In this document: in pieces, positions 1 through 64,000 of the stretch
How the letters are laid out: each line of letters opens with the position of its first letter
Position numbering within the stretch: the stretch's first letter is position 1
Notes under the pieces: generated by a model
Told to the model about the DNA's origin: nothing
The model's input: only the letters and a program-made list of their open reading frames with translations
Database searches by the model: none
Source of the DNA: an uncultured Thermococci archaeon
Lineage (GTDB): Archaea; Methanobacteriota_B; Thermococci; Methanofastidiosales; B48-G16
NCBI GenBank assembly: GCA_964595645.1
Contig: CAZQQT010000003.1
Coordinates: 157,636 to 221,635, forward strand
Direction: 5' to 3'
Length of the DNA: 64,000 bases
Program-made: the position numbers and the translations under genes

Positions 1-46
1 TGTTATATCTCGAAAGCTTAATAAAGGTTTCTTTTGAAATGTGATT

Positions 47-943
47 ATGATCCGGGATAATATTCTGGAGCTGAAGGAAACAGAAGACCTTGTAATTCTC
101 GCTCACAACTACCAAATACCAGAAATTCAGGAAGTAGCTGATTTTATCGGTGATTCATTGGAGCTATGCCGAACTTCTCAGAATACAGACGCTAAACATA
201 TCGTATTTTGCGGTGTTGATTTCATGGCGGAGACGGCTGCAATCCTGAATCCGGACAAAACTGTGCTTATGCCGGACATTACATCGAAATGCCCCATGGC
301 TCAAATGCTTCCGGGCAAAAGAATAGAGGAGGCACGGGAAAAATATCCTGACGCAGCGGTAGCCGTTTACGTCAACACGCTGGCAGAAGCTAAGGCGGAA
401 GCTGATATCACATTCACCTCTGCAAACTCCGTGAAAGTTGTCAATTCGCTAGAAGAAGACGAGGTACTTTTTGGACCGGATAAGAACATTGCGTGGTACG
501 TTCAGCATCATACAGAAAAGAAAATAATCCCACTTCCCAAGTTCGGACACTGTAGAGTTCACGAACATAAAATCTCCAAAAAAAATATACTAGATCTAAA
601 GGAACAACATCCTGACGCGCTTATTCTGGCACATCCAGAGTGCAATCCCGAAGTACAGAAGATAGCCGACCATCTCTGCTCAACATCACAGATGCTTGAA
701 AAGGCAGGTCTCGATAATAACGAGTTTATTATAGGAACAGAGAAAGAAATGTGCTACCGGTTAAGAAAGGAACACCCTGATAAGGAGTTCTACTGTATTG
801 AAAATGCTGTGTGTACCAATATGAAAAAACATACGCTTCCAAAGTTGTACAAGGTAATGAAAAACAAGAACAACATTGTAACAGTAGATCCGAAGATAGC
901 TAGAAGGGCGAAGAAGGCGATAGAACGAATGCTGGCGTTATGA
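47..943 (+). CDS. nadA: Quinolinate synthase A
   Basis: Motifs LAHNYQ, FCGVDFMAE, CPMA, YVNT, HCRVH, AHPEC and CTNMK give three Fe-S Cys. ATG at 47 preferred over GTG at 41. Confidence 0.96.
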   Translation: MIRDNILELKETEDLVILAHNYQIPEIQEVADFIGDSLELCRTSQNTDAKHIVFCGVDFMAETAAILNPDKTVLMPDITSKCPMAQMLPGKRIEEAREKYPDAAVAVYVNTLAEAKAEADITFTSANSVKVVNSLEEDEVLFGPDKNIAWYVQHHTEKKIIPLPKFGHCRVHEHKISKKNILDLKEQHPDALILAHPECNPEVQKIADHLCSTSQMLEKAGLDNNEFIIGTEKEMCYRLRKEHPDKEFYCIENAVCTNMKKHTLPKLYKVMKNKNNIVTVDPKIARRAKKAIERMLAL

Positions 944-2227
944 GCTCTTTTTTCTGCGCATGTAGTACACAAGTGGATTTGCTATTCCTCTGTAACGCAC
1001 TATCTTATTGTTGGTGAGGATACGCAGCTGTTTTTTAATCTCATTTTTCGAATGATCCAGCTGAGAATCCAGCTCCTCGAGGGTATCACACTCCTGCAGA
1101 GCCTTGAGAATTTCCTCGCCCAGACTTGTTCCCTCTCTTTTTTTTGCTGCTTCAATAAGATTAGAAGCCTTTTCTCTATCTGCAATTTGATAGAATTTTG
1201 TTCTGCAGAAGCTATCCGGCTTACATAGTGAAGGTGCGTTCTCCTGTATTTTTGCACAGTTTGGAGGAAGGTACCACTTAGATTTTCCAAAGTCGTTCAT
1301 GGTGGGAGACGACGTGAGTCCAAATCCCAGATGATAAAACACGTTCTGTTTCTCTATCGGTTGATCCTTAAAAAGAGGAGGATCGCATCTCCCCCCGGCC
1401 TCGAGTATCATAGGAATTACCTCATTAAGGAGAATCTCTATCTCCTTTTCTCGAAGTTCTACATTGAAATTCCTATCAAAGATCTTTGTTGAAGGGAAAA
1501 TACGTGCATAAGAGAGGAAAGACGTCAGGAGGACTGTGATTGCGTAGTTTCGTGTCCCTGACGATACACCGTTGAGTGCTCTATTGACGCATGGGGGGAA
1601 CTTATTCGATGAAAGCTCTTCCGTAATTTTCACAGGCGCAGAGTAAAACTGAATGGCATTGAATATTTTTTTATGAAGGGGGTGATCCGCCTTTTTTATT
1701 GCTTCTGAAATATCGACCATATACCTCTTTATCTTCTTGCCCAGTACATCGACGTAGACTCTCGCAAGATCGTACTTTGAAAGATGAATCTTCCCATTGT
1801 AGATATATTCCTCCACTGGATCGATTACATCATATACTTCATGCCAATCCAGCATGTACTCCGGTTCTGCATTTTTTAGTGATCGCAATCGATATCTGTC
1901 CTCACCGCTGAGGTTAGAGGGCTCTATGTCGATAAGTTCTCTCATGGCGGCTATATCAGGAGTTATCTCAAGGCGCTTTTTGATGGTCTGCTTGAGGATA
2001 TTTATTGATTGAAATGCTTTTTGTGAGTGGGGGGAGAGTGCGAGACTCTGGCATACTAAAAAGAATGAGACAATATCTTCCTCGTCATCGAGGGTAATAT
2101 AAGGATCTGGATTTTTCTTGAATTTCATGATTCTATCAATGGACAGCCTCACGGTTTTTTGGGGGATGGTACCAAGATCGACATCCAAATACTGCTGATA
2201 CTCTTCTCTAAAGGGATTGATGATCAT
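938..2227 (-). CDS. priL: DNA primase large subunit, Thermococcales-type, with ~70-aa C-terminal insertion
   Basis: FPPCV..GVSSGTRNYAITVLLTSFLSYAR, WYLPPNC, LCKPDSFC, NPLVYY. Confidence 0.92.
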   Translation of the reverse strand: MIINPFREEYQQYLDVDLGTIPQKTVRLSIDRIMKFKKNPDPYITLDDEEDIVSFFLVCQSLALSPHSQKAFQSINILKQTIKKRLEITPDIAAMRELIDIEPSNLSGEDRYRLRSLKNAEPEYMLDWHEVYDVIDPVEEYIYNGKIHLSKYDLARVYVDVLGKKIKRYMVDISEAIKKADHPLHKKIFNAIQFYSAPVKITEELSSNKFPPCVNRALNGVSSGTRNYAITVLLTSFLSYARIFPSTKIFDRNFNVELREKEIEILLNEVIPMILEAGGRCDPPLFKDQPIEKQNVFYHLGFGLTSSPTMNDFGKSKWYLPPNCAKIQENAPSLCKPDSFCRTKFYQIADREKASNLIEAAKKREGTSLGEEILKALQECDTLEELDSQLDHSKNEIKKQLRILTNNKIVRYRGIANPLVYYMRRKKSS

Positions 2228-3099
2228 CCGCTCATCTCCTCGATTATCGAGAGGTTCGCATAAGCGAGACTATCCAGATCGTAGCCTCCTTCCAGTACTG
2301 CACCAAGAGGATACTCATTGATCTTCTCAATGAATGTTCCATACACTTCTGTTGAGAGGTTCAGTCCTGATAAGGGATCCTTTCTATGAGCATCTTGGCC
2401 TGCGGAGATTAATATGCAGTCAGGATCGTATTCCTCTATCTCCCGCACCACAATGTTATCAAAGATCCGAAGATACTCGCTGTCTCCTGTTCCGTCGGGT
2501 ACGGGGATGTTCAGTGTAAATCCCTCTCCTTTTCCTTTTCCTCTCTCAACTTCATAGCCTGTCAGAGGGTAAATACTTTTTTGATGAATTGAAAGGTAAT
2601 AGACCCAATCAATGTCGTAAAAGGCTTCCTGCGTTCCGTCCCCATGATGACAATCCCAGTCCAGAATGAATACTCTCTCCATTCCATGTTTCTTGAGGTG
2701 CCAGGCTGTAATCGCAACATTGTTGAGATAACAGAACCCCCCTCCATGTGTTCTACACGTGTGATGCCCAGGAGGCCTGTTCAGTGCGAATGCGTTCTCC
2801 CCATGTAACAGTGCATCGCCTACACTCAACGCGCAGAAGGCGGATAGAACAGCGATCTCATAGGTGTTGTCCTGTACCACTGTATCAGCAGTCATGTAGC
2901 CTCTTGAGCATCTCAACCGATGTAGATACCCTTCATCGTGTACCTTCTGGAATATCTGCTCATCAAATCGTTTTGGTACTTCTGTAGGTACTCCATGCTC
3001 ATCCAGGACTTCTTTCGATCGTTCGACCCTCTCCTTCCGTTCTGCATGGGAGCCCTCAGGTATGTGATTGCGCATCCCCTCATCGTAAAAAACCCTCAT
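2224..3099 (-). CDS. Histone deacetylase / AcuC-family deacetylase
   Basis: RPPGHH, GFCYLNN, DWDCHHGDGTQ, SAGQDAH..DPL, LEGGY. ATG at 3099; stop overlaps the priL start (ATGA). Confidence 0.93.
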   Translation of the reverse strand: MRVFYDEGMRNHIPEGSHAERKERVERSKEVLDEHGVPTEVPKRFDEQIFQKVHDEGYLHRLRCSRGYMTADTVVQDNTYEIAVLSAFCALSVGDALLHGENAFALNRPPGHHTCRTHGGGFCYLNNVAITAWHLKKHGMERVFILDWDCHHGDGTQEAFYDIDWVYYLSIHQKSIYPLTGYEVERGKGKGEGFTLNIPVPDGTGDSEYLRIFDNIVVREIEEYDPDCILISAGQDAHRKDPLSGLNLSTEVYGTFIEKINEYPLGAVLEGGYDLDSLAYANLSIIEEMSG

Positions 3100-3171
3100 A
3101 CTATCAATATTCCTTTTTCTGTTAAAATAAGTGTTGGAAACTATTTCTAGCAATCTTCTCTAATAAAATTG

Positions 3172-3693
3172 CTATACATACCCCCCAAACTCTTGATGCA
3201 TTTTCAAAAAGCGTTTTATAGACTTTTCATTATCTATCCTGTCTTTAAAATGCTCCAAAGCTTGTTCAAAGGAGACAATTTTGCTGTCCATTACTAAATT
3301 ATCTACATAAGCAATAAGTTTTTCTTCTTTAGTTTGGGGAAGATAGTTCCCCCTTGGGAGTCCAAGTTTTTCAGCCTCTTTTTTGTCGATTCCAGCGCCT
3401 AAATGATTTTTGCATACACGAATGTATATTGGATCTACATTGTACCTTTCCAAAATTTTCGCCCCTTCAATACCGTGGAATACAGAGTTTGTTTCACATC
3501 GGCCGATATCATGGAGTAATGCCCCAATTTTGACGGCATGTTCATCTATATTGCCAGCATTTTCATTCATACGTCGGGCTATTCGTACCGCGTGAACACT
3601 GACGGTCTGTACATGCCTAATCACATCCTCAGAACAGCCTTCTCTCTCCAGTAGTTCCAGTGCGTCCTTCTTTCGCATCTTATTTTTCCCCAT
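3172..3693 (-). CDS. HD-domain protein (TIGR00295-like)
   Basis: H..V, LLHDIGR, HG..GA, HLGAG, P.T.EEK..AYVD. Usual archaeal position after tfe. Confidence 0.88.
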   Translation of the reverse strand: MGKNKMRKKDALELLEREGCSEDVIRHVQTVSVHAVRIARRMNENAGNIDEHAVKIGALLHDIGRCETNSVFHGIEGAKILERYNVDPIYIRVCKNHLGAGIDKKEAEKLGLPRGNYLPQTKEEKLIAYVDNLVMDSKIVSFEQALEHFKDRIDNEKSIKRFLKMHQEFGGYV

Positions 3694-4216
3694 TGTTTTC
3701 TTTTTTTCTTTCTTCGAGTTCCTCTATCTGCAATTTCAATGTTTTTATTAATTCGGAGTTGTCATAATACTCAAGATCTTCGTCACAGTCGGGACATGTA
3801 AATTCAAGCTCTTCTGCCTCTGAAAACGTGTATCTGTTACAGGAGTTCTTACAGGAAAAGAACATATTTTCTTCTTCGTACTCAAGTGTCTCCTTCAGAT
3901 GTTGAATATAATCGCTCTCAATGGAGTTCAGGATCTTTGGTGCGTTTTCCAGATTGAGTTTCCAATGGTACACGTACCACCCGGTATTTTCATCCCGGGT
4001 CCGTTTGTATGTGGCCAGTCTGTTATCATAAAGTCTATACAGAACTCTTCTCACAACATTCACTCGTAAATCTAACTCTTCCGCGATCTCCTCATCTGTC
4101 GCTTCTTTATTTGCAATGTAGGACGCAATTTCTACACCGCCTTTTCCTAAAAGATCCTCTAAGAACTCCCGTATCGCTGGATCTTGATCTTTCATTGTGG
4201 TCACCTTGGATTGCAT
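3680..4216 (-). CDS. tfe: Transcription factor E alpha
   Basis: TDEEIA..L...VRRVLY.LY wHTH, RD.NTGWY.Y.W, Zn ribbon CKNSC/CPDC. The start may be the ATG at 4195. Confidence 0.95.
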   Translation of the reverse strand: MQSKVTTMKDQDPAIREFLEDLLGKGGVEIASYIANKEATDEEIAEELDLRVNVVRRVLYRLYDNRLATYKRTRDENTGWYVYHWKLNLENAPKILNSIESDYIQHLKETLEYEEENMFFSCKNSCNRYTFSEAEELEFTCPDCDEDLEYYDNSELIKTLKLQIEELEERKKENNGEK

Positions 4217-4245
4217 CTTATTTACTATATTTCTTTTTATTAGTT

Positions 4246-5355
4246 TTAAACTTTTCGAAGGATACGTATCGGATCGTCAATAGATCCACCGTGACACTTC
4301 AGCAGTCTGTGTCTCATGGCAATAATCCGTTCAGTTGTACTTCCATACCGTCTAGAACATTCTCCACAGATGCATATATCATACTGGGGGCAAATGATAT
4401 ACATTGCTTCATCTCGTGCAATTCCCATCTTCCTTATACTTTTCTCAGCTCTTTCTTGTTCTTTAGCGTCAACATGGAATCGTTCTCCAAAATGATAGAT
4501 ATTCTCAAAGCATAATGTAATATAAGGAGAGAAGAGTACGTGGTTTCTAAGAGATTTCCTCTGTACGGCCTTCTGTTCACTGTAGGGTATACCGCGATCG
4601 GTGAGCGCGATTGTTCGTTCTTCTCGTCTCGAAAGATCCCGTAGTCCTTCATTCCTTTTGGAAGCTATTGTTCCCGCTCTTCTTCTCCTGTGGGGTGTCG
4701 TACCGCCGATGTAGAATCCGGCTTCTAAGAGGCCTGCCCTCATAGAGGAAGAGGAGGAGTACGTCAGTAGTACACCATGCTCGTCCATTACGTTGTATAG
4801 CTTCTCAAAAAATCCAACAGAGTACGGTCTCCAATCATGTTTTGGTGAGTACGCATCGTGAAACACAACATCGACTGTGCCTGAATATTCATGAGTCAGT
4901 GCATCTACCATTGAAAGATGTACATTCTCTGGCCGCTCATAAACTTTGTTCTGTACAATCCCATTTTTATACAGCGAATCCTCAATCGCACTCTTGATCG
5001 TTCTGTGAGCCCCACAGAGATCGGGTATCAACAGCGCCATGGCCAATATCTCCGAACCCTTCTCGATCATCTCTATATGCAAGTTTGGGTTACGTTCCAA
5101 GGCCGCAGTGGCGTTGTATCCGAATCCAGAAAAAAGATCCAACAGGGCTGTTCTTTTTTCAATGTTTGCAGGCTTACAGAACTTATGGACACTCTCATCG
5201 TAGGCACCGGTGATAGAGTGCATTGTCTCCCGAAGAACGGGATCTTCGTAGGTATACGTAGCGTCTCCTGTTTTTACAAAAAGATGGCTAATTTTTTTAA
5301 AAAACTGTTTCCTTTCTTTCTTAGTTCGCTTCTTTGAGAAAAACTCTTTGATCAT
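4246..5355 (-). CDS. MnmC/MnmD-like SAM-dependent methyltransferase with C-terminal Cys cluster
   Basis: ETMHS..GA..ES..KF, LDLFSGFGYN, FHDAYSP, TYSSS, CPQ..CIC..C. Confidence 0.82.
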   Translation of the reverse strand: MIKEFFSKKRTKKERKQFFKKISHLFVKTGDATYTYEDPVLRETMHSITGAYDESVHKFCKPANIEKRTALLDLFSGFGYNATAALERNPNLHIEMIEKGSEILAMALLIPDLCGAHRTIKSAIEDSLYKNGIVQNKVYERPENVHLSMVDALTHEYSGTVDVVFHDAYSPKHDWRPYSVGFFEKLYNVMDEHGVLLTYSSSSSMRAGLLEAGFYIGGTTPHRRRRAGTIASKRNEGLRDLSRREERTIALTDRGIPYSEQKAVQRKSLRNHVLFSPYITLCFENIYHFGERFHVDAKEQERAEKSIRKMGIARDEAMYIICPQYDICICGECSRRYGSTTERIIAMRHRLLKCHGGSIDDPIRILRKV

Positions 5356-6224
5356 AACTCAATCATCATCCTGTCCTCTGCAATTACCACGTTGTCCGTG
5401 TATTTTTTTACCTCGTTCTCAATTTCTTCGGTGTTATACCGCTGACTAATGTGTGTCAACGCAAGTTTTTTTGCACCTATTTTCTGCGCGGCTTCGCATG
5501 CTTCTTGTATCGTGGAGTGGTATGTATCACCTCTATCTTCTTCTTTGAGGAAGGTGCTCTCGTGGATGAGAAGATCGGCCTCCTCCCATGAGATAGGAGT
5601 AGGGAGTGTATCCCCAGTGTACACAACGGATCTCCCAATGTTTTTTGGGCCTGTTACTTCATCCAATGTTATTTTTCTACCATTCACAATAATTTCACCA
5701 TTTTTCTCTAGTTGAGAAAACATTCTTCCTTCTATCCCAAGTTTTTTTGCCTTTTCCTCGATGAAATTTCCTCGTTTGTCCTTTTCCTTGAAAATGTATC
5801 CTAAGGATGGAACACTATGATCTGTCTCAAATACCCGAATGTAAAAATCTTCAAAGTCTATGGTATCTCCATCTTCTAACTCGTGTACATCCACATTGAA
5901 GGTAATACCAAAATGGCCAGATTTGAACAGATTTTGGAGGAAATAAATAGTGTTTTTGGGCCCATAAATACTTAGTGGATCCGTTCTTTCCTCCAGTGAC
6001 ATTGTCATCAACAAACCTGGTATCCCCAACACGTGATCCCCATGGAAGTGCGTGAGGAAGATTGAAGATACCTTCGAGGGTTTCACCAGCGAGATCATCT
6101 GTCGCTGTGTGTTCTCTCCACAGTCAAACAGTACAACGTTGCCCTGGTACTGAATAGCGATGGAAGAGAGTCCCCGTTCCTTCGTCGGTTTCGATGCCGC
6201 TGTCCCTAAAAACACAACTTTCAT
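5352..6224 (-). CDS. rnz: Ribonuclease Z
   Basis: FLGT, FDCGE.TQ, THFHGDHVLG, YTGDT, HESTF, LTHISQRY. Confidence 0.96.
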   Translation of the reverse strand: MKVVFLGTAASKPTKERGLSSIAIQYQGNVVLFDCGENTQRQMISLVKPSKVSSIFLTHFHGDHVLGIPGLLMTMSLEERTDPLSIYGPKNTIYFLQNLFKSGHFGITFNVDVHELEDGDTIDFEDFYIRVFETDHSVPSLGYIFKEKDKRGNFIEEKAKKLGIEGRMFSQLEKNGEIIVNGRKITLDEVTGPKNIGRSVVYTGDTLPTPISWEEADLLIHESTFLKEEDRGDTYHSTIQEACEAAQKIGAKKLALTHISQRYNTEEIENEVKKYTDNVVIAEDRMMIEL

Positions 6225-6310
6225 GATGCACCTCTCTCGTGACTGCTAAAAAATGTTGTGATCATACCCACATTCTGACTCCGTAAACACTCTTCTTTAT
6301 ATTCCTTCGC

Positions 6311-7180
6311 TCATTCAGCCTTTGGAACACTGGAAAATCTACTTATGAGCAGAAGCACACCTGCACCTATAGCCCCAAAAAAGAGCAATGAGAAAATATC
6401 TCCATTAATTTTCTTTATCGGTGTTCCCAGTCCACCGATCATCAACCCGATTAAAAATGTTATTGTTTGATCGTGGTATTTTTTCAGCAGCCAGTTCAAA
6501 AATTTAGACATTGCACACAACCCCATCAGTACTCCTGTGGTAAACACAGTGATTACAGAAATGTTCACCTCACTCACTTCTCCTACAAGGTACTGGTACT
6601 GGTTTAACATTAAAAGGACATATGAACCAGAAATTCCGGGTAGTATCATGGCAGAAAACGCGAAAAATCCAGAAATAAAAATTATAGGAGCTGAATGATC
6701 TATTGCAACTGTATTCACTGACGAGATTATACCACCGGTCAGGATCCCCATACCGATGAAGAGCAGACATCCTGAGAGAATCGATCTGTTCTGTGTGGAG
6801 AGCATGTAGATGCTCATTGCAATTAACCCCACGAAAAACGAAAAGACCTGTGCTTGATAGTTATTAATCAGGTTGTTCATAAGCTCTATCACTAAGAAAA
6901 GGGCAAAAAAAACGCCAAGATATAGGTTTACTAAAAATTTTAATTCTTGGCTTTTTAATAGATCCAAAGGACTTTGCATTGTTGAAAGTACATAGGAAAT
7001 ACTCTTTATGAGTTTTTCGTATATTCCAAGGATCAGCGCTATCGTGGCACCAGAGACTCCGGGAATCGCATCGGAAATCCCCATTAGGCATCCATAAAAA
7101 AAAATTCTTATTTTATCAGCAAATGGGGTGTTTTCTTTCAGCCGTACGAAAAAAGTGAGCAACAAGCTCCATTCTACCAT
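6311..7180 (-). CDS. DUF368-family membrane protein (polyprenyl-phosphate translocase family)
   Basis: MG.SDAIPGVSGATIAL.LGIY and AMILPGISGS re-entrant motifs; multiple TM helices. Confidence 0.9.
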   Translation of the reverse strand: MVEWSLLLTFFVRLKENTPFADKIRIFFYGCLMGISDAIPGVSGATIALILGIYEKLIKSISYVLSTMQSPLDLLKSQELKFLVNLYLGVFFALFLVIELMNNLINNYQAQVFSFFVGLIAMSIYMLSTQNRSILSGCLLFIGMGILTGGIISSVNTVAIDHSAPIIFISGFFAFSAMILPGISGSYVLLMLNQYQYLVGEVSEVNISVITVFTTGVLMGLCAMSKFLNWLLKKYHDQTITFLIGLMIGGLGTPIKKINGDIFSLLFFGAIGAGVLLLISRFSSVPKAE

Positions 7181-7905
7181 AGCACCACCAGTGTGAGTAC
7201 CCCAAAAGCAATACAGAATATATCAAATGACACTTTTTTTGCCACCTTTAATAACAAATCCACGGTTAGATACCCTGTAATAAATGCAAATATTATCCCA
7301 ATAACAATATTTTTAGAGTGGAGTACAAGCAGTTCTGGATTTCTTACTGCATCCAAGACTATACCGCCGATGACAGCAGGAACGCTCATCAGAAAAGAGA
7401 TTTTCAGAGCTTCTTCCTGGGTAAATCCTCGAAAAAGGAGAGATGACACAGTGACTCCCGATCGTGAGATCCCTGGAAGAATAGAAAACCCCTGAAAAAG
7501 TCCTGCAATGGTGCTGTCTTTCGGCGTACTTTTTTCATAACGTTTGGTACCAAACTCCCGCTGTGAGAATCGAAGAATCAGGCCGGTGAGTATCAATGAC
7601 ACGCCAATTACCACACTGAGAATCTCCCCGGAGTACTGTACGAAGAAATAGAGAGGTGCTCCAACAACTCCTGTAACAACAGTAGCAATTATAATAAATC
7701 TTGTGAGATAGAGTTTAATATCTCTAAACTTTGCTAACACTGCCATTACTGTTCCAAAATGAAGAAAGAGCGCAAAAGAAAATGCCTCCTGTGTTGTCAT
7801 CTCTGTGAGTGATCCTGCAATTGTGACTTGGGCAGAACTACTCACCGGTAACCACTCCGTGATCCCTTGGATTACACCGAGAATCACAGCCTGTAAAAAA
7901 TTCAT
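7174..7905 (-). CDS. uppP: Undecaprenyl/polyprenyl-diphosphate phosphatase (BacA/UppP family)
   Basis: QGITEWLPVSSS, LHFGT, PGISRSG.T, SFLMSVPA. Confidence 0.92.
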   Translation of the reverse strand: MNFLQAVILGVIQGITEWLPVSSSAQVTIAGSLTEMTTQEAFSFALFLHFGTVMAVLAKFRDIKLYLTRFIIIATVVTGVVGAPLYFFVQYSGEILSVVIGVSLILTGLILRFSQREFGTKRYEKSTPKDSTIAGLFQGFSILPGISRSGVTVSSLLFRGFTQEEALKISFLMSVPAVIGGIVLDAVRNPELLVLHSKNIVIGIIFAFITGYLTVDLLLKVAKKVSFDIFCIAFGVLTLVVLW

Positions 7906-7964
7906 AACGTTACACACATGAAAAACTTTATATTAGTTTTGGTATAGGAAGATTGGGTGATCCC

Positions 7965-9092
7965 ATGAGACTTAAACTTCATGAATGGCACAAAAAACAT
8001 GCGAAAAAAGTAGCTAACTTTGCAGGGTTTGAGATGCCGATTTGGTATTCAGGAATTAACGATGAACATGAAACTGTACGAAACAGTGTAGGAATATTCG
8101 ATCTCTCGCACATGGGCGAAATAATCGTAGAGGGGGAGGAGAGGCTGGATTTTCTCCAGTACCTCACCACAAACGATATCTCAAAACCTCCTCCTATCTC
8201 CGCGACCTATGCACTCATCCTCAATGAGCGAGGCGCAATCAAGGATGAGTGTCTCGTCTACAACAGGGGAGACTCGTACATGATCGTGTATGATGCGGTG
8301 GCTATAGATAAAATATATGCATGGCTTTCTGTTTTCGCCAAGTTCTACGACGTTGCTGTCACGAACAAAACTGCCGATATCCAACTCTACTCGGTACAGG
8401 GACCACAGGCAGCGAATCTGTGTCAAGAAATGTTTGAGATCGATATTGGTGAGATGTGGTGGTTCCAAGGAAAAGAAATAGAGTATAATGAAGAAACCCT
8501 ACTCCTCTCCAAGTCAGGTTACACCGGTGAGAATGGATTTGAGCTGTTTTTCGAAGCGGACAAAGAGTACTCCTACAATCTATGGGAAAAAATACTGGAT
8601 GAAGGGGAGAAATACGGCATAAAGCCGTGCGGTCTAGGAGCGAGAGACACATTAAGAGTGGAAGCAGGATACACACTTTATGGTAAAGATACAAAGGAAG
8701 AACAGCGATTAAGTACGGATATAGACAGTATAACCCCACTGGAAGGGGGATTTGACTTTGCAGTATCTTTTGAAAAAGATTTCATTGGAAAAGAGGCTCT
8801 TAAAAAACAAAAAAAACAAGGAATTAAAAAGAAATTGCATCATTTTAAACTCGTGGAGCGAGGAATACCACGAGAGGGACAAAAAGTGCGTGTCGACGGA
8901 AAAGATATTGGTGAGGTTACTAGTGGATCCCAATCCATGGATAAAGAAGGAATAGGATTGTGTTATGCAGACGCCGAATTAGGTCCAGGAGATAAGATTT
9001 ATATAGCAATACGAGGAAAAGAAAAGCGAGGAGAAATCGTGAAACCTCCCTTTTACGATGAGAGAAAGTATGGAGCATCACGAAAGAGGTGA
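7965..9092 (+). CDS. gcvT: Glycine cleavage system T protein
   Basis: FAGFEMP..Y, FDLSHMGE, GYTGENGFE, GLGARDTLRVEAG. Confidence 0.96.
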   Translation: MRLKLHEWHKKHAKKVANFAGFEMPIWYSGINDEHETVRNSVGIFDLSHMGEIIVEGEERLDFLQYLTTNDISKPPPISATYALILNERGAIKDECLVYNRGDSYMIVYDAVAIDKIYAWLSVFAKFYDVAVTNKTADIQLYSVQGPQAANLCQEMFEIDIGEMWWFQGKEIEYNEETLLLSKSGYTGENGFELFFEADKEYSYNLWEKILDEGEKYGIKPCGLGARDTLRVEAGYTLYGKDTKEEQRLSTDIDSITPLEGGFDFAVSFEKDFIGKEALKKQKKQGIKKKLHHFKLVERGIPREGQKVRVDGKDIGEVTSGSQSMDKEGIGLCYADAELGPGDKIYIAIRGKEKRGEIVKPPFYDERKYGASRKR

Positions 9093-9097
9093 TAGGA

Positions 9098-9478
9098 ATG
9101 GATGTGAAGGAAGGTCTTTACTACACAGAAAAGCATGAGTGGCTTGAAGTAAATGATGATATTGGTGCTGTCGGCATCAGCGATTACGCACAAGAAGAAC
9201 TGGGACCTGTGGCATATGTGGATCTACCTGAAAAGGGAAATTCTGTTAAAAAAGGAGAAGAGCTTTGTGAAATAGAGTCTGTAAAAGCCGTAAGTGAGAT
9301 ATACGCTCCTGTTAGCGGAGAAATCGCAGAAGTAAATTCAAATTTGGAAGATTATCCGGAAGATATAAATGAAGATCCCTATAGTACGTGGGTAGTAAAG
9401 ATCAGAATAGAAAACAAAGATGAAATAAAAGGGCTTATGAACGCTGAAGAGTATAAAGAATACTTGGATTCTCTCTAA
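9098..9478 (+). CDS. gcvH: Glycine cleavage system H protein
   Basis: YTEKHEW, GISDYAQEELG, lipoyl Lys in ESVKA, INEDPY. Confidence 0.96.
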   Translation: MDVKEGLYYTEKHEWLEVNDDIGAVGISDYAQEELGPVAYVDLPEKGNSVKKGEELCEIESVKAVSEIYAPVSGEIAEVNSNLEDYPEDINEDPYSTWVVKIRIENKDEIKGLMNAEEYKEYLDSL

Positions 9479-9498
9479 TTTATTTTATTTTTTTTATT
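9479..9498 (+). terminator. Oligo-T archaeal terminator after gcvH
   Basis: tttattttatttttttta directly after the stop codon. Confidence 0.55.
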
Positions 9499-9525
9499 AA
9501 CACCAGCAGAAAGAGGGGGGGGAGT

Positions 9526-10104
9526 ATGCAAGAATATATACGGAAAAAGTTCCTTGAAATGATTTCTGATAGGATAACAATGCTTCTATTATTAATTGGG
9601 GCGTTAGAGCTCATGCTCTACAGATCTGTAATGTATACAGGATTTGAGAGCAAACTAGAACCACACATACTTCCCGCAACATCCACGCTCCTCTTACAGG
9701 ATCTTATTGGAACTAGAGGACCTTTTGCCATATTTGCGTCGTATTATTATGTTTATGGACACATATTCTCACTCATACTTCTCGGAGCAGTAATATTTTT
9801 CTCAAAGAATCAAAAAACGAACTTATTCGCTCTTGTCTTATGTTTCGCTACAGAGTCTCTGATCTATTTTCTCTTTCCCCTCGCGCCACCCGTGCGAACC
9901 CGGGCCGCAGTACCTATCCGGGTACTTATATTTCCCACTTCAGAAACGCTGATCTCCATAAAGTACTCGGCATTTCCAAGTGGCCATATAATCAAGTCTG
10001 CTCTTGGATACCTTACAATTATCGTTGCCTTTGTCGGGTTTAAAATAGCATACTATATAGATAACAACTATTGGAACGAGGATAAAGAAAGTATATTTCA
10101 ATGA
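9526..10104 (+). CDS. PAP2/Aur1-like membrane phosphoesterase, apparently missing its third catalytic motif (possible pseudogene)
   Basis: FPLAPP and AFPSGH are present; no downstream H-[YW]-x-x-D motif. Confidence 0.6.
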   Translation: MQEYIRKKFLEMISDRITMLLLLIGALELMLYRSVMYTGFESKLEPHILPATSTLLLQDLIGTRGPFAIFASYYYVYGHIFSLILLGAVIFFSKNQKTNLFALVLCFATESLIYFLFPLAPPVRTRAAVPIRVLIFPTSETLISIKYSAFPSGHIIKSALGYLTIIVAFVGFKIAYYIDNNYWNEDKESIFQ

Positions 10105-10319
10105 CTACCCCGCTGCCATAAATGTCGCAATACTCAGCACTATCGCCGCTACCACCATTGCGATCAACAACGCATAGAACTTACTTTCTCCATTCATTTG
10201 AACCACTGCTATTTCTAGTAGTAGTTATATTTATAGTTTTTTTAACTCGAAAACTGAATAAATTAGTTATTCTAACTTTCCAGTTGGAAAGAAATTTTAT
10301 TTTTGTGGAAAATTAACAA

Positions 10320-10484
10320 CTACAGAATGCCTACCAAAATAAGCAATAATCCTATCACTACAGTAGCTGTAGCCTTTACATTCTTGCTCCCAGGGAAGTT
10401 TATCACTCGCGTGAGCTGTGGAACAAAGAACGACGCAACTCCTAGTACAACTAAAAGAATGCCAATGATCGTTATCGGTTCCAT
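10320..10484 (-). CDS. Small two-TM membrane protein, 54 aa (below the ORF-track cutoff)
   Basis: Hand translation MEPITIIGILLVVLGVASFFVPQLTRVINFPGSKNVKATATVVIGLLLILVGIL*; GGTGA RBS just upstream of the ATG. Confidence 0.75.
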   Translation of the reverse strand: MEPITIIGILLVVLGVASFFVPQLTRVINFPGSKNVKATATVVIGLLLILVGIL

Positions 10485-10862
10485 TTTTTTCACCGTTGCT
10501 TATGTTAGAAACGATGTAATAAAAATGTTTTTTCTAGAAAACTATGTTATAATAGGAAGTCTAGTTCCATGAATGAAAATTCCATATTGTCTTAGTATGC
10601 AAAAAAGAAAGGCTTAAGAATTTCATGTAACATTTTAAAGCTAAAGATAATGTAACCGTGAAGTATCATCCAAAGAAGGAGGAATCGACGATAACTACGA
10701 ACGAAGGAAGTGGAAGGAGATGAACATGTACTGATCGCACTGAGAACAAAAAAAGGTACTTTAAAGTAAGACCTATGTCAATTTCTGAGGTATTGAATAG
10801 CCATACATCAGAGAGAAAAATTTAAGAAGATTCCCTCCTACAACTACATAGGAGGAAATGCC

Positions 10863-11261
10863 ATGATTGGAACTCTACCTGAAGATATTCTGGAAGCAGT
10901 TTTGGAGACGATACCAGTCGAATTTTCTGTTCTTGATAAGAACGATAAAGTGCTGGCATGGAACAAGCATAAAACACGTATATTTACGCGGCCAAAAAGC
11001 GTTGTCGGGAGAGATGTACGTGACTGCCATCCAAAGGAAAGTCTCCACAAAGTAGAGCGAATTTTGGAGGAGATGAAAGAGAGAAAAAGGGACAAAGCTA
11101 GATTCTGGATTGATTTGAACATTAACGACGAAACTCACAAGATTCTCATCGAGTACTACGCACTACGAGATGAAAATGGCGAGTACCTAGGCTGCCTGGA
11201 AGCGAGCAGAGACATTACCGATATCCAGTCGCTTACCGGTGAAAAGCGGCTGCTGGAGTAG
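10863..11261 (+). CDS. Stand-alone PAS-domain protein (PAS_10 / DUF438 C-terminal type)
   Basis: ETIPVEFSVLD, RIFTR..SVVGR.V..CHP, FWI, YYALRD..GEYLG.LE, GEKRLL. GGAGG RBS. Confidence 0.88.
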   Translation: MIGTLPEDILEAVLETIPVEFSVLDKNDKVLAWNKHKTRIFTRPKSVVGRDVRDCHPKESLHKVERILEEMKERKRDKARFWIDLNINDETHKILIEYYALRDENGEYLGCLEASRDITDIQSLTGEKRLLE

Positions 11262-12269
11262 GTGTCGCAGGTGACGCAACTACGTCAAACTAAGGAGAAA
11301 GAGGTAAAAATCACAGTGATAGACTACGATGAAAATCAATCCAAGGAGAAAGAGATAGCGAACATCAAAGAATGTTTCCCGTTCAAAGAGACTCCTACAG
11401 TTACGTGGATAAATATTGATGGGATTGCTCCCTCTATCATTGAAACATTAGGGAGTCATTTTGAACTTCATCCGCTCATTCTTGAGGATATCACAACCTC
11501 TCAACGTCCGAAGATAGAAGAGTCGGAAAACTACATTTTTATCATCGTGAAAATGCTTCATGAAGAGGACAGTGAGCTACAAATAGAACAAGTGAGTATC
11601 ATTCTCGGTCCAACTTTTGTCATTTCTTTTCAAGAGGGAGAAGGGGATATCTTCGATGGAATAAGAGAGAGAATTACGCATAAAAAGGGCCGTATACGGA
11701 GTAGAGGTGCAGATTATCTCGCATACAGCTTAGTAGATGCTATCGTAGATAACTATTTCGTGCTCCTGGAACATGTGGGAGAGAAAATAGAGGATTTAGA
11801 GGAAGAGTTGGTAGGGGATCCATCACCCAAAACGCTTCACCGTATCCACGCTCTAAAACGTGAGATACTTTTCCTCCGAAAATCAGTATGGCCTCTACGA
11901 GAAGTTATCAGTAGATTGGAGCGGATAGAATCATCCCTTATCCAGGAATCAACAGAGATATACTTTAGAGACGTGTATGAACATACCATCCAGGTCATTG
12001 ACACAGTAGAAACGCACAGGGACATGCTTTCTGGAATGCTTGATATCTATCTTTCCAGCGTGAGCAATAAGATGAACGAAGTTATGAAAGTACTCACTAT
12101 TTTCGCGTCGATATTCATCCCTCTGACATTCATTGCTGGTATTTATGGAATGAACTTCCAGTATATGCCTGAATTAGCGTGGCGCTGGGGATATTACGTC
12201 GTGCTCTTGGGGATGGGAATAGTTATTGCGGTAATGCTCGTATATTTCTGGCGGAAGGACTGGTTGTGA
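11262..12269 (+). CDS. corA: Magnesium/cobalt transporter CorA
   Basis: WINIDG, HPLILEDI, QRPKIE, MNEVMKVLT, GIYGMNF, MPEL. N-terminus short and start uncertain. Confidence 0.94.
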   Translation: MSQVTQLRQTKEKEVKITVIDYDENQSKEKEIANIKECFPFKETPTVTWINIDGIAPSIIETLGSHFELHPLILEDITTSQRPKIEESENYIFIIVKMLHEEDSELQIEQVSIILGPTFVISFQEGEGDIFDGIRERITHKKGRIRSRGADYLAYSLVDAIVDNYFVLLEHVGEKIEDLEEELVGDPSPKTLHRIHALKREILFLRKSVWPLREVISRLERIESSLIQESTEIYFRDVYEHTIQVIDTVETHRDMLSGMLDIYLSSVSNKMNEVMKVLTIFASIFIPLTFIAGIYGMNFQYMPELAWRWGYYVVLLGMGIVIAVMLVYFWRKDWL

Positions 12270-12275
12270 ACACTA

Positions 12276-12492
12276 TTACCATTGAAGCTCAATCGCATCC
12301 ACGGGGCAGCTCTCGGCAGCCTTCTCCACACACTCTGATTCGTCGGGCACTTCTCCCGTATGAGCGTTCTCCTGCTGATACTCTTCAACTAATACTGATT
12401 TCCCTTCAGCATTCTCTTCAAATACGTAGGGACACAGTCTGTAACATACCACATGCAATACACGTATCCTCATCTATCATTACTTTTACCAT
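12276..12492 (-). pseudogene. Monocluster ferredoxin, frameshifted
   Basis: ATG at 12492 reads MVKVMIDEDTCIACG; the continuation CYRLCPYVFE...AAESCPVDAI is in another frame. About 2 nt are missing near 12445. Confidence 0.85.
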
Positions 12493-12515
12493 CTTTTCAC
12501 CTTTTACAATTTAAT

Positions 12516-13426
12516 TTAATGTTTCCAATCCACGTATTTTTCCCCTCGTAACTCAGCGATGAGATTTAACGCTGCCTTTGCTCCTTCTCCCACCGCAGCA
12601 CCGATTTGTCTCACCTTGCCGGTACAATCGCCGGCCGCGTACACCCGTGGCACCTGCGTGTATTGGGTCTCGTCAACGACGAGTCGTCCGTCACGAATTG
12701 TGATTCCGAGAGCCCGAGCGAAATCCAACGAGCCACTCGTCCCCTCTGCAATAATCAATCCTTCCATTTCTTTTACCCCTTCGTCAAACTTTACTCCCTG
12801 AAACATCTCATCGCCATATATACCTTTTATTCTATTTTTGTTTATGGGAATATTCCGTTTTTCTAACTGTTTTTGTAGGATTCCACTCACGTCTAAATCC
12901 TTACCATTCGTGTAAATTGTCACGCCCTGTGTGTATTCGTACAGTTCTATCGCTTCTTTTACAACAAGATCTTCAGAACCAAGTACTCCCACGGTTCTAT
13001 CTCGGAAGAGAGGAGCATCACAGGTCACACAGTAACTTACACCTTTTCCTTCATATGCTTCTATTTCATCTATTTGTGGTTTTTGTGTTGGATCCCCGGT
13101 GAGAGTATTAACGATCTGGCAATATACGCGTTCGTAGCAGTTTCAACTCTGTAATTCCCATTATCTATTTTAATTAAAAGTACCTTTTCTCTTTTTACTT
13201 CTGCACCAAATTTTTCTGCCTGTCTTTTTCCGCGTTGAAGTATCTCTTTCCCGGAAATTCCTTCTGGAAATCCAAAATAATTTTCTATCACCCTCACCTT
13301 TTCCAAAAGTTTATCCGGCTCATCCAATACCAGTGTATCAAAATCTGCTCTCGATGTATATATCGCTGCAGATAGACCTGCCGGGCCGCCTCCAATTATC
13401 ACTACATCGTATTTATTCTCACTCAT
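12516..13426 (-). pseudogene. trxB: Thioredoxin-reductase-like FAD oxidoreductase split by a 1-nt frameshift
   Basis: GGGPAGLSAA in the 5' ORF. Adding one A in the run at 13080-13084 gives HKKPQIDEIEAYEGKGVSYCVTCDAP...YAAGD. Confidence 0.85.
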
Positions 13427-13470
13427 CTCTATCGCTTTTTATTTTCAATACGTAGTTTGGGGCACAATGT

Positions 13471-14109
13471 TCATTCTTCCTCAAATATCACTACGACCTT
13501 TTCCACATCCCCCCGATGCTCGATTTTCTCGTGTATATCTTCTTTAATCGCATTGGCAAACTGGTGATCCTCGACAATGTCGATAGTAATCGTTACCGTT
13601 CCATCATCCACCGTTACCTCTTTGATCAGTTCTGTTCGAACGACATCCAGTCCTGTCATGGGGTTCATGACATGTCTGAGACGCTTTTTTACTACCTCCT
13701 CTGTTGTAGGCTCTCGTTCCGTTACGAGTCCATGTCGTTCCTCGTAATCCCGTATTGCCTCACGTAGCCCTTCCACCGCGAGTACAGAACAGTGTGCCTT
13801 TATTGACGGTAGACCTCCAAGTTCCTCAGATGCGTCCTGCCACGTGATCTTTTTTGCCTCGTCAATGGTCTTTCCCTTCGCCATTTCTGTGATGATTGAT
13901 CCTGTGGCAATATTCGACGCACAACCGTAGGACTCAAACTTGATATCTGTGATTTTATGTGTCTCCTCATCTACCTTAATGTACACAGATACCATATCAC
14001 CGCATGCAGGACTGCCTTCTTGGGCCTTTCCGTCAGGATCCTCCATTTTTCCTACATTTTTTGGATTTTTGAAATGCTCTATTACCGTCTCACTATATGG
14101 TGTCTTCAT
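13471..14109 (-). CDS. iscU: IscU/NifU Fe-S scaffold fused to a DUF59-like domain
   Basis: YSE.V.EHF.NP.NVG, SPACGD, GCAS, KAHC; C-terminal LRHVMNP.TGLDVV DUF59-like segment. Confidence 0.9.
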   Translation of the reverse strand: MKTPYSETVIEHFKNPKNVGKMEDPDGKAQEGSPACGDMVSVYIKVDEETHKITDIKFESYGCASNIATGSIITEMAKGKTIDEAKKITWQDASEELGGLPSIKAHCSVLAVEGLREAIRDYEERHGLVTEREPTTEEVVKKRLRHVMNPMTGLDVVRTELIKEVTVDDGTVTITIDIVEDHQFANAIKEDIHEKIEHRGDVEKVVVIFEEE

Positions 14110-14113
14110 ATAT

Positions 14114-15283
14114 TTATTCCTCCTTTCCTAATGGACTTATCTCCCTCAATCTCTCCACGATATCGGATACAGTGGTAACAACGATATCAACTTCATTCAT
14201 GGTGTTGAACCGCCCTAGCGTAAACCGTACCGAGCCATGAGCCCGTTCATGGTTCCCCCCGATGCCCATTATTACATGGCTCGCCTCAAGCGAGCGACTG
14301 AAACATGCTGAGCCGGTGCTGACCGCGACGCCTCGCATATCCATGTGAAGCGTAATAGATTCGCCTTCTACGTAATGGAACGTGATGTTCGCATTGTGCG
14401 GTACTCTCTGCTCTCTGGAACCGTTCAAGGTTACATCGGGGATCTCTGAGAGAATACGATCAATGAGATGATTCCTCATTTTCTCCAGTTTAGTGTTCTC
14501 TTTAGGTGTGACCAGCTCTACTGCTTTTGCGAACCCGATGGCGCCGGGAATATTCTCGAGTCCTCCCCGCGTATTGAACTCCTGGAATCCACCATCCATT
14601 ATCTTGGTGAGAGGCGCCCCTTCACGTACGTAGAGGCCTCCAATCCCCTTGGGGCCATGAATCGTATGTGCCGATACTGTTATCATATCTACTGGTATCT
14701 CCTGAACGTCTATAGGCACTCGTGTGAAGGTATGGGTCGCGTCCGTGTGGAACAACACGTTGTTTTCCTTGCATATCTCCGCGATCGTTTTGATATCCTG
14801 CAGCGTTCCTATTTCTTGGTTCGAGTGTTGTATAGACACGAGAATTGTCCTCTCCGTTATTGCATCATCCAGTTGATCGAGGTCCACGAACCCGTCACTG
14901 TCAACATTGAGCTGTGTCACCTCAAACCCTTCTTTCTCTAGTGTTTTCGCACTGTGGAGCACGGGGAAATCTTCTATTTTTGAGGTAATAATATGGGTTC
15001 CCTTTCTCTCTCCGAGTTTCTTAGCGACTCCTTTAAGTGCGAGGTTGCTGGATTCTGCAGAACCCGAGGTGAAGATGATCTCGTTCGGATCGGCACCGAG
15101 TGTTGTGGCAATTGTTCCCCGTGCACTGTCAAGACTTTCCTTGGCTTCGACACCCAACGAGTATCCAAACTCGGAGGTAGGTACCGTGTATGTATTGAAA
15201 AAGTACGGTTTCATCGCCTCGAGCACTCGTTCGTCCATTCTTGTGCTGGATGCATTGTCCATGTAAATAAAGTTGTCATCCAT
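14114..15283 (-). CDS. IscS/NifS-fold protein lacking the PLP-binding lysine (probable non-catalytic desulfurase homologue)
   Basis: YMDNASST, IIFTSG, NQEIGT.Q, STGSAC and GSVRF are present, but SAHTIHGPKG has K->T, EDFPV has H->D and RGGL has T->L. Confidence 0.9.
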   Translation of the reverse strand: MDDNFIYMDNASSTRMDERVLEAMKPYFFNTYTVPTSEFGYSLGVEAKESLDSARGTIATTLGADPNEIIFTSGSAESSNLALKGVAKKLGERKGTHIITSKIEDFPVLHSAKTLEKEGFEVTQLNVDSDGFVDLDQLDDAITERTILVSIQHSNQEIGTLQDIKTIAEICKENNVLFHTDATHTFTRVPIDVQEIPVDMITVSAHTIHGPKGIGGLYVREGAPLTKIMDGGFQEFNTRGGLENIPGAIGFAKAVELVTPKENTKLEKMRNHLIDRILSEIPDVTLNGSREQRVPHNANITFHYVEGESITLHMDMRGVAVSTGSACFSRSLEASHVIMGIGGNHERAHGSVRFTLGRFNTMNEVDIVVTTVSDIVERLREISPLGKEE

Positions 15284-15291
15284 CGTACCAC

Positions 15292-15714
15292 CTATGAGAT
15301 AAACAAGGTAATTTTAGACTCTCTCGCTTCTTTAATGTAGGTTCCTACTGCACAGTACTCGGTGATTATGTCATCACGCAGATCGTCCTTCTCAAGCCCC
15401 ATAATGTCCATGGTCATATCGCAGGCAAGTATCTTACCACCTAACTCTACGTAATCCTGTAACATCTCCTCCAGCGATCGCACATTCGCCTTCTTCATCC
15501 TCCGATTCAGTAGCCATTTTCCAAGGCCGAGGAAGTGCATTCGAGAGAGGGGTCCTTGCTCCAGCTGCCCCTTTTTGAGCCTTTCAAGTCCCCAGAATGT
15601 GAAGTACATCGATACATCCATGCCCATGGCAAGCGCACCATTGCCGATGATGAGGGCACTGTAGAGTTTGTCCATCTCACCACTCTGTACGATCAGCGTG
15701 ACCTTCTCTGTCAT
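15292..15714 (-). CDS. DsrE/DsrF/DrsH-like (DsrE2-type) sulfur carrier
   Basis: SG.MDK, GA.AMG..V.MYFTFWGL, ACDMTMDIMG, TLFI C-terminus. Confidence 0.9.
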   Translation of the reverse strand: MTEKVTLIVQSGEMDKLYSALIIGNGALAMGMDVSMYFTFWGLERLKKGQLEQGPLSRMHFLGLGKWLLNRRMKKANVRSLEEMLQDYVELGGKILACDMTMDIMGLEKDDLRDDIITEYCAVGTYIKEARESKITLFIS

Positions 15715-15715
15715 C

Positions 15716-15955
15716 TTACTCCTCCTCGGGAATCTTGATTGTGATTATCCACGTACCATTCTTCTCCTCGACGCTTACAAGCTCTAACCCAAGAGACTCC
15801 ACTGCCATAGGGATCTCCTTTTTGGATGCAGGGTGATCGCCGATGATCTCGACGATATCGCCAGGATTAGCCTTCCTCACAGCCTTCCGGGTTTCTACCA
15901 GCGGAACTGGACATGTCTCTCCTACCACTGTTATCTTTTTTTTCACAATTTTCAC
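15716..15955 (-). CDS. tusA: TusA-family sulfur carrier
   Basis: GETCPVP, G..VEI..DHPAS..EIP. Confidence 0.9.
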   Translation of the reverse strand: MKIVKKKITVVGETCPVPLVETRKAVRKANPGDIVEIIGDHPASKKEIPMAVESLGLELVSVEEKNGTWIITIKIPEEE

Positions 15956-16062
15956 CTATTCCTCTTCTATATTTATGTGCGTGCAATCTATATAAATTTT
16001 ATTCGTCGCTAAGTTAACTGATAAAAGAATAAGTTTTATATGCGTAGAAAAGAAGCTCCACT

Positions 16063-16389
16063 ATGTCATTCAAAAATCTCAATGAGATGGATGCGACTGA
16101 GGTCGTTCCTGGGTTCCACGGGAAGTTTGTGCACTCAGATCACGTGACCTTTGCACACTGGCATATCGAAAAAAACGCGACACTCCCTGAGCACTCTCAC
16201 GAACATGAACAGATCACCAGCGTGCAGGAAGGGAAACTGAAGCTTACGATACAGGGAGAGACAAAAACGATGGGGTCCGGCGAGATCGCGGTAATTCCAC
16301 CGAATGTGACACACTCAGGGAAGGCACTCGCTGCGTGCAAGGTCATCGATGTGTTCTACCCTGTACGAGAAGAGTACATACAGGAATAA
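16063..16389 (+). CDS. Cupin-domain protein
   Basis: HSHEHEQ, IPPNVTH, DVFYPVRE.Y. Confidence 0.9.
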   Translation: MSFKNLNEMDATEVVPGFHGKFVHSDHVTFAHWHIEKNATLPEHSHEHEQITSVQEGKLKLTIQGETKTMGSGEIAVIPPNVTHSGKALAACKVIDVFYPVREEYIQE

Positions 16390-16426
16390 GAGAACATCGA
16401 AGATGCAATCGTGAATATCGTGTCTA

Positions 16427-17620
16427 CTATGTCGTGAGTGCGCTCTCTACTGTTTCTTTTGTAAAAAACATTACTAGTAGTACTGTTGTCACCATGAGTA
16501 ACGAAAGCAAATACAATGGCGATTCATGTGAGACGTCCTGATACAAGATCCCTAGTAACATTAATCCCAAGATACGTCCCGATCCCATAATGACCTGGAG
16601 ACTTCCAAGAATTTTTCCTCGCAGCTCTGGCAACGTAACATCTGCAGTAAGTGCTTGTATCGCTGGGTTGTTCATCGCGATTCCAGCGCCGATAAATGCA
16701 CCGGTAAGGTATACTTGGAGGTGTGTGTGAGCCCACGTGTAGATGTAGACGCCCACAGCAATAATTATCCCGCCTGTGATGATCAGCGGCTTCCGCCCCA
16801 CTCGATCTGAGACTCTCCCGAAGAGATACGTGAACGAAATAATGGTAATTCCCTGTGCGAGAGAAATTATCCCAAGCTGAAAACTGGAAAATCCAAGCTT
16901 GTCGGAAAAATAAAGAACAATAATGAGAGAAAAAACTCCTTGCATCATCCCTATGGCAAATGCACGGAAAGAGATTACCTTTAAAGTGTCATTTTGAGCG
17001 ATATTCTCTTTCAAAGCAGAAAAAACACCCTTGTACTGTCTTCCACTCGTCGTCTTCTTCGCCTCGTGAAGGGGGAAAATGACCACTGCAGCTACCACGG
17101 CGATGAGCGCAGTGAAATAAAATGGTGTTTCCAATGTGTACATATCTGCAAGAAAGCCTCCAACCGATGGACCGACAAAGGCACCGATCATCTGCACAGT
17201 TGACACGAAGCCGAGAATCTCACCTCGTCTCCTTTCATGGGCAAGATCCATGGTGAGTGCGAGGACTGCTGGAGTAATAATCGCTGACCCAACTCCTTCA
17301 AGCACGCGCAACACCCCGAACTGGAAAGGTGTCGCTATCACAGCCATGAGTGCAGTAGAAAAACCGAAAAGAAGGAGACCACCAGAAACAAGTTTCGCTC
17401 GAGGATACTTATCAGCTAAAATACCAGTATAAAAGACTGCAATCACGTATGACACATTGTATAGGGAGTAGACACTGCCTAAAATTTTCGCGTCCATGCC
17501 TAGTAACTCAGCATAGAGTGGCATCACGGTGGAAAGAAATGAAAAACCAAGACTGCTGATAAATAATCCTACTGCGAGAATGAGGATAGTTCGTGAGATT
17601 CCCTTTCCATGATTACTCAT
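16427..17620 (-). CDS. MFS transporter
   Basis: G.LADKY.R and GRVSDRVGRK loops; about 12 TM helices. Confidence 0.92.
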   Translation of the reverse strand: MSNHGKGISRTILILAVGLFISSLGFSFLSTVMPLYAELLGMDAKILGSVYSLYNVSYVIAVFYTGILADKYPRAKLVSGGLLLFGFSTALMAVIATPFQFGVLRVLEGVGSAIITPAVLALTMDLAHERRRGEILGFVSTVQMIGAFVGPSVGGFLADMYTLETPFYFTALIAVVAAVVIFPLHEAKKTTSGRQYKGVFSALKENIAQNDTLKVISFRAFAIGMMQGVFSLIIVLYFSDKLGFSSFQLGIISLAQGITIISFTYLFGRVSDRVGRKPLIITGGIIIAVGVYIYTWAHTHLQVYLTGAFIGAGIAMNNPAIQALTADVTLPELRGKILGSLQVIMGSGRILGLMLLGILYQDVSHESPLYLLSLLMVTTVLLVMFFTKETVESALTT

Positions 17621-17695
17621 GCACTGTGTACACATTGCACCTTAAATATATACGCCCTTATGCTATGAAAGATGTAAAAGGTAACGTGAGGGAAA

Positions 17696-18748
17696 TTAAC
17701 AATAATGTTCTGTGAGCAGATACACGGCAAAAGATGTTAGCCAGTGAGATCCTCCATAATCTTCCGAAAAAGTCTGTGTCAATCCTTCTCTCTCATGATT
17801 TTTTGCGCTTGTCATGAAGAGATCTTTGTACCTATGGCTTTCGGGGAGATCGGAGGCTATCCCCTTGAAACACCATGCCCTTGAGAGGTTTAATCCCACA
17901 AGATGAAATTTCATGAGTTCATTGAGTTCTACATTCAATGGATCGAGAATAGAATTAAATGGCGATCGACGGAGATCGGGGAGGAAGTTTTCCAGCCATT
18001 CCACGTATTGGTTTAGACGCAGGACCCGACGCATTAAATCTGCCTCAACGAGGGAGGGAGAAAGAAAATCCCACCCAAAGGGTTCATACGCCACAGGAGC
18101 ATGGGTATCTGCAAGGAAGTACTCTTTTGATCTTTCTATTAGTCGACTCTCTAACTTCTTGTGGGACCCTAACCGAGCATACTCAAGAAAATGGAGAAGA
18201 GCAAAGGCAGTGTTTCCATGGGTGCCAACTCTCATTGGTTTTTTCTCCTTTAAAAAGCGCTCCTGAACTAACTGACGTAATAGTTCCTCCAAAGGATGCA
18301 ATGCGTCCCTCCACAGCACTGCACGTTTATGATTCCAAAGATGGAGTTCCGATACCAGCCGTAGGAACCATGCCCACCCATACGGCTTTTCAAAGTTTTT
18401 GTGCTGTTCAAAGTACGTGACTTCCTTTCTTATTTTCTCGTGATTAAAATGCTCATCTAATCGGTTTGTAATCTTCTCTCTTAAGGGATGATCCTCATAG
18501 ACCCGTAGCTGCCGAACTAAGCTCCAATAACTATGAACGGCAGAATGCCAGTCGTAACATCCGTAAAATACTGGGTGTTCTTCTTTAGGCCTTGTAATTT
18601 CATTCATTGAAGAAATTGATGCGATGTAATGCGGAAATTCCTTCTGTATACATTGTAGAGGAGGTTCTGATAGCTTCCGCAACATCTCCTGAGTCAATGT
18701 AGATTCATTTTCATAAATGGTTTCATCGATATTTTCGATAGGAATCAC
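17696..18748 (-). CDS. DUF2891-family protein
   Basis: HPVFYGCYDWHSAVH, FEKPYGWAW, RVGTHGNTAF, HLVGLNLSRAW, YGGSHWL.SFA. Confidence 0.85.
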   Translation of the reverse strand: MIPIENIDETIYENESTLTQEMLRKLSEPPLQCIQKEFPHYIASISSMNEITRPKEEHPVFYGCYDWHSAVHSYWSLVRQLRVYEDHPLREKITNRLDEHFNHEKIRKEVTYFEQHKNFEKPYGWAWFLRLVSELHLWNHKRAVLWRDALHPLEELLRQLVQERFLKEKKPMRVGTHGNTAFALLHFLEYARLGSHKKLESRLIERSKEYFLADTHAPVAYEPFGWDFLSPSLVEADLMRRVLRLNQYVEWLENFLPDLRRSPFNSILDPLNVELNELMKFHLVGLNLSRAWCFKGIASDLPESHRYKDLFMTSAKNHEREGLTQTFSEDYGGSHWLTSFAVYLLTEHYC

Positions 18749-19126
18749 CTGACGTAGTTATTTGATACGCAATATTTATGGACTATTTGGTTATTGATAT
18801 ATTTAAAGGTTGTCTAAAAATTGAGGAAATCGTCAAACGAGCAATCTTGGATTCCTAGTGCTGTTTTTCTCTATTTCTCAATATTCAACACCCTATCTCC
18901 TCTCAATAGATACATGCAAAGAGGAAATTCTAGATTACAGATATAAAAACACTTAGAAGAATAGAAATTAGTTTTTCTATAATATCATTTTCTATTATTC
19001 TTTTTAACAAAGATGTATCAGCAATTTGCTCTAAATATTCTATTCCTGGTTTACCTTTGTTTTCAACTATATCAAAAAGATCAGCTACCGTATTTGCTGA
19101 TATATTTCATAACTAAAAGTATAAGA

Positions 19127-19210
19127 CGCCGGGGAAGGGATTTGAACCCCCGTGTTCGAATGAACAGTAGATCTCGAGTCTACCGCCTTTCCTGGCTCGG
19201 CTACCCCGGC
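19127..19210 (-). tRNA. tRNA-Ser(CGA), long variable arm, no intron, CCA not encoded
   Basis: Reverse complement reads GCCGGGG..GTAGA-CT-CGA-GA-TCTAC..GGTTCAAATCC..CCCCGGC-G. Confidence 0.95.
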
Positions 19211-19264
19211 CTATAGAGATGTAAGAAGGCAAGATATATAAAAGTGTTACCGAAAGAAGAAGGT

Positions 19265-19813
19265 ATGAATTCACATGTATTTCGTCCAGAGAAAGAACTA
19301 AAAAAATACTACAGACTCATTGCAGGAATTGTGTATGGAATTCTCTTTATTCCCGCAATCATCATTCTGCCGTTTTCTATTTTGGGTGCGGTGATCTACG
19401 CTGTGCCAATTGTGATCCTTTTGTGGTTCACCCTGTACTGGATCTCCCGATTTTACGATACATTGGAGTATCGTGTCACTGATGAACATGTAACGGTAAA
19501 GAAAGGTGTCTGGTGGGAGAAAGAGACCACGGTACCTATGGAGATGATTACCAACGTCGACAAGACACAGAATCCTTTTGAGCGGTGGTATGGGATTGGA
19601 AAAGTCCATGTACAGACTGCAGGGGCCGGCGGCACCCAAGCAACGCGTGCAGAGGCTGTATTCCTCGGCGTAAAGAGCATGGACGAGATTAAAGAAGAGG
19701 TCGCCCTGCGAGCAAAAGGTGTAAAGAGCCCCACAGAACTGAAAAGTGAAGAATCACTGTTAAATGAGATTCGTGAAGAACTTGTAGAAATAAAAGAAAT
19801 ACTAAAAAAATAA
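19265..19813 (+). CDS. Membrane protein with bacterial PH domain (bPH_2/YdbS-like)
   Basis: Two TM helices, then Y..T....VKKG.W......VP...I..V...Q.P.ER.YG.G.V.V.TAG. Confidence 0.85.
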   Translation: MNSHVFRPEKELKKYYRLIAGIVYGILFIPAIIILPFSILGAVIYAVPIVILLWFTLYWISRFYDTLEYRVTDEHVTVKKGVWWEKETTVPMEMITNVDKTQNPFERWYGIGKVHVQTAGAGGTQATRAEAVFLGVKSMDEIKEEVALRAKGVKSPTELKSEESLLNEIREELVEIKEILKK

Positions 19814-19824
19814 AGAAAGGAAAA

Positions 19825-21186
19825 TTACCACTCTGTTCGCAGTGTGTAGGTAAGTATTGCTTCGTCATCTGCTGGGACATCCACGTGCCATACGAGTGTT
19901 TGCGCGTCCTCTTTTTTCCAGTTATGAGAAGATGACACTACTTCCCAGTCGCCCCACGCGTGTTCGAGGACCGTGATGGTTACGTCTTCATCTTTGTGGT
20001 TCCGTAGTGAGACCTCGTAGCTCACTTCGAGGACATCGTCACCGATTCTGTTGTATTTTGTCTGTTTCTTCTCTCCAACAAGATCAAAAGCGTCTCCGAG
20101 ATATATTCGTATTTTCTCATCCTTCGGAGTATGGTCGATGCTATCTTCACCAATGAACTGCATTTGTCCTTCCGAATCTTTTTTGTAGACACGTACCGTT
20201 CCTTTTGGAAGTGGCATACCCATGTTATTCTTTTCAGTGTTCTCTAGGCTCAACATCGTCTTTATATCGGTGGTACTCGTCCCGCTGTAGAAGTAGCCTG
20301 TGTCAAAAACATACTCCTTGTCCACCGATACATTATCTGTCTCGAACAGTGTCAGCTGTTTCTGCTGGTTATTTAGAATGTCTGTGGTGCGATCGAGGGT
20401 GTACATGTGGTATTCAAAGAGTTCCTCCTCTACAAACTGAGGACCGGCCTCTTGAGCTTTTTCTACCTCGTATACTGGCACTGGCGGTTGTTCCTCTACT
20501 CTGTGGACCTCACCAGCCACGAGTTTGAGCTTCGCATTCTTGTATGTGGCACCACTTGTATTGTCGATAGTTACCCAGCTCGAGAGATCAACGTTGGTAT
20601 CCTCATAGTTGACTACTGCAACGTAGTCTGCCTTCCAGTTCAAACCAGACGTCATGTACGAGAGCTGCATGGTATGAGTACCGCCTTTCTCCGTGTCAAG
20701 AAGCCATTTCAGTGTCGGTTTTGTGATAAGCCCTTCAGGAAGCGTAGGGAGTGATACTTCCTCCGGTTTGAGAATGTGAATACCTTTCTCATTCTGTAGT
20801 ATTAGCTCACTGCCCGAGTAACTCAGTAGTGTACCCTTCGTTGTTTTTCCATTTTTGTCCACAAGTGTGATCTCCTTGCCGATGTACTTTTCGTAGATCT
20901 TCTCCTTGCTGACAATATCGTAGAGATAGTTCTGCTCTAGCACAGATGTGTCAGCAGTCATATCTTTGATACTCACCGACGTGGGATCGATCTGCTCTGC
21001 CACATCCTGGATCATGACTGTGGTTGTTCCACGCTGAAGATCTATCTCTCTGGTCTCTTTCACCACACCAAAGTTTTGGTTGTATACGGTGACCTCTGTC
21101 TGTTGCGCCACATCCTCTCCTGTGACGCATGCGGACACTGCGAGTATTCCGATAAGTCCTGCCAGCAACAATATTTTATGGTTCAT
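19825..21186 (-). CDS. DUF4139-family exported (lipo)protein
   Basis: VSAC lipobox, VTVYN..FG.VKE.R, LEQNY.YD, Y.T.GL.W.ADY, LP.G.VRVY, I.HTP..E. Confidence 0.85.
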   Translation of the reverse strand: MNHKILLLAGLIGILAVSACVTGEDVAQQTEVTVYNQNFGVVKETREIDLQRGTTTVMIQDVAEQIDPTSVSIKDMTADTSVLEQNYLYDIVSKEKIYEKYIGKEITLVDKNGKTTKGTLLSYSGSELILQNEKGIHILKPEEVSLPTLPEGLITKPTLKWLLDTEKGGTHTMQLSYMTSGLNWKADYVAVVNYEDTNVDLSSWVTIDNTSGATYKNAKLKLVAGEVHRVEEQPPVPVYEVEKAQEAGPQFVEEELFEYHMYTLDRTTDILNNQQKQLTLFETDNVSVDKEYVFDTGYFYSGTSTTDIKTMLSLENTEKNNMGMPLPKGTVRVYKKDSEGQMQFIGEDSIDHTPKDEKIRIYLGDAFDLVGEKKQTKYNRIGDDVLEVSYEVSLRNHKDEDVTITVLEHAWGDWEVVSSSHNWKKEDAQTLVWHVDVPADDEAILTYTLRTEW

Positions 21187-21257
21187 ATTAATCACCGCTT
21201 TCCTCTGAAGATTTGTGGATATTTAAAGTTTTGCTTATACTTCAATAATTATTGAAC

Positions 21258-22463
21258 TTATAAAAGATAGTATAAAATTACCGGGAAGAGAATGACACCC
21301 ATACAATGTGACTTTTTCACGCCGAAGAGATGGGGAAGCACGCCGATGCAAAGGGCAGTGACGAGAACGATCAGTCCTGCGAGTCCGGTAAGTGCCACAA
21401 CAGCCACGGTAAGAAACGCGACAATGACAACGGAAAGTTGTGTATAAGGTAATTTCTGAACAAGATAGACCATTCCCCTTCCCATCTGCAACGTAAGTAC
21501 CACGGCAATGCCTGAGCTAAATAGTACGACGGCGAGAAAGAGGAGGAGTTCGTTTTTACCGAGATCTATAATGTGTTGAATCGCGATCACAGCACCGGAT
21601 CGTGGTTTCTGTATGGTGTAGAGCGCAAGAAGAGAAAAAAGCGCGTTGCTTGTATTCACACCGGAACAGGCAATAATGAATCCTCTGCTCCCATAGAGTT
21701 TCTTTTTTACCTTGCCCATTTGTACCAGTACCGTGGCCTGTGCATTGCCGAGTCCTGGAAAAAATGCCACAAACATCCCTGCTAACGATCCTTTGCATAT
21801 ATTTTTGAGTATCTCCTTTTTGGGAATGAGAAGACGGAAGTCTATTGGCTGAATAGGGATACTGCTGTCATTTTTCACGCTGAACAAGAGGAGACTAAGA
21901 CCGAAAAGTCCCGTAAACACAGGAAATAACTTTTGATCTTCAGGAAGAAAATGGCCATTGAGCACGAGATATCCAAGTATCCCTGAAAGAAGATATACCA
22001 ACAGTGCGTAGAGTCTTTTAATTCCATCTTCCGTGAAAATGAGTACGCCGCTAATGCCAACCAAAAAATATCCCATATATGGGGATATTGTCTTGTAAAG
22101 AACTGGCATGAGTAGATACACAGGATAGAGTATCAAGAAAGCAACGAGCATCGAGCCCATGCTCCCCAACGCTGTGAGTTTTATCGCTTCTAGTCCTCGT
22201 CCCTCAAGAAGCATTCTATGGGCAGGCAACACACTGAGGGCTGTCGTCTCGTCAGGTACCCCCAGAAGAGTAGAGGGAATGAAATTAAGGAAAGTGTGAG
22301 TCATCATTAAGGCAACGATCATCACGCAAGTCACAAGAGAAGGATTAAGAAGATAAAAAAAGGGAATAAGTGTGTTCACATGAATTCCCGGAATTAATCC
22401 AGTAATCGTTCCTAACCCTATGCCCATAAGGGCATAGAGAATATACTCTCCACCACCTACCAT
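21258..22463 (-). CDS. TctA-family (archaeal DUF112) membrane protein
   Basis: GLIPGIHVN, FIPS.LLGVPD..TALSVLP.H....GRG, PRSG. Confidence 0.88.
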   Translation of the reverse strand: MVGGGEYILYALMGIGLGTITGLIPGIHVNTLIPFFYLLNPSLVTCVMIVALMMTHTFLNFIPSTLLGVPDETTALSVLPAHRMLLEGRGLEAIKLTALGSMGSMLVAFLILYPVYLLMPVLYKTISPYMGYFLVGISGVLIFTEDGIKRLYALLVYLLSGILGYLVLNGHFLPEDQKLFPVFTGLFGLSLLLFSVKNDSSIPIQPIDFRLLIPKKEILKNICKGSLAGMFVAFFPGLGNAQATVLVQMGKVKKKLYGSRGFIIACSGVNTSNALFSLLALYTIQKPRSGAVIAIQHIIDLGKNELLLFLAVVLFSSGIAVVLTLQMGRGMVYLVQKLPYTQLSVVIVAFLTVAVVALTGLAGLIVLVTALCIGVLPHLFGVKKSHCMGVILFPVILYYLL

Positions 22464-22511
22464 TCCTCCTATATACGTTTCCTTGTTTATAAATATTACG
22501 TTTTGTGTTGC

Positions 22512-23324
22512 TCAGACATCATCAGTATCGATCTCATTCAGTGAATGGAGCACTCGTCCTTCCATTCCTCCGCTGACTGTGATGATCTCACCTGAAATAT
22601 GGCCTGCAAGCGTATCTGACGAAAGGAAAAGAATCGTTCTCGCAATATCCTCGGGACGAGCAACTTTTTTGAGTGCGACAGTTTGAAGTGCTTTTTTCAC
22701 CAGTGTTTCATTTTGCATGGAGTTCTCTGTCATCCCCGTGATAGTCCATCCGGGACAGACTGCATTCACCCTTCCAGACGAAACAATATGTACAATTTCA
22801 TTTTTGAGTGAGCGTGTAAGCCCATGGGTAATCCCTGCCTTTGCTGTTGCGTAATCACTATGACCCGCTTCTCCAAATATTGCTGCTGTAGAACCAACTA
22901 CAATAAGTGATGCTGTTTCCGGCCGGGTACGTGCCAACATTCGGAAAAATTCTCTGCTACAGAGAAATACAGATGTTGCATCCGTTGTGATTGTGCGGTT
23001 CCAATGGTCCAGAGACATCTCGTGAATGGGAATGTCCTCTTCTGGCCAGATACCCGCATTAGCAATGAGAATATCGATGCCTCCGAACGCCTCATAGGCT
23101 TTTTCAAACATCTGCTGTACGTCGTCTTCATTCGTCACGTCCGCCTGCACACCGAGTGTCTCAACAGGAAGTTCCTCTTGAAGCTCTCTTATCTTCATCA
23201 TACTACTTCTCCCTTGAAGCACAAGTTTTGCACCCTCCTGTGCAAACTCTCTGGCAGTTGCAGCTCCGATACCACCTGATGCACCCGTAATAAGAACAAC
23301 TTTATCTGCAAGACCTGTTTCCAT
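22512..23324 (-). CDS. Short-chain dehydrogenase/reductase
   Basis: TGASGGIG, NAG, S...YATAK, VNAVCPG. Confidence 0.93.
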   Translation of the reverse strand: METGLADKVVLITGASGGIGAATAREFAQEGAKLVLQGRSSMMKIRELQEELPVETLGVQADVTNEDDVQQMFEKAYEAFGGIDILIANAGIWPEEDIPIHEMSLDHWNRTITTDATSVFLCSREFFRMLARTRPETASLIVVGSTAAIFGEAGHSDYATAKAGITHGLTRSLKNEIVHIVSSGRVNAVCPGWTITGMTENSMQNETLVKKALQTVALKKVARPEDIARTILFLSSDTLAGHISGEIITVSGGMEGRVLHSLNEIDTDDV

Positions 23325-23487
23325 ATCTATCTCCTCTCGTGTATACCGGGAGTACCTTCTTTTTTAAAGTTTGCATTATTAATCAATACGAATAGTCTTT
23401 TTCATTGATAAGATTTATAGGAAAAAAATTCTTAAAAATAGACATTATAAGGAAAAAGTTTAAATAGTAGTAACTATAACAAAGATT

Positions 23488-23545
23488 GTACGGCCGTATG
23501 AGAGGAGATCTATGCCCCTCCTTTATCTCCTCTCTTCCTTTTTTA
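23488..23545 (+). ncRNA. Candidate small RNA (TATA box, 10-bp hairpin, oligo-T)
   Basis: BRE/TATA GAAAAAG-TTTAAATA at ~23452-23466; perfect stem 23500-23509/23525-23534; T6 at 23539-23544; no plausible + strand gene follows. Confidence 0.4.
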
Positions 23546-23570
23546 TACAAGTTAGAAAAGAAAAGAGAGA

Positions 23571-23930
23571 TTATTCAACAATTTCCATATGAGGTTCATC
23601 TTTTTTCGGAATCATGCAGAGGAATACCGCGTCCTCATCGCCTTCGTTTTCGTACCAGTGAGGTGTGTTTTCAGGGATATATACCACATCACCAGCTTCT
23701 ACCACAGTAACTTCATCGCCCACATACAGTTTCAGTTTTCCCTTCAGGACGTACTGTTCATGCTCATAGTTGTTATGGTAGTGTTTTGGCATGGAGCCCC
23801 CGGGGTGCATGGTGAATCTTCGCATATAAAAGTTCTTTCCTGCATTCTTTCCTATCATCCACTGAATTTCTGTTTTCTCTGCGATCTCTACATCTTCCCT
23901 TTTTATCTCATCAGCCTTTTTCACGTACAT
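23571..23930 (-). CDS. Cupin-domain protein
   Basis: FYMRRF...PGG.MP.H.H...EHEQYVL.G, IP...PHWY.N. Confidence 0.9.
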   Translation of the reverse strand: MYVKKADEIKREDVEIAEKTEIQWMIGKNAGKNFYMRRFTMHPGGSMPKHYHNNYEHEQYVLKGKLKLYVGDEVTVVEAGDVVYIPENTPHWYENEGDEDAVFLCMIPKKDEPHMEIVE

Positions 23931-23975
23931 ACGGATCACCTACATCGTATTCATAGGCGCGTGTAATAAATGTTT

Positions 23976-24623
23976 CTAATGCAACATCCGGTATATCATT
24001 TTTGCCCTTTTTTCTCCGATACCCTCCACTTCTTGCAACTCCTTTTTCGAGGCAGTGGCAATAGAAGCGATAGACTCGAAGTGGGCAAAAAGATTTTTCG
24101 CTAAGGTATTCCCGATATATGGCAATGACGCCAGAATGTATATTTTTTTATCTTTTTCAGGGAGATCGCCCCGTAACCGTTTTCGATACCACCGTTCCTG
24201 CGGTATCTTTTCATTGGACTCTTTCCGTTCTCGTTGGACAAGCACCCTAAAAAACTCTTTAAATTCACTGTCATTTTTCACGGTCACAATAGGAATTTCA
24301 TAGACAAACAGGATCTCCATAAACGCACCAAAAATCTGTGCCCGTTCGATGAATGGATCGAACTCTCCATGGATCACGAGCATTCGTCGAGTTATTTTGT
24401 ACAGACCGACTGTATCATTTTTTATCATTTTCAAAAGCTGTTCCCATAATCGGTTGCTTCGTATTGAGGAAACAAAATCTGAAGGAGATTTTCTCTCTAT
24501 CAGTACCCCCTTATTCCCCTTGAGAACGAGTATATCACCCACAGAGAGCTGGGCCATCTCCGGATCGTACTCCAGTAGAAGATCCACAATACATGACTCT
24601 CTGTTGTCGAGTACAATATCCAT
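23976..24623 (-). CDS. ERCC4/XPF-type nuclease with HhH2 domain, no helicase part
   Basis: D.RE, L.VGD, IERKS..DF..SI...RL..Q, LPYIG...A, VEGIG..RA. Confidence 0.9.
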   Translation of the reverse strand: MDIVLDNRESCIVDLLLEYDPEMAQLSVGDILVLKGNKGVLIERKSPSDFVSSIRSNRLWEQLLKMIKNDTVGLYKITRRMLVIHGEFDPFIERAQIFGAFMEILFVYEIPIVTVKNDSEFKEFFRVLVQRERKESNEKIPQERWYRKRLRGDLPEKDKKIYILASLPYIGNTLAKNLFAHFESIASIATASKKELQEVEGIGEKRAKMIYRMLH

Positions 24624-24672
24624 GGAGAATATATCTCCAGTATATTTTTAAATTCTTGGGAGCATACAGACC

Positions 24673-25092
24673 ATGGACAAAATTACCGTGAAAAGGCTGA
24701 AATCCGACGAGGAACGTAAAAAAATATACGATGATATTGCATTTCTCATCTATAATGAAAAAAATGAAGAAAAAATAAAGGAACTTTCCAATTATTTCTA
24801 TGAAAAGTCTGCTATATACTCTGACAAGGAGTATTCATACTATTCCTTTGGTTTTTACATTTTATTAAACAGTTTTTTTGTTGAGAAAGAGGAATATAGT
24901 CCATTAAAGGCTTTAAAGTACGCAAAAGAGAACAAAGAGGAGAAAATGATAGACTCTCTTTCCCAATTTGCGCGGTACGCTGTACGGGTGCGGAATGTCC
25001 AACACTACTCCATTGAACCAGAAAGCTCCCTCGAGACATTGTGGTTGTACAGTCTCACGGTAATAAAACATGTGGTAGAGTCGTACAAGTGA
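24673..25092 (+). CDS. Hypothetical protein
   Basis: 139-aa ORF 4 nt upstream of the next gene; no motif recognised. Confidence 0.65.
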   Translation: MDKITVKRLKSDEERKKIYDDIAFLIYNEKNEEKIKELSNYFYEKSAIYSDKEYSYYSFGFYILLNSFFVEKEEYSPLKALKYAKENKEEKMIDSLSQFARYAVRVRNVQHYSIEPESSLETLWLYSLTVIKHVVESYK

Positions 25093-25096
25093 TACC

Positions 25097-26161
25097 ATGG
25101 TCTGTGAGTACCGGTATGGGCCAGAGGCAATGGAATACCTCAAAAAGATGCCAGATATTTCCTATTCTGAATGGCGAAATTTTGTGAGAGAAAAATTCAG
25201 AAAAAAGAATGGAGAAGAACTGGCACATGCTGGGAAAGTGGCATACTATGCGTGGAGAAATCTTGGTAGGGATCTAACACTTTCGCTCGAAGAAAAAAAT
25301 GATGTATCTTTTGAATTCGAAGCGCCTCAGTTTGAGGATCTTGAACAAATCGATGAAACATCCGCGGAAGAGGCGAAAAAGATAGGGGAAGAGGTCTATG
25401 GTAAGGCACCCAAGGAGGTCATGCAGTTTAACACGTCAAGAAAACCCTTTTTAATGGTATTTGAGGAAGATTATCACGCCCCTCGAATGGTAATAGTAAA
25501 AAAAAGTGGATTGTTTTCCCGAGAGGAAATGCTAGCATCGAAGATTTATCGCTATCTCGGTGCAAGGGTGTTTGATATTACCAAGGAGAATGGGAGACTT
25601 TTTATTGAATGGCTGGACGGGGTGGACTGTCATGCAATGGAACGCATATCAACAGAGAAAGTAGCCTTTAATTTCGTGTACTACCTTGGAAAAGCTGCTG
25701 CAGACGCCCACTGCATTGGTCTGGGAGATAGATTCCACAATGAACGTGCGAATCTCTCAATTTTGAAGAGTGAAATCGTGGAAGAGTTCAGGGATGACGT
25801 GTTTAACCCCATATACAACATAGATTATGAGTTTGCCTTTCTGAGAGAGCGGTTGAGGAGAACACCGGAGGAAGATCTCATTACTGTCTGGATGACATTC
25901 AAAAAAATAGGGCTTGAAAACATTGCTGATGAGATAACCGAGTCCCAACTGGAGCATCTCATTGCAAAGTATATAGAAGGGTTCCACAAACGATATCGGG
26001 AAATACAGGAAAGTTATCAGATAAACAAGGGGAAAGTAGATGAACTTCTCAGGACATATGATGAAGAGGTACTCCATCTCTGTAAAACACGGTTTGAAAC
26101 AAACGTGGACGAACTTGTTGAAAGATTAGAGGAGATACTCGCCTCCACATTTTTTGATTAG
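25097..26161 (+). CDS. Hypothetical protein with PI3K/PI4K/PIKK-like (atypical kinase) motifs
   Basis: Collinear motifs TSRKPFLM, VIVK, E.LA, FIEW, IGLGDRFHN, NIDYEFAF. Confidence 0.6.
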   Translation: MVCEYRYGPEAMEYLKKMPDISYSEWRNFVREKFRKKNGEELAHAGKVAYYAWRNLGRDLTLSLEEKNDVSFEFEAPQFEDLEQIDETSAEEAKKIGEEVYGKAPKEVMQFNTSRKPFLMVFEEDYHAPRMVIVKKSGLFSREEMLASKIYRYLGARVFDITKENGRLFIEWLDGVDCHAMERISTEKVAFNFVYYLGKAAADAHCIGLGDRFHNERANLSILKSEIVEEFRDDVFNPIYNIDYEFAFLRERLRRTPEEDLITVWMTFKKIGLENIADEITESQLEHLIAKYIEGFHKRYREIQESYQINKGKVDELLRTYDEEVLHLCKTRFETNVDELVERLEEILASTFFD

Positions 26162-26195
26162 AAAGATATATAAGATTCAATTATACGATGTATAT

Positions 26196-27209
26196 ATGAA
26201 TCTCTCGGATAAAGACAAGGCGATAGTTGCATTAATAGCTATGGTACTAATCACCCTTCTTGTAAGTTACTCTGCAAGCTTCCATATTTTGAGGCTCAAA
26301 ACAGAAAAAAGCAACTATATAATAATTACGCGTAATATCGATAGTAGTGGAGAGTTGAAAGAGCTCTTAACAGAAAAAGATAGTACAATTAGTAATTTAG
26401 AGCACGAGGTAGAAAAACTGAACAGTGAAAAAAACAACTTAATGTCAAAGGTTGAAGAAAAAAATGAGACGATTGAAGAAAAAGAACAAGAAATTGACGA
26501 AATGAAAAAAAATGTTGAAGAACTTCATAAGGAAAATGAGCTCTATACCGCATCAGCGAAAAGGTTGTCGAATGTACTGCGGAGATACAACTATAAACTA
26601 AAAGAGACTATTGAGGAATATCAAAAAGATCCGAGAAAGTTTATAAAAGAATCTAAGGAACTCGAAACCATGGTTGAAGATATAGAAAAAGAGAATTTTT
26701 TGGAAGATCTATATGAATATATCGTAACCAATTTCTATTACTACTACGATCCTTTTACCGTCACATCCGAAGGTGTGCAGGAGTGGAACTTCTTTTTAGC
26801 GTATGATCTAAAGGAGAAAATATGGATAAAAGTGCCCCTTGACAGGGAAGAACTTCTCCTGAGCTCTCTTCCCGAAACAATATTCTATCCCAAAGAAACA
26901 ATAGAGTTGGGAGGTGGAGATTGTGAGGATCTCACAATTCTCTATGCTGCTGCGTGTATTTCTCAGGGATATGATGCAAAAATCTATGTCATTGATATCA
27001 CCTCGAAGAACTCACTACTTCAGCCCATTTCTCACACCCTTGTTATTGTCGATAACACACTTGTAGACATTACCATGGATCAATATATCACAGGAAAAAA
27101 TCTATTTCAACAGTATGGAAATTCCATCAATGCAGAAAAAATCACGCTCGCAAAAATATACGATAATAAAACTATAGAAGACAAAAATACAGTCGTTTAT
27201 TCTACGTAA
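26196..27209 (+). CDS. Membrane-anchored coiled-coil protein with transglutaminase-like domain
   Basis: N-terminal TM, heptad coiled coil, then PKET....GDCED, H.L and D triad. Confidence 0.8.
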   Translation: MNLSDKDKAIVALIAMVLITLLVSYSASFHILRLKTEKSNYIIITRNIDSSGELKELLTEKDSTISNLEHEVEKLNSEKNNLMSKVEEKNETIEEKEQEIDEMKKNVEELHKENELYTASAKRLSNVLRRYNYKLKETIEEYQKDPRKFIKESKELETMVEDIEKENFLEDLYEYIVTNFYYYYDPFTVTSEGVQEWNFFLAYDLKEKIWIKVPLDREELLLSSLPETIFYPKETIELGGGDCEDLTILYAAACISQGYDAKIYVIDITSKNSLLQPISHTLVIVDNTLVDITMDQYITGKNLFQQYGNSINAEKITLAKIYDNKTIEDKNTVVYST

Positions 27210-28615
27210 ATCGTGAGAAGAAGCGTATCGTGGGCAAAGGGGGCCTCGGCGTTCAGTGTAAGAGTATACTCTCCATCTTCAATGGTATCTGAAATTTTCA
27301 GTGTGATTGTAAAAGCCTCTACGGATAATCGCTCTATATCTGTACTTTTTGGCGATACATCTATGCTCATGCCCTCCGGTGTTTCTATTGTGAGGATGAC
27401 ATCATGCGCTGTTAATATACCTGTGTTCGACACGCCTATTTCCAAGGTATGGGTACCCTCTTCGAGGGAAAGTGTTCCTATTCTCTTTCCATCTTGTACA
27501 GCATAGGTTCCTCCAGAAGCAACGTGTGCAATGGTAATATCGAAGATCCGCTCTATAGGGGGATATACAGTCGACACTTCCTCCTCTCGGAGATGTGGAG
27601 GCGGTGTTTCAGTCCAGGGATAGAAATGTACATTTACAGAAATCCTATCTCCCGCCCCATCAGCTTTCATGCCTGTTATCGGATCAGTGACACCGCCGCT
27701 AGGACCATTGGTATCGCCCCACCAGTTGTGAGTCGCATCCACAAAGGCTTGAGAGTGCACGCCGTAGTCTGCGTTTTCATAAATATAGTTGTGATGAATT
27801 TCATTATTTGTATCATCTGTGTTCTGAATGTCTATACCATCATCGGTATTATATTTAATTGTATTTTCGGTGATGGTGTTATTCTTACTCCCGCCCCAGC
27901 TGGTACTAATACCATCAGTGTTATACGAAATCTCGTTACGTGAAACTGTATGATTATTACTACCGAACATGAAACTTATACCAGTGATCTTACTGTGGTA
28001 GATACTATTATCAGAAATAACATAGTTATGACCGCCGTAAATCCACACGCCACCATCGTTGTATGACATCGTGTTTCCGATAATAATGTTATTATTGCTC
28101 GTACCGGTGCACCATACAGCGGAACCTCCAGGACCATTGTGGGAGATAATATTGTCAGAAATAGTAATGTTGCTGGCGCTACTGAGATGTATTGGATAAC
28201 TACTGTGGGTGATAATATTATCAGAGATCGTGCAGTCTTCGTTGTTTCTCAGTTGCACAGCTTTACTCTTACAGTTTTGGATAGTGAAGCCTGTAATTGT
28301 CACTGAATCTACGGTAACGTAAAATCCCTTTCCATTTCCCGGCTCAAGCACTGTCGTATCTTTATCTTTGCCAAGGAGATCAATTGACTTATTAATCAAA
28401 ACATTTTCGGCGTATGTTCCTGCTGCCACGTGAACAGTGCCGCCGATTGCAACAGCATCGATACCTTCTTGGATCGTATTGAAGTGATCGTGTCCATTAT
28501 CTGGACCATCGTCATCCACCCATACTTCCAAAGGTTGTGCCTGGGATGGAACTACTACCATCATCAAAGAAATTAAAACTACAATTACCACAAATTTTTT
28601 TGCGATGTTTTTCAT
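27197..28615 (-). CDS. Secreted right-handed beta-helix (NosD/CASH-like) protein with C-terminal Ig-like domain
   Basis: Signal peptide, TIQEGID, V.V..GTY.ENV.I.K, repeated ISDN.I units, DA..NWWG...GP. Confidence 0.85.
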   Translation of the reverse strand: MKNIAKKFVVIVVLISLMMVVVPSQAQPLEVWVDDDGPDNGHDHFNTIQEGIDAVAIGGTVHVAAGTYAENVLINKSIDLLGKDKDTTVLEPGNGKGFYVTVDSVTITGFTIQNCKSKAVQLRNNEDCTISDNIITHSSYPIHLSSASNITISDNIISHNGPGGSAVWCTGTSNNNIIIGNTMSYNDGGVWIYGGHNYVISDNSIYHSKITGISFMFGSNNHTVSRNEISYNTDGISTSWGGSKNNTITENTIKYNTDDGIDIQNTDDTNNEIHHNYIYENADYGVHSQAFVDATHNWWGDTNGPSGGVTDPITGMKADGAGDRISVNVHFYPWTETPPPHLREEEVSTVYPPIERIFDITIAHVASGGTYAVQDGKRIGTLSLEEGTHTLEIGVSNTGILTAHDVILTIETPEGMSIDVSPKSTDIERLSVEAFTITLKISDTIEDGEYTLTLNAEAPFAHDTLLLTIYVE

Positions 28616-28816
28616 TGTTTCCTCTCTCTCCTATAAAGGAATACGTCAAATATGTTTAAAAAGCTTTTTATTTTCGTTAAAATGGTCTAAGATAATTTAA
28701 GTTATAAAAAAATGCAATATGCTATAAAAATTGCGATATGTTTTTATGTATCAATTCGTTATATTTCCAAAACAGTACAGATGGAACGAGATAATATCAG
28801 GATAATATGTGATACC

Positions 28817-29248
28817 ATGAAAGTTGTTGTTGCAGGTACATTCGATATCCTCCATCCAGGCCATATCTATTTCCTAAAAGAAGCGAGTAGTCATGGAGAC
28901 CTACATGTAATAATAGCAAGAGACGAAAATGTAAAGAAAATCAAAGGAAAAAAACCTATATTCAATGAAAATGAAAGAAAACTGATCATTGAGAGTATAA
29001 AATTTGTGAAAAAAGCATATTTAGGAGATAAAAAGGATTTTTTTAAAGTTATAGAAAAAATAGAACCTGACATTATTTTTTTAGGTCCCGATCAAGATAA
29101 AGAGTGGGTAGAACTTGAACTCCAAAAAAGATCGCTGGAGGGTACGGTTATGCAATTAGAATATCGAGAGAACTACAGCTCCTCCGGAACACTCGAAGTA
29201 GTACGAAGACGCTACGAGAGAGCAAATAAGGAGGGGGAAGGAGGCTGA
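28817..29248 (+). CDS. ribL: Archaeal FAD synthase (cytidylyltransferase family)
   Basis: GTFDILHPGH, VIIARD, ER...., PDII.LGPDQ, SSS. Confidence 0.85.
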   Translation: MKVVVAGTFDILHPGHIYFLKEASSHGDLHVIIARDENVKKIKGKKPIFNENERKLIIESIKFVKKAYLGDKKDFFKVIEKIEPDIIFLGPDQDKEWVELELQKRSLEGTVMQLEYRENYSSSGTLEVVRRRYERANKEGEGG

Positions 29249-29262
29249 GGAACCCCTCCTTA
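29227..29262. terminator. 10-bp inverted repeat between convergent ribL and ftsZ
   Basis: TAAGGAGGGG-N16-CCCCTCCTTA. Confidence 0.5.
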
Positions 29263-29263
29263 A

Positions 29264-30373
29264 TTAGATTGAATCTAATCCAAAACTGGGCCAATAGGCT
29301 GCTTTCTTCCTTCTCTTTCGACTGAACTGCTTGAAAGAAAGTTCTTTATTAACAGGTCCGTCGTTATTTTTTTTACCACTGATCCATGGCGATTCCACAC
29401 CGGTCATAATAATCATGACTCTCATGGATTCTTTCAGATTTTCATCGACTCTTGCACCCCAGAGCACCTGTCCATCTTCTTCATCCACCATCTTCTTCAC
29501 TAACTCTCCGACTTGGTTCGCTTCACACAACTTCATATTGGAACCACCGGAACAGTGGACTAGGGCTCCTTTAGCCTCGGAGTAGTCAACATCCAGTAGT
29601 TTGTTTCTTAGTGCTTCACCAACCGCTTCTTCTGCTCTATTTGTGGAATTGGACTCGCCTACACCTATCATAGCCACACCGCCATCTTCCATTACAGCAC
29701 GTACGTCCGCAAAATCGAGATTCACAAGACTCGGTTGTGTGATTGTCTCCGAGAGCCCCTTGACCATCTCTGCGAGTACTTCATCGGCGACACTAAATGC
29801 ATAACTTACAGGCTGTTCTGGGACCAACGCCATTAATTTATTGTTATCGAGAGCAACAACGGTATCACAGTTATCCTGTAACATTCTAAGTCCTGCACGC
29901 CCCTTTTTCAGCCTGACATCTCCTTCCATCTCAAAGGGAAGAGTCACCACGCCGACAGTAAGAATCCCCATCTCTTTTGCAATTTGTGCGATAAGAGGAG
30001 ACGCACCAGTACCTGTACCGCCCCCCATGCCTGCGGTAAGAAACAGAAGTTGTATATCTTCCAACAACTCTTTTATTTTGCGTTTGTCTTCCTGTGCAGC
30101 TCGTAATCCCACATCGGGATCACCACCAGCGCCAAGCCCCTCAGTAAGATCCCTGCCAAGGAGCATTTTTCTATCTGCGTCGATGGTGTCTAGGTGTTGT
30201 CTATCCGTGTTCATAGCAATTGTTTCTGCTCCGAGAACACCCATCGTGTGTAGTCGGTTAACTGTATTGTTTCCTGCGCCACCTACGCCTATTACGGCAA
30301 TTCGAGCTCTCCCAAAATCTTCCTCTTCGGTATAGTTAACATGTTGTCCTGCATTCTCCAAAATACTCTTCAT
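29264..30373 (-). CDS. ftsZ: Cell division protein FtsZ (probably FtsZ2)
   Basis: GVGGAGNN, NTD, GLGAGG.P, GMGGGTGTG, NLDFADV. Confidence 0.97.
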   Translation of the reverse strand: MKSILENAGQHVNYTEEEDFGRARIAVIGVGGAGNNTVNRLHTMGVLGAETIAMNTDRQHLDTIDADRKMLLGRDLTEGLGAGGDPDVGLRAAQEDKRKIKELLEDIQLLFLTAGMGGGTGTGASPLIAQIAKEMGILTVGVVTLPFEMEGDVRLKKGRAGLRMLQDNCDTVVALDNNKLMALVPEQPVSYAFSVADEVLAEMVKGLSETITQPSLVNLDFADVRAVMEDGGVAMIGVGESNSTNRAEEAVGEALRNKLLDVDYSEAKGALVHCSGGSNMKLCEANQVGELVKKMVDEEDGQVLWGARVDENLKESMRVMIIMTGVESPWISGKKNNDGPVNKELSFKQFSRKRRKKAAYWPSFGLDSI

Positions 30374-30383
30374 TGTCTCACCT

Positions 30384-30593
30384 TCATTCTTCTTCCTCTC
30401 CCTCCTCTCTCTGGGAGGATCGTAATACTGATCTTCTCTTCTCTATCTCCTGAAAACCCCCTACTTCTTCGACAATCATATCGCGTACTGCTACCCTGAT
30501 AGCTTCGCTCCTGTTCGCGTAATATCCAGAGTTCACCATCATGTCTATCCCTTCCAGATAGAGTTCGGGAATTTGTACTGAAATCAGTTTCAT
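30384..30593 (-). CDS. cdrS: Ribbon-helix-helix regulator, CdrS-like
   Basis: ISVQIPE..L..ID..V..G.Y.NRSEAIR.AVRD, immediately upstream of ftsZ. Confidence 0.8.
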   Translation of the reverse strand: MKLISVQIPELYLEGIDMMVNSGYYANRSEAIRVAVRDMIVEEVGGFQEIEKRRSVLRSSQREEGEEEE

Positions 30594-30759
30594 GATTCTT
30601 CACTTCGGGAAATAATATCCTCATATGCATCTAGATATTATCTGCATAATATCCTTTAAATACCTTTCGGTTATACTGCTTTGTAAAAGTGGAGGATGTT
30701 GATTATCAACACTAATAACCTACCGTGCAACATAAAAAGTTTTCTATTGATGGAAGAAT

Positions 30760-31143
30760 ATGAAGATCTTTGTGGTAGAAATTACTATGACAAAAGAGGA
30801 AATACTCGCGTCTTATGATGGATACATTTTCGATCCTGAATATATAGTGGACGAGGAACAAGTAATGTTTGCATACTATCTCATGAAAAAAGCTTTCGAA
30901 AGAGGAAAAAACATTGCTGACGATCCCAAAATAGAGTTTCTCGTGAGACTCTCAGGGAGGAATCAGATATCAGAGGCAATGGAACTCGGACTTAAAGACA
31001 AGATGAAGAAAATAGGTGTTTTAATGCCCAAGGCCCAGGGTATCACGGCCATAAACGGGAAAGAAGAGAAAATAAAAAAATTCTTTGGTACCACTGACAA
31101 GAGAGAGATATTTGAGAAAATGGCTATGGTAGAGATACTCTAG
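30760..31143 (+). CDS. cgi121: KEOPS complex subunit Cgi121
   Basis: A....KAFERG.NIA....IEFL.RLSG..QI..A...GL, EK.A.. Confidence 0.82.
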   Translation: MKIFVVEITMTKEEILASYDGYIFDPEYIVDEEQVMFAYYLMKKAFERGKNIADDPKIEFLVRLSGRNQISEAMELGLKDKMKKIGVLMPKAQGITAINGKEEKIKKFFGTTDKREIFEKMAMVEIL

Positions 31144-32116
31144 CAAACTGCTCGTATATATCAGCAGCTCTCTCCACATCCTTTATCTTTATATACTCAT
31201 CAATCTGGTGCGCAAATGATGGATCTCCCGGACCTAAAATGACCGTGGGCATATATTTGCTAAATTTCACTGCTTCTGTAGCAAAATAACTTATTGTTGT
31301 TTCTCCTACGATCTCTAAAAACTCCTTAGGGGGAGTTAACACCAATGGTTCTATCTGAAGCATTGTTTTTTCTTCATCTGCGTCGAAAGAGAACAAGCTA
31401 CGTACATCTTCCACAGTATACCTTGGAGGATATCGGATATCTATTTTTAAATCCACAGCGTCAGGAACAACATTCGCTTTTTCACCGCCCTGTATCTTGC
31501 CCAAGTTAACTGTAATACCATCTCGATCATTTTCAAAAGATTTAAGTGCTTCTATCGTGTTTAATGATTTATATATGGCATTTTCCCCCTCCCAAACTCG
31601 TGCAGAATGACATGAATGTCCATAATACCTCAGTAATATCCGGAGTATACCCTTCTCCTGGGTGCTTAGTTTAAGATCGGTGGGCTCACAAACCACACAG
31701 TGGGACCCTTTCATGATTTGGCTTAGCTTTTCGGCCCCCTCCATCGTCGTTTCCTCATCAGTGGTCAGCACTACTGAGAAGGAGGTATCCATCTCTAACA
31801 GTCTCTCAGCTGCTGCAAGAGCCGCTACTACTCCCCCTTTCATATCACATGCCCCTCTCCCAAAGACCTTTCCGTTTTTTATCTCTCCCTGGGCAGCACT
31901 CCATTTTTTACCGATCGGCACAGTATCTATGTGTCCAGAAAAAACAAGTCCATCCTTTCCATTGCTGGCTACTATGGAGGGACTTTTAGAGCCATAGATG
32001 TCATACTCCATTCCCATCTCCTGAAACACAGTCTCCATATACGATACGATCGCTGTTTTATCCTGTCCTGCGGAGTTTATTTTTACCATCTCTACCAGTG
32101 TTTTTTCTACATCCAT
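31124..32116 (-). CDS. M20-family metallohydrolase (ArgE/DapE-like)
   Basis: GHIDTVP, GRGACDMKGG, DEE, EPT, AHQIDE. Confidence 0.92.
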   Translation of the reverse strand: MDVEKTLVEMVKINSAGQDKTAIVSYMETVFQEMGMEYDIYGSKSPSIVASNGKDGLVFSGHIDTVPIGKKWSAAQGEIKNGKVFGRGACDMKGGVVAALAAAERLLEMDTSFSVVLTTDEETTMEGAEKLSQIMKGSHCVVCEPTDLKLSTQEKGILRILLRYYGHSCHSARVWEGENAIYKSLNTIEALKSFENDRDGITVNLGKIQGGEKANVVPDAVDLKIDIRYPPRYTVEDVRSLFSFDADEEKTMLQIEPLVLTPPKEFLEIVGETTISYFATEAVKFSKYMPTVILGPGDPSFAHQIDEYIKIKDVERAADIYEQFARVSLP

Positions 32117-32208
32117 GCCAAAAAAATGATGGATGAGTATATATAGGCTTGGAAGAATACGGCTCTAGAAAGATAAAGTTTTATAATGTTAATACCATAA
32201 TACATTGT

Positions 32209-32814
32209 ATGTCAAAGATGCATTTCTATCTCAGAGAACGTGCTGATGAAATCAAAGAGAAAGTTGAAACAGAGCTAAAGTACAGGAAAACTCTGAGCAA
32301 ACGTCAAAAAATAATGCTGACATGCGGGGTATTATTTCTATACTGGATCATTCTCTCTTCAAGTTTTGAAATACCCTCGCTCTTAATAGGACTGATCCTT
32401 TCCCTCGGTGTCTCACTCTTCACCTACGAACTTTTCACAAAAGATATACGAGGCAAGGGAAATTTAGTAGAAAGAATATTAATGTTCTTGTTGATCTACG
32501 TTCCGGAACTGATTTTTATCTATGTATTCCGGCTTATTGAAGCGAATGCTAATGTGGCAAGGCATGTATTACTCATGGATATAAGACCAGGAATAGTGAA
32601 AATCAAGACAGATCTTCGATCGGACATGGGGATTACCGCACTGGCAAATCTTATCACGCTCACTCCTGGGACACTTACAGTAGATGTAAAGGAAACCCTT
32701 GAGGGAAATACGTTGTATGTACACTGGATAGATGTTAAAACATTTAGCTCAAAAAGAGCAGGAGATATAATAAAAGGAGGTTTGGATAAATGGTTGGAGA
32801 AGATATTCTGGTAG
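32209..32814 (+). CDS. mrpE: Mrp/Mnh Na+/H+ antiporter subunit E
   Basis: AN..VA, PGIV, LANLITLTPGTLT.D, LYVHWI. TATA ~25 nt upstream of the ATG at 32209. Confidence 0.9.
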   Translation: MSKMHFYLRERADEIKEKVETELKYRKTLSKRQKIMLTCGVLFLYWIILSSSFEIPSLLIGLILSLGVSLFTYELFTKDIRGKGNLVERILMFLLIYVPELIFIYVFRLIEANANVARHVLLMDIRPGIVKIKTDLRSDMGITALANLITLTPGTLTVDVKETLEGNTLYVHWIDVKTFSSKRAGDIIKGGLDKWLEKIFW

Positions 32815-33065
32815 ATCCCCTGACAATTGTAGTCATTGTTCTCATTGCTACCTCTCTACTCTGCATGGTGAGAGTTCTCTGTGGCCCAACGGCAATTGAT
32901 AGAATGATAGGATTCAATACTATAGGAACAAAAATGATCGTTCTTTTTGTCCTGCTTTCAGTACTCTATGAAAAAACGATCTTTTTGGATCTCGCGATAG
33001 CGTATTCACTGATCAATTTCTTAGGCCCATTGATTCTTACAAAATCAATACTACTGGAGGCATAA
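32790..33065 (+). CDS. mrpF: Mrp subunit F
   Basis: R...GPT..DR, DLAI.Y....F. Confidence 0.88.
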   Translation: MVGEDILVDPLTIVVIVLIATSLLCMVRVLCGPTAIDRMIGFNTIGTKMIVLFVLLSVLYEKTIFLDLAIAYSLINFLGPLILTKSILLEA

Positions 33066-33066
33066 C

Positions 33067-33384
33067 ATGCTTGAACTTCTACTATTCCTCATCGGATGCG
33101 CAGTAATGACCTTTGGAGCCATTGGAGTAGTACGGTTTCCTGATGTCTACACACGACTCCATGCATCGACAAAATGCGATACAGGAGGCGCTTTATCGAT
33201 ACTTTTGGCACTGACGTTCTATACAGGGTTCACACTAACCACACTCAAGATTCTGACAATTGTTGTACTGATCTTTCTCCTTAATCCTGTTGTTTCCCAT
33301 ATCTTAGCGAAAACTGCGCATGATCGTGGGATTGAACCTGATGAAATCACGGTGGTGGACATGTATGCATGGGATCATTCATGA
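33067..33384 (+). CDS. mrpG: Mrp subunit G
   Basis: RFPD.YTRLHA.TK..T.G, P..SH..A. Confidence 0.92.
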   Translation: MLELLLFLIGCAVMTFGAIGVVRFPDVYTRLHASTKCDTGGALSILLALTFYTGFTLTTLKILTIVVLIFLLNPVVSHILAKTAHDRGIEPDEITVVDMYAWDHS

Positions 33385-33613
33385 GATCCTCCTAGTTGTA
33401 CTCATAGGCGTAGCCATTGGAATACTCGAAAGTAAAGACTTTATTAGGGCAATCATCCTTTATGGAGTTCTCAGTGCGATTTTTGCCGTCGTACTATTTC
33501 AGCTTCAGGCTCCGGATGTCGCACTTTCATCGATAGTGGCGGGAGGAGCGCTCTTCGGGATCTTTATTTTTATAATATACAAAACAGAGAGGTATGAACA
33601 ATGCGAAGAATAG
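33365..33613 (+). CDS. Mrp-associated DUF4040 subunit (MbhD-like)
   Basis: L.APDVAL motif; three TM helices. Confidence 0.85.
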   Translation: MHGIIHEILLVVLIGVAIGILESKDFIRAIILYGVLSAIFAVVLFQLQAPDVALSSIVAGGALFGIFIFIIYKTERYEQCEE

Positions 33614-33858
33614 TAGGAATCATCGTTGTGGCAATTTTTGGAGTAATTATACTCTCCACTCTGCAGGTAGAGTTCGGAAACGACGTTGGTACTGCGGCGG
33701 AGATGTATATCGAAGAAGGAGATGCTGAAACGGGGGCAGTGAATTTAGTCACGGCTATCCTTGCAGACTATCGGGTATATGATACACTTGGAGAGACTGT
33801 TGTCCTCTTTACAGCAATCCTCGGAGTTTCTATAATACTAAGAGGTGATACGAAGTGA
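33601..33858 (+). CDS. Mrp-associated MbhE-like subunit
   Basis: N.VTAIL.DYR.YDTLGE..VLF. Confidence 0.88.
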   Translation: MRRIVGIIVVAIFGVIILSTLQVEFGNDVGTAAEMYIEEGDAETGAVNLVTAILADYRVYDTLGETVVLFTAILGVSIILRGDTK

Positions 33859-34265
33859 GTTCTAGAATCGTTGAAACGGCAACTAACATTGTCATCCCAT
33901 TTATGATCCTTTTTGGAATATATATGATAGTCCATGGACATCTCACGCCTGGAGGTGGATTTCAGGGGGGCGTGATACTCGGGACATGTGTTCTGTTAAT
34001 GTATATAGTGTTTGGAATCAAAAAGCAAAAAAGAATTCTTTCCATATTTGAAAATGTGGGTGCATTGATCTTTCTGTTGATAGGACTCGTAGGAATTCTC
34101 TTCGGAGGAGTTCTTTTTTCAAATTTTGTTTCCAAAGGAACTACTGGTACAATACTCAGTGGTGGAACAATACCGTTTATAAACATTGCAATTGGAATAA
34201 AGGTCGCAGGAGGATTCGCTATCCTCTTTTTCACTGTGTTACACTATATTGAAAGGAGGGAGTAG
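33855..34265 (+). CDS. mrpB: Mrp subunit B
   Basis: HGHLTPGGGFQGG, N.AIG.KV. Confidence 0.92.
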   Translation: MSSRIVETATNIVIPFMILFGIYMIVHGHLTPGGGFQGGVILGTCVLLMYIVFGIKKQKRILSIFENVGALIFLLIGLVGILFGGVLFSNFVSKGTTGTILSGGTIPFINIAIGIKVAGGFAILFFTVLHYIERRE

Positions 34266-34595
34266 ATGGTTATACATGGGATATATGTAGGCATTATTTT
34301 GATACTTATTGGGTTGTATGGAATGACAACGAAAAAACATATCTTCAAGATACTCTTTGGGCTAATGATTATCTCCACTGGACTTGTTCTTCTTTTTGTA
34401 AGTCTTGGATATGTAGAGAACGGAGTAGCACCGATAGTCACAGGCACCACCATATATGTAGATCCCCTTCCTCATGCGCTGATGCTCACAACGATCGTTG
34501 TGGAGGTATGTACTATCACATTAGCATTAGTTCTAGCGTTGAAGATTTATGAAGAGTACAGCTCACTTGATATAAAAATACTGGAGGATCGTTGA
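34266..34595 (+). CDS. mrpC: Mrp subunit C
   Basis: DPLPHAL.LT.IVV. Confidence 0.92.
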   Translation: MVIHGIYVGIILILIGLYGMTTKKHIFKILFGLMIISTGLVLLFVSLGYVENGVAPIVTGTTIYVDPLPHALMLTTIVVEVCTITLALVLALKIYEEYSSLDIKILEDR

Positions 34596-35983
34596 TGGAT
34601 ATAATATTTATTATTGTGGTACCACTTCTTCTATCATTTATCCTCTCACTTCTACGGATCTTACCTAGATTTGAGAAAGAAACATTTCTTGAAAATATTT
34701 TATCGATCCTAGGACTAGTATTGCCTCTTGTAGTTCTTATAAGAATTTTTCCATCGATAAACTCCGAAGATACCATCGTGTACAGCATTGGGGAAAAAGG
34801 CGCGCTGTTAGGTATAAATTTGGAGATGGACAGTCTGAGTTTTTTTTTCTCTTCCATCTCGTTAGTGTTACTAGTCCTAGTCATGGTGTATTCATTGCAC
34901 AAATCGACGAAATACAAAGTTTTGTATCTTTTAATGACAGCAGGGATGCAGGGCGTCTTGCTAACGAGAGATATATTCAATATGTACGTATTTTTTGAGA
35001 TACTTTCTGTCTCTGCGTATATTCTTGCAATATCTGAGGAAAAACGATCGTACAAGGCAAGTTTTAAGTATATAATACTGGGGGGTATAGCCTCCATGTT
35101 CTTTCTATTCGGGGTGGGAATCCTCTATGAAACCACCGGTGTGTTAAATATGGATGTTATCTCTTCAATGAATATACCCTTCCCTAAAATAACATTTCTC
35201 TTCTTCTTGACAGCCCTGGGAATCAAATCAGGAATTTTTCCTCTCCATTTCTGGGTCCCCGATGTATACTCTCTTGCACCCTCTTCAGTATCTGCAGTGT
35301 TCTCAGGAGTAGTGTCAAAGGTAAGTATATATGCGATGTTAAGACTTTTTTATACAGTGTTCAGAACAAATTTTTTGGAAATGAATGAAGTGTTACTAGT
35401 TGTGGGTGCAGTTACCATTCTTTTCGGAGTTTTTTTGGCGTTGGCTCAAAATAATCTAAAGAAAATGCTGGCGTACTCGAGCATTAGCCAGATAGGGATA
35501 ATCTTCCTGGCACTCAGTTTTGGAACAGAAACAGGAATTATCGGTGCTCTCTTCATGGTTGTTGCCCATGCGCTAGCAAAGACGTGTCTTTTTCTGTGTT
35601 CTGGAATGGTCAGCGATCTGAATATCTATAATTTAAAAGGTGGATCTTCTGTGAGCTTGGCTTTTTTTATAGGATGTATATCACTGATAGGGTTACCCTT
35701 CACCTGTGGATTCATTGGAAAATACTTTGTGTGTATTGCTGCCATAGAGACCTCAAATATACTGTACGCAGGGGTAATCGTTTTTTCAAGTATTATATCT
35801 GCAATATACAATCTTAGAGCCTTTTATTATTTATACGAAAATGTAAAAATTCAAAGATCACCTTATTTGAAGCAAATACCCCTATATATAACTTCTTTCG
35901 CATGTGTTGTTCTTGGAGTTTTACCCATGTTGATCCTAGATATTATAGAACTTGTTGCTAAAGAGTTAGGGGGTGGAGTATGA
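34595..35983 (+). CDS. mrpD: Mrp subunit D (proton-conducting membrane subunit)
   Basis: DIFN.YVFFE, K.G.FPLH.W.P, K.MLAYSSISQ.G, HA..K..LF, GLP...GF.GK. Confidence 0.92.
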   Translation: MDIIFIIVVPLLLSFILSLLRILPRFEKETFLENILSILGLVLPLVVLIRIFPSINSEDTIVYSIGEKGALLGINLEMDSLSFFFSSISLVLLVLVMVYSLHKSTKYKVLYLLMTAGMQGVLLTRDIFNMYVFFEILSVSAYILAISEEKRSYKASFKYIILGGIASMFFLFGVGILYETTGVLNMDVISSMNIPFPKITFLFFLTALGIKSGIFPLHFWVPDVYSLAPSSVSAVFSGVVSKVSIYAMLRLFYTVFRTNFLEMNEVLLVVGAVTILFGVFLALAQNNLKKMLAYSSISQIGIIFLALSFGTETGIIGALFMVVAHALAKTCLFLCSGMVSDLNIYNLKGGSSVSLAFFIGCISLIGLPFTCGFIGKYFVCIAAIETSNILYAGVIVFSSIISAIYNLRAFYYLYENVKIQRSPYLKQIPLYITSFACVVLGVLPMLILDIIELVAKELGGGV

Positions 35984-37563
35984 ATATACTTTTTATTTTT
36001 CTATTTCCTCTCATTGGTGCATCTATAATTCTCCTCACAAAAAAATCGGGAGGATATATTTCACTTCTTGTGTCTGTCCTCTCCTTTCTGTCATTTCTTA
36101 CTGTATACCAAGAAATATCAGCCGAACATACGATAGATATTTCTCCTGCCAACATTTTTGATCTGCATATTATAGTGGACAGAATGAACTTTGTGATACT
36201 GTCTGTCGTGTTATTTTTGCATATGATGATTATCCTCTACTCCTTGAACTGGGTCAGGAAACACAGTACCAGGTACTATTCACTGTTGCTCCTGACCATG
36301 GGCTTCACCATGGGGTGCTTCCTTTCCGGTGATCTCCTGACATACTACATATTTTTTGAAATGACGACTCTATTCTCGTTCTTTTTGGTGATGCATAAAG
36401 GGACTGAACGAGCGAGAAGAACAGGGTTTATGTACTTGATCGTGTGTTTCGCAGGGGGAGGATTACTCTTAATCTCATTAGTGTGGGTATACGTTCACAA
36501 TGGCAGTTTTGGATTCCACTATCTCCAAGGGATCTCAGTCCTTCTATTCATTATTGGATGTGTAGTGAAGGCTGGAGCCTTCCCCTTACACTTCTGGCTA
36601 CCGGAAGCACATCCTATTGCACCCTCCCCTGTATCTGCATTGCTTTCTGGAATCACAATAAAAATTGGTGTGTATGGACTAATACGTCTTTTCATGGTAC
36701 AAGAGGCCATATACTGGATGGAGACTATCGCTGTACTCTCAATGCTCTTTGGGGTAATATTGGCGTTAGTTCAGACAGATGTCAAAAGGATGCTGGCATA
36801 CTCAAGTATCAGTCAGGTGGGGTATATGCTCTTAGGAGTAAGCCTATCCTCCCTTGGTATTGCAGGTGGTATATTCCACATGATAAACCATGCGCTCTTC
36901 AAAGGATTACTATTTCTCTGTATGGGAACTGTAATATATTCCACAGGAGAGAGAAGGATAGGGAAATTAGGTGGATTGTACAAAAAAATGCCGTACACCA
37001 TGATATCCTGTATAATTGCAAGCCTCGCCATCGCCGGAATGCCTTTATTCAACGGATTTGCAAGTAAAACAGTTATTTTTGGTGCAATCCCCGATACTTC
37101 TTTAAAAATTACTTTTATTTTTGTATGTGCAGGAACTTTCACACTAATCTGTAAACTAAATAAACATGTATTTTTTGGTGAGCTTCCCGACAACCTAAAA
37201 AAAACAGAGGAGGTACCGTTATTAATGGTCATTTCAATGATCGTGCTTTCTATTGCTTGTATACTTATTGGAGTGTTTCCGAACTTCATATTTGAGAATC
37301 TGTATGCCGGAGGATTTGATTTTTGGAGTTTAAGCCATCTTTTAGAAGGTGCTCTCTCTATTTTTCTGGGAGCAGTTATTTTCATTTTTGGAGAAAAAAT
37401 GGGGCTATTCAGAATAAAAGAGCATGACACTGGGAAAATATACAACGAAATTATTCATCTCGCAGATATCATCTGTAAAAACCTCAACAAAATCGTTTCC
37501 AGAGATATTAACATTTATATTTTGTGTATTCTACTATTTTTCATTATACTGTTTTTTCTTTAA
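35980..37563 (+). CDS. Second proton-conducting Mrp subunit (MrpA'/D-like)
   Basis: KAGAFPLH.WLPEAHP.APSP.SALLSG, NHALFK.LLF, P.FNGF.SK. Confidence 0.9.
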   Translation: MNILFIFLFPLIGASIILLTKKSGGYISLLVSVLSFLSFLTVYQEISAEHTIDISPANIFDLHIIVDRMNFVILSVVLFLHMMIILYSLNWVRKHSTRYYSLLLLTMGFTMGCFLSGDLLTYYIFFEMTTLFSFFLVMHKGTERARRTGFMYLIVCFAGGGLLLISLVWVYVHNGSFGFHYLQGISVLLFIIGCVVKAGAFPLHFWLPEAHPIAPSPVSALLSGITIKIGVYGLIRLFMVQEAIYWMETIAVLSMLFGVILALVQTDVKRMLAYSSISQVGYMLLGVSLSSLGIAGGIFHMINHALFKGLLFLCMGTVIYSTGERRIGKLGGLYKKMPYTMISCIIASLAIAGMPLFNGFASKTVIFGAIPDTSLKITFIFVCAGTFTLICKLNKHVFFGELPDNLKKTEEVPLLMVISMIVLSIACILIGVFPNFIFENLYAGGFDFWSLSHLLEGALSIFLGAVIFIFGEKMGLFRIKEHDTGKIYNEIIHLADIICKNLNKIVSRDINIYILCILLFFIILFFL

Positions 37564-37967
37564 GTTATTTTTTTAACTTCCAATTCCTTTACAAAGCTCA
37601 TCTCTCGTAATTTCTTCTCAACATCTTCGAGGGGACCTGTTGACCGTGACATATCAACTATCACAACTAAGGCCGAAAGATTTCCATACTCTATCTCATC
37701 TGCCTCATTGAAGAGTATATTTATTTTCCTTTTTCCGAGTTCAGAAGCTATTTTTGCAAGAACACCTGGTTTATCCTCCAAAACCGCGTTGATTTCCACC
37801 AGATCCTTACCAGGAAGAGCTACCCTCTCAAAGGATACTTCTTTATCTTTTTCATCTATTTCTGCTAGAAAATATGCTCCTTCCACAATTCCAAGTTCCA
37901 ACGCAATGTCCTCTGGAAGTTCTATAATTCCTCTATTCTTTATTTTTATTAGATCATACGTTCTCAT
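37560..37967 (-). CDS. AbrB-like plus ACT-domain protein
   Basis: G.I.LP......LGI.EG N-terminus; EDKPGVLA.I...L....INI ACT domain. Confidence 0.82.
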   Translation of the reverse strand: MRTYDLIKIKNRGIIELPEDIALELGIVEGAYFLAEIDEKDKEVSFERVALPGKDLVEINAVLEDKPGVLAKIASELGKRKINILFNEADEIEYGNLSALVVIVDMSRSTGPLEDVEKKLREMSFVKELEVKKIT

Positions 37968-38065
37968 TCTTCTGCCTCACTGTCTCCAGTGAATTCCATA
38001 TTTATATCTTTTTCTCTACATGATAGCGACAGCATTTATTAACATACGGATAGGACGTGATAACA

Positions 38066-38617
38066 ATGATGATACAGCTGAAGCCGTTTACTAGAGATGA
38101 TTTTCAACGACTGATCGAATGGCTGGACTCGCCGACACTGTTGCTCCAGTGGGGCGGACCCGAATTTTCGTACCCGCTGGACGAATCTCAACTGGAAAAA
38201 TACGTTGAAAAGAGCAAAGAGAAGCCTCCACGCAGAATGATCTTCAAGGCGATCGATACAACTGCAGAAGGAGTAGTGGGCCATGTAGATCTCGATAATA
38301 TCGACAGGAAGACACACTCCGCACGAGTAGGCCGAGTGCTTGTGGGACCCGCCGAGTTGCGGGGAAAGGGAATCGGAGCAGAAATAATGAAGGCGATACT
38401 GAGGAGAGGATTTGAAGAGTTGGATCTCCATCGGATTGAACTACGTGTGTGGCAAATAAATAAACAGGCCATTGCGTGTTATGAAAAAATTGGATTTGCA
38501 AAAGAGGGTCTTTTACGTGATGCACGAAAAATCAATAGTAAATATTACAATGTGTATATAATGAGTATGCTGGAGACTGAGTGGGAACAGTATAAAAATC
38601 AAGAAAAAATAAAATAA
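38066..38617 (+). CDS. GNAT acetyltransferase (RimJ/RimL-like)
   Basis: RGKGIG, LHRI.L.V...N..AI.CYEK.GF..EG.LR. Confidence 0.92.
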   Translation: MMIQLKPFTRDDFQRLIEWLDSPTLLLQWGGPEFSYPLDESQLEKYVEKSKEKPPRRMIFKAIDTTAEGVVGHVDLDNIDRKTHSARVGRVLVGPAELRGKGIGAEIMKAILRRGFEELDLHRIELRVWQINKQAIACYEKIGFAKEGLLRDARKINSKYYNVYIMSMLETEWEQYKNQEKIK

Positions 38618-38621
38618 AAAA

Positions 38622-38828
38622 TTAATCTTCTTCTACGTATATCGCAAGATCAGGACAGTTCATTTCGCAGTTCTTGCACAGTATACAGTCTTCTGGGCGT
38701 TTCGCTATGGAGTAGTTGTATCCTTTCTCATTTCTTTCATCAGACATCTCAAATACATCCTTTGGACATACGTATAAACATAACTCACAGCCTTTGCATA
38801 CTGTTCTGTCTATATGAATTTTTGCCAT
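38622..38828 (-). CDS. 2x[4Fe-4S] ferredoxin / OFOR delta subunit
   Basis: CKGCELC...CP and CILCKNCE..CPD. Confidence 0.93.
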   Translation of the reverse strand: MAKIHIDRTVCKGCELCLYVCPKDVFEMSDERNEKGYNYSIAKRPEDCILCKNCEMNCPDLAIYVEED

Positions 38829-38840
38829 TTTTCTTTCCTC

Positions 38841-39707
38841 CTACATAATATCTAATACTAATTTGGGTATTTCCTGAGGAGTTTTCGCTATGAAGGACCC
38901 AGCTTCTTTTAACACGTTGATTTTGTGCTCTGCAGTTCCTGCTTCTCCTTCTATAATAGCACCTGCATGTCCCATCTTTTTTCCGGGTGGGGCAGATCGT
39001 CCTACGATAAGAGAAATTACAGGCTTCTCTATATTCTCCTTAATGTATTTCGCTGTTTTTTCTTCCATCGTTCCACCTATCTCACCCAAGAGAACAATTG
39101 CCTCTGTTTGTTCATCTTCTTGGAACAGACGCAGGACATCTGTCTGCGAAGTTCCCCAGAGCGGTCCGCCGCCAATACCAACAACGGTAGACTGCCCCAC
39201 AGATCCTTCTGTCATTGATTTGCATACTTCATAAGAAAGTGCACCACTTTTGGAGACAACACCCACCTTTCCCTCTTTGAAGAACATATGTGGATGAACG
39301 CCCACCTTACACTTCCCCGGAGAGATAAGGCCCGGTGTGTCAGGGCCCAGTATTCGTGCATTTTTTGCCTGTGCGTACTGTAGCATCTTCAGAATGTCAA
39401 CATTCGGTATTCCTTCAGCTGTCATCACGATAAACTTGATTCCTGCATCTATCGCTTCATACGCAGCATCCAACGTGAACCGCGCGGGTACAAAACTGAT
39501 CGCAGCGTTAACCTCATGCTCGGCAGTTGCTTCCTCCACAAAATCATAGACAGGAATACCATCGACGCTCTGACCACCCTTTCCAGGTGTCACACCGGCA
39601 ACAATCTCTGTTCCATACTTCTTCATTATTTTTGTCTGGAAGGATCCTGTTCTGCCCGTAATACCCTGAACAAGGACTCGTGTGTCTTCATCGATAAATA
39701 CTGCCAT
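38841..39707 (-). CDS. sucD: Acyl-CoA synthetase (ADP-forming) alpha subunit, SucD-like
   Basis: VQGITG, GVTPGKGG, SKSG.L.YE, GEIGG, phospho-His MGHAGA; GPDTPG replaces GPNCPG. Confidence 0.88.
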   Translation of the reverse strand: MAVFIDEDTRVLVQGITGRTGSFQTKIMKKYGTEIVAGVTPGKGGQSVDGIPVYDFVEEATAEHEVNAAISFVPARFTLDAAYEAIDAGIKFIVMTAEGIPNVDILKMLQYAQAKNARILGPDTPGLISPGKCKVGVHPHMFFKEGKVGVVSKSGALSYEVCKSMTEGSVGQSTVVGIGGGPLWGTSQTDVLRLFQEDEQTEAIVLLGEIGGTMEEKTAKYIKENIEKPVISLIVGRSAPPGKKMGHAGAIIEGEAGTAEHKINVLKEAGSFIAKTPQEIPKLVLDIM

Positions 39708-39709
39708 AA

Positions 39710-40828
39710 TTAACACGCTCCCGCTAGCTCTACAGCTTTTTGCACTGCTTCATAGAGGTTGTCAAAGGTTTCAAATCCTTCCTCATGCAACATCTTTTTT
39801 CCTACATCCTCGAGTGTCCCACTCATTCGTATTACCACAGGCATCTGTTCATGTTCTTCAAAAAATGCAATGATGCCCTCAGACATCTCATCCATTCTGT
39901 TCAATCCACCGATCATGCTGATAAGCATTACCTTCACACTTGGATTCGATGAAACCAATATCATCGCATTTTTTATTGTATCGGGCGTCGTCACACCGCC
40001 CATTTCAGAGAAATTCGCTGCCTTCCCTCCTTCATCACTGATAAGATCGAGGGTGAGCATGCCCGTTCCCGCACCATCCGAGATGAGTCCGATATCGCCG
40101 TCGAGCTCTATATAGGTGGAGAGACCGTACTCTTCTGCCTTCTTTTCTTGTGCATCTCCTTCTCGTTCCAGTTGCGAAAAGATCTGCTGTCTGTACGATG
40201 CCTTGTTATCGAGTACCACCTTCGCGTCAACGGCCTGCAACGATCCATCGCGCGTGACTACGAGTGGGTTAATTTCTACAAGATTGGCATCACGTTCCAT
40301 GAAGAGAGTATACATCTTTTTACAGATATCGTATAGCTCTCGTCCCACTCCTACTTTCTTTGCGATGCGTCGCAGTTCGTAGTTGCTCAATCCCTTAAAC
40401 ACATCAATTCGTATTTTTAAGATTTTTTCCGGAGTTTTTTCAGCTACACGTTCGATGTTCACTCCTCCTTCAGAAGATGCGATGAAAACTGGACAGTTGT
40501 TCTCCTTATCTAGCGTGATGCCCAGGTATATTTCCTCCTCTATCTCAGCTTTGGACTCGAGAAGTACTTTTTTTACTGTATATCCTTTTATTTTTGAGCC
40601 CAGCAGTTCTTTTATCCCTGCAGCAGCTTGTTCCTTTGTCTCTGCAAATTGTATTCCTCCTGCGAGCCCTCGTCCTCCGGTAAGTACTTGTGATTTCATT
40701 GCAATAGGGAAGGATGTCTTCTCCACTGCAGATGAAAGATCAGTCTCTGTTGTCACTACTACACCCGTAGGGACTGGTATCTTATATGTGCGAAAGATAT
40801 CTTTGGCCTCAAACTCGTAAAGCCTCAT
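39710..40828 (-). CDS. sucC: Acyl-CoA synthetase (ADP-forming) beta subunit, SucC-like, divergent
   Basis: LYEFEAK, KSQV..GGRG.AGG, EGG.NIE, EINPL, DAK; acid-binding motifs altered. Confidence 0.88.
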   Translation of the reverse strand: MRLYEFEAKDIFRTYKIPVPTGVVVTTETDLSSAVEKTSFPIAMKSQVLTGGRGLAGGIQFAETKEQAAAGIKELLGSKIKGYTVKKVLLESKAEIEEEIYLGITLDKENNCPVFIASSEGGVNIERVAEKTPEKILKIRIDVFKGLSNYELRRIAKKVGVGRELYDICKKMYTLFMERDANLVEINPLVVTRDGSLQAVDAKVVLDNKASYRQQIFSQLEREGDAQEKKAEEYGLSTYIELDGDIGLISDGAGTGMLTLDLISDEGGKAANFSEMGGVTTPDTIKNAMILVSSNPSVKVMLISMIGGLNRMDEMSEGIIAFFEEHEQMPVVIRMSGTLEDVGKKMLHEEGFETFDNLYEAVQKAVELAGAC

Positions 40829-41385
40829 GAAATCTCCCTTTTGATACCCTCAGAGATCTTAATACCTTCATCTACGGCTTTCAGGTTGGCTTCAAGGAAC
40901 TTCTCAGGAACTGAATCTTTGACGGCTTTTTTGAGATTCTCCTTGGATATCAGCCCTGTAAAGTCCTGTAGGAATCCCAACATTACCATATTCGCTGTTA
41001 TCTGCTTTTTTATTTTTTCAGATGCTGTCTTCGTGGCAGGCACTTCTACTCTCTGTACATCCTTCCGATCTTTGATTTCTTTGACCATATCGGGATCAAT
41101 TACAAGCAATCCATCCTTTTTTAATGTGTCAATATATCTCTCGTAGGCTTGTTGGGACATGGCTACAAGTATATCCGCCATATCTGCGATGGGAGAATTG
41201 ATGTGCTCATCGGACAATGTGAGTTCAGATTTACATTCTCCTCCTCTTGCCTCGGAACCAAAGGACTGTGTTTGCACGCCATGTTTGCCGCCGTACTCAA
41301 CTGCTGCTCTACCGAATACTACAGAGGAAAGAATAATGCCCTGTCCACCAAAGCCACAAAATCGTATTACTGTTTTCTCAGACAT
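40825..41385 (-). CDS. 2-oxoacid:ferredoxin oxidoreductase gamma subunit
   Basis: GFGGQG, QSFG.EARGG, NMVMLG. Confidence 0.93.
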   Translation of the reverse strand: MSEKTVIRFCGFGGQGIILSSVVFGRAAVEYGGKHGVQTQSFGSEARGGECKSELTLSDEHINSPIADMADILVAMSQQAYERYIDTLKKDGLLVIDPDMVKEIKDRKDVQRVEVPATKTASEKIKKQITANMVMLGFLQDFTGLISKENLKKAVKDSVPEKFLEANLKAVDEGIKISEGIKREIS

Positions 41386-41386
41386 C

Positions 41387-42211
41387 TCAATCTTCCTCCT
41401 GTGCTTTCTTTTCTAGTTCTACATATGTCTCTTCCAATGTGGGACGATCTTTTTTCACAAAGTTTCCAACGATGATTTTTCCATTCAGTGCTTCTTCATC
41501 CATTTTTTCTGCTTTTTCTTTTGTCACAGTTCTTTCTTTCATCCATTCCATGATATCCTTGGCCTTGGAAGAACCCAGTGCGTACCGTCCAAAATGCGTT
41601 GGACACTGCCCAATAATCTCAATCATCGTAAAGCCATTGTGGTTCATCCCGTCCTTTATGTCCTGGATAACCTTCCGCGGATAGTTGGTCGTCCACCGGC
41701 TCACAAATGTCCCTCCTGCAGCCTTGGTCAGTTCACAGAGATCGAATAGGGGCTCTTTGTTTCCTCGGGGTGTTGTTGTAGTGTATAGATCGAGAGGAGT
41801 CGTGGGTGCCACCTGACCACCGGTCATCGCGTAGTTCATGTTATTGTTGACGATCACCGTGACATCTAAGTTCCTTCGCGCTGCTTGGATAAGATGGTTT
41901 CCACCGATTGCTGCAATACCACCATCTCCTGAGAATACTACGACATTTAGCTCAGGATTGTGGAGTTTGATTCCTGTCGCCCACGGGAGTGTTCTTCCGT
42001 GGATGCCGTGGAGAGCCTCTGCCTTGATATACACCGGAACTCTTGCAGTACACCCTACACCACCGATAGCAACTAATTTATCCATATCCAGCTCCATCTC
42101 ATCTGCTGCACGCAAAAATAAATTCATTATCTGTCCTGCACTACATCCTGGACAAAAAAAGTGTGGTAGTGCCCATTCCCGAAGAAATTTCCTTTGTGGA
42201 TTAACTTTCAT
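41387..42211 (-). CDS. 2-oxoacid:ferredoxin oxidoreductase beta subunit
   Basis: CPGC, G.GC, HGR....ATG.K, GDG, NN..Y.MTGGQ..PTT, CPT. Confidence 0.93.
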   Translation of the reverse strand: MKVNPQRKFLREWALPHFFCPGCSAGQIMNLFLRAADEMELDMDKLVAIGGVGCTARVPVYIKAEALHGIHGRTLPWATGIKLHNPELNVVVFSGDGGIAAIGGNHLIQAARRNLDVTVIVNNNMNYAMTGGQVAPTTPLDLYTTTTPRGNKEPLFDLCELTKAAGGTFVSRWTTNYPRKVIQDIKDGMNHNGFTMIEIIGQCPTHFGRYALGSSKAKDIMEWMKERTVTKEKAEKMDEEALNGKIIVGNFVKKDRPTLEETYVELEKKAQEED

Positions 42212-43347
42212 TTGTATTCCTCCTCGATTTTCTTCAAAACTTCTTCTGTTGTATGGATTATCCCTCTGTTCTTTGGGAGTGAGATAACGTTGCAGTGTTT
42301 CTTTCCTACGCGATCCACTTCAGAGAAGTACTTACCTACATTCATCTCCATCACGATCATTGTGTCGACCTTCTTCGAAAGATCCTCTATTGCCTTTTCT
42401 GGCACCGGCCATATGGTAACGAGTTTTAACAGTCCTACATTGTATCCATCGTCTCTCGCTTTCATTACCGCATCCAATGCTGGTCTACACTCACTTCCAT
42501 ACGCCACAAGAAGAATATCCGCATCGTCTGCGTAGTATGTCTCCCACTCACAGATATCGTCCACATTGTTCCGTATTTTCCCGAGAATGCGTTCATAAAG
42601 GTGTTCAAACACATCGGGATCCCAGTCAATTCTTCCCTCTGGACTGTGGGGGTTAAGCGAGTATAATATTTTGTATCCCTCTCCAAAGGCAGGCATGGGA
42701 GGAACATCATTCTCCTCTGCTTCGAAGGGGAGAAATTCTTCTGGAGGCACCGTGGGTTTCTTCCTGTTCACTATCTCGATCTCTTCCGGTTCCGGGATCA
42801 CCAGCCGCTCACGCATGTGGCTCAGTATCATCTCAGAGATGACTGTTACCGGATTTCTATACTTTTCTGCCAGATTAAATGCTTTTACTGTGTAATCGAA
42901 CAGCTCTTGAACCGTTGAGGGAGCAAGGCAGATTGCTTCGAAATCGCCGCTTGCACCCCACCGCATCTGCATCACATCTGAGTGAGTTGCGTAGTTCTCT
43001 CCTCTACATCGCTGCACATCTACTATCACGAGAGGCGCTTCAACAGCGTAGGCGTATCCAAGTCCTTCCTGCATGTAGTTGAATCCAGCACTGGCAGTAG
43101 CGGTCATAGGTTTCGCACCGCAAAGAGAAGCTCCCGTTAAAGAGTAGATGGAACCGAGTTCGTCCTCCATCTGTATAAACTTTCCGCCGACTTCAGGCAT
43201 TCGTTCGGACATTCTCTCCGCGATTTCGCTGGCTGGTGTGATAGGATAGCCAGCAAAAAAGTTACACCCTGCCGCAATCGCACCTTCCACAACGGCATGA
43301 TTGCCAAACATAAAGTGGGTGCCGGACAAAATTCTTTTTCTTTTCAT
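42208..43347 (-). CDS. 2-oxoacid:ferredoxin oxidoreductase alpha subunit (KorA-like)
   Basis: GN.A..EGA, YPITP, QMEDE, TATA..G...MQE, EMN.G. Confidence 0.93.
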   Translation of the reverse strand: MKRKRILSGTHFMFGNHAVVEGAIAAGCNFFAGYPITPASEIAERMSERMPEVGGKFIQMEDELGSIYSLTGASLCGAKPMTATASAGFNYMQEGLGYAYAVEAPLVIVDVQRCRGENYATHSDVMQMRWGASGDFEAICLAPSTVQELFDYTVKAFNLAEKYRNPVTVISEMILSHMRERLVIPEPEEIEIVNRKKPTVPPEEFLPFEAEENDVPPMPAFGEGYKILYSLNPHSPEGRIDWDPDVFEHLYERILGKIRNNVDDICEWETYYADDADILLVAYGSECRPALDAVMKARDDGYNVGLLKLVTIWPVPEKAIEDLSKKVDTMIVMEMNVGKYFSEVDRVGKKHCNVISLPKNRGIIHTTEEVLKKIEEEYK

Positions 43348-43409
43348 AATATATCACGACCATGGGTAAATTCTAATGGTAATTCCAAGAAAAATTTATT
43401 ATATCTTTC

Positions 43410-43425
43410 CCCTAATATAATAAGA
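43410..43425 (-). promoter_or_regulatory. Island palindrome site (OFOR/SucCD operon)
   Basis: CCCTAATATAATAAGA, abutting a minus-strand TATA-like element. Confidence 0.65.
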
Positions 43426-43458
43426 TACAAAATAGGCTTGAATCCTTAGAAACTGCAA

Positions 43459-43474
43459 TACTAAGCTAATAGGG
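43459..43474 (+). promoter_or_regulatory. Island palindrome site (opine dehydrogenase operon)
   Basis: TACTAAGCTAATAGGG, then TTATAGAA. Confidence 0.55.
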
Positions 43475-43520
43475 AGAATATTCTTATAGAACAACAAAAA
43501 AGAAAGAAAGAGGAAAAACC

Positions 43521-44585
43521 ATGAAGCTTGCCATTCTAGGAGGCGGTAGCGCTGGACTTGGTGTTGCCGGATATGTGGCTTTGAAAGAACACGAAGTGAA
43601 CATTTACAACAGGACACCGGAGAGAGTAGCAGAAATAGCGAAATCTGGAAGCCTTACAGTCTCTGGAGTAGTTGAGGGAACTGTCACCGTACACAAGGCG
43701 TCTTCAGATATGGAAGACATCGTAGAAGAGGCAGAGTATATTTTAATCGCCGCTCGTGCATTCGGCCACAGAACGCTTATTGAACGTTGTCTTCCTTATA
43801 TTAAAAATAACGCAGCGATTGTAGTATTTACTGGATACTGGGCAGCATTGCGCCTACAATCACTTCTTACCACAGAGAAAAGAGAAGATATCACCATTGC
43901 CGAAACCACACTTCTTCCCCTAATATCTCAGACTGTGGGTCCCGATCACGTGAAGATCACTGGTATAAAGTCAAAGATGAGAATTGCTGCGTATCCAGCT
44001 CCAGCCACGTTACCAGTACACGAAGAACTAAAAGAAATTTTTCCTAACTTATTTCCTGGTAAAAACGTGCTGGAAACAAGTTTAGAGAACTTTAATCCTG
44101 TGGTTCACGTCCCCATCGCACTCTTCAATCTGGCCCAGATAGAGAGAAGGGGAGAAACGTTTGAGTTTTATCAGGAGGGTATCTCGCCGAAGATTGCCGA
44201 TACGATTGATGCAGTGGATAGAGAGAGGATGGACCTTATACACACCTTTGATCTCGAGTTAATGTCGTTCAGAGAGATTCTACTGGATTATTATGAAACA
44301 GAAGGCACTTCGACATATGAGGTAGTGAAAAACTGTGAGCCAATGAAGGGGTACGTGCTTCCAAGTCCCCTCGAGTACGTGCAGGAGGACCTTCTCTATG
44401 GGCTTGTACCCATTGTATCGCTCTGCAATTCTCTGGGAATCCCAGCTGAGACAGCAAAGGCACTCATATCAACATGGTCACTGGTAAACGCAGAAAATTA
44501 CTGGAAAAAGGGAGTAAAAGCCGTCGATCTCGGCGTAGAAAATATGGATAGTAGAGAAATACGTAAAAAAGTAGAAGAGGGATAA
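43521..44585 (+). CDS. Opine (octopine/nopaline) dehydrogenase family protein
   Basis: GGGSAG Rossmann motif, IAET..LP, L.N.NP..H, FY..G, D.ER, Y..ED..YGL.P. Confidence 0.88.
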   Translation: MKLAILGGGSAGLGVAGYVALKEHEVNIYNRTPERVAEIAKSGSLTVSGVVEGTVTVHKASSDMEDIVEEAEYILIAARAFGHRTLIERCLPYIKNNAAIVVFTGYWAALRLQSLLTTEKREDITIAETTLLPLISQTVGPDHVKITGIKSKMRIAAYPAPATLPVHEELKEIFPNLFPGKNVLETSLENFNPVVHVPIALFNLAQIERRGETFEFYQEGISPKIADTIDAVDRERMDLIHTFDLELMSFREILLDYYETEGTSTYEVVKNCEPMKGYVLPSPLEYVQEDLLYGLVPIVSLCNSLGIPAETAKALISTWSLVNAENYWKKGVKAVDLGVENMDSREIRKKVEEG

Positions 44586-44587
44586 AA

Positions 44588-45853
44588 ATGTATGAGACGC
44601 ATCTGGAATGTATTCACTGTGGAGAAAAATACGATCTTAAAAAAATGTTTGAAGGCTGTCCCCGCTGTAAAAAAGAGGATTTCCTATCAAATGTAACTGT
44701 TTCCTATGACTACGAAAAAATTAAGGAGAAGGTGGATAAAAAAGCTTTGGAGAAGAGAAAAAGGAATAACGTGTGGAAATATAAAGAGTTACTGCCAATA
44801 ACACTAGATACAGAGACAACATTAGGGGAAGGAGGAACACCTCTACTCGAATGTACTACCTTGAGAAAAGAGTGGGGAATCGACAAGTTAGCAGTGAAGG
44901 ATGAATCGAGAAATCCTACTCACACTTTTAAAGATAGACTGGCTGCTGTTGGAATGTTCATGGCAAAGAAATTTAATACTCATTATATTATCGCCGGTGG
45001 AGGAAATACAGCTGCTGCTGCATCAGCATACAGTGCCAAGTATGGGGCAGAAGTAATCAGCTTTGAAAATCTCTATGAATCCAAACAGGCAATTCTACAG
45101 ACACGATCTTACGGAGGAAAAATCGTCTACTTAAAGCAGTATGACGATCGGTATATGCTCATGAAAAAATGTGTTGATACGCTCAATGGTTACTCGTTTT
45201 CAAGTTATACCCTCTCACCCGCTGGAGATCCCTACGGTTCAGAGGGATACAAAACAGTTGCCTATGAACTCTGCGAGCAGTGGGATTGGGAAAGTCCAGA
45301 TATGGTAATTGTCCCCACTGGACAGGGGATTGCATTATATGGGATCTGGAAGGGATTTGTAGACCTTCACACAGTAGGGCTCATTGATACGTTGCCAAAA
45401 ATGGTCGCAGCGGAATCTACGGCCGCCGGCTCTCTCACGAGAACACTTCTTAGTGAAGACGAGAAAATCAGAGAAGTTACTCCAGGACTGACGATAGCCA
45501 GACAGACAAGGATCCCCAAGGTGAGCTATAAAGGATATCGTGCGGTAAAAGACTCAAACGGAAACGCAGTAATGGTTGAAGATGAAGAAACCATGAGCGC
45601 TCTTCTACAACTGGCCAGGAAAGAAGGAATATACTCAAGTACTACCTCCGCAGTAGTGCTTGCAGCGGCGAGAAAACTAAAAGAGAAGGGGGAGATAGAT
45701 ACTGACACACGAGTAGTCTGTGTAATTACAGGGGGAGGATTAAAGGATCCCGATCACATGATACATCACCTTCCCGCCCTTCCTGATCCCATTGAAGGTA
45801 ACTGGAAACAATTTAAACAGCTCATGAATGCACACTATACCCTCTCTATATAA
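44588..45853 (+). CDS. Threonine-synthase-like PLP enzyme (fold type II) with N-terminal Zn ribbon
   Basis: CIHC/CPRC, LGEGGTPL, KDE..NPT.TFKDR, EGYKT.AYE, TG.GLKD; GGGNT and PTGQG are non-canonical. Confidence 0.85.
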   Translation: MYETHLECIHCGEKYDLKKMFEGCPRCKKEDFLSNVTVSYDYEKIKEKVDKKALEKRKRNNVWKYKELLPITLDTETTLGEGGTPLLECTTLRKEWGIDKLAVKDESRNPTHTFKDRLAAVGMFMAKKFNTHYIIAGGGNTAAAASAYSAKYGAEVISFENLYESKQAILQTRSYGGKIVYLKQYDDRYMLMKKCVDTLNGYSFSSYTLSPAGDPYGSEGYKTVAYELCEQWDWESPDMVIVPTGQGIALYGIWKGFVDLHTVGLIDTLPKMVAAESTAAGSLTRTLLSEDEKIREVTPGLTIARQTRIPKVSYKGYRAVKDSNGNAVMVEDEETMSALLQLARKEGIYSSTTSAVVLAAARKLKEKGEIDTDTRVVCVITGGGLKDPDHMIHHLPALPDPIEGNWKQFKQLMNAHYTLSI

Positions 45854-45883
45854 ACGTGGAAGGAACGTTTTACTTATTAACAC

Positions 45884-46576
45884 TTAAAAATCGAAGATAA
45901 AGTAGTCGGAAAGGGACAGCATTATTTTATACTCGGCAGATCGCAGACTCTCCCAGATAGTAGGCTCAGAAACATCAAATTTGTTAGCTATCTCTTTCAA
46001 GGTAATCTTTTTCTGTTTGTCATAGTATCCTAAATTCCACGCTGTCTTCAGGATCTCCAACTGTCTATCAGTGAGCCCCATATTGGCAAGAAAATCGAAG
46101 CTTCTATTGAACACCATATCAATCGGCAAATCGAAAAACTGTTCTGCCTTCACCTTCACACCCCTATTTTTTAATACATCAAGCGTTTCATTCAGGTTGC
46201 CAACAGAAGTACTGTATATCAACCACTCTTCTATTCCATGACTGTACGTCACAATATCCTTTGCAAAAGATTTAGTTTCATTGACCCAGTCCAAAACTTT
46301 ACAACTTTGTGCAGGATTAATCACAATAAACAGTTTAGTATCTTTCGTGTTTTCATTCAATAACTCAAGTTTTTCAACGCTGTCTTCTTCCCTCATGTCT
46401 GAAATGAGATTGTTCCTCAAAGATTTCTTTCCAATTACTTTGCACAATCCCCGCTGGATATTTTTTTTACTTTCTCTATGTAATATTTTTATTGTAACTC
46501 CGACATAATGTCTGCTCATTTCAGAGAGCAAACAGTTTCCTTTGTTCTCGCCTATTTTCACTACTGCTCCTTTCAT
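45884..46576 (-). CDS. HTH-10 (Bat/DmsR-type) transcriptional regulator
   Basis: C-terminal LTDRQ.E.L..A...GYYD.....TL.E.A....VS..T..E.LR.AE.K. Confidence 0.9.
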   Translation of the reverse strand: MKGAVVKIGENKGNCLLSEMSRHYVGVTIKILHRESKKNIQRGLCKVIGKKSLRNNLISDMREEDSVEKLELLNENTKDTKLFIVINPAQSCKVLDWVNETKSFAKDIVTYSHGIEEWLIYSTSVGNLNETLDVLKNRGVKVKAEQFFDLPIDMVFNRSFDFLANMGLTDRQLEILKTAWNLGYYDKQKKITLKEIANKFDVSEPTIWESLRSAEYKIMLSLSDYFIFDF

Positions 46577-46618
46577 GAATTCACCAGCATTCTACAGATT
46601 TAACATATGATTATGTTA

Positions 46619-46672
46619 CTCTAATATAATAGGTATTAAAATTATTTAAAAATTTTCCCTATTATAAAAGGT
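46619..46672 (-). promoter_or_regulatory. Two island palindrome sites flanking the regulator's TATA box
   Basis: CTCTAATATAATAGGT (46619-34) and CCCTATTATAAAAGGT (46657-72) either side of minus-strand TTTAAATA. Confidence 0.7.
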
Positions 46673-46683
46673 AAAATATTCTA

Positions 46684-48594
46684 CTAAGAAATGGACACTC
46701 CCTCTTTTTCTAACCTATCTAGTACTTTCTGAAGACCTAACTCTTTAAGAATTGCTTTCCTCTGGAGAGAAGTCGCAGTATCCCATCTGTGGAGCTCATA
46801 GTAATGATCCAACATTGCAGCCCACTGTTTTCTGTCAAGTTTCTCACCTTTAAGTGGACCAGATTTTACTTCTTGTTTGAAGAAACGTTCAGGGGGATAA
46901 TCATCTGCTCGAGTAAACCCTGCATGGAGTGTATTAATCGCTTTCTCTACATTTACGATTCGTTCCCCAATACGAGCGAGATCGCGGTTCGTAAAGCTCA
47001 CACCAGAGGCATGGGTAAGGAGAACACTGAAATCTTCAAGATTCACGAGGTTGGGACCCGACCAATCGGTCATAAATAGACACACCCCTACAGAATTCGC
47101 CACGGCATGAAGAATCTCATAGTAAAACACAAGCTTCGCTTTGTTCTCATAGGATTGCGGATCTCCTGCCGAACGGACGTCCCACTCTTTCTCAGAGATT
47201 TCTGGATCCAACGCCATAAATTCAGTCATAGGGGCACCGCTTGTGTGTCCCCCTCCTCGAGTAGACACAGCAACCCCAAGTGCCCATCCTTTCATCGTTC
47301 TGAGATGTTCATACAGATCCTGTCCCTTCATATGCATGGCATACTGGGATCCTCTCCCCACTCTCTCTGAAGCTCTTTTCGATCCGTATGCTAAAAGATC
47401 ACCGAATCCTTCTCTCCTCGCAATTTTTTCCATGAGCTGAGAAATTGCCTCAACATTGCCCCATTCAAGGGGCATTCCCTCTGTTATCGTTGTATCTATT
47501 AATCCACGTTGGTAACACTCCATGCCCCATGCGATTGTACCGGCAAGGCCATCTTCATCCATGCCAAGATCATCGCATTTCATATGCAATCGCATGACAT
47601 CTTTTGGTGATCGTACACCTAGTTTGCACGCAAAATTTGTGATAGAATTAGCTTCTAATGCTTCACAGATAGAATTGTTGTACTTATAAACTTTATCGCA
47701 TTTTATTGGACAGTTAAACGAGCCCTTACTTCTCACGAAATATTTTCGATATTTTTCGGGGACAATACTATCGTACTCTTCCTTCTCGAGATCAATATGA
47801 GACGCCTGAAAATTCTTGAAGGGTAACGATGAAAGGTTATTTTTAGGAATCATTGTAGAAGGGGGTCCAAATTTTCTCATGTTGTCAAGATACGGTGAGT
47901 TCTCAATCTTCTCGAGTACATTGGAACATGCTTCCTCAAACTTATGTCTGTGCGCGATCTCGATAGAGCCGTGTCCTCTGACTGCAATCGCTTTAAGGTT
48001 TTTCGATCCCATTACTGCACCGGTGCCACACTTCCCCGCCGCTCTCGTTTTGTTGGTCATTACCGAGGCATAGTATACTGTATTCTCACCTGCAGGACCG
48101 ATACACGCCACCTGTACATTGTTGTCAGAAAGATCCTTTCGAACAGTTTCTTCTGTATCGTACACCCCTTTTCCCCAGAGATGTTGGGCGGTTAAAATTT
48201 CTATTTCATCGTCGTTGATGTGAAGAAATACAGGATCATTACTTCTTCCTTTTATTATTATCTGATTGAGTCCGGCAAATTTTAACTCGGGCCCTAACTC
48301 GCCACATGAATTTGAGGATCCTACGCCATGGGTCAATGGACTCAGCGTGTCAAAAGTGTGCCGCGTAGAACATGGCACTCTCGTGCCTGCCAACGGGCCA
48401 GCACTGAGAATCAGAATATTTGATGGTGAGAGAGGATCTGTCCCTTTCTCTATCTCTTGAAAGAGCATCCACTGCGCTAATCCTTTCCCTCCTAGAAACG
48501 ATTTAAAGGAATCCTTATTTGACGTGATGGAGACCTTCTCTTTTTTAAGATCAACTATTGCTGCCTTTTTGAGGAAGTTATCGAACTTAAACAT
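46684..48594 (-). CDS. Aldehyde:ferredoxin oxidoreductase (tungstopterin AOR/WOR family), copy 1
   Basis: LGG.G, SP.T, IGPAGEN, G.GAVMGSKNLKAI, D..G.D, REG.GD.LA.G, RGG.H. Confidence 0.93.
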   Translation of the reverse strand: MFKFDNFLKKAAIVDLKKEKVSITSNKDSFKSFLGGKGLAQWMLFQEIEKGTDPLSPSNILILSAGPLAGTRVPCSTRHTFDTLSPLTHGVGSSNSCGELGPELKFAGLNQIIIKGRSNDPVFLHINDDEIEILTAQHLWGKGVYDTEETVRKDLSDNNVQVACIGPAGENTVYYASVMTNKTRAAGKCGTGAVMGSKNLKAIAVRGHGSIEIAHRHKFEEACSNVLEKIENSPYLDNMRKFGPPSTMIPKNNLSSLPFKNFQASHIDLEKEEYDSIVPEKYRKYFVRSKGSFNCPIKCDKVYKYNNSICEALEANSITNFACKLGVRSPKDVMRLHMKCDDLGMDEDGLAGTIAWGMECYQRGLIDTTITEGMPLEWGNVEAISQLMEKIARREGFGDLLAYGSKRASERVGRGSQYAMHMKGQDLYEHLRTMKGWALGVAVSTRGGGHTSGAPMTEFMALDPEISEKEWDVRSAGDPQSYENKAKLVFYYEILHAVANSVGVCLFMTDWSGPNLVNLEDFSVLLTHASGVSFTNRDLARIGERIVNVEKAINTLHAGFTRADDYPPERFFKQEVKSGPLKGEKLDRKQWAAMLDHYYELHRWDTATSLQRKAILKELGLQKVLDRLEKEGVSIS

Positions 48595-48598
48595 CTAC

Positions 48599-49369
48599 TT
48601 AATATTCTAAAAACGTTGTCTTTATATAATCGACAGTTCTGTCTACTACTGCCTGAACAATTTTCTCTCCCTTTTCCTTTGTAGCTTTGGTTGCATCGCC
48701 CATCACACCTGACTTACACCGTTCAGTAATTTTTGTAAGAGGAACTACTACTCGTTGAGGCGCACCGAGTATATCCTTTTCTTTTTTTGTTTCATGAGGC
48801 ATGTATGGTGTTTCTTTTGTAGCCTTGCTCATATCGATGTCCATTCCTAAAGCGAGCGACACAGATGTCTCTCCTTCATCTGCATGGCGAAATCCTGTTT
48901 CTGTTACCTCGTCCACCACATCAGCACTAAGTTTTGTATAATCTATTACTGGAATAATTACGCCATATTTCTGGTAAAAATCCTGTGCTGTAATAGCAAG
49001 AAAATGAGGATTTCCTCCATGCCCGTTCAGTACAAGTATCTTTTTAAATCCATTGTCCACTACGCTCCTGAATATGTCCCATACCAGTTTTTGATACGTC
49101 TCCGAGCTCAATGATAATTTACCAGGATAGTTCATCCATTCTGAATATCCAAACTGGAGTGTGGGGGTTACCACTACCCGAATGTCTTCTTCCTGACACG
49201 CCGTTGCGATGCGTTTCGCGAGTTCCGTCGCATTAAATGTGTCATCATCTACAGGAAGATGTGGTCCATGTCCTTCAATTGCGCCAGTAGGAATGATAAC
49301 CACTGTAGTTTCCTTATCCAAGGCTCCTATCTCATCCATGGTCATTTCAGCCCAAAGAATTTCTTTCAT
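48599..49369 (-). CDS. Creatininase-family amidohydrolase, copy 1
   Basis: P.G.IEGHGPHLP...D, NGHGGN, HADE.ETS, GVMGD...AT.EKG. Confidence 0.92.
   Translation of the reverse strand: MKEILWAEMTMDEIGALDKETTVVIIPTGAIEGHGPHLPVDDDTFNATELAKRIATACQEEDIRVVVTPTLQFGYSEWMNYPGKLSLSSETYQKLVWDIFRSVVDNGFKKILVLNGHGGNPHFLAITAQDFYQKYGVIIPVIDYTKLSADVVDEVTETGFRHADEGETSVSLALGMDIDMSKATKETPYMPHETKKEKDILGAPQRVVVPLTKITERCKSGVMGDATKATKEKGEKIVQAVVDRTVDYIKTTFLEY
48990..49070. repeat. 81-bp exact direct repeat shared with 63556-63636
   Basis: gtaatagcaag...tacgctcctg is identical in both creatininase genes. Confidence 0.9.
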
Positions 49370-49430
49370 GATAAAAACATTCATTACTATATTTTTATAA
49401 GTTTTTCCTATTATAATTTCTATAACGTAT

Positions 49431-50153
49431 CTACTCCAGTTCCTCTTTGCCACCAAGGTAGGCTTTTATCACGCGAGGATCGTGGAGGATTTCTTCTCCT
49501 GATCCCTCCTTTATTGTCTTTCCATTTTCCAGCACGTATGCTCGATCACTCTCTTCAAGTGCACGACGGGCGTTCTGCTCTACTATGAGAAAACTTAATT
49601 CATATTCTTCTCTTATCTCATGAATTTTCTCGAAAATCATCGTCTGTACTTTGGGAGCGAGACCGAGTGTAGGTTCGTCAAGCATAAGAAGTTGTGGATC
49701 AACCATCATTCCTCGCGCTATTTCTATCATTCGCCGTTGCCCCCCACTTAGTGTGGAGGTAGGATTGTCAAATTTCTCTTTGAAAATAGGAAACATTTGA
49801 GAAACTTCTTCTATTTTCTCTCTAAGCTCTTCTTCGTCCTCTATCTGATATCCGCCCATCTCTAGATTCTCTTTCACAGTCATTGTGGGAAAAATACTAT
49901 GTCGTTGAAGTACGTACGAAATTCCTCTTTCCAACGTTTCAATAGGACTAAGATCAGTAATATCTTCCCCTCGAAATTTTACACTGCCTTTTGATGGTGT
50001 TAAAAATCCAAAAATAGTACGTAACACAGTAGATTTCCCTGCACCATTTGGACCGATCATCGCAACAACCTCACCTTTTTTTACCTCGATATCTGCACCA
50101 AAGAGAACCTGAAAATCGCCATATCCGGAGTGAATATTTTCAACTTCTAACAT
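49431..50153 (-). CDS. livF: Liv-type ABC ATPase (LivF-like), copy 1
   Basis: GPNGAGKST, LSGGQ, LDEPT.GLAP, VEQNA. Confidence 0.93.
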   Translation of the reverse strand: MLEVENIHSGYGDFQVLFGADIEVKKGEVVAMIGPNGAGKSTVLRTIFGFLTPSKGSVKFRGEDITDLSPIETLERGISYVLQRHSIFPTMTVKENLEMGGYQIEDEEELREKIEEVSQMFPIFKEKFDNPTSTLSGGQRRMIEIARGMMVDPQLLMLDEPTLGLAPKVQTMIFEKIHEIREEYELSFLIVEQNARRALEESDRAYVLENGKTIKEGSGEEILHDPRVIKAYLGGKEELE

Positions 50154-50154
50154 G

Positions 50155-50913
50155 TTAATCACCAAAATACGCCTCAAGTACTTCTGGATCGTTTCTTACT
50201 TCTTCTGGGGAACCTTCCTTGAGTATCTCCCCGCTTGCCAGACAGTAGAGTCTCTGAGAAATTTCCATTATCACATCTATATTATGCTCTATCACAAGAA
50301 ATGTCGTTCCGAATTGTTCGTTTGCCTTGATAATATCGTCAGTGATCTTGTTTATCAGCGTGGGATTCACGCCTGCAGTGGGTTCATCGAGCATAACCAT
50401 CTTAGGATCCTGCATTAGCGTGCACGCAAGCTCCAGTAACTTTTGCTGTCCGAATGAGATCTCCGAGGCCTTATGAGTTGTAAGGTGATCTATCTCAACA
50501 AAATCCAGTAAGGTTTTGGCGCGTTCCTTTTCTTCCTCGTCAAATCCACTGTACGTCGTGGTTAGAGTACCTTCATTTTTATGGCTTTTGGATATAAGTA
50601 CATTTTCAAGCACGGTCAACTCGTTGAAAGGGCGTGTGATCTGAAAGCTTCGAGATATCCCCATTTTTGCCAGTTCGCTAGGTTTTTTTCCTGTAGTCTC
50701 TTTTCCATCAAAGATCACCGCTCCACCATTCGGTTTGTAGAAACCAGTAATACAGTTAAACAGTGTTGTTTTCCCTGAACCATTGGGGCCGATAAGCCCT
50801 AGTATCTCTCCCTTATTCACGTGTATATCCACATTGTTAAGGGCAGTTAATCCTCCAAACCGTTTTGTCAGATCTTGCACTTGTAAAATCTTCTCGTGAT
50901 TATTCTGACTCAT
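50155..50913 (-). CDS. livG: Liv-type ABC ATPase (LivG-like), copy 1
   Basis: FGGL.A, GPNGSGKTT, S.GQQK, LDEP.AG.N, IEH, V.EAY.G. Confidence 0.93.
   Translation of the reverse strand: MSQNNHEKILQVQDLTKRFGGLTALNNVDIHVNKGEILGLIGPNGSGKTTLFNCITGFYKPNGGAVIFDGKETTGKKPSELAKMGISRSFQITRPFNELTVLENVLISKSHKNEGTLTTTYSGFDEEEKERAKTLLDFVEIDHLTTHKASEISFGQQKLLELACTLMQDPKMVMLDEPTAGVNPTLINKITDDIIKANEQFGTTFLVIEHNIDVIMEISQRLYCLASGEILKEGSPEEVRNDPEVLEAYFGD
50738..50784. repeat. 47-bp exact inverted repeat shared with 58730-58776
   Basis: aatggttcagggaaaacaacactgtttaactgtattactggtttcta occurs in both livG copies, on opposite strands. Confidence 0.85.
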
Positions 50914-51916
50914 TCTCATCACCTTGAAATCTCTTCTTCACTCGATCAATGACAGCCACAATTCCTTGTGGCCAGTAAATAGCAATTGCAATGATCACGA
51001 TCCCGTAGAGAAGAAGGGAGTAGCCCTGTCCATATCCACCCAAGAATGCTCTTGTGTACTGTTCTAACGGCACCATAATAAAAGAACCGATTATGGGTCC
51101 AAAAAGCGTACCAAGTCCACCAACAATGGCAACAAGAGCAATACGGATAGACATCAAAGTTCCTTGGAAGAAAGGATTCGGATCGACAAAAAGTACTTCC
51201 ATCGTGTAAATCACGCCGCCCAATGAAGTAACAGCGGCACTAAGTACCATGGCATATACCTTATACTTATGAACAGCAATGCCTCTATTCTCTGCTGCCT
51301 CTTCATCTTGGTTTATTGCCTTCAAATAAATACCGAGTTTGGATCTATCGATAATATAAGAGAGTGCAATAACACCCAGTGCTAGTGCAAAGGCTATGTA
51401 GTATTTTGGGAGAGGGCTAGCAAATACGATGCTATACTCTGCAGGTTTATACGGAATATCTAGCCCTGCCGCTCCGTTGACATATTCCCAATGCAGTAGT
51501 ACCTTCCATACTATATAGCCAAAGGCCAATGTTACCATGGCAAAGTAGTGTCCCTTCAACTTGAGGGTAGGGTAACTTATTCCCAGTCCTATCGCTCCGG
51601 CAATAATAGGTGCAACAATAAGTGCAAGCCACGGTGTGATACTGTAATGTACCAACAATATAACCGTGGTGTACGCACCTACTGCTACGAAAACCCCATG
51701 CGCCAGTGCAATTTGTCCAGTATAGCCACCCACAAGATTCCATCCGAGGCCTAAGATCATGTAGAAGAAAATCCAGAGGAAGACAGTAATAACAAAGTCA
51801 TCTGGCGATATAAAGGGAAGTATCACTAGGAAGAGCAAAGCAACAGCAATCAATACTGTTTTAATCTTTTTTTTGCGTATTTTTTCTATAATGGAAGTCA
51901 ATTTTAGTTTATTCAT
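50900..51916 (-). CDS. livM: Liv-type ABC permease (LivM-like), copy 1
   Basis: WNL.GGY.GQ..L.H, L.G.YFA..T, AI..DE.AA, GGLGT..GP. Confidence 0.92.
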   Translation of the reverse strand: MNKLKLTSIIEKIRKKKIKTVLIAVALLFLVILPFISPDDFVITVFLWIFFYMILGLGWNLVGGYTGQIALAHGVFVAVGAYTTVILLVHYSITPWLALIVAPIIAGAIGLGISYPTLKLKGHYFAMVTLAFGYIVWKVLLHWEYVNGAAGLDIPYKPAEYSIVFASPLPKYYIAFALALGVIALSYIIDRSKLGIYLKAINQDEEAAENRGIAVHKYKVYAMVLSAAVTSLGGVIYTMEVLFVDPNPFFQGTLMSIRIALVAIVGGLGTLFGPIIGSFIMVPLEQYTRAFLGGYGQGYSLLLYGIVIIAIAIYWPQGIVAVIDRVKKRFQGDENESE

Positions 51917-51933
51917 TTTTTCATGCCTCCTTG

Positions 51934-52794
51934 TTATTTACCCCTAAACAAACCCTGTGGTCTCATTAACAGGATGAGTATAAAGATAATGAATATCGTA
52001 ACATCTTTCGTCCATGGAGCTATTAAAAAACCGGACAACGACCTGGTCACTCCCACCATGAGCCCTGCAACAATGATTCCTCTGATACGTCCGAATCCCG
52101 CTAATGCAACACATACAAAGGCAAAGAAGGTAAACACCATTCCTACGTTAGGTTGCACGTAGAAGAAATTCGTCATCAACGCGCCTGCAACTCCCACACA
52201 TGCAGATCCAACACCCCATGCATACATATACATCTTCTCGCTGTCAATACCAACGGTGATAGCTGCAATTTTGTCATCGGCAGAAGCCCGCAGACCTTTC
52301 CCTGTTTTTGTATATAAGAGGAATACGGTGACAAGACCCAACATGATAAGACTCACTACAGAGGCTATTACTTGTCCTTCACCAAAATAGTATCCCGCAA
52401 ATTCAAAACTATCGCTAAACCACGTATCCTGAAGACGACGATATTTGGCACTCCATAACGCGGTAGCACCGTAATCCATTACCATCATTAATCCAAAGGT
52501 ACCAAAAATTTGCATTAAAAGCTGCCCTTTCAATAATCGAGTTATAATCGTTTTGTAAGAAAGCGCCCCCCATATAAAGAGCACACCTGCGCACACAGGA
52601 ATAGAGAGTAAAGGATCTACTCCAGCCAGTGTGAACATGAAAAATGCGATATACATCGCAAGCATCATGAAGGATCCATGAGCGAAGTTCACAATTTCAA
52701 CTACACCCCAAATTACCGCTAGTCCAGTGGCTATGAGGGAAAAAACGCATCCCATAAGTATTCCGCTTAATAGTGACTGTACTACCATATTCAT
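51934..52794 (-). CDS. livH: Liv-type ABC permease (LivH-like), copy 1
   Basis: GL..IWGV...VNFAHG, T..G..LRA, P.GL.G. Confidence 0.92.
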   Translation of the reverse strand: MNMVVQSLLSGILMGCVFSLIATGLAVIWGVVEIVNFAHGSFMMLAMYIAFFMFTLAGVDPLLSIPVCAGVLFIWGALSYKTIITRLLKGQLLMQIFGTFGLMMVMDYGATALWSAKYRRLQDTWFSDSFEFAGYYFGEGQVIASVVSLIMLGLVTVFLLYTKTGKGLRASADDKIAAITVGIDSEKMYMYAWGVGSACVGVAGALMTNFFYVQPNVGMVFTFFAFVCVALAGFGRIRGIIVAGLMVGVTRSLSGFLIAPWTKDVTIFIIFILILLMRPQGLFRGK

Positions 52795-52951
52795 ATCATC
52801 ATCTCTCCTATTTTATTTGTCCATACCTCTTTTTCATATTTGATAGTTTTTTCTCTCTTACATTAATAGTTTTCGTTTAGCTGTTCTGCAATATACTTTG
52901 AAAAAACATAAATAAAAAATAAAAAAAGGAGGATTTCAGCTTTTACTCTAT

Positions 52952-54295
52952 TTATCTCTCATCCCAATCAGGTGGTGGCCATACAAGATCTTTACTCGCC
53001 GCATCGAACGGCCAGACAGACCACATTTCTATTGGGTCTCCAAGCGCCTGCACCATGACTCCAGAACCATAGATGTTCTGGTGGGTTTCTTGATCGAACG
53101 CAATACCATCCCACGGCACAATAAGTTTCGACTTGGGGATATCTGTTTCAAGCAAGGCCTGCTTTATTGCCTCAGGTTCAGTAGATCCTGCTCTGTTAAT
53201 GGCATCACAGAGTACCAAGAACGCCATGACATCTCGTGTCCAGTCTGCCATGCTTATACCATATCGATCCTTGTACATCTCATTAAGTTCCTGTGCAGAG
53301 GGCATCTGTGTGAACATATCGGGTGTAAATGTTGCCCGGCTAAGCGCATATCTGGACTCAGGAATTGCCAAGAACTCTGCTTTGGTAAAACCGCTACCAT
53401 TTCCTATCACAGGAATAGAAACATCGAACTTTTTAAACGTTTCGAAGAAAAGAATCGTGTCTGCTGCGTACGTCGCCATTAGAATCGCGTCTGGGTCAGC
53501 AGCTTTGATCCGCTGCACCTCACTGTCCACGTTAGTGGTATTCTTCGCATATGAAATGTCTTCAACTACTTCAAAGCCGTATTCACTAGCGTACTGTTTA
53601 AATACTTCGGCCGAGGTAGTACCAAACTCTGTATCTTCATATGCAAGAGCAATTTCTTCTATTCCTGCATCTCTGCTCTCGTTCAAGTCCTTCATGAACT
53701 CGAACATTGTTTTTATGAAAAGGCCGTCGTGCGGAGAAACACGGAAGAACCACTCGAGTCCAATTGCCGTAAGGTTTGGAGAACTTGAGGATCCATTGAG
53801 CATCGGAATACCATGCTTCTCAGCGATCTTCGCGGCTGCTCCTGTTGCAGAGCTGCAGAGCTCTCCATAAAGTGCAACCATATCGTCGTTCTGCGTAACG
53901 AGTCTTTCAGCCTCCTGTCGCGCCACATCTGCACTACATCCACCATCAGCAAAGATTGTTGAAACTTTTGCACCACCAAGGTTCTCTAGTCCCTCCGATT
54001 CACACATCAGTATTGGGCTGTCAACTTTATTATTTACCAGCCACGTTGCAAACTGAACGGCTTCTCTCTGTGCTTCACCAGTTGAAGGAATTGGTCCTGT
54101 CAACGGGAAGAGACATCCAATTTTAACTTCTTCTGGATACTCTGGTGCTGCTGTAGTCGTTGGTGCTGCTGTAGTCGTGCTTGGTGCCGGCGTTTCTTCC
54201 TCTTCACCGCCGATGCATCCACTTAATGCAACGGTTGAGAGTAAGAACAGTGCCACCAGCAAGAAACTACCTAGTTTTTTCTTTTTCCGGTACAT
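52952..54295 (-). CDS. Liv-type substrate-binding lipoprotein, copy 1
   Basis: LSGC lipobox, Pro/Thr linker, KIG...PLTG, WFFR..P.D, DAINRAGST. Confidence 0.92.
   Translation of the reverse strand: MYRKKKKLGSFLLVALFLLSTVALSGCIGGEEEETPAPSTTTAAPTTTAAPEYPEEVKIGCLFPLTGPIPSTGEAQREAVQFATWLVNNKVDSPILMCESEGLENLGGAKVSTIFADGGCSADVARQEAERLVTQNDDMVALYGELCSSATGAAAKIAEKHGIPMLNGSSSSPNLTAIGLEWFFRVSPHDGLFIKTMFEFMKDLNESRDAGIEEIALAYEDTEFGTTSAEVFKQYASEYGFEVVEDISYAKNTTNVDSEVQRIKAADPDAILMATYAADTILFFETFKKFDVSIPVIGNGSGFTKAEFLAIPESRYALSRATFTPDMFTQMPSAQELNEMYKDRYGISMADWTRDVMAFLVLCDAINRAGSTEPEAIKQALLETDIPKSKLIVPWDGIAFDQETHQNIYGSGVMVQALGDPIEMWSVWPFDAASKDLVWPPPDWDER
54143..54178. repeat. 18-bp tandem repeat x2 encoding the TTAAP(T) linker
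   Basis: tggtgctgctgtagtcgt repeated twice. Confidence 0.9.
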
Positions 54296-54339
54296 TTTTA
54301 TCACTATTAAGAGTGGTAGTTTTTTTTTTTTAACTTTGC

Positions 54340-54396
54340 CCCTATTATTATAGGATAAACTCTCTATTTTAAAAGCCTATCCCTAATATTGTAGGG
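54340..54396 (-). promoter_or_regulatory. Two island palindrome sites (transporter 1 operon)
   Basis: CCCTATTATTATAGGA (54340-55) and CCCTAATATTGTAGGG (54381-96). Confidence 0.75.
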
Positions 54397-54527
54397 AAAA
54401 CGTCCAATTTTCAAATAATTTTCTTTTAAATAGAAAAAATTGATTTTTATAATTTTTTATAGCTTAAAAGGTAGATTAAAGTCTAATTTAAACTTAAAGA
54501 TGAAAATGGAAATAATAAAAAATAGTT

Positions 54528-54543
54528 CACTATAATATTATGG
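54528..54543 (+). promoter_or_regulatory. Island palindrome site (racemase gene)
   Basis: CACTATAATATTATGG, then TTATATAA 5 nt later. Confidence 0.6.
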
Positions 54544-54641
54544 ATAAGTTATATAAAACATGTAAAGAATAACCAACATGCTGGTAAATTTAGAATAATA
54601 TGCTAAAAATCGAAATAAGATATTTAAAAAGGTGATAAAAT

Positions 54642-55352
54642 ATGTTTGGATGGCGAGGTAGAATAGGATTAATCCTTCCCTCAAACAATACAGTGATGCA
54701 ACAGGAATTTTCATCTGTTGTGCCTGAAGGCGTCTCGGTACATGAAGCACGGTTGGGGGTAGTAAAAAAAACAGACCCGGAAGTATTGATAACAATGTCT
54801 GAGCATGCAGAGCGAGCAGCCGGCGAACTCTCATGTTGCGATGTCGATGTGATAGTATATGGCTGTACCAGTGGTAGTTTTCTTGAAGGTCCAGAATTTG
54901 AAAAGGAACTGACAAAAAGAATAGAGAAAGCATCAAACCTACCTGCATTCACCACTTCTAAAGCTATGTTGGAAGCATTGAAAGCACTCAATACTAAAAA
55001 ATTAGCTTTGGCATCACCCTATCGAAAAGCAACAGAAGGGGCAGAAAAAGAATTTTTAGAAGGAGAAGGTATCGAAGTCGTCAACGCAAAGGGGTTGGGG
55101 GTTGTGAACCCTACAGACATTGGGAGACTTTCACCGTATAGAGCATACCGCATAGCAAAAAGTATTGACTCACCGGAAGTTGACACTATCTTCATAAGTT
55201 GCACGGATTTTAGAACATTCGAGATTATAGAACTTCTGGAAAAGGATCTAAAAAAGCCTGTAATAAGCAGTAATCAGGTTAGTTTGTGGATGGCGCTCAA
55301 ATTTTTGAATATAGAGATGGAAAAAGAGCTAGGATCTCTTTTTTCTCTTTAA
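54642..55352 (+). CDS. Asp/Glu racemase superfamily protein (maleate isomerase / EutA-like)
   Basis: RIGLI.PS.N, YGCTSGS, SPY, ISCTDF, PVISSNQ; two catalytic Cys. Confidence 0.9.
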   Translation: MFGWRGRIGLILPSNNTVMQQEFSSVVPEGVSVHEARLGVVKKTDPEVLITMSEHAERAAGELSCCDVDVIVYGCTSGSFLEGPEFEKELTKRIEKASNLPAFTTSKAMLEALKALNTKKLALASPYRKATEGAEKEFLEGEGIEVVNAKGLGVVNPTDIGRLSPYRAYRIAKSIDSPEVDTIFISCTDFRTFEIIELLEKDLKKPVISSNQVSLWMALKFLNIEMEKELGSLFSL

Positions 55353-55383
55353 ATTCATTTTTTCATTTTTTTATTTAAAAAAC

Positions 55384-55399
55384 TATTAAGATAATAGGG
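55384..55399 (+). promoter_or_regulatory. Island palindrome site (transporter 2 operon)
   Basis: TATTAAGATAATAGGG, then TTATAATA 5 nt later. Confidence 0.55.
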
Positions 55400-55445
55400 A
55401 TAAATTATAATAATAAATCTAAGAGGAAAGTATCTGGTGTTTACT

Positions 55446-56705
55446 ATGAATGGAAAGAGTAAAATGGGGCTAGCTATTGTTGTTGCCCTTTTGTTCTCAG
55501 TCTTTGCAGGATGCATAGGCGGTGAAGAGGAAGAAGGGCCCAAAGAGATTAAAATTGGATGTGTATGGCCATTGACTGGTGATCTTGCATCGTACGGACA
55601 GTTAAACAAGAGAGCATTGGAATTGGCAGCCGAGATAATAAACAACGAATATTCAGATCTTAACCTACCTCTAGCAAGTTCAAAGGGACTACCTAACCTT
55701 GATGGTGCAAAGATAAAACTTGTCTGGGGAGATAGCAGAGGTACACCTGAAGAGGGCAGATCTGCTGCAGAATATCTCATAACTAACGAAAATGTGGTAG
55801 CATTACTTGGATGTTACCAGAGCGCTGTGACTGAAACTGCAAGTTTACCTGCAGAAACCCATGGAATTCCCTTCCTCAACCCAGATTCGTCTGCACCTAA
55901 ACTGACAGAAAGGGATTTTAAATGGTTCTGGAGGTGTACACCGAAGGCCACAGATTGGACAAAGAGCATGATGATGTTCTACGACGAACTAGGTATTAAT
56001 ACTCTTGGAATATTTAACGAAGATACACTCTGGGGAACGGAAAGTGGCGATTGGCTTGAACATTGGGCCGAAGAGTATGGGATTGAGGTAGTGGAGAGAG
56101 TGCAGTATCCTCACCAAACCTCAGATCTCTCTGCAGAAGTTCTCAAAATGAAAAACGCAGACCCAGAGGCAGTTCATGTTGCAGGATATATCTCCGACAG
56201 CATACTCATGATTAAGACGATGAAACAGAACGACTGGATGCCTAAAATGGTATCTTCTGGAGAAATGATTCAGATGCCAGATTATCTGAATGCATTGGGG
56301 AACGATGGAAACTATCTGTGTTTGTCAATACTCTTCCCCCAAGACCTAGTACAGCATAAAGACCTTACAGTAGAACTCAATGAAATGATGCAGGAGCGGT
56401 ACGATACCACGTTCAACGATCCCTCTGCCCGAGCGTTTAACGGCCTGTTTGTTCTCGCAGATGCAATTAACAGAGCGGGATCTACCGATCCAGAAGCGAT
56501 AAACAATGCCCTGGCAAATACGAATATACCCGGTGAAAAACTGATTTTGCCTTGGGAATCGATTCAATTTGATGAGAACCATCAACTGAAAACATCAGGA
56601 TACGTGATCCAACAGATACAGGAACAAGAGTACTATACTGTCTGGCCGGAGGATATGGCAACAAAAGAGCTAATTTACCCCATACCTGATTGGGATGAAA
56701 GGTAA
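55446..56705 (+). CDS. Liv-type substrate-binding lipoprotein, copy 2
   Basis: FAGC lipobox, KIG...PLTG, G.YQS.VT, DAINRAGSTDP, same P.PDWDER end as copy 1. Confidence 0.93.
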   Translation: MNGKSKMGLAIVVALLFSVFAGCIGGEEEEGPKEIKIGCVWPLTGDLASYGQLNKRALELAAEIINNEYSDLNLPLASSKGLPNLDGAKIKLVWGDSRGTPEEGRSAAEYLITNENVVALLGCYQSAVTETASLPAETHGIPFLNPDSSAPKLTERDFKWFWRCTPKATDWTKSMMMFYDELGINTLGIFNEDTLWGTESGDWLEHWAEEYGIEVVERVQYPHQTSDLSAEVLKMKNADPEAVHVAGYISDSILMIKTMKQNDWMPKMVSSGEMIQMPDYLNALGNDGNYLCLSILFPQDLVQHKDLTVELNEMMQERYDTTFNDPSARAFNGLFVLADAINRAGSTDPEAINNALANTNIPGEKLILPWESIQFDENHQLKTSGYVIQQIQEQEYYTVWPEDMATKELIYPIPDWDER

Positions 56706-56709
56706 ACTA

Positions 56710-56736
56710 TTTTTTTCTTTTTTTTATATATTTTTT
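56710..56736 (+). terminator. Oligo-T tract after substrate-binding protein gene
   Basis: T7-C-T8...T6; an equivalent minus-strand tract follows copy 1 at ~52901-52927. Confidence 0.5.
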
Positions 56737-56763
56737 AATCATTAATAAGCGGAGGAAAAGGAA

Positions 56764-57630
56764 ATGGAAGCAAACTATTTGATACAGGCACTCATAAATG
56801 GCATACTGATTGGAGGAGTATACGCATTGATAGCAATAGGGCTTAGTTTAATCTGGGGTGTAATGGAAATTGTGAACTTCGCTCATGGAGATTATTTGAT
56901 GATAGCTGCGTTTCTTTCGTATATATTTTGGGTGAATTTAGGGTTTGATCCACTATTAGCACTACCTTTTGTTGTGATCATTCTTTTATTGGCTGGTTTT
57001 GTCACGCAAAAATTCGTCTTGAAACGATTGATGAACTCTCCTACCCTCATTACCATAGCTGCTACCTTTGCTCTCTCACTTATCATTCGATATGGATTTT
57101 TTATAGTTTTCAAAGCCGATTACAAAACGATACGAGAGCCCCTTCTCCAAGGGACACTGCATTTTGGCTCTATCACAGTACCCGCCGCCAAACTAGCCAC
57201 ATTGGTTGTTGCTATGATAAGTATTACATTGTTATTTTCATTTTTGAAGTACACAAAGAAGGGAAAGGCACTAAGAGCCACTGCGCAAGACAGAGAGGTG
57301 GCAAAGGCTCTTGGTGTGAATGTCGACCAGATCTTTCTTCTCACATGGGGGCTTGGCCTGGCGTGTGTAGGAGTTGCTGGAACAATGCTCAGTAACTTTT
57401 ATTATGTTTTTCCGCTGCTAGGAAAAATATTCGTGCTTATTGCCTTTGCTAGTGTAACGTTAGGAGGATTTGGGAGTGTTCACGGCGCAGTATTTGGAGG
57501 ACTTGCAATAGGTATAATTCAACAAGTTGGCGGTGCGATGATATCTCCCGCACTAAAAGATGTATTCGTATTCATTGCATTTTTACTCGTGTTAATGTTT
57601 AAACCAAAAGGATTCTTTGGCAAATACTAA
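56764..57630 (+). CDS. livH: LivH-like permease, copy 2
   Basis: GLSLIWGV...VNFAHG, G.ALRA..QD, LGG.GS. Confidence 0.93.
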   Translation: MEANYLIQALINGILIGGVYALIAIGLSLIWGVMEIVNFAHGDYLMIAAFLSYIFWVNLGFDPLLALPFVVIILLLAGFVTQKFVLKRLMNSPTLITIAATFALSLIIRYGFFIVFKADYKTIREPLLQGTLHFGSITVPAAKLATLVVAMISITLLFSFLKYTKKGKALRATAQDREVAKALGVNVDQIFLLTWGLGLACVGVAGTMLSNFYYVFPLLGKIFVLIAFASVTLGGFGSVHGAVFGGLAIGIIQQVGGAMISPALKDVFVFIAFLLVLMFKPKGFFGKY

Positions 57631-57645
57631 CGGAGGCGGAGAGAT

Positions 57646-58638
57646 ATGGATAGAGAAGATATTTTGGAGAAAATTCGAAGAAAAAAATGGCAAATTCCAA
57701 TATTACTAACACTATTAGTACTCCCCTTGTTCATTAGCGATGAGCCCTTCTTGCTTCATGTGTGCATTATGACATTTGTCTACTTGGCACTATCGCAGGC
57801 ATGGAACCTTATTGGAGGGTTTGCAGGGCAATTAAGTTTTGCAAATCACATCTTTTTTGCCTTTGGAGCATATACCTCTACAATGCTGTTAATTCATCTT
57901 AATCTCACACCATGGTTGGGCGTATTTGCAGGAATCGCCATTGCTGCAAGCGTTGCATATCTCCTGGGATTTCAGCTGTTCCATCTCAAGGGGCACTATT
58001 TTGCTGTAGCTACAATTGCATTTGCTGAGATGGTAAAGGTACTCTTTATCAATTGGAGGGGCGTAGGTGCCGCATATGGCCTCTCTCTTCCCGCCAAAAT
58101 GCCCTCGTTATACCATATGATGTGGTCTTCGAAAATACCTTACTACTATATGGCACTGGGAATGGCGATCGGTGCTACGGTATTAATTTACGTCATAGAT
58201 AAGGCGAAAGCGGGGATGTACTTTAGATCAATAAAACAAGATGAAGAAGGAGCAGAACACAAAGGAATAGACACTAGTTACTACAAACTCCTCGCTTTCA
58301 TGATTAGTGCAGGTATTTGTGCAACAGTAGGTACGTTTTACGCACAGTATATACTGTATATATCACCTCGAAGTACCATGGAGATTTTAATTTCTACTAA
58401 ATGTATTCTAATTGTACTTTTTGGTGGGCTGGGGACTGTTGCTGGTCCCGTATTGGGTGCCGCTATCCTTGTACCGCTAGGAGAATACACAAGAATACAG
58501 CTCGGAGGCGGCGGAGAAGGATGGGATTACATAATCTACGGGATCATTATTTTGGTGATACTGTTGTACCAACCAAAAGGTGTGTACGATCTTCTAAGGG
58601 GGTACAAAAAATATGTCGAGAAAATGTTTGGAAGTTAA
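57646..58638 (+). CDS. livM: LivM-like permease, copy 2
   Basis: WNL.GGFAGQLSF, LKGHYFA.AT, GGLGT..GP. Confidence 0.93.
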   Translation: MDREDILEKIRRKKWQIPILLTLLVLPLFISDEPFLLHVCIMTFVYLALSQAWNLIGGFAGQLSFANHIFFAFGAYTSTMLLIHLNLTPWLGVFAGIAIAASVAYLLGFQLFHLKGHYFAVATIAFAEMVKVLFINWRGVGAAYGLSLPAKMPSLYHMMWSSKIPYYYMALGMAIGATVLIYVIDKAKAGMYFRSIKQDEEGAEHKGIDTSYYKLLAFMISAGICATVGTFYAQYILYISPRSTMEILISTKCILIVLFGGLGTVAGPVLGAAILVPLGEYTRIQLGGGGEGWDYIIYGIIILVILLYQPKGVYDLLRGYKKYVEKMFGS

Positions 58639-59362
58639 CGCTCTTACAAAACGATTTGGAGGATTGACTGCTCTTGACAATGTCGATCTTCACGTTGATG
58701 AAGCTGAAATAGTAGGACTTATAGGACCAAATGGTTCAGGGAAAACAACACTGTTTAACTGTATTACTGGTTTCTATAAACCAAATGGTGGAAAGGTGAT
58801 CCTAAGAGAAAAGGATATCACAGGGGAGTCTCCTCATGAGATAATCCAAGAAGGAGTGTCTAGAACATTTCAGATTGTCAGAGTTTTTCCAGAGCTCACC
58901 GTGACCGAAAATGTATTGATCTCCATATACCATAAAAGAGAGAGCCGATTTGGATCTCTCTGTAGACGAAATGATTCGAAAGAGATAAAAAAAGCATCAA
59001 AACTCCTTGATTTTGTAGACATATCTCATTTATCAGATGAACCCGCAGGAGAACTTTCTTATGGGCAGCAAAAATTGTTGACGTTGGCTTCTGCACTTAT
59101 GCAAGACCCGAGTGTAGTACTTCTCGATGAACCCACAGCGGGTGTGAACCCTACCCTCATAAATAAGATTGTGGAAAGAATAATGGAAGCCAATAAAGAA
59201 TTTGATGTGACGTTTTTTGTGATAGAACACAACATGGATGTCATGATGAACATTTCAACGAGAATGTATGCATTGGCTTCTGGTAAAATACTTACTGAAG
59301 GAATCCCTAATGAAGTGAGAAACAATCCGGATGTACTTGAAGCGTATTTTGGAGGCGATTGA
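58613..59362 (+). CDS. livG: LivG-like ATPase, copy 2
   Basis: GPNGSGKTT, LSYGQQK, LDEPTAG.N, IEH. Confidence 0.93.
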   Translation: MSRKCLEVNALTKRFGGLTALDNVDLHVDEAEIVGLIGPNGSGKTTLFNCITGFYKPNGGKVILREKDITGESPHEIIQEGVSRTFQIVRVFPELTVTENVLISIYHKRESRFGSLCRRNDSKEIKKASKLLDFVDISHLSDEPAGELSYGQQKLLTLASALMQDPSVVLLDEPTAGVNPTLINKIVERIMEANKEFDVTFFVIEHNMDVMMNISTRMYALASGKILTEGIPNEVRNNPDVLEAYFGGD

Positions 59363-59364
59363 TC

Positions 59365-60072
59365 ATGTTACTAGAAGTAAAGGGGATTCACGCTTCATAT
59401 GGGAAGTTTGAAATCCTTAAAGGTGTAGATCTTCATGTGGAAAAAGGTGAGATTGTATCGATGATCGGTCCGAACGGCGCAGGAAAATCTACTGTGTTTA
59501 AAACAATTTTTGGTTTTTTAACTCCTTTAAAAGGGAGAGTCATATTTAAAGGAGGAGATATTGGTGGGTTACCACCTCATGAAGTTATAAGAAAGGGAAT
59601 CTCCTATAACTTTCAGAGGAGCAGTGTGTTTCCCAACATGACCGTGAAAGAGAATATGGACATGGGCGCATACATCAGAAATGATACAGAGGAAATCAAG
59701 AGAGATATAGAAGAATTGAACAACATGTTTCCAATTCTAAAAGAAAGAAAAAATGAAATGGCAAAAAATCTAAGTGGTGGACAAAGACAGATGGTAGAAA
59801 TGGCAAGGGGGCTTCTTTTGCATCCAGATTTATTCCTACTCGACGAACCTACTGCTGGGTTGGCCCCAAAAATCCAAAAAACTGTATTTGAAAAGATACG
59901 AGAAATAAATGAGAATGGCGTAACTGTAATGATCGTGGAACAAAATGCCCGACTCGCGCTTCAGCATAGTAATCGAGCATACGTGCTGGAGAATGGCAGA
60001 ACAATAATGGAAGGATCTGGAGAAGAGATCTTGCATAATCCTCGGGTAATAGAGGCCTATTTAGGGGGGTAA
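59365..60072 (+). CDS. livF: LivF-like ATPase, copy 2
   Basis: GPNGAGKST, LSGGQ, LDEPTAGLAP, VEQNA. Confidence 0.93.
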   Translation: MLLEVKGIHASYGKFEILKGVDLHVEKGEIVSMIGPNGAGKSTVFKTIFGFLTPLKGRVIFKGGDIGGLPPHEVIRKGISYNFQRSSVFPNMTVKENMDMGAYIRNDTEEIKRDIEELNNMFPILKERKNEMAKNLSGGQRQMVEMARGLLLHPDLFLLDEPTAGLAPKIQKTVFEKIREINENGVTVMIVEQNARLALQHSNRAYVLENGRTIMEGSGEEILHNPRVIEAYLGG

Positions 60073-60095
60073 GAAACAATCATCAGAGGCCTAAT

Positions 60096-62006
60096 ATGAA
60101 TGTCACGGAAGGTAATATACTTCATGTGGATCTCTCCTCTGGAGAAATATCCTTTGAATCGCATGAAAAAAGCTACAAAAAATTCTTAGGTGGGAGGGGA
60201 GTAAACCAGTACATCCTTTTCAACAAATTACCACAACACATTTCTCCGTTTGATCCTCAGAACATAATTGTTTTGGGGGCAGGCCTACTTAACGGTACGC
60301 AAGCACCTACCGCATGCAGAATGAGCATTGACACAAAAAACGTTCTTACAGGGGGAATTGGCTCCAGCAATGTTGGCGGATGCTTTGGTCCTGAAATGAG
60401 AAGGGCGGGCATTACAAATATCGTCATCACCGGCAAAGCGAAAAAACTTTCATACCTAACAGTAGAAGATGAAGAAATCGAACTAAAGGATGCATCCCAC
60501 CTCAAACAAAAAACCATTTCGGAAACAGAGAAAATGATTGGCGATGATACTGGAAATAATTTCCAGATAATGAGTATCGGGCCAGCCGGAGAAAATCTCG
60601 TGAGATCGGCCTGCATTATTGTTAACGGTGCGAGAGTTGCCGCACGTTGTGGTACTGGTGCGGTGATGGGATCGAAAAATCTGAAGGCGATCGCTGTAAG
60701 GGGAAATGGTATGGTAGAAGTAGCGAACTCCAGAAAATTTGAAGAGGAGATAGAAAGATGCAACGAAAAGCTACTGTGCGCAGATTCCTTCGAAAAGATA
60801 CAAAAATACGGAATATATTTCAATAAAAATCCATGGATCGAAGGGCCGCAAACACCCTACAAAAATTTCTCTGGTGAACATCCAAATTCGGAAGAAGAAG
60901 AAAAACTAAAAAGAGAAAAGTTCTTTAAATACAAAATCGGAAGAAAAGGATGTTGTGATGCCTGCCCCCTTGAAGGGTGGAGTGTATATGGGTGGAAAGA
61001 AAACGGAAAGACAATTACTGTGGAGCAACTTCAGTACAACGCGATTCACAATTTTGGATATAAGCTGGGTATCTTCGAACCAAAAGAAATACTCAAGGCC
61101 CATACACTGGCCAACAATCTCGGTCTCGACGAGGATAATCTGTGTGGAGTAATTGCTTGGGCTATAGAATGTTATAAAAAAGGGTTACTTACTCGCAAGG
61201 ATACTGATGGTGTCTCTCTTGAAGGGGGGAACACTGAGGTAATTTCTCAGCTCATGGAAAAAATTGCGTATAGAGAAGGAATTGGCGATCTTTTGGCTGA
61301 GGGATGTAAACGAGCATCAGCAAAAATCGGAAGGGGAACTGAAAAGTACTGCGTGCACGTGAAGGGTCAGGAACTTTTTGAGACATTGTGGCTTTCTCCT
61401 GCGTGGAGTCTAGGGACCGTTGTGTCTCCCCGAGGAGGAACTCATACACGGGGAGCTATTATGGTTAACGCAGTAAAAAACGCACTTTCCGAGGATCAGT
61501 GTAGAGAACTATTCGGCTGTTCTGTTGGGGAGATGACTTCGTACGAAAATAAAGAAAAATTGGTATTCTTCATGGAAAAGTTTGAATCGGTGCTGGATTG
61601 TATGGGGATGTGTTTTTTTGTTCATGGTATACACAGAAAAGGCATGCTGATGCCCACCGATCTCTCGGCACTACTCTCAGCTGCTATGGGTCATAAAATA
61701 TCCTCCACTACTCTACTAGCGATTGGTGAGAGTGTAACTAACCTTGAGAAATCTTTCAACGTTCTTCATACAGAATGGACACGAAAAAACGATTATCCTC
61801 CGAAAAAATTTATGAATACACCCCTTAAAGGAAAAGATAGTATTGATCGAGAGAAATGGAAGAAAATGCTCAACAACTATTATGAACTCCATAGATGGGA
61901 TAAAAGGACAGGATGGCCCACGCGAAAAACATTAGAAGATCTTGATCTACAGGTAGTGGCAAATAAATTGAAGAAATATGAGAAATTGCCCAATATGAAA
62001 AAATGA
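60096..62006 (+). CDS. AOR/WOR family oxidoreductase, copy 2
   Basis: LGGRG, IGPAGEN, RCG.GAVMGSKNLKAI, GLD, REG.GD.LAEG, RGG.H, YY....WD..TG.P. Confidence 0.93.
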   Translation: MNVTEGNILHVDLSSGEISFESHEKSYKKFLGGRGVNQYILFNKLPQHISPFDPQNIIVLGAGLLNGTQAPTACRMSIDTKNVLTGGIGSSNVGGCFGPEMRRAGITNIVITGKAKKLSYLTVEDEEIELKDASHLKQKTISETEKMIGDDTGNNFQIMSIGPAGENLVRSACIIVNGARVAARCGTGAVMGSKNLKAIAVRGNGMVEVANSRKFEEEIERCNEKLLCADSFEKIQKYGIYFNKNPWIEGPQTPYKNFSGEHPNSEEEEKLKREKFFKYKIGRKGCCDACPLEGWSVYGWKENGKTITVEQLQYNAIHNFGYKLGIFEPKEILKAHTLANNLGLDEDNLCGVIAWAIECYKKGLLTRKDTDGVSLEGGNTEVISQLMEKIAYREGIGDLLAEGCKRASAKIGRGTEKYCVHVKGQELFETLWLSPAWSLGTVVSPRGGTHTRGAIMVNAVKNALSEDQCRELFGCSVGEMTSYENKEKLVFFMEKFESVLDCMGMCFFVHGIHRKGMLMPTDLSALLSAAMGHKISSTTLLAIGESVTNLEKSFNVLHTEWTRKNDYPPKKFMNTPLKGKDSIDREKWKKMLNNYYELHRWDKRTGWPTRKTLEDLDLQVVANKLKKYEKLPNMKK

Positions 62007-62020
62007 AAAAATAAAAAGAG

Positions 62021-63007
62021 TTACAGAATATACGAAAGTATTGACTTCTGTGCGTGCAACCTATTTTCCGATTCGTCGTAAATTACGGAGTTCGGTCCAT
62101 CCAGTACTTCATCTGTCACTTCGTCACCGACTGCAGCAGGTAGTGCATGTTGTACCATCACATCTCTTTTAGCGAGAGAAACCAGATCACTATCCGTAAT
62201 CCAATGCTTATATTTTTCCGGATTCTTAATATGAGGGGCCTCTGTTCCTTCCCCCTCCATTCCTTTGGTTGCGTAGATGTCTGGTGCCCATCCTTTTACA
62301 TGGATGACATCTGCATCTTCGGCAGCTTCCTCTCTATCATGGGTAAGTGTGAGAGTTGAACCATGCTGTTCTGCCTGTTCCCGTGCATAATCAAGCATAT
62401 CATCATTTGGGTCGTATCCTTCGGGATATGCAAGAACGAGATCCATTCCTAATTTCGATCCGGCTTCCAAAGTTGAATTCACGATACCCAACGGCTTGCT
62501 GTAGGGACAGTAACCCCACATCATCACATACTTTACTCCTTCGAGACTCTTTTTCCGCTCATACGCTGTCATAAAATCTGCCATGACCTGACATGGATGT
62601 CCAGCTTCACTATTCGCATTGATTACAGGGACATCTGCCCACTTCGCCATTTCTTGTTGATCGGAGAAGTTAAACGCTCTATACATGATTCCATCAACGT
62701 ATCGGGCCAATACAGATGCTTTATGCTTTAGTGGCTCCTTTCCTTTGCCCCATGACGCACCTGGAGGATAGAATATAGCGTGTCCTCCCAGCTGCTCCAT
62801 TCCTGTTTCGAAGGATGTTCTCGTTCGTGTGGACTCCCACTCGAACAGCATCGCCAAAACTTTTCCTTTGAGGGTCTCGTGAGGTACTCCCCTCTGAAGC
62901 TTATCTTTTAGATCTATTGCGGTATCAAGTATCTTTAGTATCTCCTCTCTACTATAGTCCTTTAATGTTAGAAAGTCTCTTCCTTTCATGGGTCGTTTGG
63001 AAGACAT
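62021..63007 (-). CDS. Carbamoyltransferase, YgeW/N-acyl-ornithine (knotted) type rather than canonical ArgF
   Basis: STRT, HPCQ, WGYCPYSKPLGI, VKGW, HALP, ENRLH; no D..NN or SMG motifs. Confidence 0.88.
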   Translation of the reverse strand: MSSKRPMKGRDFLTLKDYSREEILKILDTAIDLKDKLQRGVPHETLKGKVLAMLFEWESTRTRTSFETGMEQLGGHAIFYPPGASWGKGKEPLKHKASVLARYVDGIMYRAFNFSDQQEMAKWADVPVINANSEAGHPCQVMADFMTAYERKKSLEGVKYVMMWGYCPYSKPLGIVNSTLEAGSKLGMDLVLAYPEGYDPNDDMLDYAREQAEQHGSTLTLTHDREEAAEDADVIHVKGWAPDIYATKGMEGEGTEAPHIKNPEKYKHWITDSDLVSLAKRDVMVQHALPAAVGDEVTDEVLDGPNSVIYDESENRLHAQKSILSYIL

Positions 63008-63053
63008 TTTTTCACCACTCAGTATTAAAATCTATGAGATATTAAATAGTTAC

Positions 63054-63069
63054 TCCTATTATTTTAAGT
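63054..63069 (-). promoter_or_regulatory. Island palindrome site (carbamoyltransferase)
   Basis: Reverse complement ACTTAAAATAATAGGA, then TTTAATAT. Confidence 0.5.
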
Positions 63070-63164
63070 ACTTTCTTCGTTCAACTCGCGTAAGGGAGTC
63101 TGTAAATAAAACAAAAAGATCGTAGACAACGGTGCCTCTATTCACGGTTCGAAAAGACTGATAT

Positions 63165-63935
63165 CTAATACTGGTATTCCATGAGATCTTTGACGATCTC
63201 CACAGTCCGTTCGATAATAATCTTCACAATTTTCTCTCCTTTCTCCTTCGTAGCCTTAGTCGCATCTCCCATGACACCTGATCTAGATCGTTCACTCACT
63301 GTGGTAAGAGGAAGAAAAAATTTATGTGACGGCATCCCAGCAATTCTACTCTCATAGCTTTTAAACGGGTTTTTTGAGAACTCCTTTACTGCTTTGCTCA
63401 TATCCACATCCATCTCCATCGCGAGTGCAACAGATGTCTCCCCCTCATCAGCATGCCATAATGTCTCTACAATATCACCTGTGACGTCTTCCACCAACTG
63501 GAACCAATCCACCACAGGAATCACAATATTGTATTTTTGATAGAATCTCTGTGAGGTAATAGCAAGAAAATGAGGATTTCCTCCATGCCCGTTCAGTACA
63601 AGTATCTTTTTAAATCCATTGTCCACTACGCTCCTGCATACATCCCATACCACGCTTTGGAAAGTTTCAGAATCTAGTGAGAGTTTTCCAGGATAATCCA
63701 TCCACTCAGAATAACCAAATTTCAATGTGGGAATAACAACTGCGTTGATATTATTTTCTCGGCACGCGAGCGCCACCTGTTTCGCAAGTGCTGTCGCATT
63801 AAAAGAATCGCATTCAACGGGAAGATGGGCCCCATGTCCTTCGATTGAACCAATAGGGAAAATAATTACCGTATTCTCCTTATCTAACTCTCCTATTTCT
63901 TCCATAGTCATATCTTTCCATAGAATTTTTTCCAT
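63165..63935 (-). CDS. Creatininase-family amidohydrolase, copy 2
   Basis: IEGHGAHLP...D, NGHGGN, HADE.ETS, GVMGD. Confidence 0.92.
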   Translation of the reverse strand: MEKILWKDMTMEEIGELDKENTVIIFPIGSIEGHGAHLPVECDSFNATALAKQVALACRENNINAVVIPTLKFGYSEWMDYPGKLSLDSETFQSVVWDVCRSVVDNGFKKILVLNGHGGNPHFLAITSQRFYQKYNIVIPVVDWFQLVEDVTGDIVETLWHADEGETSVALAMEMDVDMSKAVKEFSKNPFKSYESRIAGMPSHKFFLPLTTVSERSRSGVMGDATKATKEKGEKIVKIIIERTVEIVKDLMEYQY

Positions 63936-63948
63936 GTGAACACCATTT

Positions 63949-64000
63949 TTAGTCGGATACCACTACAGTACCCGCATTGCCGTTCAACGCCTCGTGCGCA
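63949..64000 (-). CDS. 3' end of a probable carbamate kinase (truncated by the window edge)
   Basis: Hand translation ...AHEALNGNAGTVVVSD* matches the AL.G..GT.V C-terminus of carbamate / amino-acid kinases; only 16 aa visible. Confidence 0.6.
   Translation of the reverse strand, partial: AHEALNGNAGTVVVSD

Follow-up and report, generated by a model that had tools for sequence, protein, structure and literature searches.

In Escherichia coli, the PLP-dependent IscS generates a persulfide that it passes on to TusA or to IscU, and both complexes have been solved (3LVJ and 3LVL). The IscS of Archaeoglobus fulgidus lacks the catalytic lysine and has no desulfurase activity; it gives a cysteine ligand to the IscU cluster (PMC7585200; PMC13066941; bioRxiv 10.1101/2024.03.20.586028). 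Its gene lies beside that of IscU, and in the solved proteins (PDB 4EB5, 4EB7, 4HVK, 4R5F) the loop cysteine ligates a [2Fe-2S] cluster on the scaffold (PMC7585200; PMC13066941). Even when sulfide was supplied, the A. fulgidus pair iscS2U2 failed to complement an E. coli Fe-S mutant (bioRxiv 10.1101/2024.03.20.586028). A third case is the isc1 cluster of Methanosarcina acetivorans, in which IscS1 also misses the lysine. IscS1 has been seen in the proteome, but it is insoluble on its own, the cluster is uncharacterised and the carrier genes are unnamed in that account (Deere et al. 2020, PMC7585200). Finally, TusA and DsrE are known as carriers with conserved cysteines, encoded side by side, in the relays of sulfur oxidisers (Metallosphaera cuprina DsrE3A to TusA; the sHdr cascade, PMC11094781).

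The locus described here lies in a 64,000-nucleotide stretch of DNA from an uncultured Thermococci archaeon (the window). It encodes the same three protein families as the E. coli system, with the same catalytic cysteines, and its IscS homologue, designated IscS*, carries no PLP lysine. It was found to correspond to isc1 of M. acetivorans: the cysteine loop STGSACFS is the same as in MA0808 (PMC7585200), and the M. acetivorans IscU of about 24 kDa agrees with the IscU::DUF59 fusion found here. Nine Methanosarcina/Methanosarcinaceae loci fall inside the IscS* clade, and Methanosarcina loci such as L053, L012 and L015 carry TusA-DsrE upstream. In Methanosarcina the genes are wider apart and have HIT-family neighbours, whereas here they abut (gaps of 1, 8 and 4 nt), with a broken reductase-ferredoxin pair downstream. 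In contrast to the relays of sulfur oxidisers, which feed dissimilatory sulfur oxidation (sHdr, rDsr), the carriers here accompany the two scaffold proteins of an Fe-S system in strict anaerobes, and the DsrE is similar to soluble DsrE2B (2QS7). The earlier note saw in the locus what would be a distinct Fe-S biogenesis or sulfur-trafficking module for sulfidic habitats; in outline this module is already known as isc1 (Deere et al., PMC7585200), and it occurs beside another Fe-S system in every genome examined.

Gene models and partner proteins

Six co-directional genes, all on the minus strand, were confirmed at the locus, with gaps of 1, 8, 4, 44 and 23 nt, and the family previously assigned to each was matched by Pfam. 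The first, tusA (15716-15955), encodes a 79-aa TusA-family sulfur carrier (Pfam TusA, 74.6 bits) with a CPxP motif at Cys15. Cys15, Pro16 and Pro18 (C15-P16-x-P18) were invariant in 37 cassette homologues. The genome, 99.96% complete, has no other PF01206 match. The protein scored under the NCBIfam cut-offs for TusA (39.6 vs 78), YedF (45.8 vs 79) and YeeD (23.5 vs 147.5), and is a family member outside these named orthologue groups. The second gene, dsrE (15292-15714), encodes a 140-aa soluble DsrE2B-like sulfur carrier (Pfam DrsE_2, 125.7 bits), for which the closest solved chains were 2QS7 (65.5 bits) and 3PNX. Its Cys98 aligns with a cysteine of 2QS7 and was present in 45 of 46 DsrE homologues. 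The score against NCBIfam DsrE2 was 69.5 bits, under the cut-off of 210.

The fusion gene iscU::DUF59 (13471-14109) encodes 212 residues (NifU_N, 149.8 bits; FeS_assembly_P, 40.7 bits). Residues 1-130 constitute an IscU scaffold with Cys36, Asp38, Cys63, Cys107 and an LPPVK-type motif, LPSIK; residues 131-212 form a DUF59/FeS_assembly_P domain devoid of cysteine. The four cluster ligands were invariant, and the three cysteines were found in all of 52 homologues. The fusion lies below the NCBIfam equivalog cut-offs (155.5 vs 187.9).

The divergent intergenic region at 15956-16062 is probably the operon promoter, acting on the minus strand. A TATA-like archaeal box, TTTATATA, was read directly from the sequence at 15989-15996, upstream of tusA, and GAGG is located about 6 nt 5' of the tusA GTG start. 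Spacing and direction agree with the six-gene operon proposed previously, but only four of the genes are intact, the last two being interrupted as assembled. The trxB-like gene (12516-13426, minus strand), encoding a thioredoxin-reductase-like flavoprotein with a CVTC disulfide centre (Pfam Pyr_redox_2), is split into frames of 118 and 170 aa by the loss of 1 nt in a cacaaaaacc run at about 13076-13087. When compared with two intact orthologues (P0122 and P0124; 303 and 302 aa; 63-75% identity), residues 1-113 were found in one frame and the remainder, from 114/115 onwards, in the second. The ferredoxin gene (12276-12492, minus strand), of the single-cluster Fer4_15/Fer4_13 type (Fer4_15, 45.3 bits in the downstream frame), shows a 2-nt deletion at about 12445-12449. 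The deletion falls inside the CxxCxxCxxxCP motif and separates CIACGM from CYRLCP; both frames could be aligned with the intact ferredoxin (71 aa) of locus L105.

The PLP pocket of IscS*

The iscS* gene (14114-15283, minus strand) encodes a 389-aa IscS/NifS homologue of the class-V aminotransferase fold. The Aminotran_5 match spans residues 6-367 (Pfam, 236 bits), and the AF2 model reached a pLDDT of 92.4 and a pTM of 0.91. Thr207, within SAHTIHGPKG, aligns opposite the lysine of the solved desulfurase 9wep and replaces the PLP lysine. The cysteine loop STGSAC is retained with Cys327, which is invariant in the clade.

The diagnostic columns were compared between 56 IscS* and 25 canonical IscS sequences. 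Five PLP contacts were found to be swapped in IscS*, namely H105D, N156Q, Q184H, K207T/L/S/N and T242V/L/I. In E. coli numbering, the Schiff-base lysine is K206 and the other contacts are H104, N155, Q183 and T243'. Asp105 and Gln156 were present in 56/56 IscS* sequences and His184 in 55/56; Cys327 and Arg353 were invariant, and Asp181, Ser204 and His206 are retained. In the canonical set, lysine occupied column 207 in 25/25 and the other four contact residues were invariant too. No lysine was found in this column among the 56 IscS* sequences and the nearest 120 database homologues. IscS* also scored below all NCBIfam equivalog cut-offs, the best match being NifS TIGR03402 (452.1 vs 530.75), with 398.8 vs 643.2 for IscS TIGR02006.

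The IscS* sequences form a single clade (support 100) in which archaea and bacteria are interleaved and which gene order tracks; the mean pairwise identity within it is 70%, across domains. The pocket is remodelled, not decayed. Since the Schiff-base lysine and four other PLP contacts are gone, cysteine desulfuration by IscS* is very unlikely, and the usual persulfide formation from cysteine would be excluded by this pocket, in line with the earlier claim that this IscS is probably unable to mobilise cysteine sulfur. The replacement differs from that of A. fulgidus IscS2, where the lysine is changed to aspartate. IscS* scored 330.7 bits against 4EB5, within the range of PLP-containing enzymes (312-340 bits), so the lysine was probably lost independently in both cases. 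Moreover, neither TusA/DsrE partners nor an IscU::DUF59 fusion appear in the published accounts of the A. fulgidus pair.

Distribution and neighbourhood of the cassette

The conservation of the locus was evaluated over 66 IscS* loci, 55 from the genome-contig collection and 11 from the archaeon's own order. Their hosts belong to Chloroflexota, Syntrophales, Acetobacterium, Methanosarcina, Methanomassiliicoccales and the archaeon's own order. IscU::DUF59 neighbours IscS* in 65 of the 66 loci, TusA in 63 and DsrE in 58; the corresponding values in the genome-contig set were 54, 52 and 47 of 55, and all four cassette genes were present in 11/11 own-order loci. At 25 loci of canonical lysine-bearing IscS, IscU::DUF59, TusA and DsrE were never found beside the enzyme (0/25), where IscU alone occurs. 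The linkage of lysine-less IscS to tusA and dsrE, chosen beforehand by the earlier note as a point on which its reading could fail, is near-universal in the IscS* clade and absent at canonical loci. TusA and DsrE stand together, in the same order, in both arrangements of the cassette. As exceptions, DsrE is not adjacent to IscS* in an Anaerolineales subclade, two Methanosarcinales-type loci (L025 and L035) have neither carrier adjoining IscS*, and one locus (L036) has no IscU within 6 kb.

When the neighbouring ORFs were clustered, only the four cassette families recurred in more than 20 loci, and a Pfam tally of 150 flanking ORFs from 45 loci revealed no other conserved partner. Neither analysis gave a conserved electron donor for the reduction of persulfide to sulfide among the cassette neighbours. 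The chaperones and carriers HscAB, IscA and Fdx were likewise not found among the conserved neighbours at IscS* loci. Among the variable neighbours, ferritin is encoded between iscS* and iscU in three loci (L005, L028, L040) and rubrerythrin neighbours the cassette in four. In L081 two hemerythrins occur, one of them fused to TusA, together with an Nfu gene; L109 encodes a P-type metal ATPase and a YHS protein, and L110 an HMA protein.

In none of the five other genomes from this family was the cassette found, so this archaeon probably acquired it. The functional unit appears to be tusA-dsrE-iscS*-iscU::DUF59, a cassette of four genes that moves horizontally and represents a variant of the minimal IscS/IscU system (MIS/ISC-type) for Fe-S cluster assembly.

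The reductase and ferredoxin did not share this conservation. They adjoin the cassette in none of the other 66 IscS* loci, where the only reductase match was in L010, at 29-32% identity, about 3 kb downstream and on the opposite strand. No close trxB-like orthologue was found in 30 related genomes. The two genes occur as a pair with a gap of 22-23 nt in L105-L108, and the pair is linked elsewhere to hemerythrins and Hcp. The closest solved chain to the trxB-like protein was 5NII, with 6GNA-6GND among the matches; we take the latter to be ferredoxin-dependent thioredoxin reductases. Like its nearest solved relative among these atypical flavin enzymes, the protein has a CxxC centre (CVTC) and shows no recognisable NADPH motif; its gene is paired with a small ferredoxin gene, is interrupted here and is unlinked to the cassette elsewhere. 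The reductase and ferredoxin are a separate conserved pair, locally juxtaposed, and not a required electron supply for the cassette, the role that had been attributed to them.

Every genome examined contains another Fe-S system in addition to the cassette, which is the canonical IscSU in this archaeon and a SufB-type system in family f2. The cassette is thus accessory to a canonical PLP-type IscU-IscS pair in this organism and, given such coexistence, it is not demonstrably a general Fe-S machine. In four genomes of the same order (G009, G020, G024 and G028; 96-98% complete), IscS* was the sole strong Aminotran_5 match. No recognisable desulfurase of the IscS, NifS or SufS type was found in these genomes, which do have IscS*-IscU::DUF59; this fits a supply of sulfur other than cysteine.

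Source of sulfur and role of the cassette

We give an even chance to the explanation that the cassette builds Fe-S clusters via an IscS*-IscU scaffold, with TusA and DsrE carrying non-cysteine sulfur and the reductase-ferredoxin pair outside the unit. IscS* and IscU would form a scaffold complex, in which Cys327 may act as persulfide acceptor and/or as fourth cluster ligand, as in A. fulgidus IscS-IscU. TusA and DsrE would take up sulfane sulfur that does not derive from cysteine and hand it to IscS*/IscU, and the DUF59 domain may aid the handover of the finished cluster to client proteins. The lost cofactor pocket and the pairing with two small sulfur carriers suggest that the sulfur is not supplied by cysteine. 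If IscS* is unable to make persulfide, any sulfur passing between the partners must start elsewhere, and we infer that it would flow from TusA/DsrE to IscS*/IscU.

Pairwise complex modelling, as suggested in the earlier note, gave IscS*-TusA a score of 0.34, above its best control (0.00). The runs shared at least 91% of contacts, with a partner pLDDT of at least 84. The mark applied was reached by 58 of 80 solved complexes and by 2 of 110 mismatched pairs; among scores up to 0.60, only 7 of the 80 solved complexes passed, together with both passing mismatches. The support is weak, and the result may reflect the model's prior exposure to a similar complex, since that of E. coli IscS-TusA has been solved (3LVJ).

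Alternatively, IscS*-IscU::DUF59 could build clusters directly on free sulfide, a route that has been proposed for A. fulgidus, IscS* being a structural partner and cysteine ligand, and TusA and DsrE buffering or detoxifying sulfane sulfur or shielding the scaffold thiols. This seems rather unlikely to us. The lysine-less IscS of A. fulgidus is described as contributing a ligand but no sulfur (PMC7585200; bioRxiv 10.1101/2024.03.20.586028), the hosts are anaerobes with sulfide usually at hand, a conserved persulfide reductant was missing from the neighbour clustering and the Pfam tally, and L025 and L035 do without the carriers. However, both carriers stand beside IscS* in most loci and never beside canonical IscS-IscU, a linkage that would be hard to explain if they were functionally unconnected to the scaffold, and their pairing and order are preserved in both arrangements. 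The bit scores given above further indicate that the behaviour of the A. fulgidus enzyme need not transfer to IscS*.

A use of the cassette in back-up Fe-S assembly or repair under oxidative, nitrosative or copper stress or iron limitation, with no special sulfur route, is considered improbable. It would account for the enrichment of iron- and stress-related proteins among the variable neighbours (the ferritins, the hemerythrins with Nfu, rubrerythrin, YHS with the P-type metal ATPase, HMA), for the occurrence of the adjoining reductase-ferredoxin pair with hemerythrins and Hcp elsewhere, and for the constant presence of another Fe-S system. None of these neighbours is conserved, though, the commonest family amounting to 6 of the 150 ORFs. 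Such a role also addresses when the cassette is used and not how, and is compatible with non-cysteine sulfur.

Less probable still is that IscS* is a docking adaptor in a TusA/DsrE relay towards thiolated tRNA, the molybdenum cofactor or another thio-cofactor, with IscU::DUF59 as an accessory. In E. coli, tRNA thiolation and Moco synthesis involve TusA together with IscS (PMC13066941), and any TusA-dependent pathway of this archaeon must use the cassette TusA, as the genome has no other. Against this, IscU::DUF59 is the strictest partner of IscS*, with all its cluster ligands invariant, and IscS* neighbourhoods showed no recurrent genes for tRNA thiolation or Moco synthesis. It is very improbable that the cassette was acquired by this genome and is now decaying without function, as the two frameshifted genes and the failure to find it in the five same-family genomes might suggest, since none of the four core genes is broken, each diagnostic residue is kept and the frameshifts hit the non-core pair only.

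The earlier reading of the locus as a whole was partly supported: the lysine-less IscS and its sulfur-carrier partners were upheld, and the electron supply by TrxB and ferredoxin was not. The cassette, in which TusA and DsrE may bring non-cysteine sulfur to an IscS*-IscU scaffold, is widely shared among bacteria and archaea and yet uncharacterised.

Gene block and distribution of the cassette

In the window, six genes run co-directionally on the minus strand, all of them from Pfam-confirmed families: tusA (15716-15955), dsrE (15292-15714), iscS* (14114-15283), iscU::DUF59 (13471-14109), a thioredoxin-reductase-like gene (12516-13426) and a small ferredoxin (12276-12492), with gaps of 1, 8, 4, 44 and 23 nt. 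The block described in the earlier note was thus recovered in its frames, spacing and families, but in the assembly the reading frames of the reductase and ferredoxin genes are broken. IscS* is a lysine-less IscS homologue, and iscU::DUF59 encodes an IscU scaffold fused to a DUF59 domain; together with tusA and dsrE they are here called the cassette. On the ferredoxin side, a CorA-type Mg/Co transporter (11262-12269, plus strand) converges on the block with 7 nt between the ends. On the other side, a small cupin (16063-16389, plus) is divergent from tusA and is followed by an MFS transporter (16427-17635, minus). None of these three flanking genes is kept beside the cassette elsewhere. A cupin near the cassette of a Thermoplasmata MAG was ruled out as an orthologue of the tusA-side cupin, the identity being 22%.

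Eighty loci came from a scan in which each species was represented by one genome. In 55 of them the IscS was 63-71% identical to the query and the lysine was absent in every case (55/55); tblastn found IscU::DUF59 at 54, TusA at 52 and DsrE at 47 of these loci. Two gene orders were observed beside IscS*, TusA-DsrE-IscS*-IscU and IscS*-IscU-TusA-DsrE. The other 25 loci encoded a canonical IscS, 45-53% identical to the query, with the lysine kept (25/25) and a plain IscU; IscU::DUF59, TusA and DsrE were each found at 0/25. The full cassette was present in all 11 additional loci from genomes of the archaeon's own order. The linkage between lysine-less IscS and tusA/dsrE, whose lack the earlier note had named as a refutation, is a conserved one. 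When ORFs were clustered over the 55 loci, wide recurrence was limited to the four cassette families. Pfam families were also counted for 150 ORFs lying beside or inside the cassette at 45 loci; this gave no additional conserved partner, only lineage-specific inserts, the commonest neighbours being Asp/Glu racemase (6), HIT (5) and rubrerythrin (4).

In the phylogeny, IscS* forms a single clade (support 100) in which archaeal and bacterial lineages are interleaved, and cassette identity spanning both domains is 60-75%. The alternative gene order is found in a single Chloroflexota subclade and in L005 and L016, adjacent rows whose placement is unresolved, which is consistent with one rearrangement. 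Related genomes are non-independent samples; nonetheless, the pattern covers at least eight phyla. The cassette was absent from the five other genomes searched in the archaeon's own family and this, together with the interleaved tree, points to its horizontal acquisition. The cassette is a conserved, mobile four-gene unit.

The rebuilt pocket of IscS* and its partners

IscS* of the window (389 aa) was predicted with the class-V fold at high confidence (AF2 pLDDT 92.4, pTM 0.91) and has the loop STGSAC. In the alignment, its SAHTIHGPKG stands opposite SAHKMYGPKG of the solved enzyme 9wep. In order to compare the pockets, 56 IscS* and 25 canonical sequences were examined at each column in turn. 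Canonical-invariant residues are swapped in IscS* at H105D, N156Q, Q184H, K207T (or L/S/N) and T242, which becomes hydrophobic, as well as at V183T and D79S. In the E. coli enzyme, the first five positions correspond to the His that stacks on the ring, an Asn, the Gln at O3', the Lys of the Schiff base and, from the partner subunit, the Thr that binds the phosphate. D181, S204, H206, R353 and Cys327 are unchanged. The earlier suggestion that this IscS probably cannot mobilise sulfur from cysteine is therefore strengthened, as the replaced lysine is accompanied by other replaced pocket residues across the 56 sequences and the Cys loop is kept; the replacements also indicate that the "cysteine desulfurase" annotation of the clade is functionally wrong.

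The new residues are fixed as well, D105 and Q156 occurring in 56/56 IscS*, H184 in 55/56, and all three in 120/120 of the nearest database homologues; mean identity inside the clade, which spans both domains, is 70%. The strictly conserved site comprises Asp105, Phe106, Gln156, Thr183, His184 and Thr207, with His206 and His209 retained. This is remodelling of the pocket under selection and not decay.

Among the partner proteins, TusA has Cys15 as its CPxP cysteine. The soluble DrsE_2 protein DsrE has its nearest structure in Saccharolobus DsrE2B (2QS7), the active Cys of which aligns with Cys98. IscU has Cys36, Asp38, Cys63 and Cys107, and the fused DUF59 domain is Cys-less. IscS* is devoid of PLP chemistry yet retains its Cys loop, and the carrier cysteines and scaffold ligands are intact.

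The contact between IscS* and TusA implied by the earlier proposal passed the mark in complex prediction, but at a score of 0.34 (best of three controls 0.00) the result is weak support that changes the odds little. At scores of 0.60 or below, the mark was reached by just 7 of 80 solved complexes and by both of the mismatches that passed. Over the whole calibration, 58/80 solved complexes and 2/110 mismatched pairs reached it. The runs agreed in at least 91% of contacts, with partner pLDDT of at least 84. An E. coli IscS-TusA complex is already solved, and the predictor may have passed the pair because it had learned from that similar structure.

The reductase-ferredoxin pair and variant loci

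The two genes 3' of iscU::DUF59 are frameshifted as assembled. In the reductase, the first frame ends ...LILSPGIQHKNHK-stop and another frame resumes ...KPQIDEIEAYEGKGVSYCVTCDAPLF. Intact orthologues (302-303 aa, 63-75% identity), which came from a database search and belong to other lineages, match frame one over residues 1-113 and frame two from 114/115 to the end; the change of frame places the loss of 1 nt within cacaaaaacc (about 13076-13087). Selenocysteine or pyrrolysine read-through was ruled out, the halves being in different frames. The ferredoxin is likewise divided between two frames, MVKVMIDEDTCIACGM and CYRLCPYVFE...; comparison with CIGCGMCVSTCP in an intact orthologue of 71 aa shows that the window's gene lacks 2 nt at about 12445-12449. 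Within the 44-nt spacer before the reductase (13427-13470), ttgaaaataaaaa forms an A/T-rich stretch some 20 nt 5' of the ATG, and the pair may have its own promoter there. The closest solved chain to the reductase is 5NII, 6GNA-6GND also being among the matches, and the reductase, as read by eye, has no NADPH motifs.

The thioredoxin reductase and ferredoxin had been proposed to supply the module with electrons. This proposal was not borne out: the pair is adjacent to the cassette at 0/66 other IscS* loci and is interrupted as assembled in the window, and it is not a core cassette component. The sole reductase match among the 66 loci (L010) is distant (29-32% identity), about 3 kb downstream and on the opposite strand. 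In 30 related genomes the reductase had no close orthologue; its best matches there were at paralogue level, with identities not above 38%.

In Thermoplasmatota-like MAGs, the intact orthologues form a fixed reductase-ferredoxin pair 3' of DUF438-hemerythrin and hemerythrin genes. In L105 (4575-9072), L107 (138-3916) and L108 (2471-6407) the pair follows one or two hemerythrin genes and lies beside a hybrid cluster protein (Prismane/Hcp); an HTH-V4R regulator then follows in L105 and L107, and L108 stops inside Hcp. The set is a candidate group of redox or nitrosative-stress genes. One of the nearest cassettes, with an IscS* 74% identical, is that of Thermoplasmata MAG L081 (GCA_046484045.1). 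There a 341-aa DUF438-hemerythrin-TusA fusion (4541-5566) has TusA as its C-terminal domain, a second hemerythrin lies 3' of iscU::DUF59, a Nfu-type NifU gene is found upstream, and the reductase-ferredoxin pair is absent. Taken with the hemerythrin context of the orthologues, this indicates repeated encounters between the cassette and the redox/hemerythrin set within one archaeal lineage.

Other variants were observed. Three Anaerolineales loci have a ferritin gene that separates iscS* from iscU::DUF59 (L005, 3421-3909; L028, 4218-4709; L040, 6587-7078). In a Dehalococcoidia subclade that place is taken by one or two genes of the Asp/Glu/hydantoin-racemase family (L007, 7148-8613; L023, 7222-8635; L024, 2602-3303; L011, 2216-2893). 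At L109 (7118-10006) a YHS-domain gene stands between tusA and dsrE, followed by an HMA/P-type metal ATPase, and an HMA gene lies near the cassette at L110 (5424-5650). Rubrerythrin neighbours the cassette in four loci. The ferritin, YHS/HMA/P-type ATPase and rubrerythrin neighbours are consistent with a theme of iron and Fe-S, perhaps tied to stress; none is general. The sole IscS* locus without the scaffold is L036 (Methanobacteriaceae MAG, 5343-7155), which has TusA-DsrE-IscS* and in which no IscU was found within 6 kb downstream.

Sulfur supply and relation to known systems

MIS and SMS were reportedly defined by Garcia et al. in 2022; the cassette system is MIS/ISC-type Fe-S assembly, already visible in Methanosarcina. 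A 2026 review describes MIS as the least studied system and leaves its sulfur and electron donors open (PMC13066941). M. acetivorans IscS1 (MA0808) is without the lysine and PLP residues, and its loop STGSACFS compares with STGSAC in IscS* of the window; it was insoluble and not studied further, and its partner IscU1 (MA0807) is 24.2 kDa (Deere et al., PMC7585200). In A. fulgidus IscS the lysine is replaced by Asp, whereas in the window it is Thr; the A. fulgidus protein has no desulfurase activity and provides a Cys ligand to the IscU cluster (PMC7585200; PMC13066941). An E. coli Fe-S mutant was not restored by its operon, even when sulfide was present (bioRxiv 10.1101/2024.03.20.586028). In the literature searched, no paper naming the TusA-DsrE link of a TusA-DsrE-IscS-IscU::DUF59 module was found.

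We give an even chance to a scheme in which TusA and DsrE2B would supply Cys327 of IscS* and/or IscU with sulfane sulfur drawn from a source other than cysteine, IscS* and IscU would form the assembly complex, and DUF59 would aid cluster delivery. A scaffold-only complex that is fed by free sulfide and in which the carriers act as buffers is unlikely. A stress or repair back-up system, which overlaps with the relay scheme, is rather improbable, a relay to non-cluster targets quite improbable and a decaying locus most improbable.

The archaeon's genome (1.97 Mb, 99.96% complete) also encodes, outside the window (contig C4, 43467-45000), a canonical pair arranged iscU-iscS with the PLP lysine present (SSHKLYGPKG), and because of this pair the cassette is accessory there. 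That genome gave no match to SufB/D, which to our knowledge is unusual in archaea, and none to McrA; its only TusA is the cassette copy. In another family of the same order, SufB was found in 14/14 genomes and the cassette in 11/14. IscS* is the sole strong Aminotran_5 match in four near-complete genomes of that family, so that IscU::DUF59 and the cassette occur there without a recognisable cysteine desulfurase.

Beyond the relay scheme, we tentatively consider, as short of probable, that IscS* is more than a dead desulfurase kept as a scaffold and would be a new non-PLP protein with a pocket rebuilt for another ligand. In that case IscS*, TusA and DsrE2B would jointly make up a route by which sulfur reaches IscU independently of cysteine. 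Candidate ligands would be, for example, iron or persulfide/polysulfide species, and delivery to IscU would perhaps extend to iron.

A cofactor-less IscS, two persulfide carriers and a scaffold-DUF59 protein, conserved as a four-gene cassette in both domains, make a concrete, biochemically testable hypothesis, and the genetically tractable Methanosarcina acetivorans already has the cassette. The finding bears on how sulfur enters iron-sulfur clusters without a cysteine desulfurase in strict anaerobes and many archaea. The delivery route with a ligand-binding, non-PLP IscS*, if true, would mean that anaerobes without these enzymes make Fe-S clusters in a distinct way.

Follow-up and report, generated by a model that had tools for sequence, protein, structure and literature searches.

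Mutagenesis of the E. coli cysteine desulfurase IscS has shown that His104, Asp180, Gln183, Lys206, and Cys328 are each indispensable for its desulfurase activity (PMC9978102), and the IscS segments that contact IscU in the same bacterium are helix alpha8 (residues 309-316), Glu347, and the C-terminal helix (residues 379-391) (PMC2854127). The IscS of Archaeoglobus fulgidus is without desulfurase activity, and its cysteine works as a ligand of the IscU cluster, as summarised in PMC7585200. Closest to the locus described here is the isc1 cluster of Methanosarcina acetivorans, in which IscS1 (MA0808, with the loop STGSACFS) and IscU1 (MA0807, 24.2 kDa) have as neighbours MA0809, assigned to the “DrsE superfamily”, and MA0810, described as “SirA-like” (Deere et al. 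2020, PMC7585200). According to that study, IscS1 has not conserved the PLP-binding residues and may act like the A. fulgidus IscS; MA0808 was detected in proteomes, but recombinant IscS1 went into inclusion bodies, and because of this insolubility the isc1 cluster was left uncharacterised (PMC7585200). Our literature search, which covered part of the journals, found no paper characterising this cassette, and Deere et al. 2020 was the only one found to mention it.

We analysed a window, that is, a whole stretch of 64,000 nucleotides from an uncultured Thermococci archaeon, which carries on its reverse strand the genes of a TusA, a DsrE2-like protein, a PLP-site-less IscS/NifS paralogue that we call IscS*, and an IscU fused to DUF59, in this order from 15955 to 13471 (Table 1). 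The gene order and the enlarged IscU are common to the window and the isc1 cluster (Fig. S1 legend of PMC7585200), and in Methanosarcina loci an IscS* that is 69% identical is likewise flanked by TusA, DsrE2-like, and IscU::DUF59 genes. Both the STGSACFS loop of M. acetivorans IscS1 and its N-terminal sequence, given in the supplement of that paper, match the consensus of the clade to which IscS* belongs, and IscS* itself carries the whole IscS1-type signature of IEDF, HTDATH, SAHT(I)HGP, and STGSACFS, its 69% identity to the Methanosarcina proteins exceeding the roughly 65% taken as the limit for orthologues within a single tight clade. Judged by these sequence likenesses, the IscS* clade is the family of M. 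acetivorans IscS1. The copy in the window differs from isc1 in having a frameshifted, genome-specific tail of trxB-like and ferredoxin genes and in being without the HIT protein and the hypothetical neighbour. New with respect to PMC7585200 are the spread of the module over Bacteria and Archaea and the invariance of the residues that replace those of the PLP site.

Residues lost and kept in IscS*

The IscS* frame translates without interruption through 389 codons into a full-length IscS/NifS-type protein, which reaches 236 bits with PF00266 against a cut-off of 21.5, its residues 6-367 covering positions 1-370 of the 371 of the profile. Its best NCBIfam matches are the NifS and IscS cysteine desulfurases, all of them below their equivalog cut-offs (NifS 452.1 vs. 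530.75; IscS 398.8 vs. 643.2; NF010611 403.5 vs. 548, with cut-offs from TIGR02006, TIGR03402, and NF010611). IscS* shares the fold and the length of canonical IscS (E. coli 1p3w and 3lvl, and P0121, the second IscS of the same genome) at 43-48% identity, together with the type-I cysteine loop, the substrate-carboxylate Arg, and the C-terminal IscU-binding helix. The difference lies in the PLP site, where His104, Gln183, Lys206, Thr243', and Asn155 of the canonical enzyme are all replaced.

These replacements were located by HMMER alignments of IscS* with the EH, DA(V/A)Q, S(A/S)HK, and R(A/S)GT motifs of active IscS proteins of solved structure. Asp105 stands opposite the PLP-stacking, acid-base His (E. 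coli His104); His184, in DATH, opposite the Gln that bonds PLP O3' (Gln183); Thr207 opposite the Schiff-base Lys (Lys206), being aligned to the Lys of 9wep and others; and Leu242, in RGGL, opposite the phosphate Thr of the partner subunit in RSGT (Thr243'). All four changes, as well as the intact STGSAC motif and full-length frame, had been proposed in an earlier sequence-only reading of this DNA, and translation and alignment bear them out, with the codon positions of Thr207 and Asp105 exact. Two more replacements were missing from its list, namely Ala76 for the phosphate Thr of GxTE, a position at which the clade consensus is Thr, and Gln156 for the pocket Asn (E. coli Asn155). Conversely, IscS* keeps Asp181 (the pyridine-nitrogen Asp180 of E. 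coli), Arg353 (the substrate-carboxylate Arg354), and Cys327 (the mobile-loop Cys328), which are all invariant in the clade, and also Ser204 and His206. The central proposal of that reading, a joint loss of PLP-contact residues with retention of the persulfide-loop cysteine, is thus supported by the alignments. With three of the five indispensable residues of E. coli IscS replaced (by D105, H184, and T207), it is very unlikely that IscS* works as a PLP-dependent desulfurase, and most probably it is PLP-free.

Table 1. Positions in the window of the cassette genes, of the key IscS* codons, and of the two genes that follow the cassette.
Feature	Position	Strand	Profile match
TusA-family sulfur carrier, 79 aa, CPxP active-site Cys	15716..15955	(-)	PF01206 E 5.5e-21
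DsrE2-like protein, 140 aa, Cys98 in AC.MT	15292..15714	(-)	PF13686 E 2.1e-36
IscS*, PLP-site-less IscS/NifS paralogue, 389 aa (P0001)	14114..15283	(-)	PF00266 E 8.4e-70
IscS* D105 codon GAT	14969-14971	(-)	
IscS* H184 codon CAT	14732-14734	(-)	
IscS* T207 codon ACG	14663-14665	(-)	
IscS* L242 codon (in R239-G240-G241-L242, RGGL)	14558-14560	(-)	
IscS* C327 codon (in S322-T-G-S-A-C327)	14303-14305	(-)	
IscU scaffold fused to C-terminal Cys-less DUF59 (FeS_assembly_P), 212 aa	13471..14109	(-)	NifU_N E 5.6e-44 (residues 5-126); FeS_assembly_P E 3e-10 (residues 138-205)
Thioredoxin-reductase-like flavoprotein, split ORFs 13070-13426 and 12516-13028	12516..13426	(-)	TIGR01292, both halves
Small 4Fe-4S-type ferredoxin, frameshifted within first Cys motif (CIACG...)	12276..12514	(-)	

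A widespread clade with fixed replacement residues

A search of 5.8 billion proteins gave thousands of matches to IscS* at E < 1e-30, the best 120 being all 70-76% identical to it, and in the 37 of these 120 that were aligned D105 and H184 were invariant and T207 nearly so. In a pattern scan limited to one genome for each species, at least 529 species of anaerobic Bacteria and Archaea have an IscS* relative with its reading frame intact; the bacterial hosts include Dehalococcoidia, Anaerolineae, Thermodesulfovibrionales, Syntrophales, and Clostridia (Acetobacterium bakii), and the archaeal ones Methanosarcina, Methanothrix, Methanofastidiosum, Methanobacteriaceae, Thermoplasmata, Hadarchaeota, and Altiarchaeales. 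Identity between orthologues of the two domains is 66-76%, and in a library clustered at 50% identity the clade is essentially one full-length representative (66%), the next proteins having at most 52%.

We compared 81 orthologues with 116 canonical representatives, the latter having H, D, Q, H, K, T, and C at the key sites, and found 23 positions that are fixed in the IscS* clade in a state different from the canonical one. D105, F106, Q156, and H184 are present in 100% of the 81 orthologues and T207 in 98%, while the canonical representatives have His (100%), Asn (97%), Gln (100%), and Lys (100%) opposite D105, Q156, H184, and T207. Q152 (canonical M), K227, H303, H313, F328, and R347 are also fixed in the clade, with H303 and H313 being clade-specific invariant histidines of the IscU-contact helix, and a two-residue insertion, E38-F39, precedes helix alpha2. 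The clade is under strong purifying selection: as even the substituted residues do not vary, the PLP site looks remodelled under selection and not decayed. Moreover, IscS* evolves more slowly than its active relatives, since in the same five other cassette genomes the IscS* orthologues are 69-72% identical to that of the window, whereas the canonical IscS proteins are just 54-55% identical to the canonical IscS of the window's genome. The homologue alignment that the sequence-only reading had asked for therefore shows SAHTIHGP, IEDF, and HTDATH to be marks of a large conserved clade, and a merely local decay, with Lys and His in all close homologues, is clearly contradicted by the replacements that the clade shares.

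For the place of this clade among its relatives, a FastTree tree of 155 rows was made, which included the 150 nearest cluster representatives. The IscS* clade forms a tight 99* group within a 97* group made up of 15 proteins whose PLP sites are degenerate, and the A. fulgidus-type representatives (P0145, P0227, P0232, and P0239) form in this FastTree tree a 99* clade of their own beside canonical sequences. A. fulgidus IscS2 (AF0564; PDB 4eb5, 4eb7, and 4hvk, with the D199K variant 4r5f) has the IscS fold, pairs with IscU, and gives the clade profile its best match in the PDB (E 1.6e-119). It is like IscS* in having lost the Schiff-base Lys while keeping the loop Cys (SSND and STGSAC in 4eb5, T207 and C327 in the window), but both the stacking His and the phosphate Thr are retained in it, and its motifs are DATA, SSND, and RSGS, where the IscS* clade reads IEDF, DATH, SAHT, and R.G(L/I/V). 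The Archaeoglobus precedent invoked by the sequence-only reading is therefore real, both in the structure and in the inactivity and cysteine ligand summarised in PMC7585200; on the other hand, its description of the window's protein as a further degenerated form of the A. fulgidus type does not hold, given the separate starred clade and the invariance of the replacement residues. By this tree, A. fulgidus IscS2 is an independent lineage from IscS*.

The Schiff-base Lys is absent from about 13% of the nearest cluster representatives, and the starred branches force at least four changes of state. Loss of the PLP-binding Lys is thus recurrent, with at least four origins, and automatic “cysteine desulfurase” labels on these proteins will often be wrong. 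Within the IscS* clade the tree follows the phyla fairly well, with only about three changes of label between Bacteria and Archaea, which suggests a mostly old or slow distribution with some transfer, and it would be compatible with a single origin of IscS* in each domain.

A four-gene cassette with invariant cysteines

By tblastn, about 75 of 80 related loci, from at least nine phyla, have all four genes, in an order that hardly ever changes, each of the four proteins being 55-85% identical to its counterpart in the window; in about 75 of the 80 the DsrE2-like gene is preceded by tusA. The genes are tightly spaced in the window, with one base between the TusA stop and the DsrE2-like gene, eight from there to IscS*, and four between IscS* and IscU. 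After clustering of the flanking ORFs, no further conserved neighbour common to more than 9 of the 80 loci was found; an apparent fifth conserved ORF, seen in 48 loci, turned out to be merely the antisense frame of tusA.

All the functional cysteines of the cassette are invariant. For TusA this holds for the CPxP Cys together with both Pro residues and the PLVE.RKA motif (24-25 orthologues), for the DsrE2-like protein for Cys98 (73 orthologues), for IscU for C36, C62, and C106 as well as D38 (75 orthologues), and for IscS* for Cys327. The DsrE2-like protein is far below the NCBIfam cut-off for DsrE2 (69.5 vs. 210 bits). The segments that correspond to the IscU contacts of E. coli IscS map to stretches that are invariant in the clade (VEGES.TLH.DM, HERAHG, and LR.ISPL), and the equivalents of the residues with which the E. 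coli protein contacts TusA (Glu49, Asp52, and Arg55) are kept in IscS*. A complex prediction with two copies of IscS*, TusA, and the DsrE2-like protein, the last being the scored partner, gave a best score of 0.26 against a mark of 0.32, which weighs on binding in neither direction.

The combination of a CPxP TusA with a DsrE-fold protein bearing an active Cys is also found in the known TusA/DsrE relays, i.e., IscS-TusA of E. coli and DsrEFH, DsrE2, and DsrE3 of sulfur oxidisers. However, sulfur passes in E. coli from a PLP-active IscS to TusA, unlike what is expected for the IscS* cassette: as IscS* would be unable to generate a persulfide, the flow of sulfur would have to run towards or past it.

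Desulfurases in the genomes that carry the cassette

The genome of the window (1.97 Mb, 14 contigs, 99.96% complete) has a second, canonical IscS, P0121, with EH, DAVQ, SSHK, and RSGT. P0121 exceeds the NifS cut-off with a score of 540.6 and is adjoined by an ordinary IscU; no SufB/SmsB homologue was found in this genome. A canonical IscS with the Lys, in one or more copies, is also encoded by each of five further cassette genomes, which represent five lineages. Consequently, the relay of these six genomes could receive its sulfur from a normal desulfurase.

A different situation was found in a related genus of the same order, where 12 of 15 genomes have IscS*. In four of the five that were examined (96-98% complete), IscS* is the sole IscS/SufS-like protein, the other class-V matches being an aminotransferase of the aspartate/serine-glyoxylate type and SepCysS. 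These four genomes, without any recognisable cysteine desulfurase, have the full cassette and a SufB homologue. The persistence of the cassette under such conditions argues that it is independent of a desulfurase, although the four genomes are metagenome bins of close relatives in one genus and thus count as about one observation.

Proposed role of IscS* and its alternatives

Taking all these features together, we consider it probable, with a good deal of room left for other readings, that IscS* is a non-catalytic, PLP-free persulfide arm and/or cluster ligand that feeds IscU from a relay of TusA and the DsrE2-like protein. IscS* would dock IscU::DUF59 in the way in which IscS docks IscU, most likely in an (IscS*-IscU::DUF59)2 complex, and the mobile Cys327 loop would work as a swinging arm, taking over sulfane sulfur, in persulfide form, from TusA and/or the DsrE2-like protein and passing it on to the IscU cysteines. 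Cys327 may in addition complete the ligands of the nascent cluster as the fourth of them, the part played by the Cys in the structure of A. fulgidus IscS with IscU. The cassette as a whole would then be an Fe-S assembly module working on relay-borne sulfur, derived from sulfide, polysulfide, or thiosulfate, and not on PLP-dependent cysteine cleavage. The electrons would come from a thiol-disulfide reductase or a ferredoxin, candidates for which are in this genome the adjacent TrxR-like protein and ferredoxin, both of them frameshifted.

A simpler role, purely of the A. fulgidus type, would have IscS* stabilising IscU with Cys327 as a ligand only and free sulfide entering the scaffold directly, leaving TusA and the DsrE2-like protein with another job, for example the buffering of sulfur or its delivery to other thio-cofactor pathways. 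The Cys is indeed a ligand in the structure of A. fulgidus IscS2 with IscU, the hosts of IscS* are anaerobes of sulfidic habitats, and minimal Fe-S systems can run on sulfide. Against this, A. fulgidus IscS2 comes from a different lineage, and IscS* has been inherited together with TusA and the DsrE2-like protein in about 75 of 80 loci, the active cysteines of the two being invariant and the genes closely spaced, which would be difficult to account for in proteins without a functional link; we therefore regard this role as unlikely, if still deserving attention. Quite doubtful in our opinion is that the PLP pocket has been rebuilt, with D105, D181, H184, and H206, within reach of Cys327, binding a metal or (poly)sulfide and providing an entry for iron or polysulfide, or a new chemistry. 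The changes are non-random, with Asp and His fixed at 100% where His and Gln had been, further clade-specific invariant histidines are present at 303 and 313 in the IscU-contact helix, and ferritin genes lie between IscS* and IscU in two loci; but the AlphaFold2 model, built on a shallow clade alignment, is of low confidence (mean pLDDT 58.7), and the Asp-His pairs might merely fill and stabilise an empty pocket. If this rebuilt pocket were true, IscS* would be the entry point of iron or inorganic sulfur into a cysteine-independent Fe-S machine that replaces the desulfurase in some anaerobes.

The binding of PLP through another Lys, which would make IscS* a weak or specialised desulfurase or a selenocysteine lyase, could appeal to the retention of Asp181, Ser204, His206, and Arg353, to Thr as the clade consensus at position 76, to the clade-specific invariant Lys227 near the GGxQE loop as a candidate Schiff-base residue, and to the trace activity that is left in the K206A variant of E. 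coli IscS (PMC9978102). Nevertheless, the stacking His, the O3' Gln, the Schiff-base Lys, the phosphate Thr in trans, and the pocket Asn have been replaced together, when the change of His104, Gln183, or Lys206 alone inactivates E. coli IscS (PMC9978102), and such PLP binding is to be considered highly improbable. Finally, the frameshifts in the neighbouring trxB-like and ferredoxin genes of the same genome could raise the suspicion of a decaying pseudogene or a sequencing artefact in IscS* as well, an explanation that retains practically no weight. The frame is full-length, contigs of two public runs of one microbial-mat study (depths 35 and 66), which may be the source data of the window's assembly, are identical to the window over 12150-16000, and homologues of about 70% identity from hundreds of genomes share these residues as a fixed state, which is invariant or nearly so in the 81 orthologues. 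The sequencing runs listed for this DNA include none of RNA. Sequencing error and pseudogene are refuted by these clade-wide residues and the two-run contigs, in agreement with the sequence-only reading, which had taken several coordinated losses as an argument against a single sequencing error.

With the relay-fed persulfide arm as the favoured role, the IscS* clade is a concrete and widespread candidate for the supply of Fe-S sulfur in strict anaerobes, including methanogens, that lack a desulfurase or do not use it. The position of the desulfurase in this module is held by a protein that appears unfit for PLP chemistry and yet is more conserved than its active relatives.

Neighbours outside the core cassette

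Downstream of IscU::DUF59 in the window, the thioredoxin-reductase-like gene is split where an A5 run, immediately ahead of its CVTC redox motif, carries a frameshift, a break that is reproduced in the contigs of the two runs. The ferredoxin gene that follows gives, in a three-frame translation, MVKVMIDEDTCIACG in one frame and C..LCPYVFEENAEGK...ESCPVDAIELQW in another, also identically in both runs' contigs. None of the 80 related loci has a TrxR match beside the cassette, and this TrxR and ferredoxin tail was consequently ruled out as a part of the conserved module, being specific to this genome.

Other loci have their own variant surroundings, in which links with DUF59, thiol-disulfide reductases, and iron storage recur. 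A small subclade of Anaerolineae (L009, L011, and L019) has a stand-alone DUF59 gene directly upstream of IscS* and, downstream of it, genes for a glutaredoxin and a ferredoxin:thioredoxin-reductase-like protein, with a rubrerythrin, a ferredoxin, a Crp regulator, and a nitroreductase nearby. Two other loci have a ferritin gene inserted between IscS* and IscU.

Residue Losses and Distribution

Among the 150 representatives that lie nearest to IscS after clustering at 50% identity (P0122-P0271), the Schiff-base Lys is absent in about 20, where T, L, D, M, P, G, A, S, R or Q stands in its place, and the loop Cys is kept in nearly all full-length representatives that are without this Lys. In one representative, P0129, the Schiff-base Lys is kept, but neither the stacking His nor the phosphate Thr is left. 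Non-catalytic IscS-like proteins seem to be common, and to be annotated as cysteine desulfurases.

Inside the order, the distribution of the PLP-site-less paralogue is patchy. A genome search of the second member of the window's own genus, and likewise of the same-family genomes giving a match, found the canonical IscS only (46-48% identity) and no PLP-site-less paralogue, these genomes being 88-94% complete; one further same-family genome had no match whatever. In a neighbouring genus belonging to this order, the paralogue was found in 12 of 15 genomes.

We also found no SufB/SufD (PF01458) homologue in the whole genome containing the window, rated 99.96% complete, with the PF01458 model matching in 14 of 14 control genomes, archaea among them. 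Fe-S assembly in this organism seems to rely on its canonical IscS-IscU pair, on the cassette (TusA, DsrE2-like protein, the paralogue and IscU::DUF59), or on both. Such an arrangement is unusual for an archaeon.

Genomic Surroundings

In the Dehalococcoidales bin10 chromosome and at loci L099 and L090, a Lys-containing canonical iscS lies merely about 2 kb away from the cassette paralogue. At three Anaerolineae loci (L009, L011 and L019), the paralogue occurs in a variant context, without TusA, DsrE2-like protein or IscU, in the order nitroreductase, Crp regulator, rubrerythrin, ferredoxin, stand-alone DUF59, paralogue, glutaredoxin and, finally, a ferredoxin:thioredoxin-reductase beta-like protein fused to a rubredoxin-like domain. 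This context suggests a direct partnership of the paralogue with DUF59, and also a tie to oxidative stress or disulfide reduction. Both ferritin-family insertions are likewise in Anaerolineae/Anaerolineales loci.

Coordinates of the features discussed
Feature	Location	Strand	Remark
Window	G000:C3:157636-221635		whole stretch; G000 is the window's genome
TrxR-like gene (trxB)	window:12516-13426	-	directly downstream of cassette; frameshift in A5 run just before CVTC motif
Small ferredoxin gene	window:12276-12514	-	directly downstream of cassette; frameshift inside first CIACG motif
Canonical IscS-IscU pair	L001:1429-3113		window's genome
Canonical iscS	bin10 chromosome:1356122-1357276		compare next line
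Cassette paralogue	bin10 chromosome:1359261-1360412
Variant context	L009:2630-7352		Anaerolineae
Ferritin-family gene	L015:6206-6691		between paralogue and IscU::DUF59
Ferritin-family gene	L078:3421-3912		between paralogue and IscU::DUF59

No TrxR-like/ferredoxin tail was seen adjoining the cassette in 80 other loci. The sequence carrying both frameshifts is identical in contigs from two publicly available runs, at depths of 35 and 66, possibly the window's source data, and because these contigs agree, the trxB and ferredoxin frameshifts are probably genuine rather than products of misassembly.

Follow-up and report, generated by a model that had tools for sequence, protein, structure and literature searches.

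Kinases of the PI3K, PI4K and PIKK types are treated as essentially eukaryotic, and the archaeal kinases known so far are mostly of the ePK, RIO and Bud32 types. To our knowledge, the prokaryotic look-alikes of the PI3K-type fold are the HipA toxins, which have a PI3/4-kinase-like fold, and a few bacterial effector kinases; a further atypical kinase of related shape, actin-fragmin kinase, is a slime-mould enzyme. PI3K is also listed among eukaryote-specific families (PMC1821047). Within the window analysed here (the whole stretch of archaeal DNA, 64,000 nucleotides), the ORF listing and its translation place a 354-residue protein, P0001, at positions 25097–26161 of the forward strand, with a start codon whose position is kept in all full-length homologues. 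On the strength of its homologues, their conservation and its predicted structure, we put a probability of roughly 75% on P0001 being a soluble, catalytically competent atypical kinase of the PI3K/PI4K type and the founder of a small archaeal family that as yet has no name.

Seven full-length close homologues, all from uncultured archaea, share 63–68% identity with P0001, and about 15 distant relatives, drawn from DPANN-type archaea together with a few giant proteins, share 17–22% identity in the alignment. A preliminary description of this DNA had picked out five kinase motifs, all of which are present in the order it gave: MQFNTSRKPFLMVF, VIVK with a subsequent E.L, LFIEWL, AHCIGLGDRFHNERAN and YNIDYEFAF. 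MQFNTSRKPFLMVF (residues 109–122; 25421–25462, forward strand) is a conserved, glycine-free, P-loop-like beta hairpin, with model strands at 107–111 and 118–122 and a family consensus of Q-F/Y-N-T-x-E-K-P-Y-L. VIVK contains K135 (25499–25501, forward), which sits where strand 130–136 ends and which conservation and the model mark as the candidate lysine for binding the ATP phosphates, and E144-M-L146 comes after it. The lysine occupies its column in 18 of the 19 covering sequences, the exception having Lys one position later; the beta3 Lys of the proposed Lys/helix-C pair is thus near-invariant, whereas the acidic residue of helix C (E143/E144) varies in the distant relatives and that part of the assignment does not carry over to them. 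The hinge-like LFIEWLDG (residues 168–175, of which LFIEWL is 168–173; 25598–25621, forward) keeps an aromatic residue at 172 and an invariant G175 in the alignment. The catalytic loop AHCIGLGDRFHNERAN (residues 204–219; 25706–25753, forward) carries the invariant D211, R212 and N215, and YNIDYEFAF (residues 240–248; 25814–25840, forward) carries the invariant D243, which probably corresponds to the metal-liganding aspartate of DFG.

These motifs go beyond chance: the 20-sequence alignment, which extends down to 17–22% identity, shows no variation at G175, G198, D211, R212, N215 and D243, and conservation of 90% or more at K135, L209, P238 and G295. The lysine and both aspartates on which the preliminary description had staked its kinase reading are therefore kept in distant relatives, together with the arginine and the asparagine, a signature of retained catalysis. 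The spacing of the loop is non-canonical, as had been remarked: the family loop reads D-R-x-x-N, placing N215 at +4 from D211 as opposed to +5 in canonical DRHxxN, the His at +2 is not conserved, and only P0014 and P0025 show the +5 spacing. D243 sits in an I-D-Y/F-E/D motif in which Y-E/D replaces the Phe-Gly pair of DFG. Between N215 and D243 lie 27 residues, about 13 of which are missing in the PI3_PI4_kinase repeat of the giant protein P0024 discussed below; alignments and profile comparison define a family-specific insertion here (residues 216–238; 25742–25810, forward), which separates the catalytic loop from the DFG-like Asp and is closed by the near-invariant P238.

From the 20-sequence alignment, AF2 yielded a model with a pTM of 0.77 and a core (residues 80–354) mostly above pLDDT 80, with a catalytic and activation region, including the 216–238 insert, at pLDDT 64–72; a model on a shallow 9-sequence alignment (pLDDT 64, catalytic region below 50) was discarded. 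Residues 83–354 form the kinase domain, and residues 1–82 are poorly modelled. In a Foldseek search of the PDB, the best 50 matches were all PI3Ks (E ~5e-5, probability 1.00). An independent structure search with VIA (48,161 chains) matched the model to human Vps34 at Z 12.7, and at 13.8 on a second look, with an rmsd of 3.4–3.6 Å over 233–243 residues, model residues 83–353 superposing on Vps34 566–872 with the C-terminal helices included. Next came p110-gamma (Z 12.8), PI4KIII-beta (Z 12.2–12.3, 18% identity, up to 248 residues), actin-fragmin kinase (Z 11.4–11.9 over 231 residues), Tel1 (11.6), PI4KIII-alpha (11.4) and SMG1 (11.3). Bud32 scored 10.6, as expected within the superfamily, generic APH/CAK kinases scored 8–9.6, and HipA chains were absent among the best 50 VIA matches listed, all with Z of at least 7.9. 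The nearest named ESM clusters, which we take as a lead only, were actin-fragmin kinase (0.85), HipA_2 (0.85) and PI3_PI4_kinase. Three lines, namely the predicted structure, these language-model features as a lead and the profile comparison described below, point to the same fold class. The prediction that P0001 adopts the atypical-kinase fold of the PI3K/PI4K type, which the preliminary description had anticipated, is thus supported, the model best matching Vps34, p110, PI4KIII-beta, mTOR, SMG1 and Tel1. Because the gradient in Z is shallow (10.6–13.8 for PI3K-like kinases versus 8–10 for generic ones), the assignment to a subclass is less secure than that to the superfamily. We also considered the order of Z scores as a guide to lipid versus protein substrates and rejected it, since the differences fall within 1–2 Z units.

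Chance matches were all that Pfam and NCBIfam scans yielded for P0001 and, at E up to 10, for the other members of the alignment. The PF00454 model (gathering score 27.1 bits) matched neither P0001 nor the 19 other members of the alignment at E up to 10, the host genome yielded no PF00454 match at all, and phmmer and profile hmmsearch against PDB sequences found no kinase match for P0001. Equally without a match to P0001 were the Pkinase, RIO1, Kdo, APH, choline-kinase and EcKL HMMs and, at E up to 1, HipA_C (PF07804), HipA_2 (PF20613), Couple_hipA and the FAT and FATC Pfam models, the protein ending with the helices of the kinase C-lobe. A bridge to PF00454 is provided by the giant tandem-kinase protein P0024, which phmmer of P0001 finds among 1.8 billion proteins at E 2e-4. 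Repeat 2280–2500 of P0024 passes PF00454 (29.3 bits versus the 27.1 cut-off), the whole protein scoring 70 bits, and hhalign relates the 20-sequence family profile to P0024:2200–2500 with 89.6% probability (E 1.9e-6), the DR..N and ID motifs being aligned. Opposite DRHLGN of P0024, HMMER and hhalign both open a gap of one residue, AHCIGLGDRFHNERAN aligning to NDRHLGN of that protein. Homology to certified PF00454 members is thereby a single-bridge argument that covers the C-lobe. With no Pfam or NCBIfam assignment and no database entry or other source naming the family, the earlier phrase "undescribed archaeal branch" is a fair one.

The likeness to Vps34 and the PI3K-PI4K domain (PF00454) comprises a glycine-free P-loop hairpin, the beta-3 Lys, a putative metal-binding Asp in an I-D motif, a G-x-G/S-D-R...N loop that comes after a small-residue helix (LGxAxADA) and a predicted two-lobed fold that superposes on the whole kinase domain. 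P0001 nevertheless fails the PF00454 model; its DRxxN loop is one residue short and lacks a conserved His, the DFG-like Asp comes only after about 13 additional residues, and Y-E/D stands in place of F-G. It is a 354-residue protein of an archaeal host, with neither C2 nor solenoid helical domains and no conserved lipid-binding activation loop. PIKKs (mTOR, ATM/Tel1, SMG1) share the kinase-domain fold (Z 11.3–12.3) and a hinge with an aromatic residue after Glu, but P0001 is an order of magnitude smaller, shows the same catalytic-loop differences and lacks HEAT repeats as well as FAT and FATC regions. Since FAT and FATC regions are missing, P0001 is not a PIKK. Actin-fragmin kinase (PF09192, PDB 1cja) is likewise a stand-alone atypical protein kinase of similar size (327-residue chain), but there is no HMM match, its motifs are its own and its Z scores are level with or slightly below those of PI3K and PI4K. 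HipA toxins and Legionella MavQ (Z 8.6) are prokaryotic and PI3/4-kinase-like in fold; they differ from P0001 in the lack of HMM matches, in a lower structural score in the case of MavQ and in being toxin-antitoxin pairs or a secreted effector rather than part of a chromosomal trio. The kinase-like dehydratase domain of LanM/CylM (DUF4135) shows some likeness in a structural match to CylM (Z 9.9) and in repeats of the giant proteins, which give weak DUF4135 matches beside their PF00454 ones, whereas P0001 has no DUF4135 match and no cyclase domain or precursor gene nearby. From eukaryotic-type, RIO and Bud32 kinases P0001 departs in lacking GxGxxG, there being no Gly in 109–122, and in having DRxxN where they have HRD/HGD...N (+5).

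From the invariant catalytic set and the predicted fold we infer a mechanism in which ATP would be held between the glycine-free hairpin 109–122 and the hinge at 171–175, with K135 gripping the alpha and beta phosphates. D211 of the shortened DRxxN loop would serve as catalytic base, N215 and the DFG-equivalent D243 would ligate Mg2+, and the 216–238 insert together with the helical C-lobe (260–354) may shape the substrate site. As to the substrate, a protein or peptide hydroxyl is a tentative choice at a little under even odds. A small molecule would be a rather improbable substrate, an inositol or other lipid equally so or slightly more, and a role for P0001 as an inactive scaffold seems less probable again.

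The kinase gene is the middle one of three. A TATA-like box, TATATTTTTAAA (24641–24652, forward), reads as a putative promoter within a 49-nt divergent spacer, about 20–30 nt ahead of the trio's first gene. This gene (24673–25092, forward) encodes a conserved 139-residue protein with no Pfam or NCBIfam match; only 4 nt separate its end from the kinase start and, judging from this layout, it is probably co-transcribed with the kinase. It stands directly upstream of the kinase in 8 of 8 related loci examined, with a mean column identity of 83%. We ruled out that it is a split-off N-terminal domain, because hhalign found no relationship to the N-terminal extension of the DPANN-type proteins (0.2% probability). 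A complex prediction for the kinase and the 139-residue protein scored 0.00, which speaks neither for nor against binding. The third gene (26196–27209, forward; the alignment sets the true start at M15 of ORF 26154–27209) encodes a protein of 337 residues that has a transmembrane helix at its N terminus, a coiled coil and a cysteine-protease core of the transglutaminase-like type, in which Cys-His-Asp (C257, H294 and D305 in ORF numbering) is invariant in the alignment. Among Pfam models it matches DUF553 at the threshold score (20.5 bits) and Transglut_core with a score under the threshold, and its PADLOC matches are coiled-coil noise. Another TATA-like element, GATATATAAG, lies about 25 nt upstream of this gene, which also follows the kinase in 6 related loci.

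Conservation of the trio extends over 2 genera and 6 species genomes. From this conserved gene order among close relatives we infer that the three products probably act together, in which case the kinase would work jointly with the 139-residue protein and a membrane-tethered transglutaminase-like protease that it adjoins. Distant relatives have a different neighbourhood without the small upstream partner: in 7 of 7 loci the kinase gene is directly followed by a metallophosphoesterase gene in convergent orientation, as would suit a kinase/phosphoesterase pair. Being convergent, this partner is not co-transcribed with the kinase, and it is not adjacent in the host genome. The DPANN neighbour is a YfcE-like phosphodiesterase. 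Metabolic genes conserved beside the kinase were not found.

The family has a narrow and patchy taxonomic distribution, being present in all six genomes of the host's GTDB family, in 0 of 127 elsewhere in the phylum and in some DPANN archaea; the search of 299 other genomes of the DPANN class did not find it. The gene mcrA, looked for to place the organism, was not found. The DNA runs carrying the locus are microbial-mat metagenomes, which may be the source sample, and no RNA sequencing runs carrying it are listed.

The structural neighbours make a lipid substrate an obvious alternative. An inositol-lipid kinase at the membrane would phosphorylate archaetidylinositol or a lipid akin to it, with the downstream membrane protein as tether and the DPANN metallophosphoesterase as the opposing phosphatase. 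Lipid kinases are indeed the best structural matches (Vps34 at Z 13.8, p110-gamma at 12.8, PI4KIII-beta at 12.3), but mTOR, SMG1, Tel1 and actin-fragmin kinase, which share this fold and phosphorylate proteins, lie within 1–2 Z units of them. The host encodes inositol-1-phosphate synthase and two CDP-alcohol phosphatidyltransferases, and the adjacent gene encodes a membrane-anchored protein; among the four kinase-bearing DPANN genomes, whose completeness is not established, inositol-1-phosphate synthase was found in none, which gives the inositol-lipid idea no specific backing, and a CDP-alcohol transferase was not found in two. Charge near the active site is similarly divided: a basic run (KAKLRK / RERLRR) comes after D243 in the close clade, but this segment is neither conserved nor basic family-wide, and the 216–238 insert, basic (+2 to +7) in 9 of 10 longer distant relatives (370–451 residues), has an acidic net charge of -2 to -3 in the clade of P0001. 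Not found in the 127 and 299 genomes searched, the family cannot belong to the general machinery of archaeal inositol-lipid metabolism, and we regard this alternative as improbable. The fuller proposal of a first archaeal inositol-lipid kinase, acting on archaetidylinositol or host-derived inositol lipids, opposed by the DPANN metallophosphoesterase and recruited to the membrane through the transglutaminase-like partner, is a little more doubtful still. An enzyme of the APH/choline-kinase functional type, whose model falls closest to PI3K by chance, would phosphorylate a small molecule, as many prokaryotic members of the kinase-like superfamily do (PMC4702295, PMC1821047). APH, macrolide, homoserine and MTR kinases reach Z 8–9.6, the Atlas shape search brings up APH clusters at TM 0.40–0.45, and the YfcE-like neighbour in DPANN could act on a small phosphoester. 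Yet PI3K, PI4K and PIKK score consistently higher (Z 10.6–13.8) and fill the best 50 Foldseek places, the sole Pfam-level sequence bridge leads to PF00454, and neither HMM searches (APH, choline-kinase, EcKL) nor the gene neighbourhood lends it a match or a conserved metabolic gene, so that we consider it no more probable than a lipid kinase.

Loss of activity would turn P0001 into a pseudokinase that scaffolds the neighbouring proteins. The short catalytic loop, the unconserved DRH His and the varying acidic residue of helix C are compatible with such a fate, as are the giant relatives, which bear 13–15 tandem kinase copies, several of them degenerate; tandem degenerate copies are often seen in scaffolding pseudo-enzymes. 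The invariance of D211, R212, N215 and D243 and near-invariance of K135 at 17–22% identity argue against it, and it appears quite unlikely. Least probable of these alternatives is a HipA-like toxin kinase that belongs to a defence or toxin-antitoxin module, in which the small upstream gene would supply the antitoxin or a sensor. The ESM proximity to HipA_2 (0.85), a lead only, and the small gene 4 nt upstream, with its weak ESM leads to HEPN-type clusters (0.84–0.87), would suit such a module. However, HipA models found nothing in P0001, PADLOC found nothing for the kinase, its DPANN relatives or the 139-residue protein, whose sole candidate HEPN His, H111, is not conserved, and the distant relatives do without a small upstream partner. 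The locus is moreover present in synteny throughout its GTDB family (6/6), unlike sporadic mobile modules.

Read as an active PI3K/PI4K-type kinase, P0001 would represent a stand-alone, minimal (~270-residue) PI3K-type fold with an intact catalytic set, one that occurs in DPANN as well as free-living archaea and escapes the family models now available. As such it would offer a compact model for the core of a PI3K-type kinase and may add a signalling enzyme to the archaea. Were its substrate an inositol lipid, a stated gap would be filled: according to a 2026 preprint (bioRxiv 10.64898/2026.04.15.718656), neither kinases nor phosphatases of archaetidylinositol have been identified to date. With the phosphoesterase and the membrane partner acting as in the fuller proposal, it would constitute a prokaryotic phosphoinositide-type switch related to the Vps34 fold. 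The narrow and patchy occurrence of the family speaks against any direct contribution to the emergence of the eukaryotic enzymes. The giant proteins, with 13–15 kinase repeats in tandem, are an oddity in their own right.

The preliminary description placed an open reading frame at 25097–26161 on the forward strand, and ORF listing and translation bear this out, yielding a protein of 354 residues (P0001) whose start codon is supported by the N-terminus MVCEYRYGP that its homologues share. All of the motif strings quoted in that description are found in P0001 in the same order: a P-loop-like hairpin (MQFNTSRKPFLMVF, residues 109–122), VIVK ending at Lys135 and followed by Glu144-Met-Leu146, LFIEWL (168–173), AHCIGLGDRFHNERAN (204–219), and YNIDYEFAF (240–248). 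Searching 5.8 billion proteins through a word index returned seven full-length homologues (63–68% identity), all unnamed or "hypothetical" and from MAGs labelled Methanomicrobia or Euryarchaeota. An exhaustive phmmer search of 1.8 billion representatives added about 15 more distant relatives (E = 1e-12 to 8e-4), none of which came with a Pfam domain.

We compared these proteins in a joint alignment of 20 sequences (A2), in which the distant relatives share 17–22% identity with P0001. Gly175, Gly198, Asp211, Arg212, Asn215, and Asp243 are invariant, and Lys135, Leu209, Pro238, and Gly295 are at least 90% conserved; the Lys, Asp, and Asp residues of the proposed active site are thus retained at considerable divergence. 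The P-loop-like hairpin is also widely retained (consensus Q-F/Y-N-T-x-E-K-P-Y-L), the segment following Asp243 shows no conservation across the family, and the P0001 clade has an acidic insert adjacent to the active site, where nine of the ten longer (370–451 aa) distant relatives have a basic one.

P0001 gave no meaningful match in Pfam, NCBIfam, PADLOC, or PDB sequence searches, and none by sequence to HipA, actin-fragmin kinase, or ePK/RIO/Bud32 models. Likewise, a wider-family profile drew nothing meaningful from PDB sequences, 20 wider-family members scanned individually against Pfam showed no kinase-family match, and PF00454 has zero matches across the whole window genome. A sequence bridge is provided by two giant phmmer relatives, P0024 (4792 aa) and P0026 (5071 aa), which the A2 profile matches in 13–15 tandem stretches spaced ~300 aa apart, each spanning the catalytic-loop half of the kinase domain. 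Residues 2280–2500 of P0024 alone clear PF00454 (29.3 bits against a cut-off of 27.1), the whole protein scores 70 bits, and four other repeats give sub-threshold matches to the same part of the model. Alignment of A2 with P0024 residues 2200–2500 by hhalign (89.6% probability, E = 1.9e-6) pairs GLGDRF-HN of the family with INDRHLGN, and NIDYE with NIDLD. From this pairing, the family loop corresponds to canonical DRHxxN minus one residue, with ~13 residues gained in the stretch that runs from the catalytic Asn to the DFG-like Asp, in agreement with the non-canonical catalytic-loop spacing reported earlier. On the 56.8-kb Logan contig that carries P0024, a glycosyltransferase, a TMEM260-like protein, and a NosD/beta-helix protein are among the products encoded nearby. 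Another giant relative, P0018 (3528 aa; noted stretches 571–787 and 2958–3219), carries, besides Ribonuc_L-PSP and FkbO/Hyg5-like domains, a single kinase domain of the P0001 family at its C-terminus, which scores 93 bits against the A2 profile.

AF2 produced a poor model of P0001 from a shallow alignment; with A2, it reached a pTM of 0.77 and a mean pLDDT of 74.5, with residues 80–354 mostly above 80 and the final 100 residues above 88. The elements of this model follow the order typical of a protein-kinase-like domain: three strands in the N-lobe, the third ending at Lys135, a helix (141–154), two further strands that reach the hinge, a long helix (187–206) running to the catalytic loop, and a short strand ahead of Asp243, followed by a helical C-lobe. 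In a Foldseek search of the PDB, PI 3-kinases (Vps34 and p110 alpha, gamma, and delta) fill the best 50 matches, with E values of ~5e-5 and a probability of 1.00. A second, independent structure search of 48,161 representative chains ranked Vps34 highest (Z = 12.7), followed by PI4KIII-beta (12.2, 18% identity), Tel1 (11.6), actin-fragmin kinase and PI4KIII-alpha (11.4 each), SMG1 (11.3), ATM (10.8), the p110 isoforms (10.6–10.8), Bud32 (10.6), PI4KII-alpha and CylM (9.9 each), and APH-type kinases (8–9.6). On repeat comparison, human Vps34 gave Z = 13.8 with an rmsd of 3.4–3.6 Å over 233–243 residues, residues 83–353 of the model corresponding to 566–872 of Vps34, the complete kinase domain. 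An ESM Atlas shape search gave a TM score of 0.51 to a eukaryotic PF00454 cluster versus 0.40–0.45 for APH clusters. The nearest named clusters by ESM sequence features, a lead only, are actin-fragmin kinase, HipA_2, and PI3_PI4_kinase. The model therefore places P0001 securely in the kinase-like superfamily; PI3K/PI4K/PIKK is its best predicted subclass, although not overwhelmingly so, because the gradient of Z scores is shallow. The closest predicted structures in the ESM Atlas (TM 0.55) are unannotated Bacteroidota clusters of 315–340 aa, one auto-named "RNA ligase", which may represent a bacterial counterpart of the family.

The kinase gene occurs in all six species genomes of the host's GTDB family (two genera) and was found in none of 127 other genomes from the same phylum. 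A longer (~430 aa) distant branch is found in Woesearchaeota and Nanoarchaeia MAGs of 1.1–1.3 Mb, as well as one MAG that bears the label Methanosarcinales, and is carried by 2 of 301 sampled genomes of its class. These counts and MAG sources indicate an archaeal family that is rare and patchy. The window's own genome (1.97 Mb, 14 contigs) is 99.96% complete and mcrA was not found in it; matching DNA occurs in microbial-mat metagenomes.

The catalytic domain of P0001 is predicted to work like that of the distantly related PI3K/PI4K enzymes, but it fails their HMM and the strict DRHxxN and DFG signatures, and all of their accessory domains are absent. It also lacks a FAT or FATC region and hence is not a PIKK. 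PI3K has been treated as eukaryote-specific (PMC1821047), and our literature search found no description of this family, which we class as an unnamed archaeal family among the PI3K-like members of the kinase superfamily. As to function, we commit only to the prediction, from conserved residues and the model, that P0001 is an active atypical kinase. A lipid substrate would be the most interesting outcome, as no archaetidylinositol kinase is known according to a 2026 preprint (bioRxiv 10.64898/2026.04.15.718656), and an inositol lipid is possible in this host because its genome carries genes for inositol-1-phosphate synthase and for a pair of CDP-alcohol transferases, one of them within a 457-aa frame. 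However, inositol-1-phosphate synthase was found in none of four kinase-bearing DPANN genomes, and the family is missing from nearly all sampled relatives expected to share lipid metabolism. We thus regard a lipid kinase as unlikely, and a protein or peptide as the most likely single substrate.

The gene for a 139-aa protein of unassigned family (24673–25092, forward strand) ends 4 nt ahead of the kinase gene in the window and eight related loci. Weak ESM-feature leads connect this protein to RiboL-PSP-HEPN and HEPN_RnaseLS clusters (0.84–0.87, low recognition), and no conserved Rx4-6H motif was found in it; a kinase-HEPN pairing would recall Ire1/RNase L, which we treat only as a lead. The window and six related loci also share, approximately 35 nt 3′ of the kinase gene, a forward-strand gene for a 337-aa protein that has a transmembrane helix at its N-terminus, as well as a coiled coil and a transglutaminase-like core in which Cys, His, and Asp are invariant. 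Homologues place its true start at the ATG at 26196; its longest ORF opens at a TTG at 26154, so that the extra stretch (26154–26195) runs into the kinase gene. A TATA-like box lies upstream of both the first and the third gene of this trio. Divergent from it, a short ERCC4 and helix-hairpin-helix nuclease (Hef C-terminal/XPF-like; 23976–24623, reverse strand) is adjacent in related loci L001–L003, L007, L009, and L010 but not in L004 or L011.

The distant branch has a different neighborhood: in seven of seven DPANN-type loci (L005, L012–L016, L018), a Metallophos/Metallophos_2 gene lies directly downstream of and convergent with the kinase, encoding a weakly YfcE-like protein of 228–257 aa. 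The window genome contains 12 Metallophos matches, none at the kinase locus. In L013, a Rad50/SMC-like ATPase of 847 aa adjoins the kinase/metallophosphoesterase pair. In L018, a TctA-family permease gene (3754–4965) immediately precedes that of the distant kinase P0014, and a likely counterpart, named by analogy with the annotation of L004, is situated in the window at 21258–22463 (reverse strand), 2.6 kb from the kinase.
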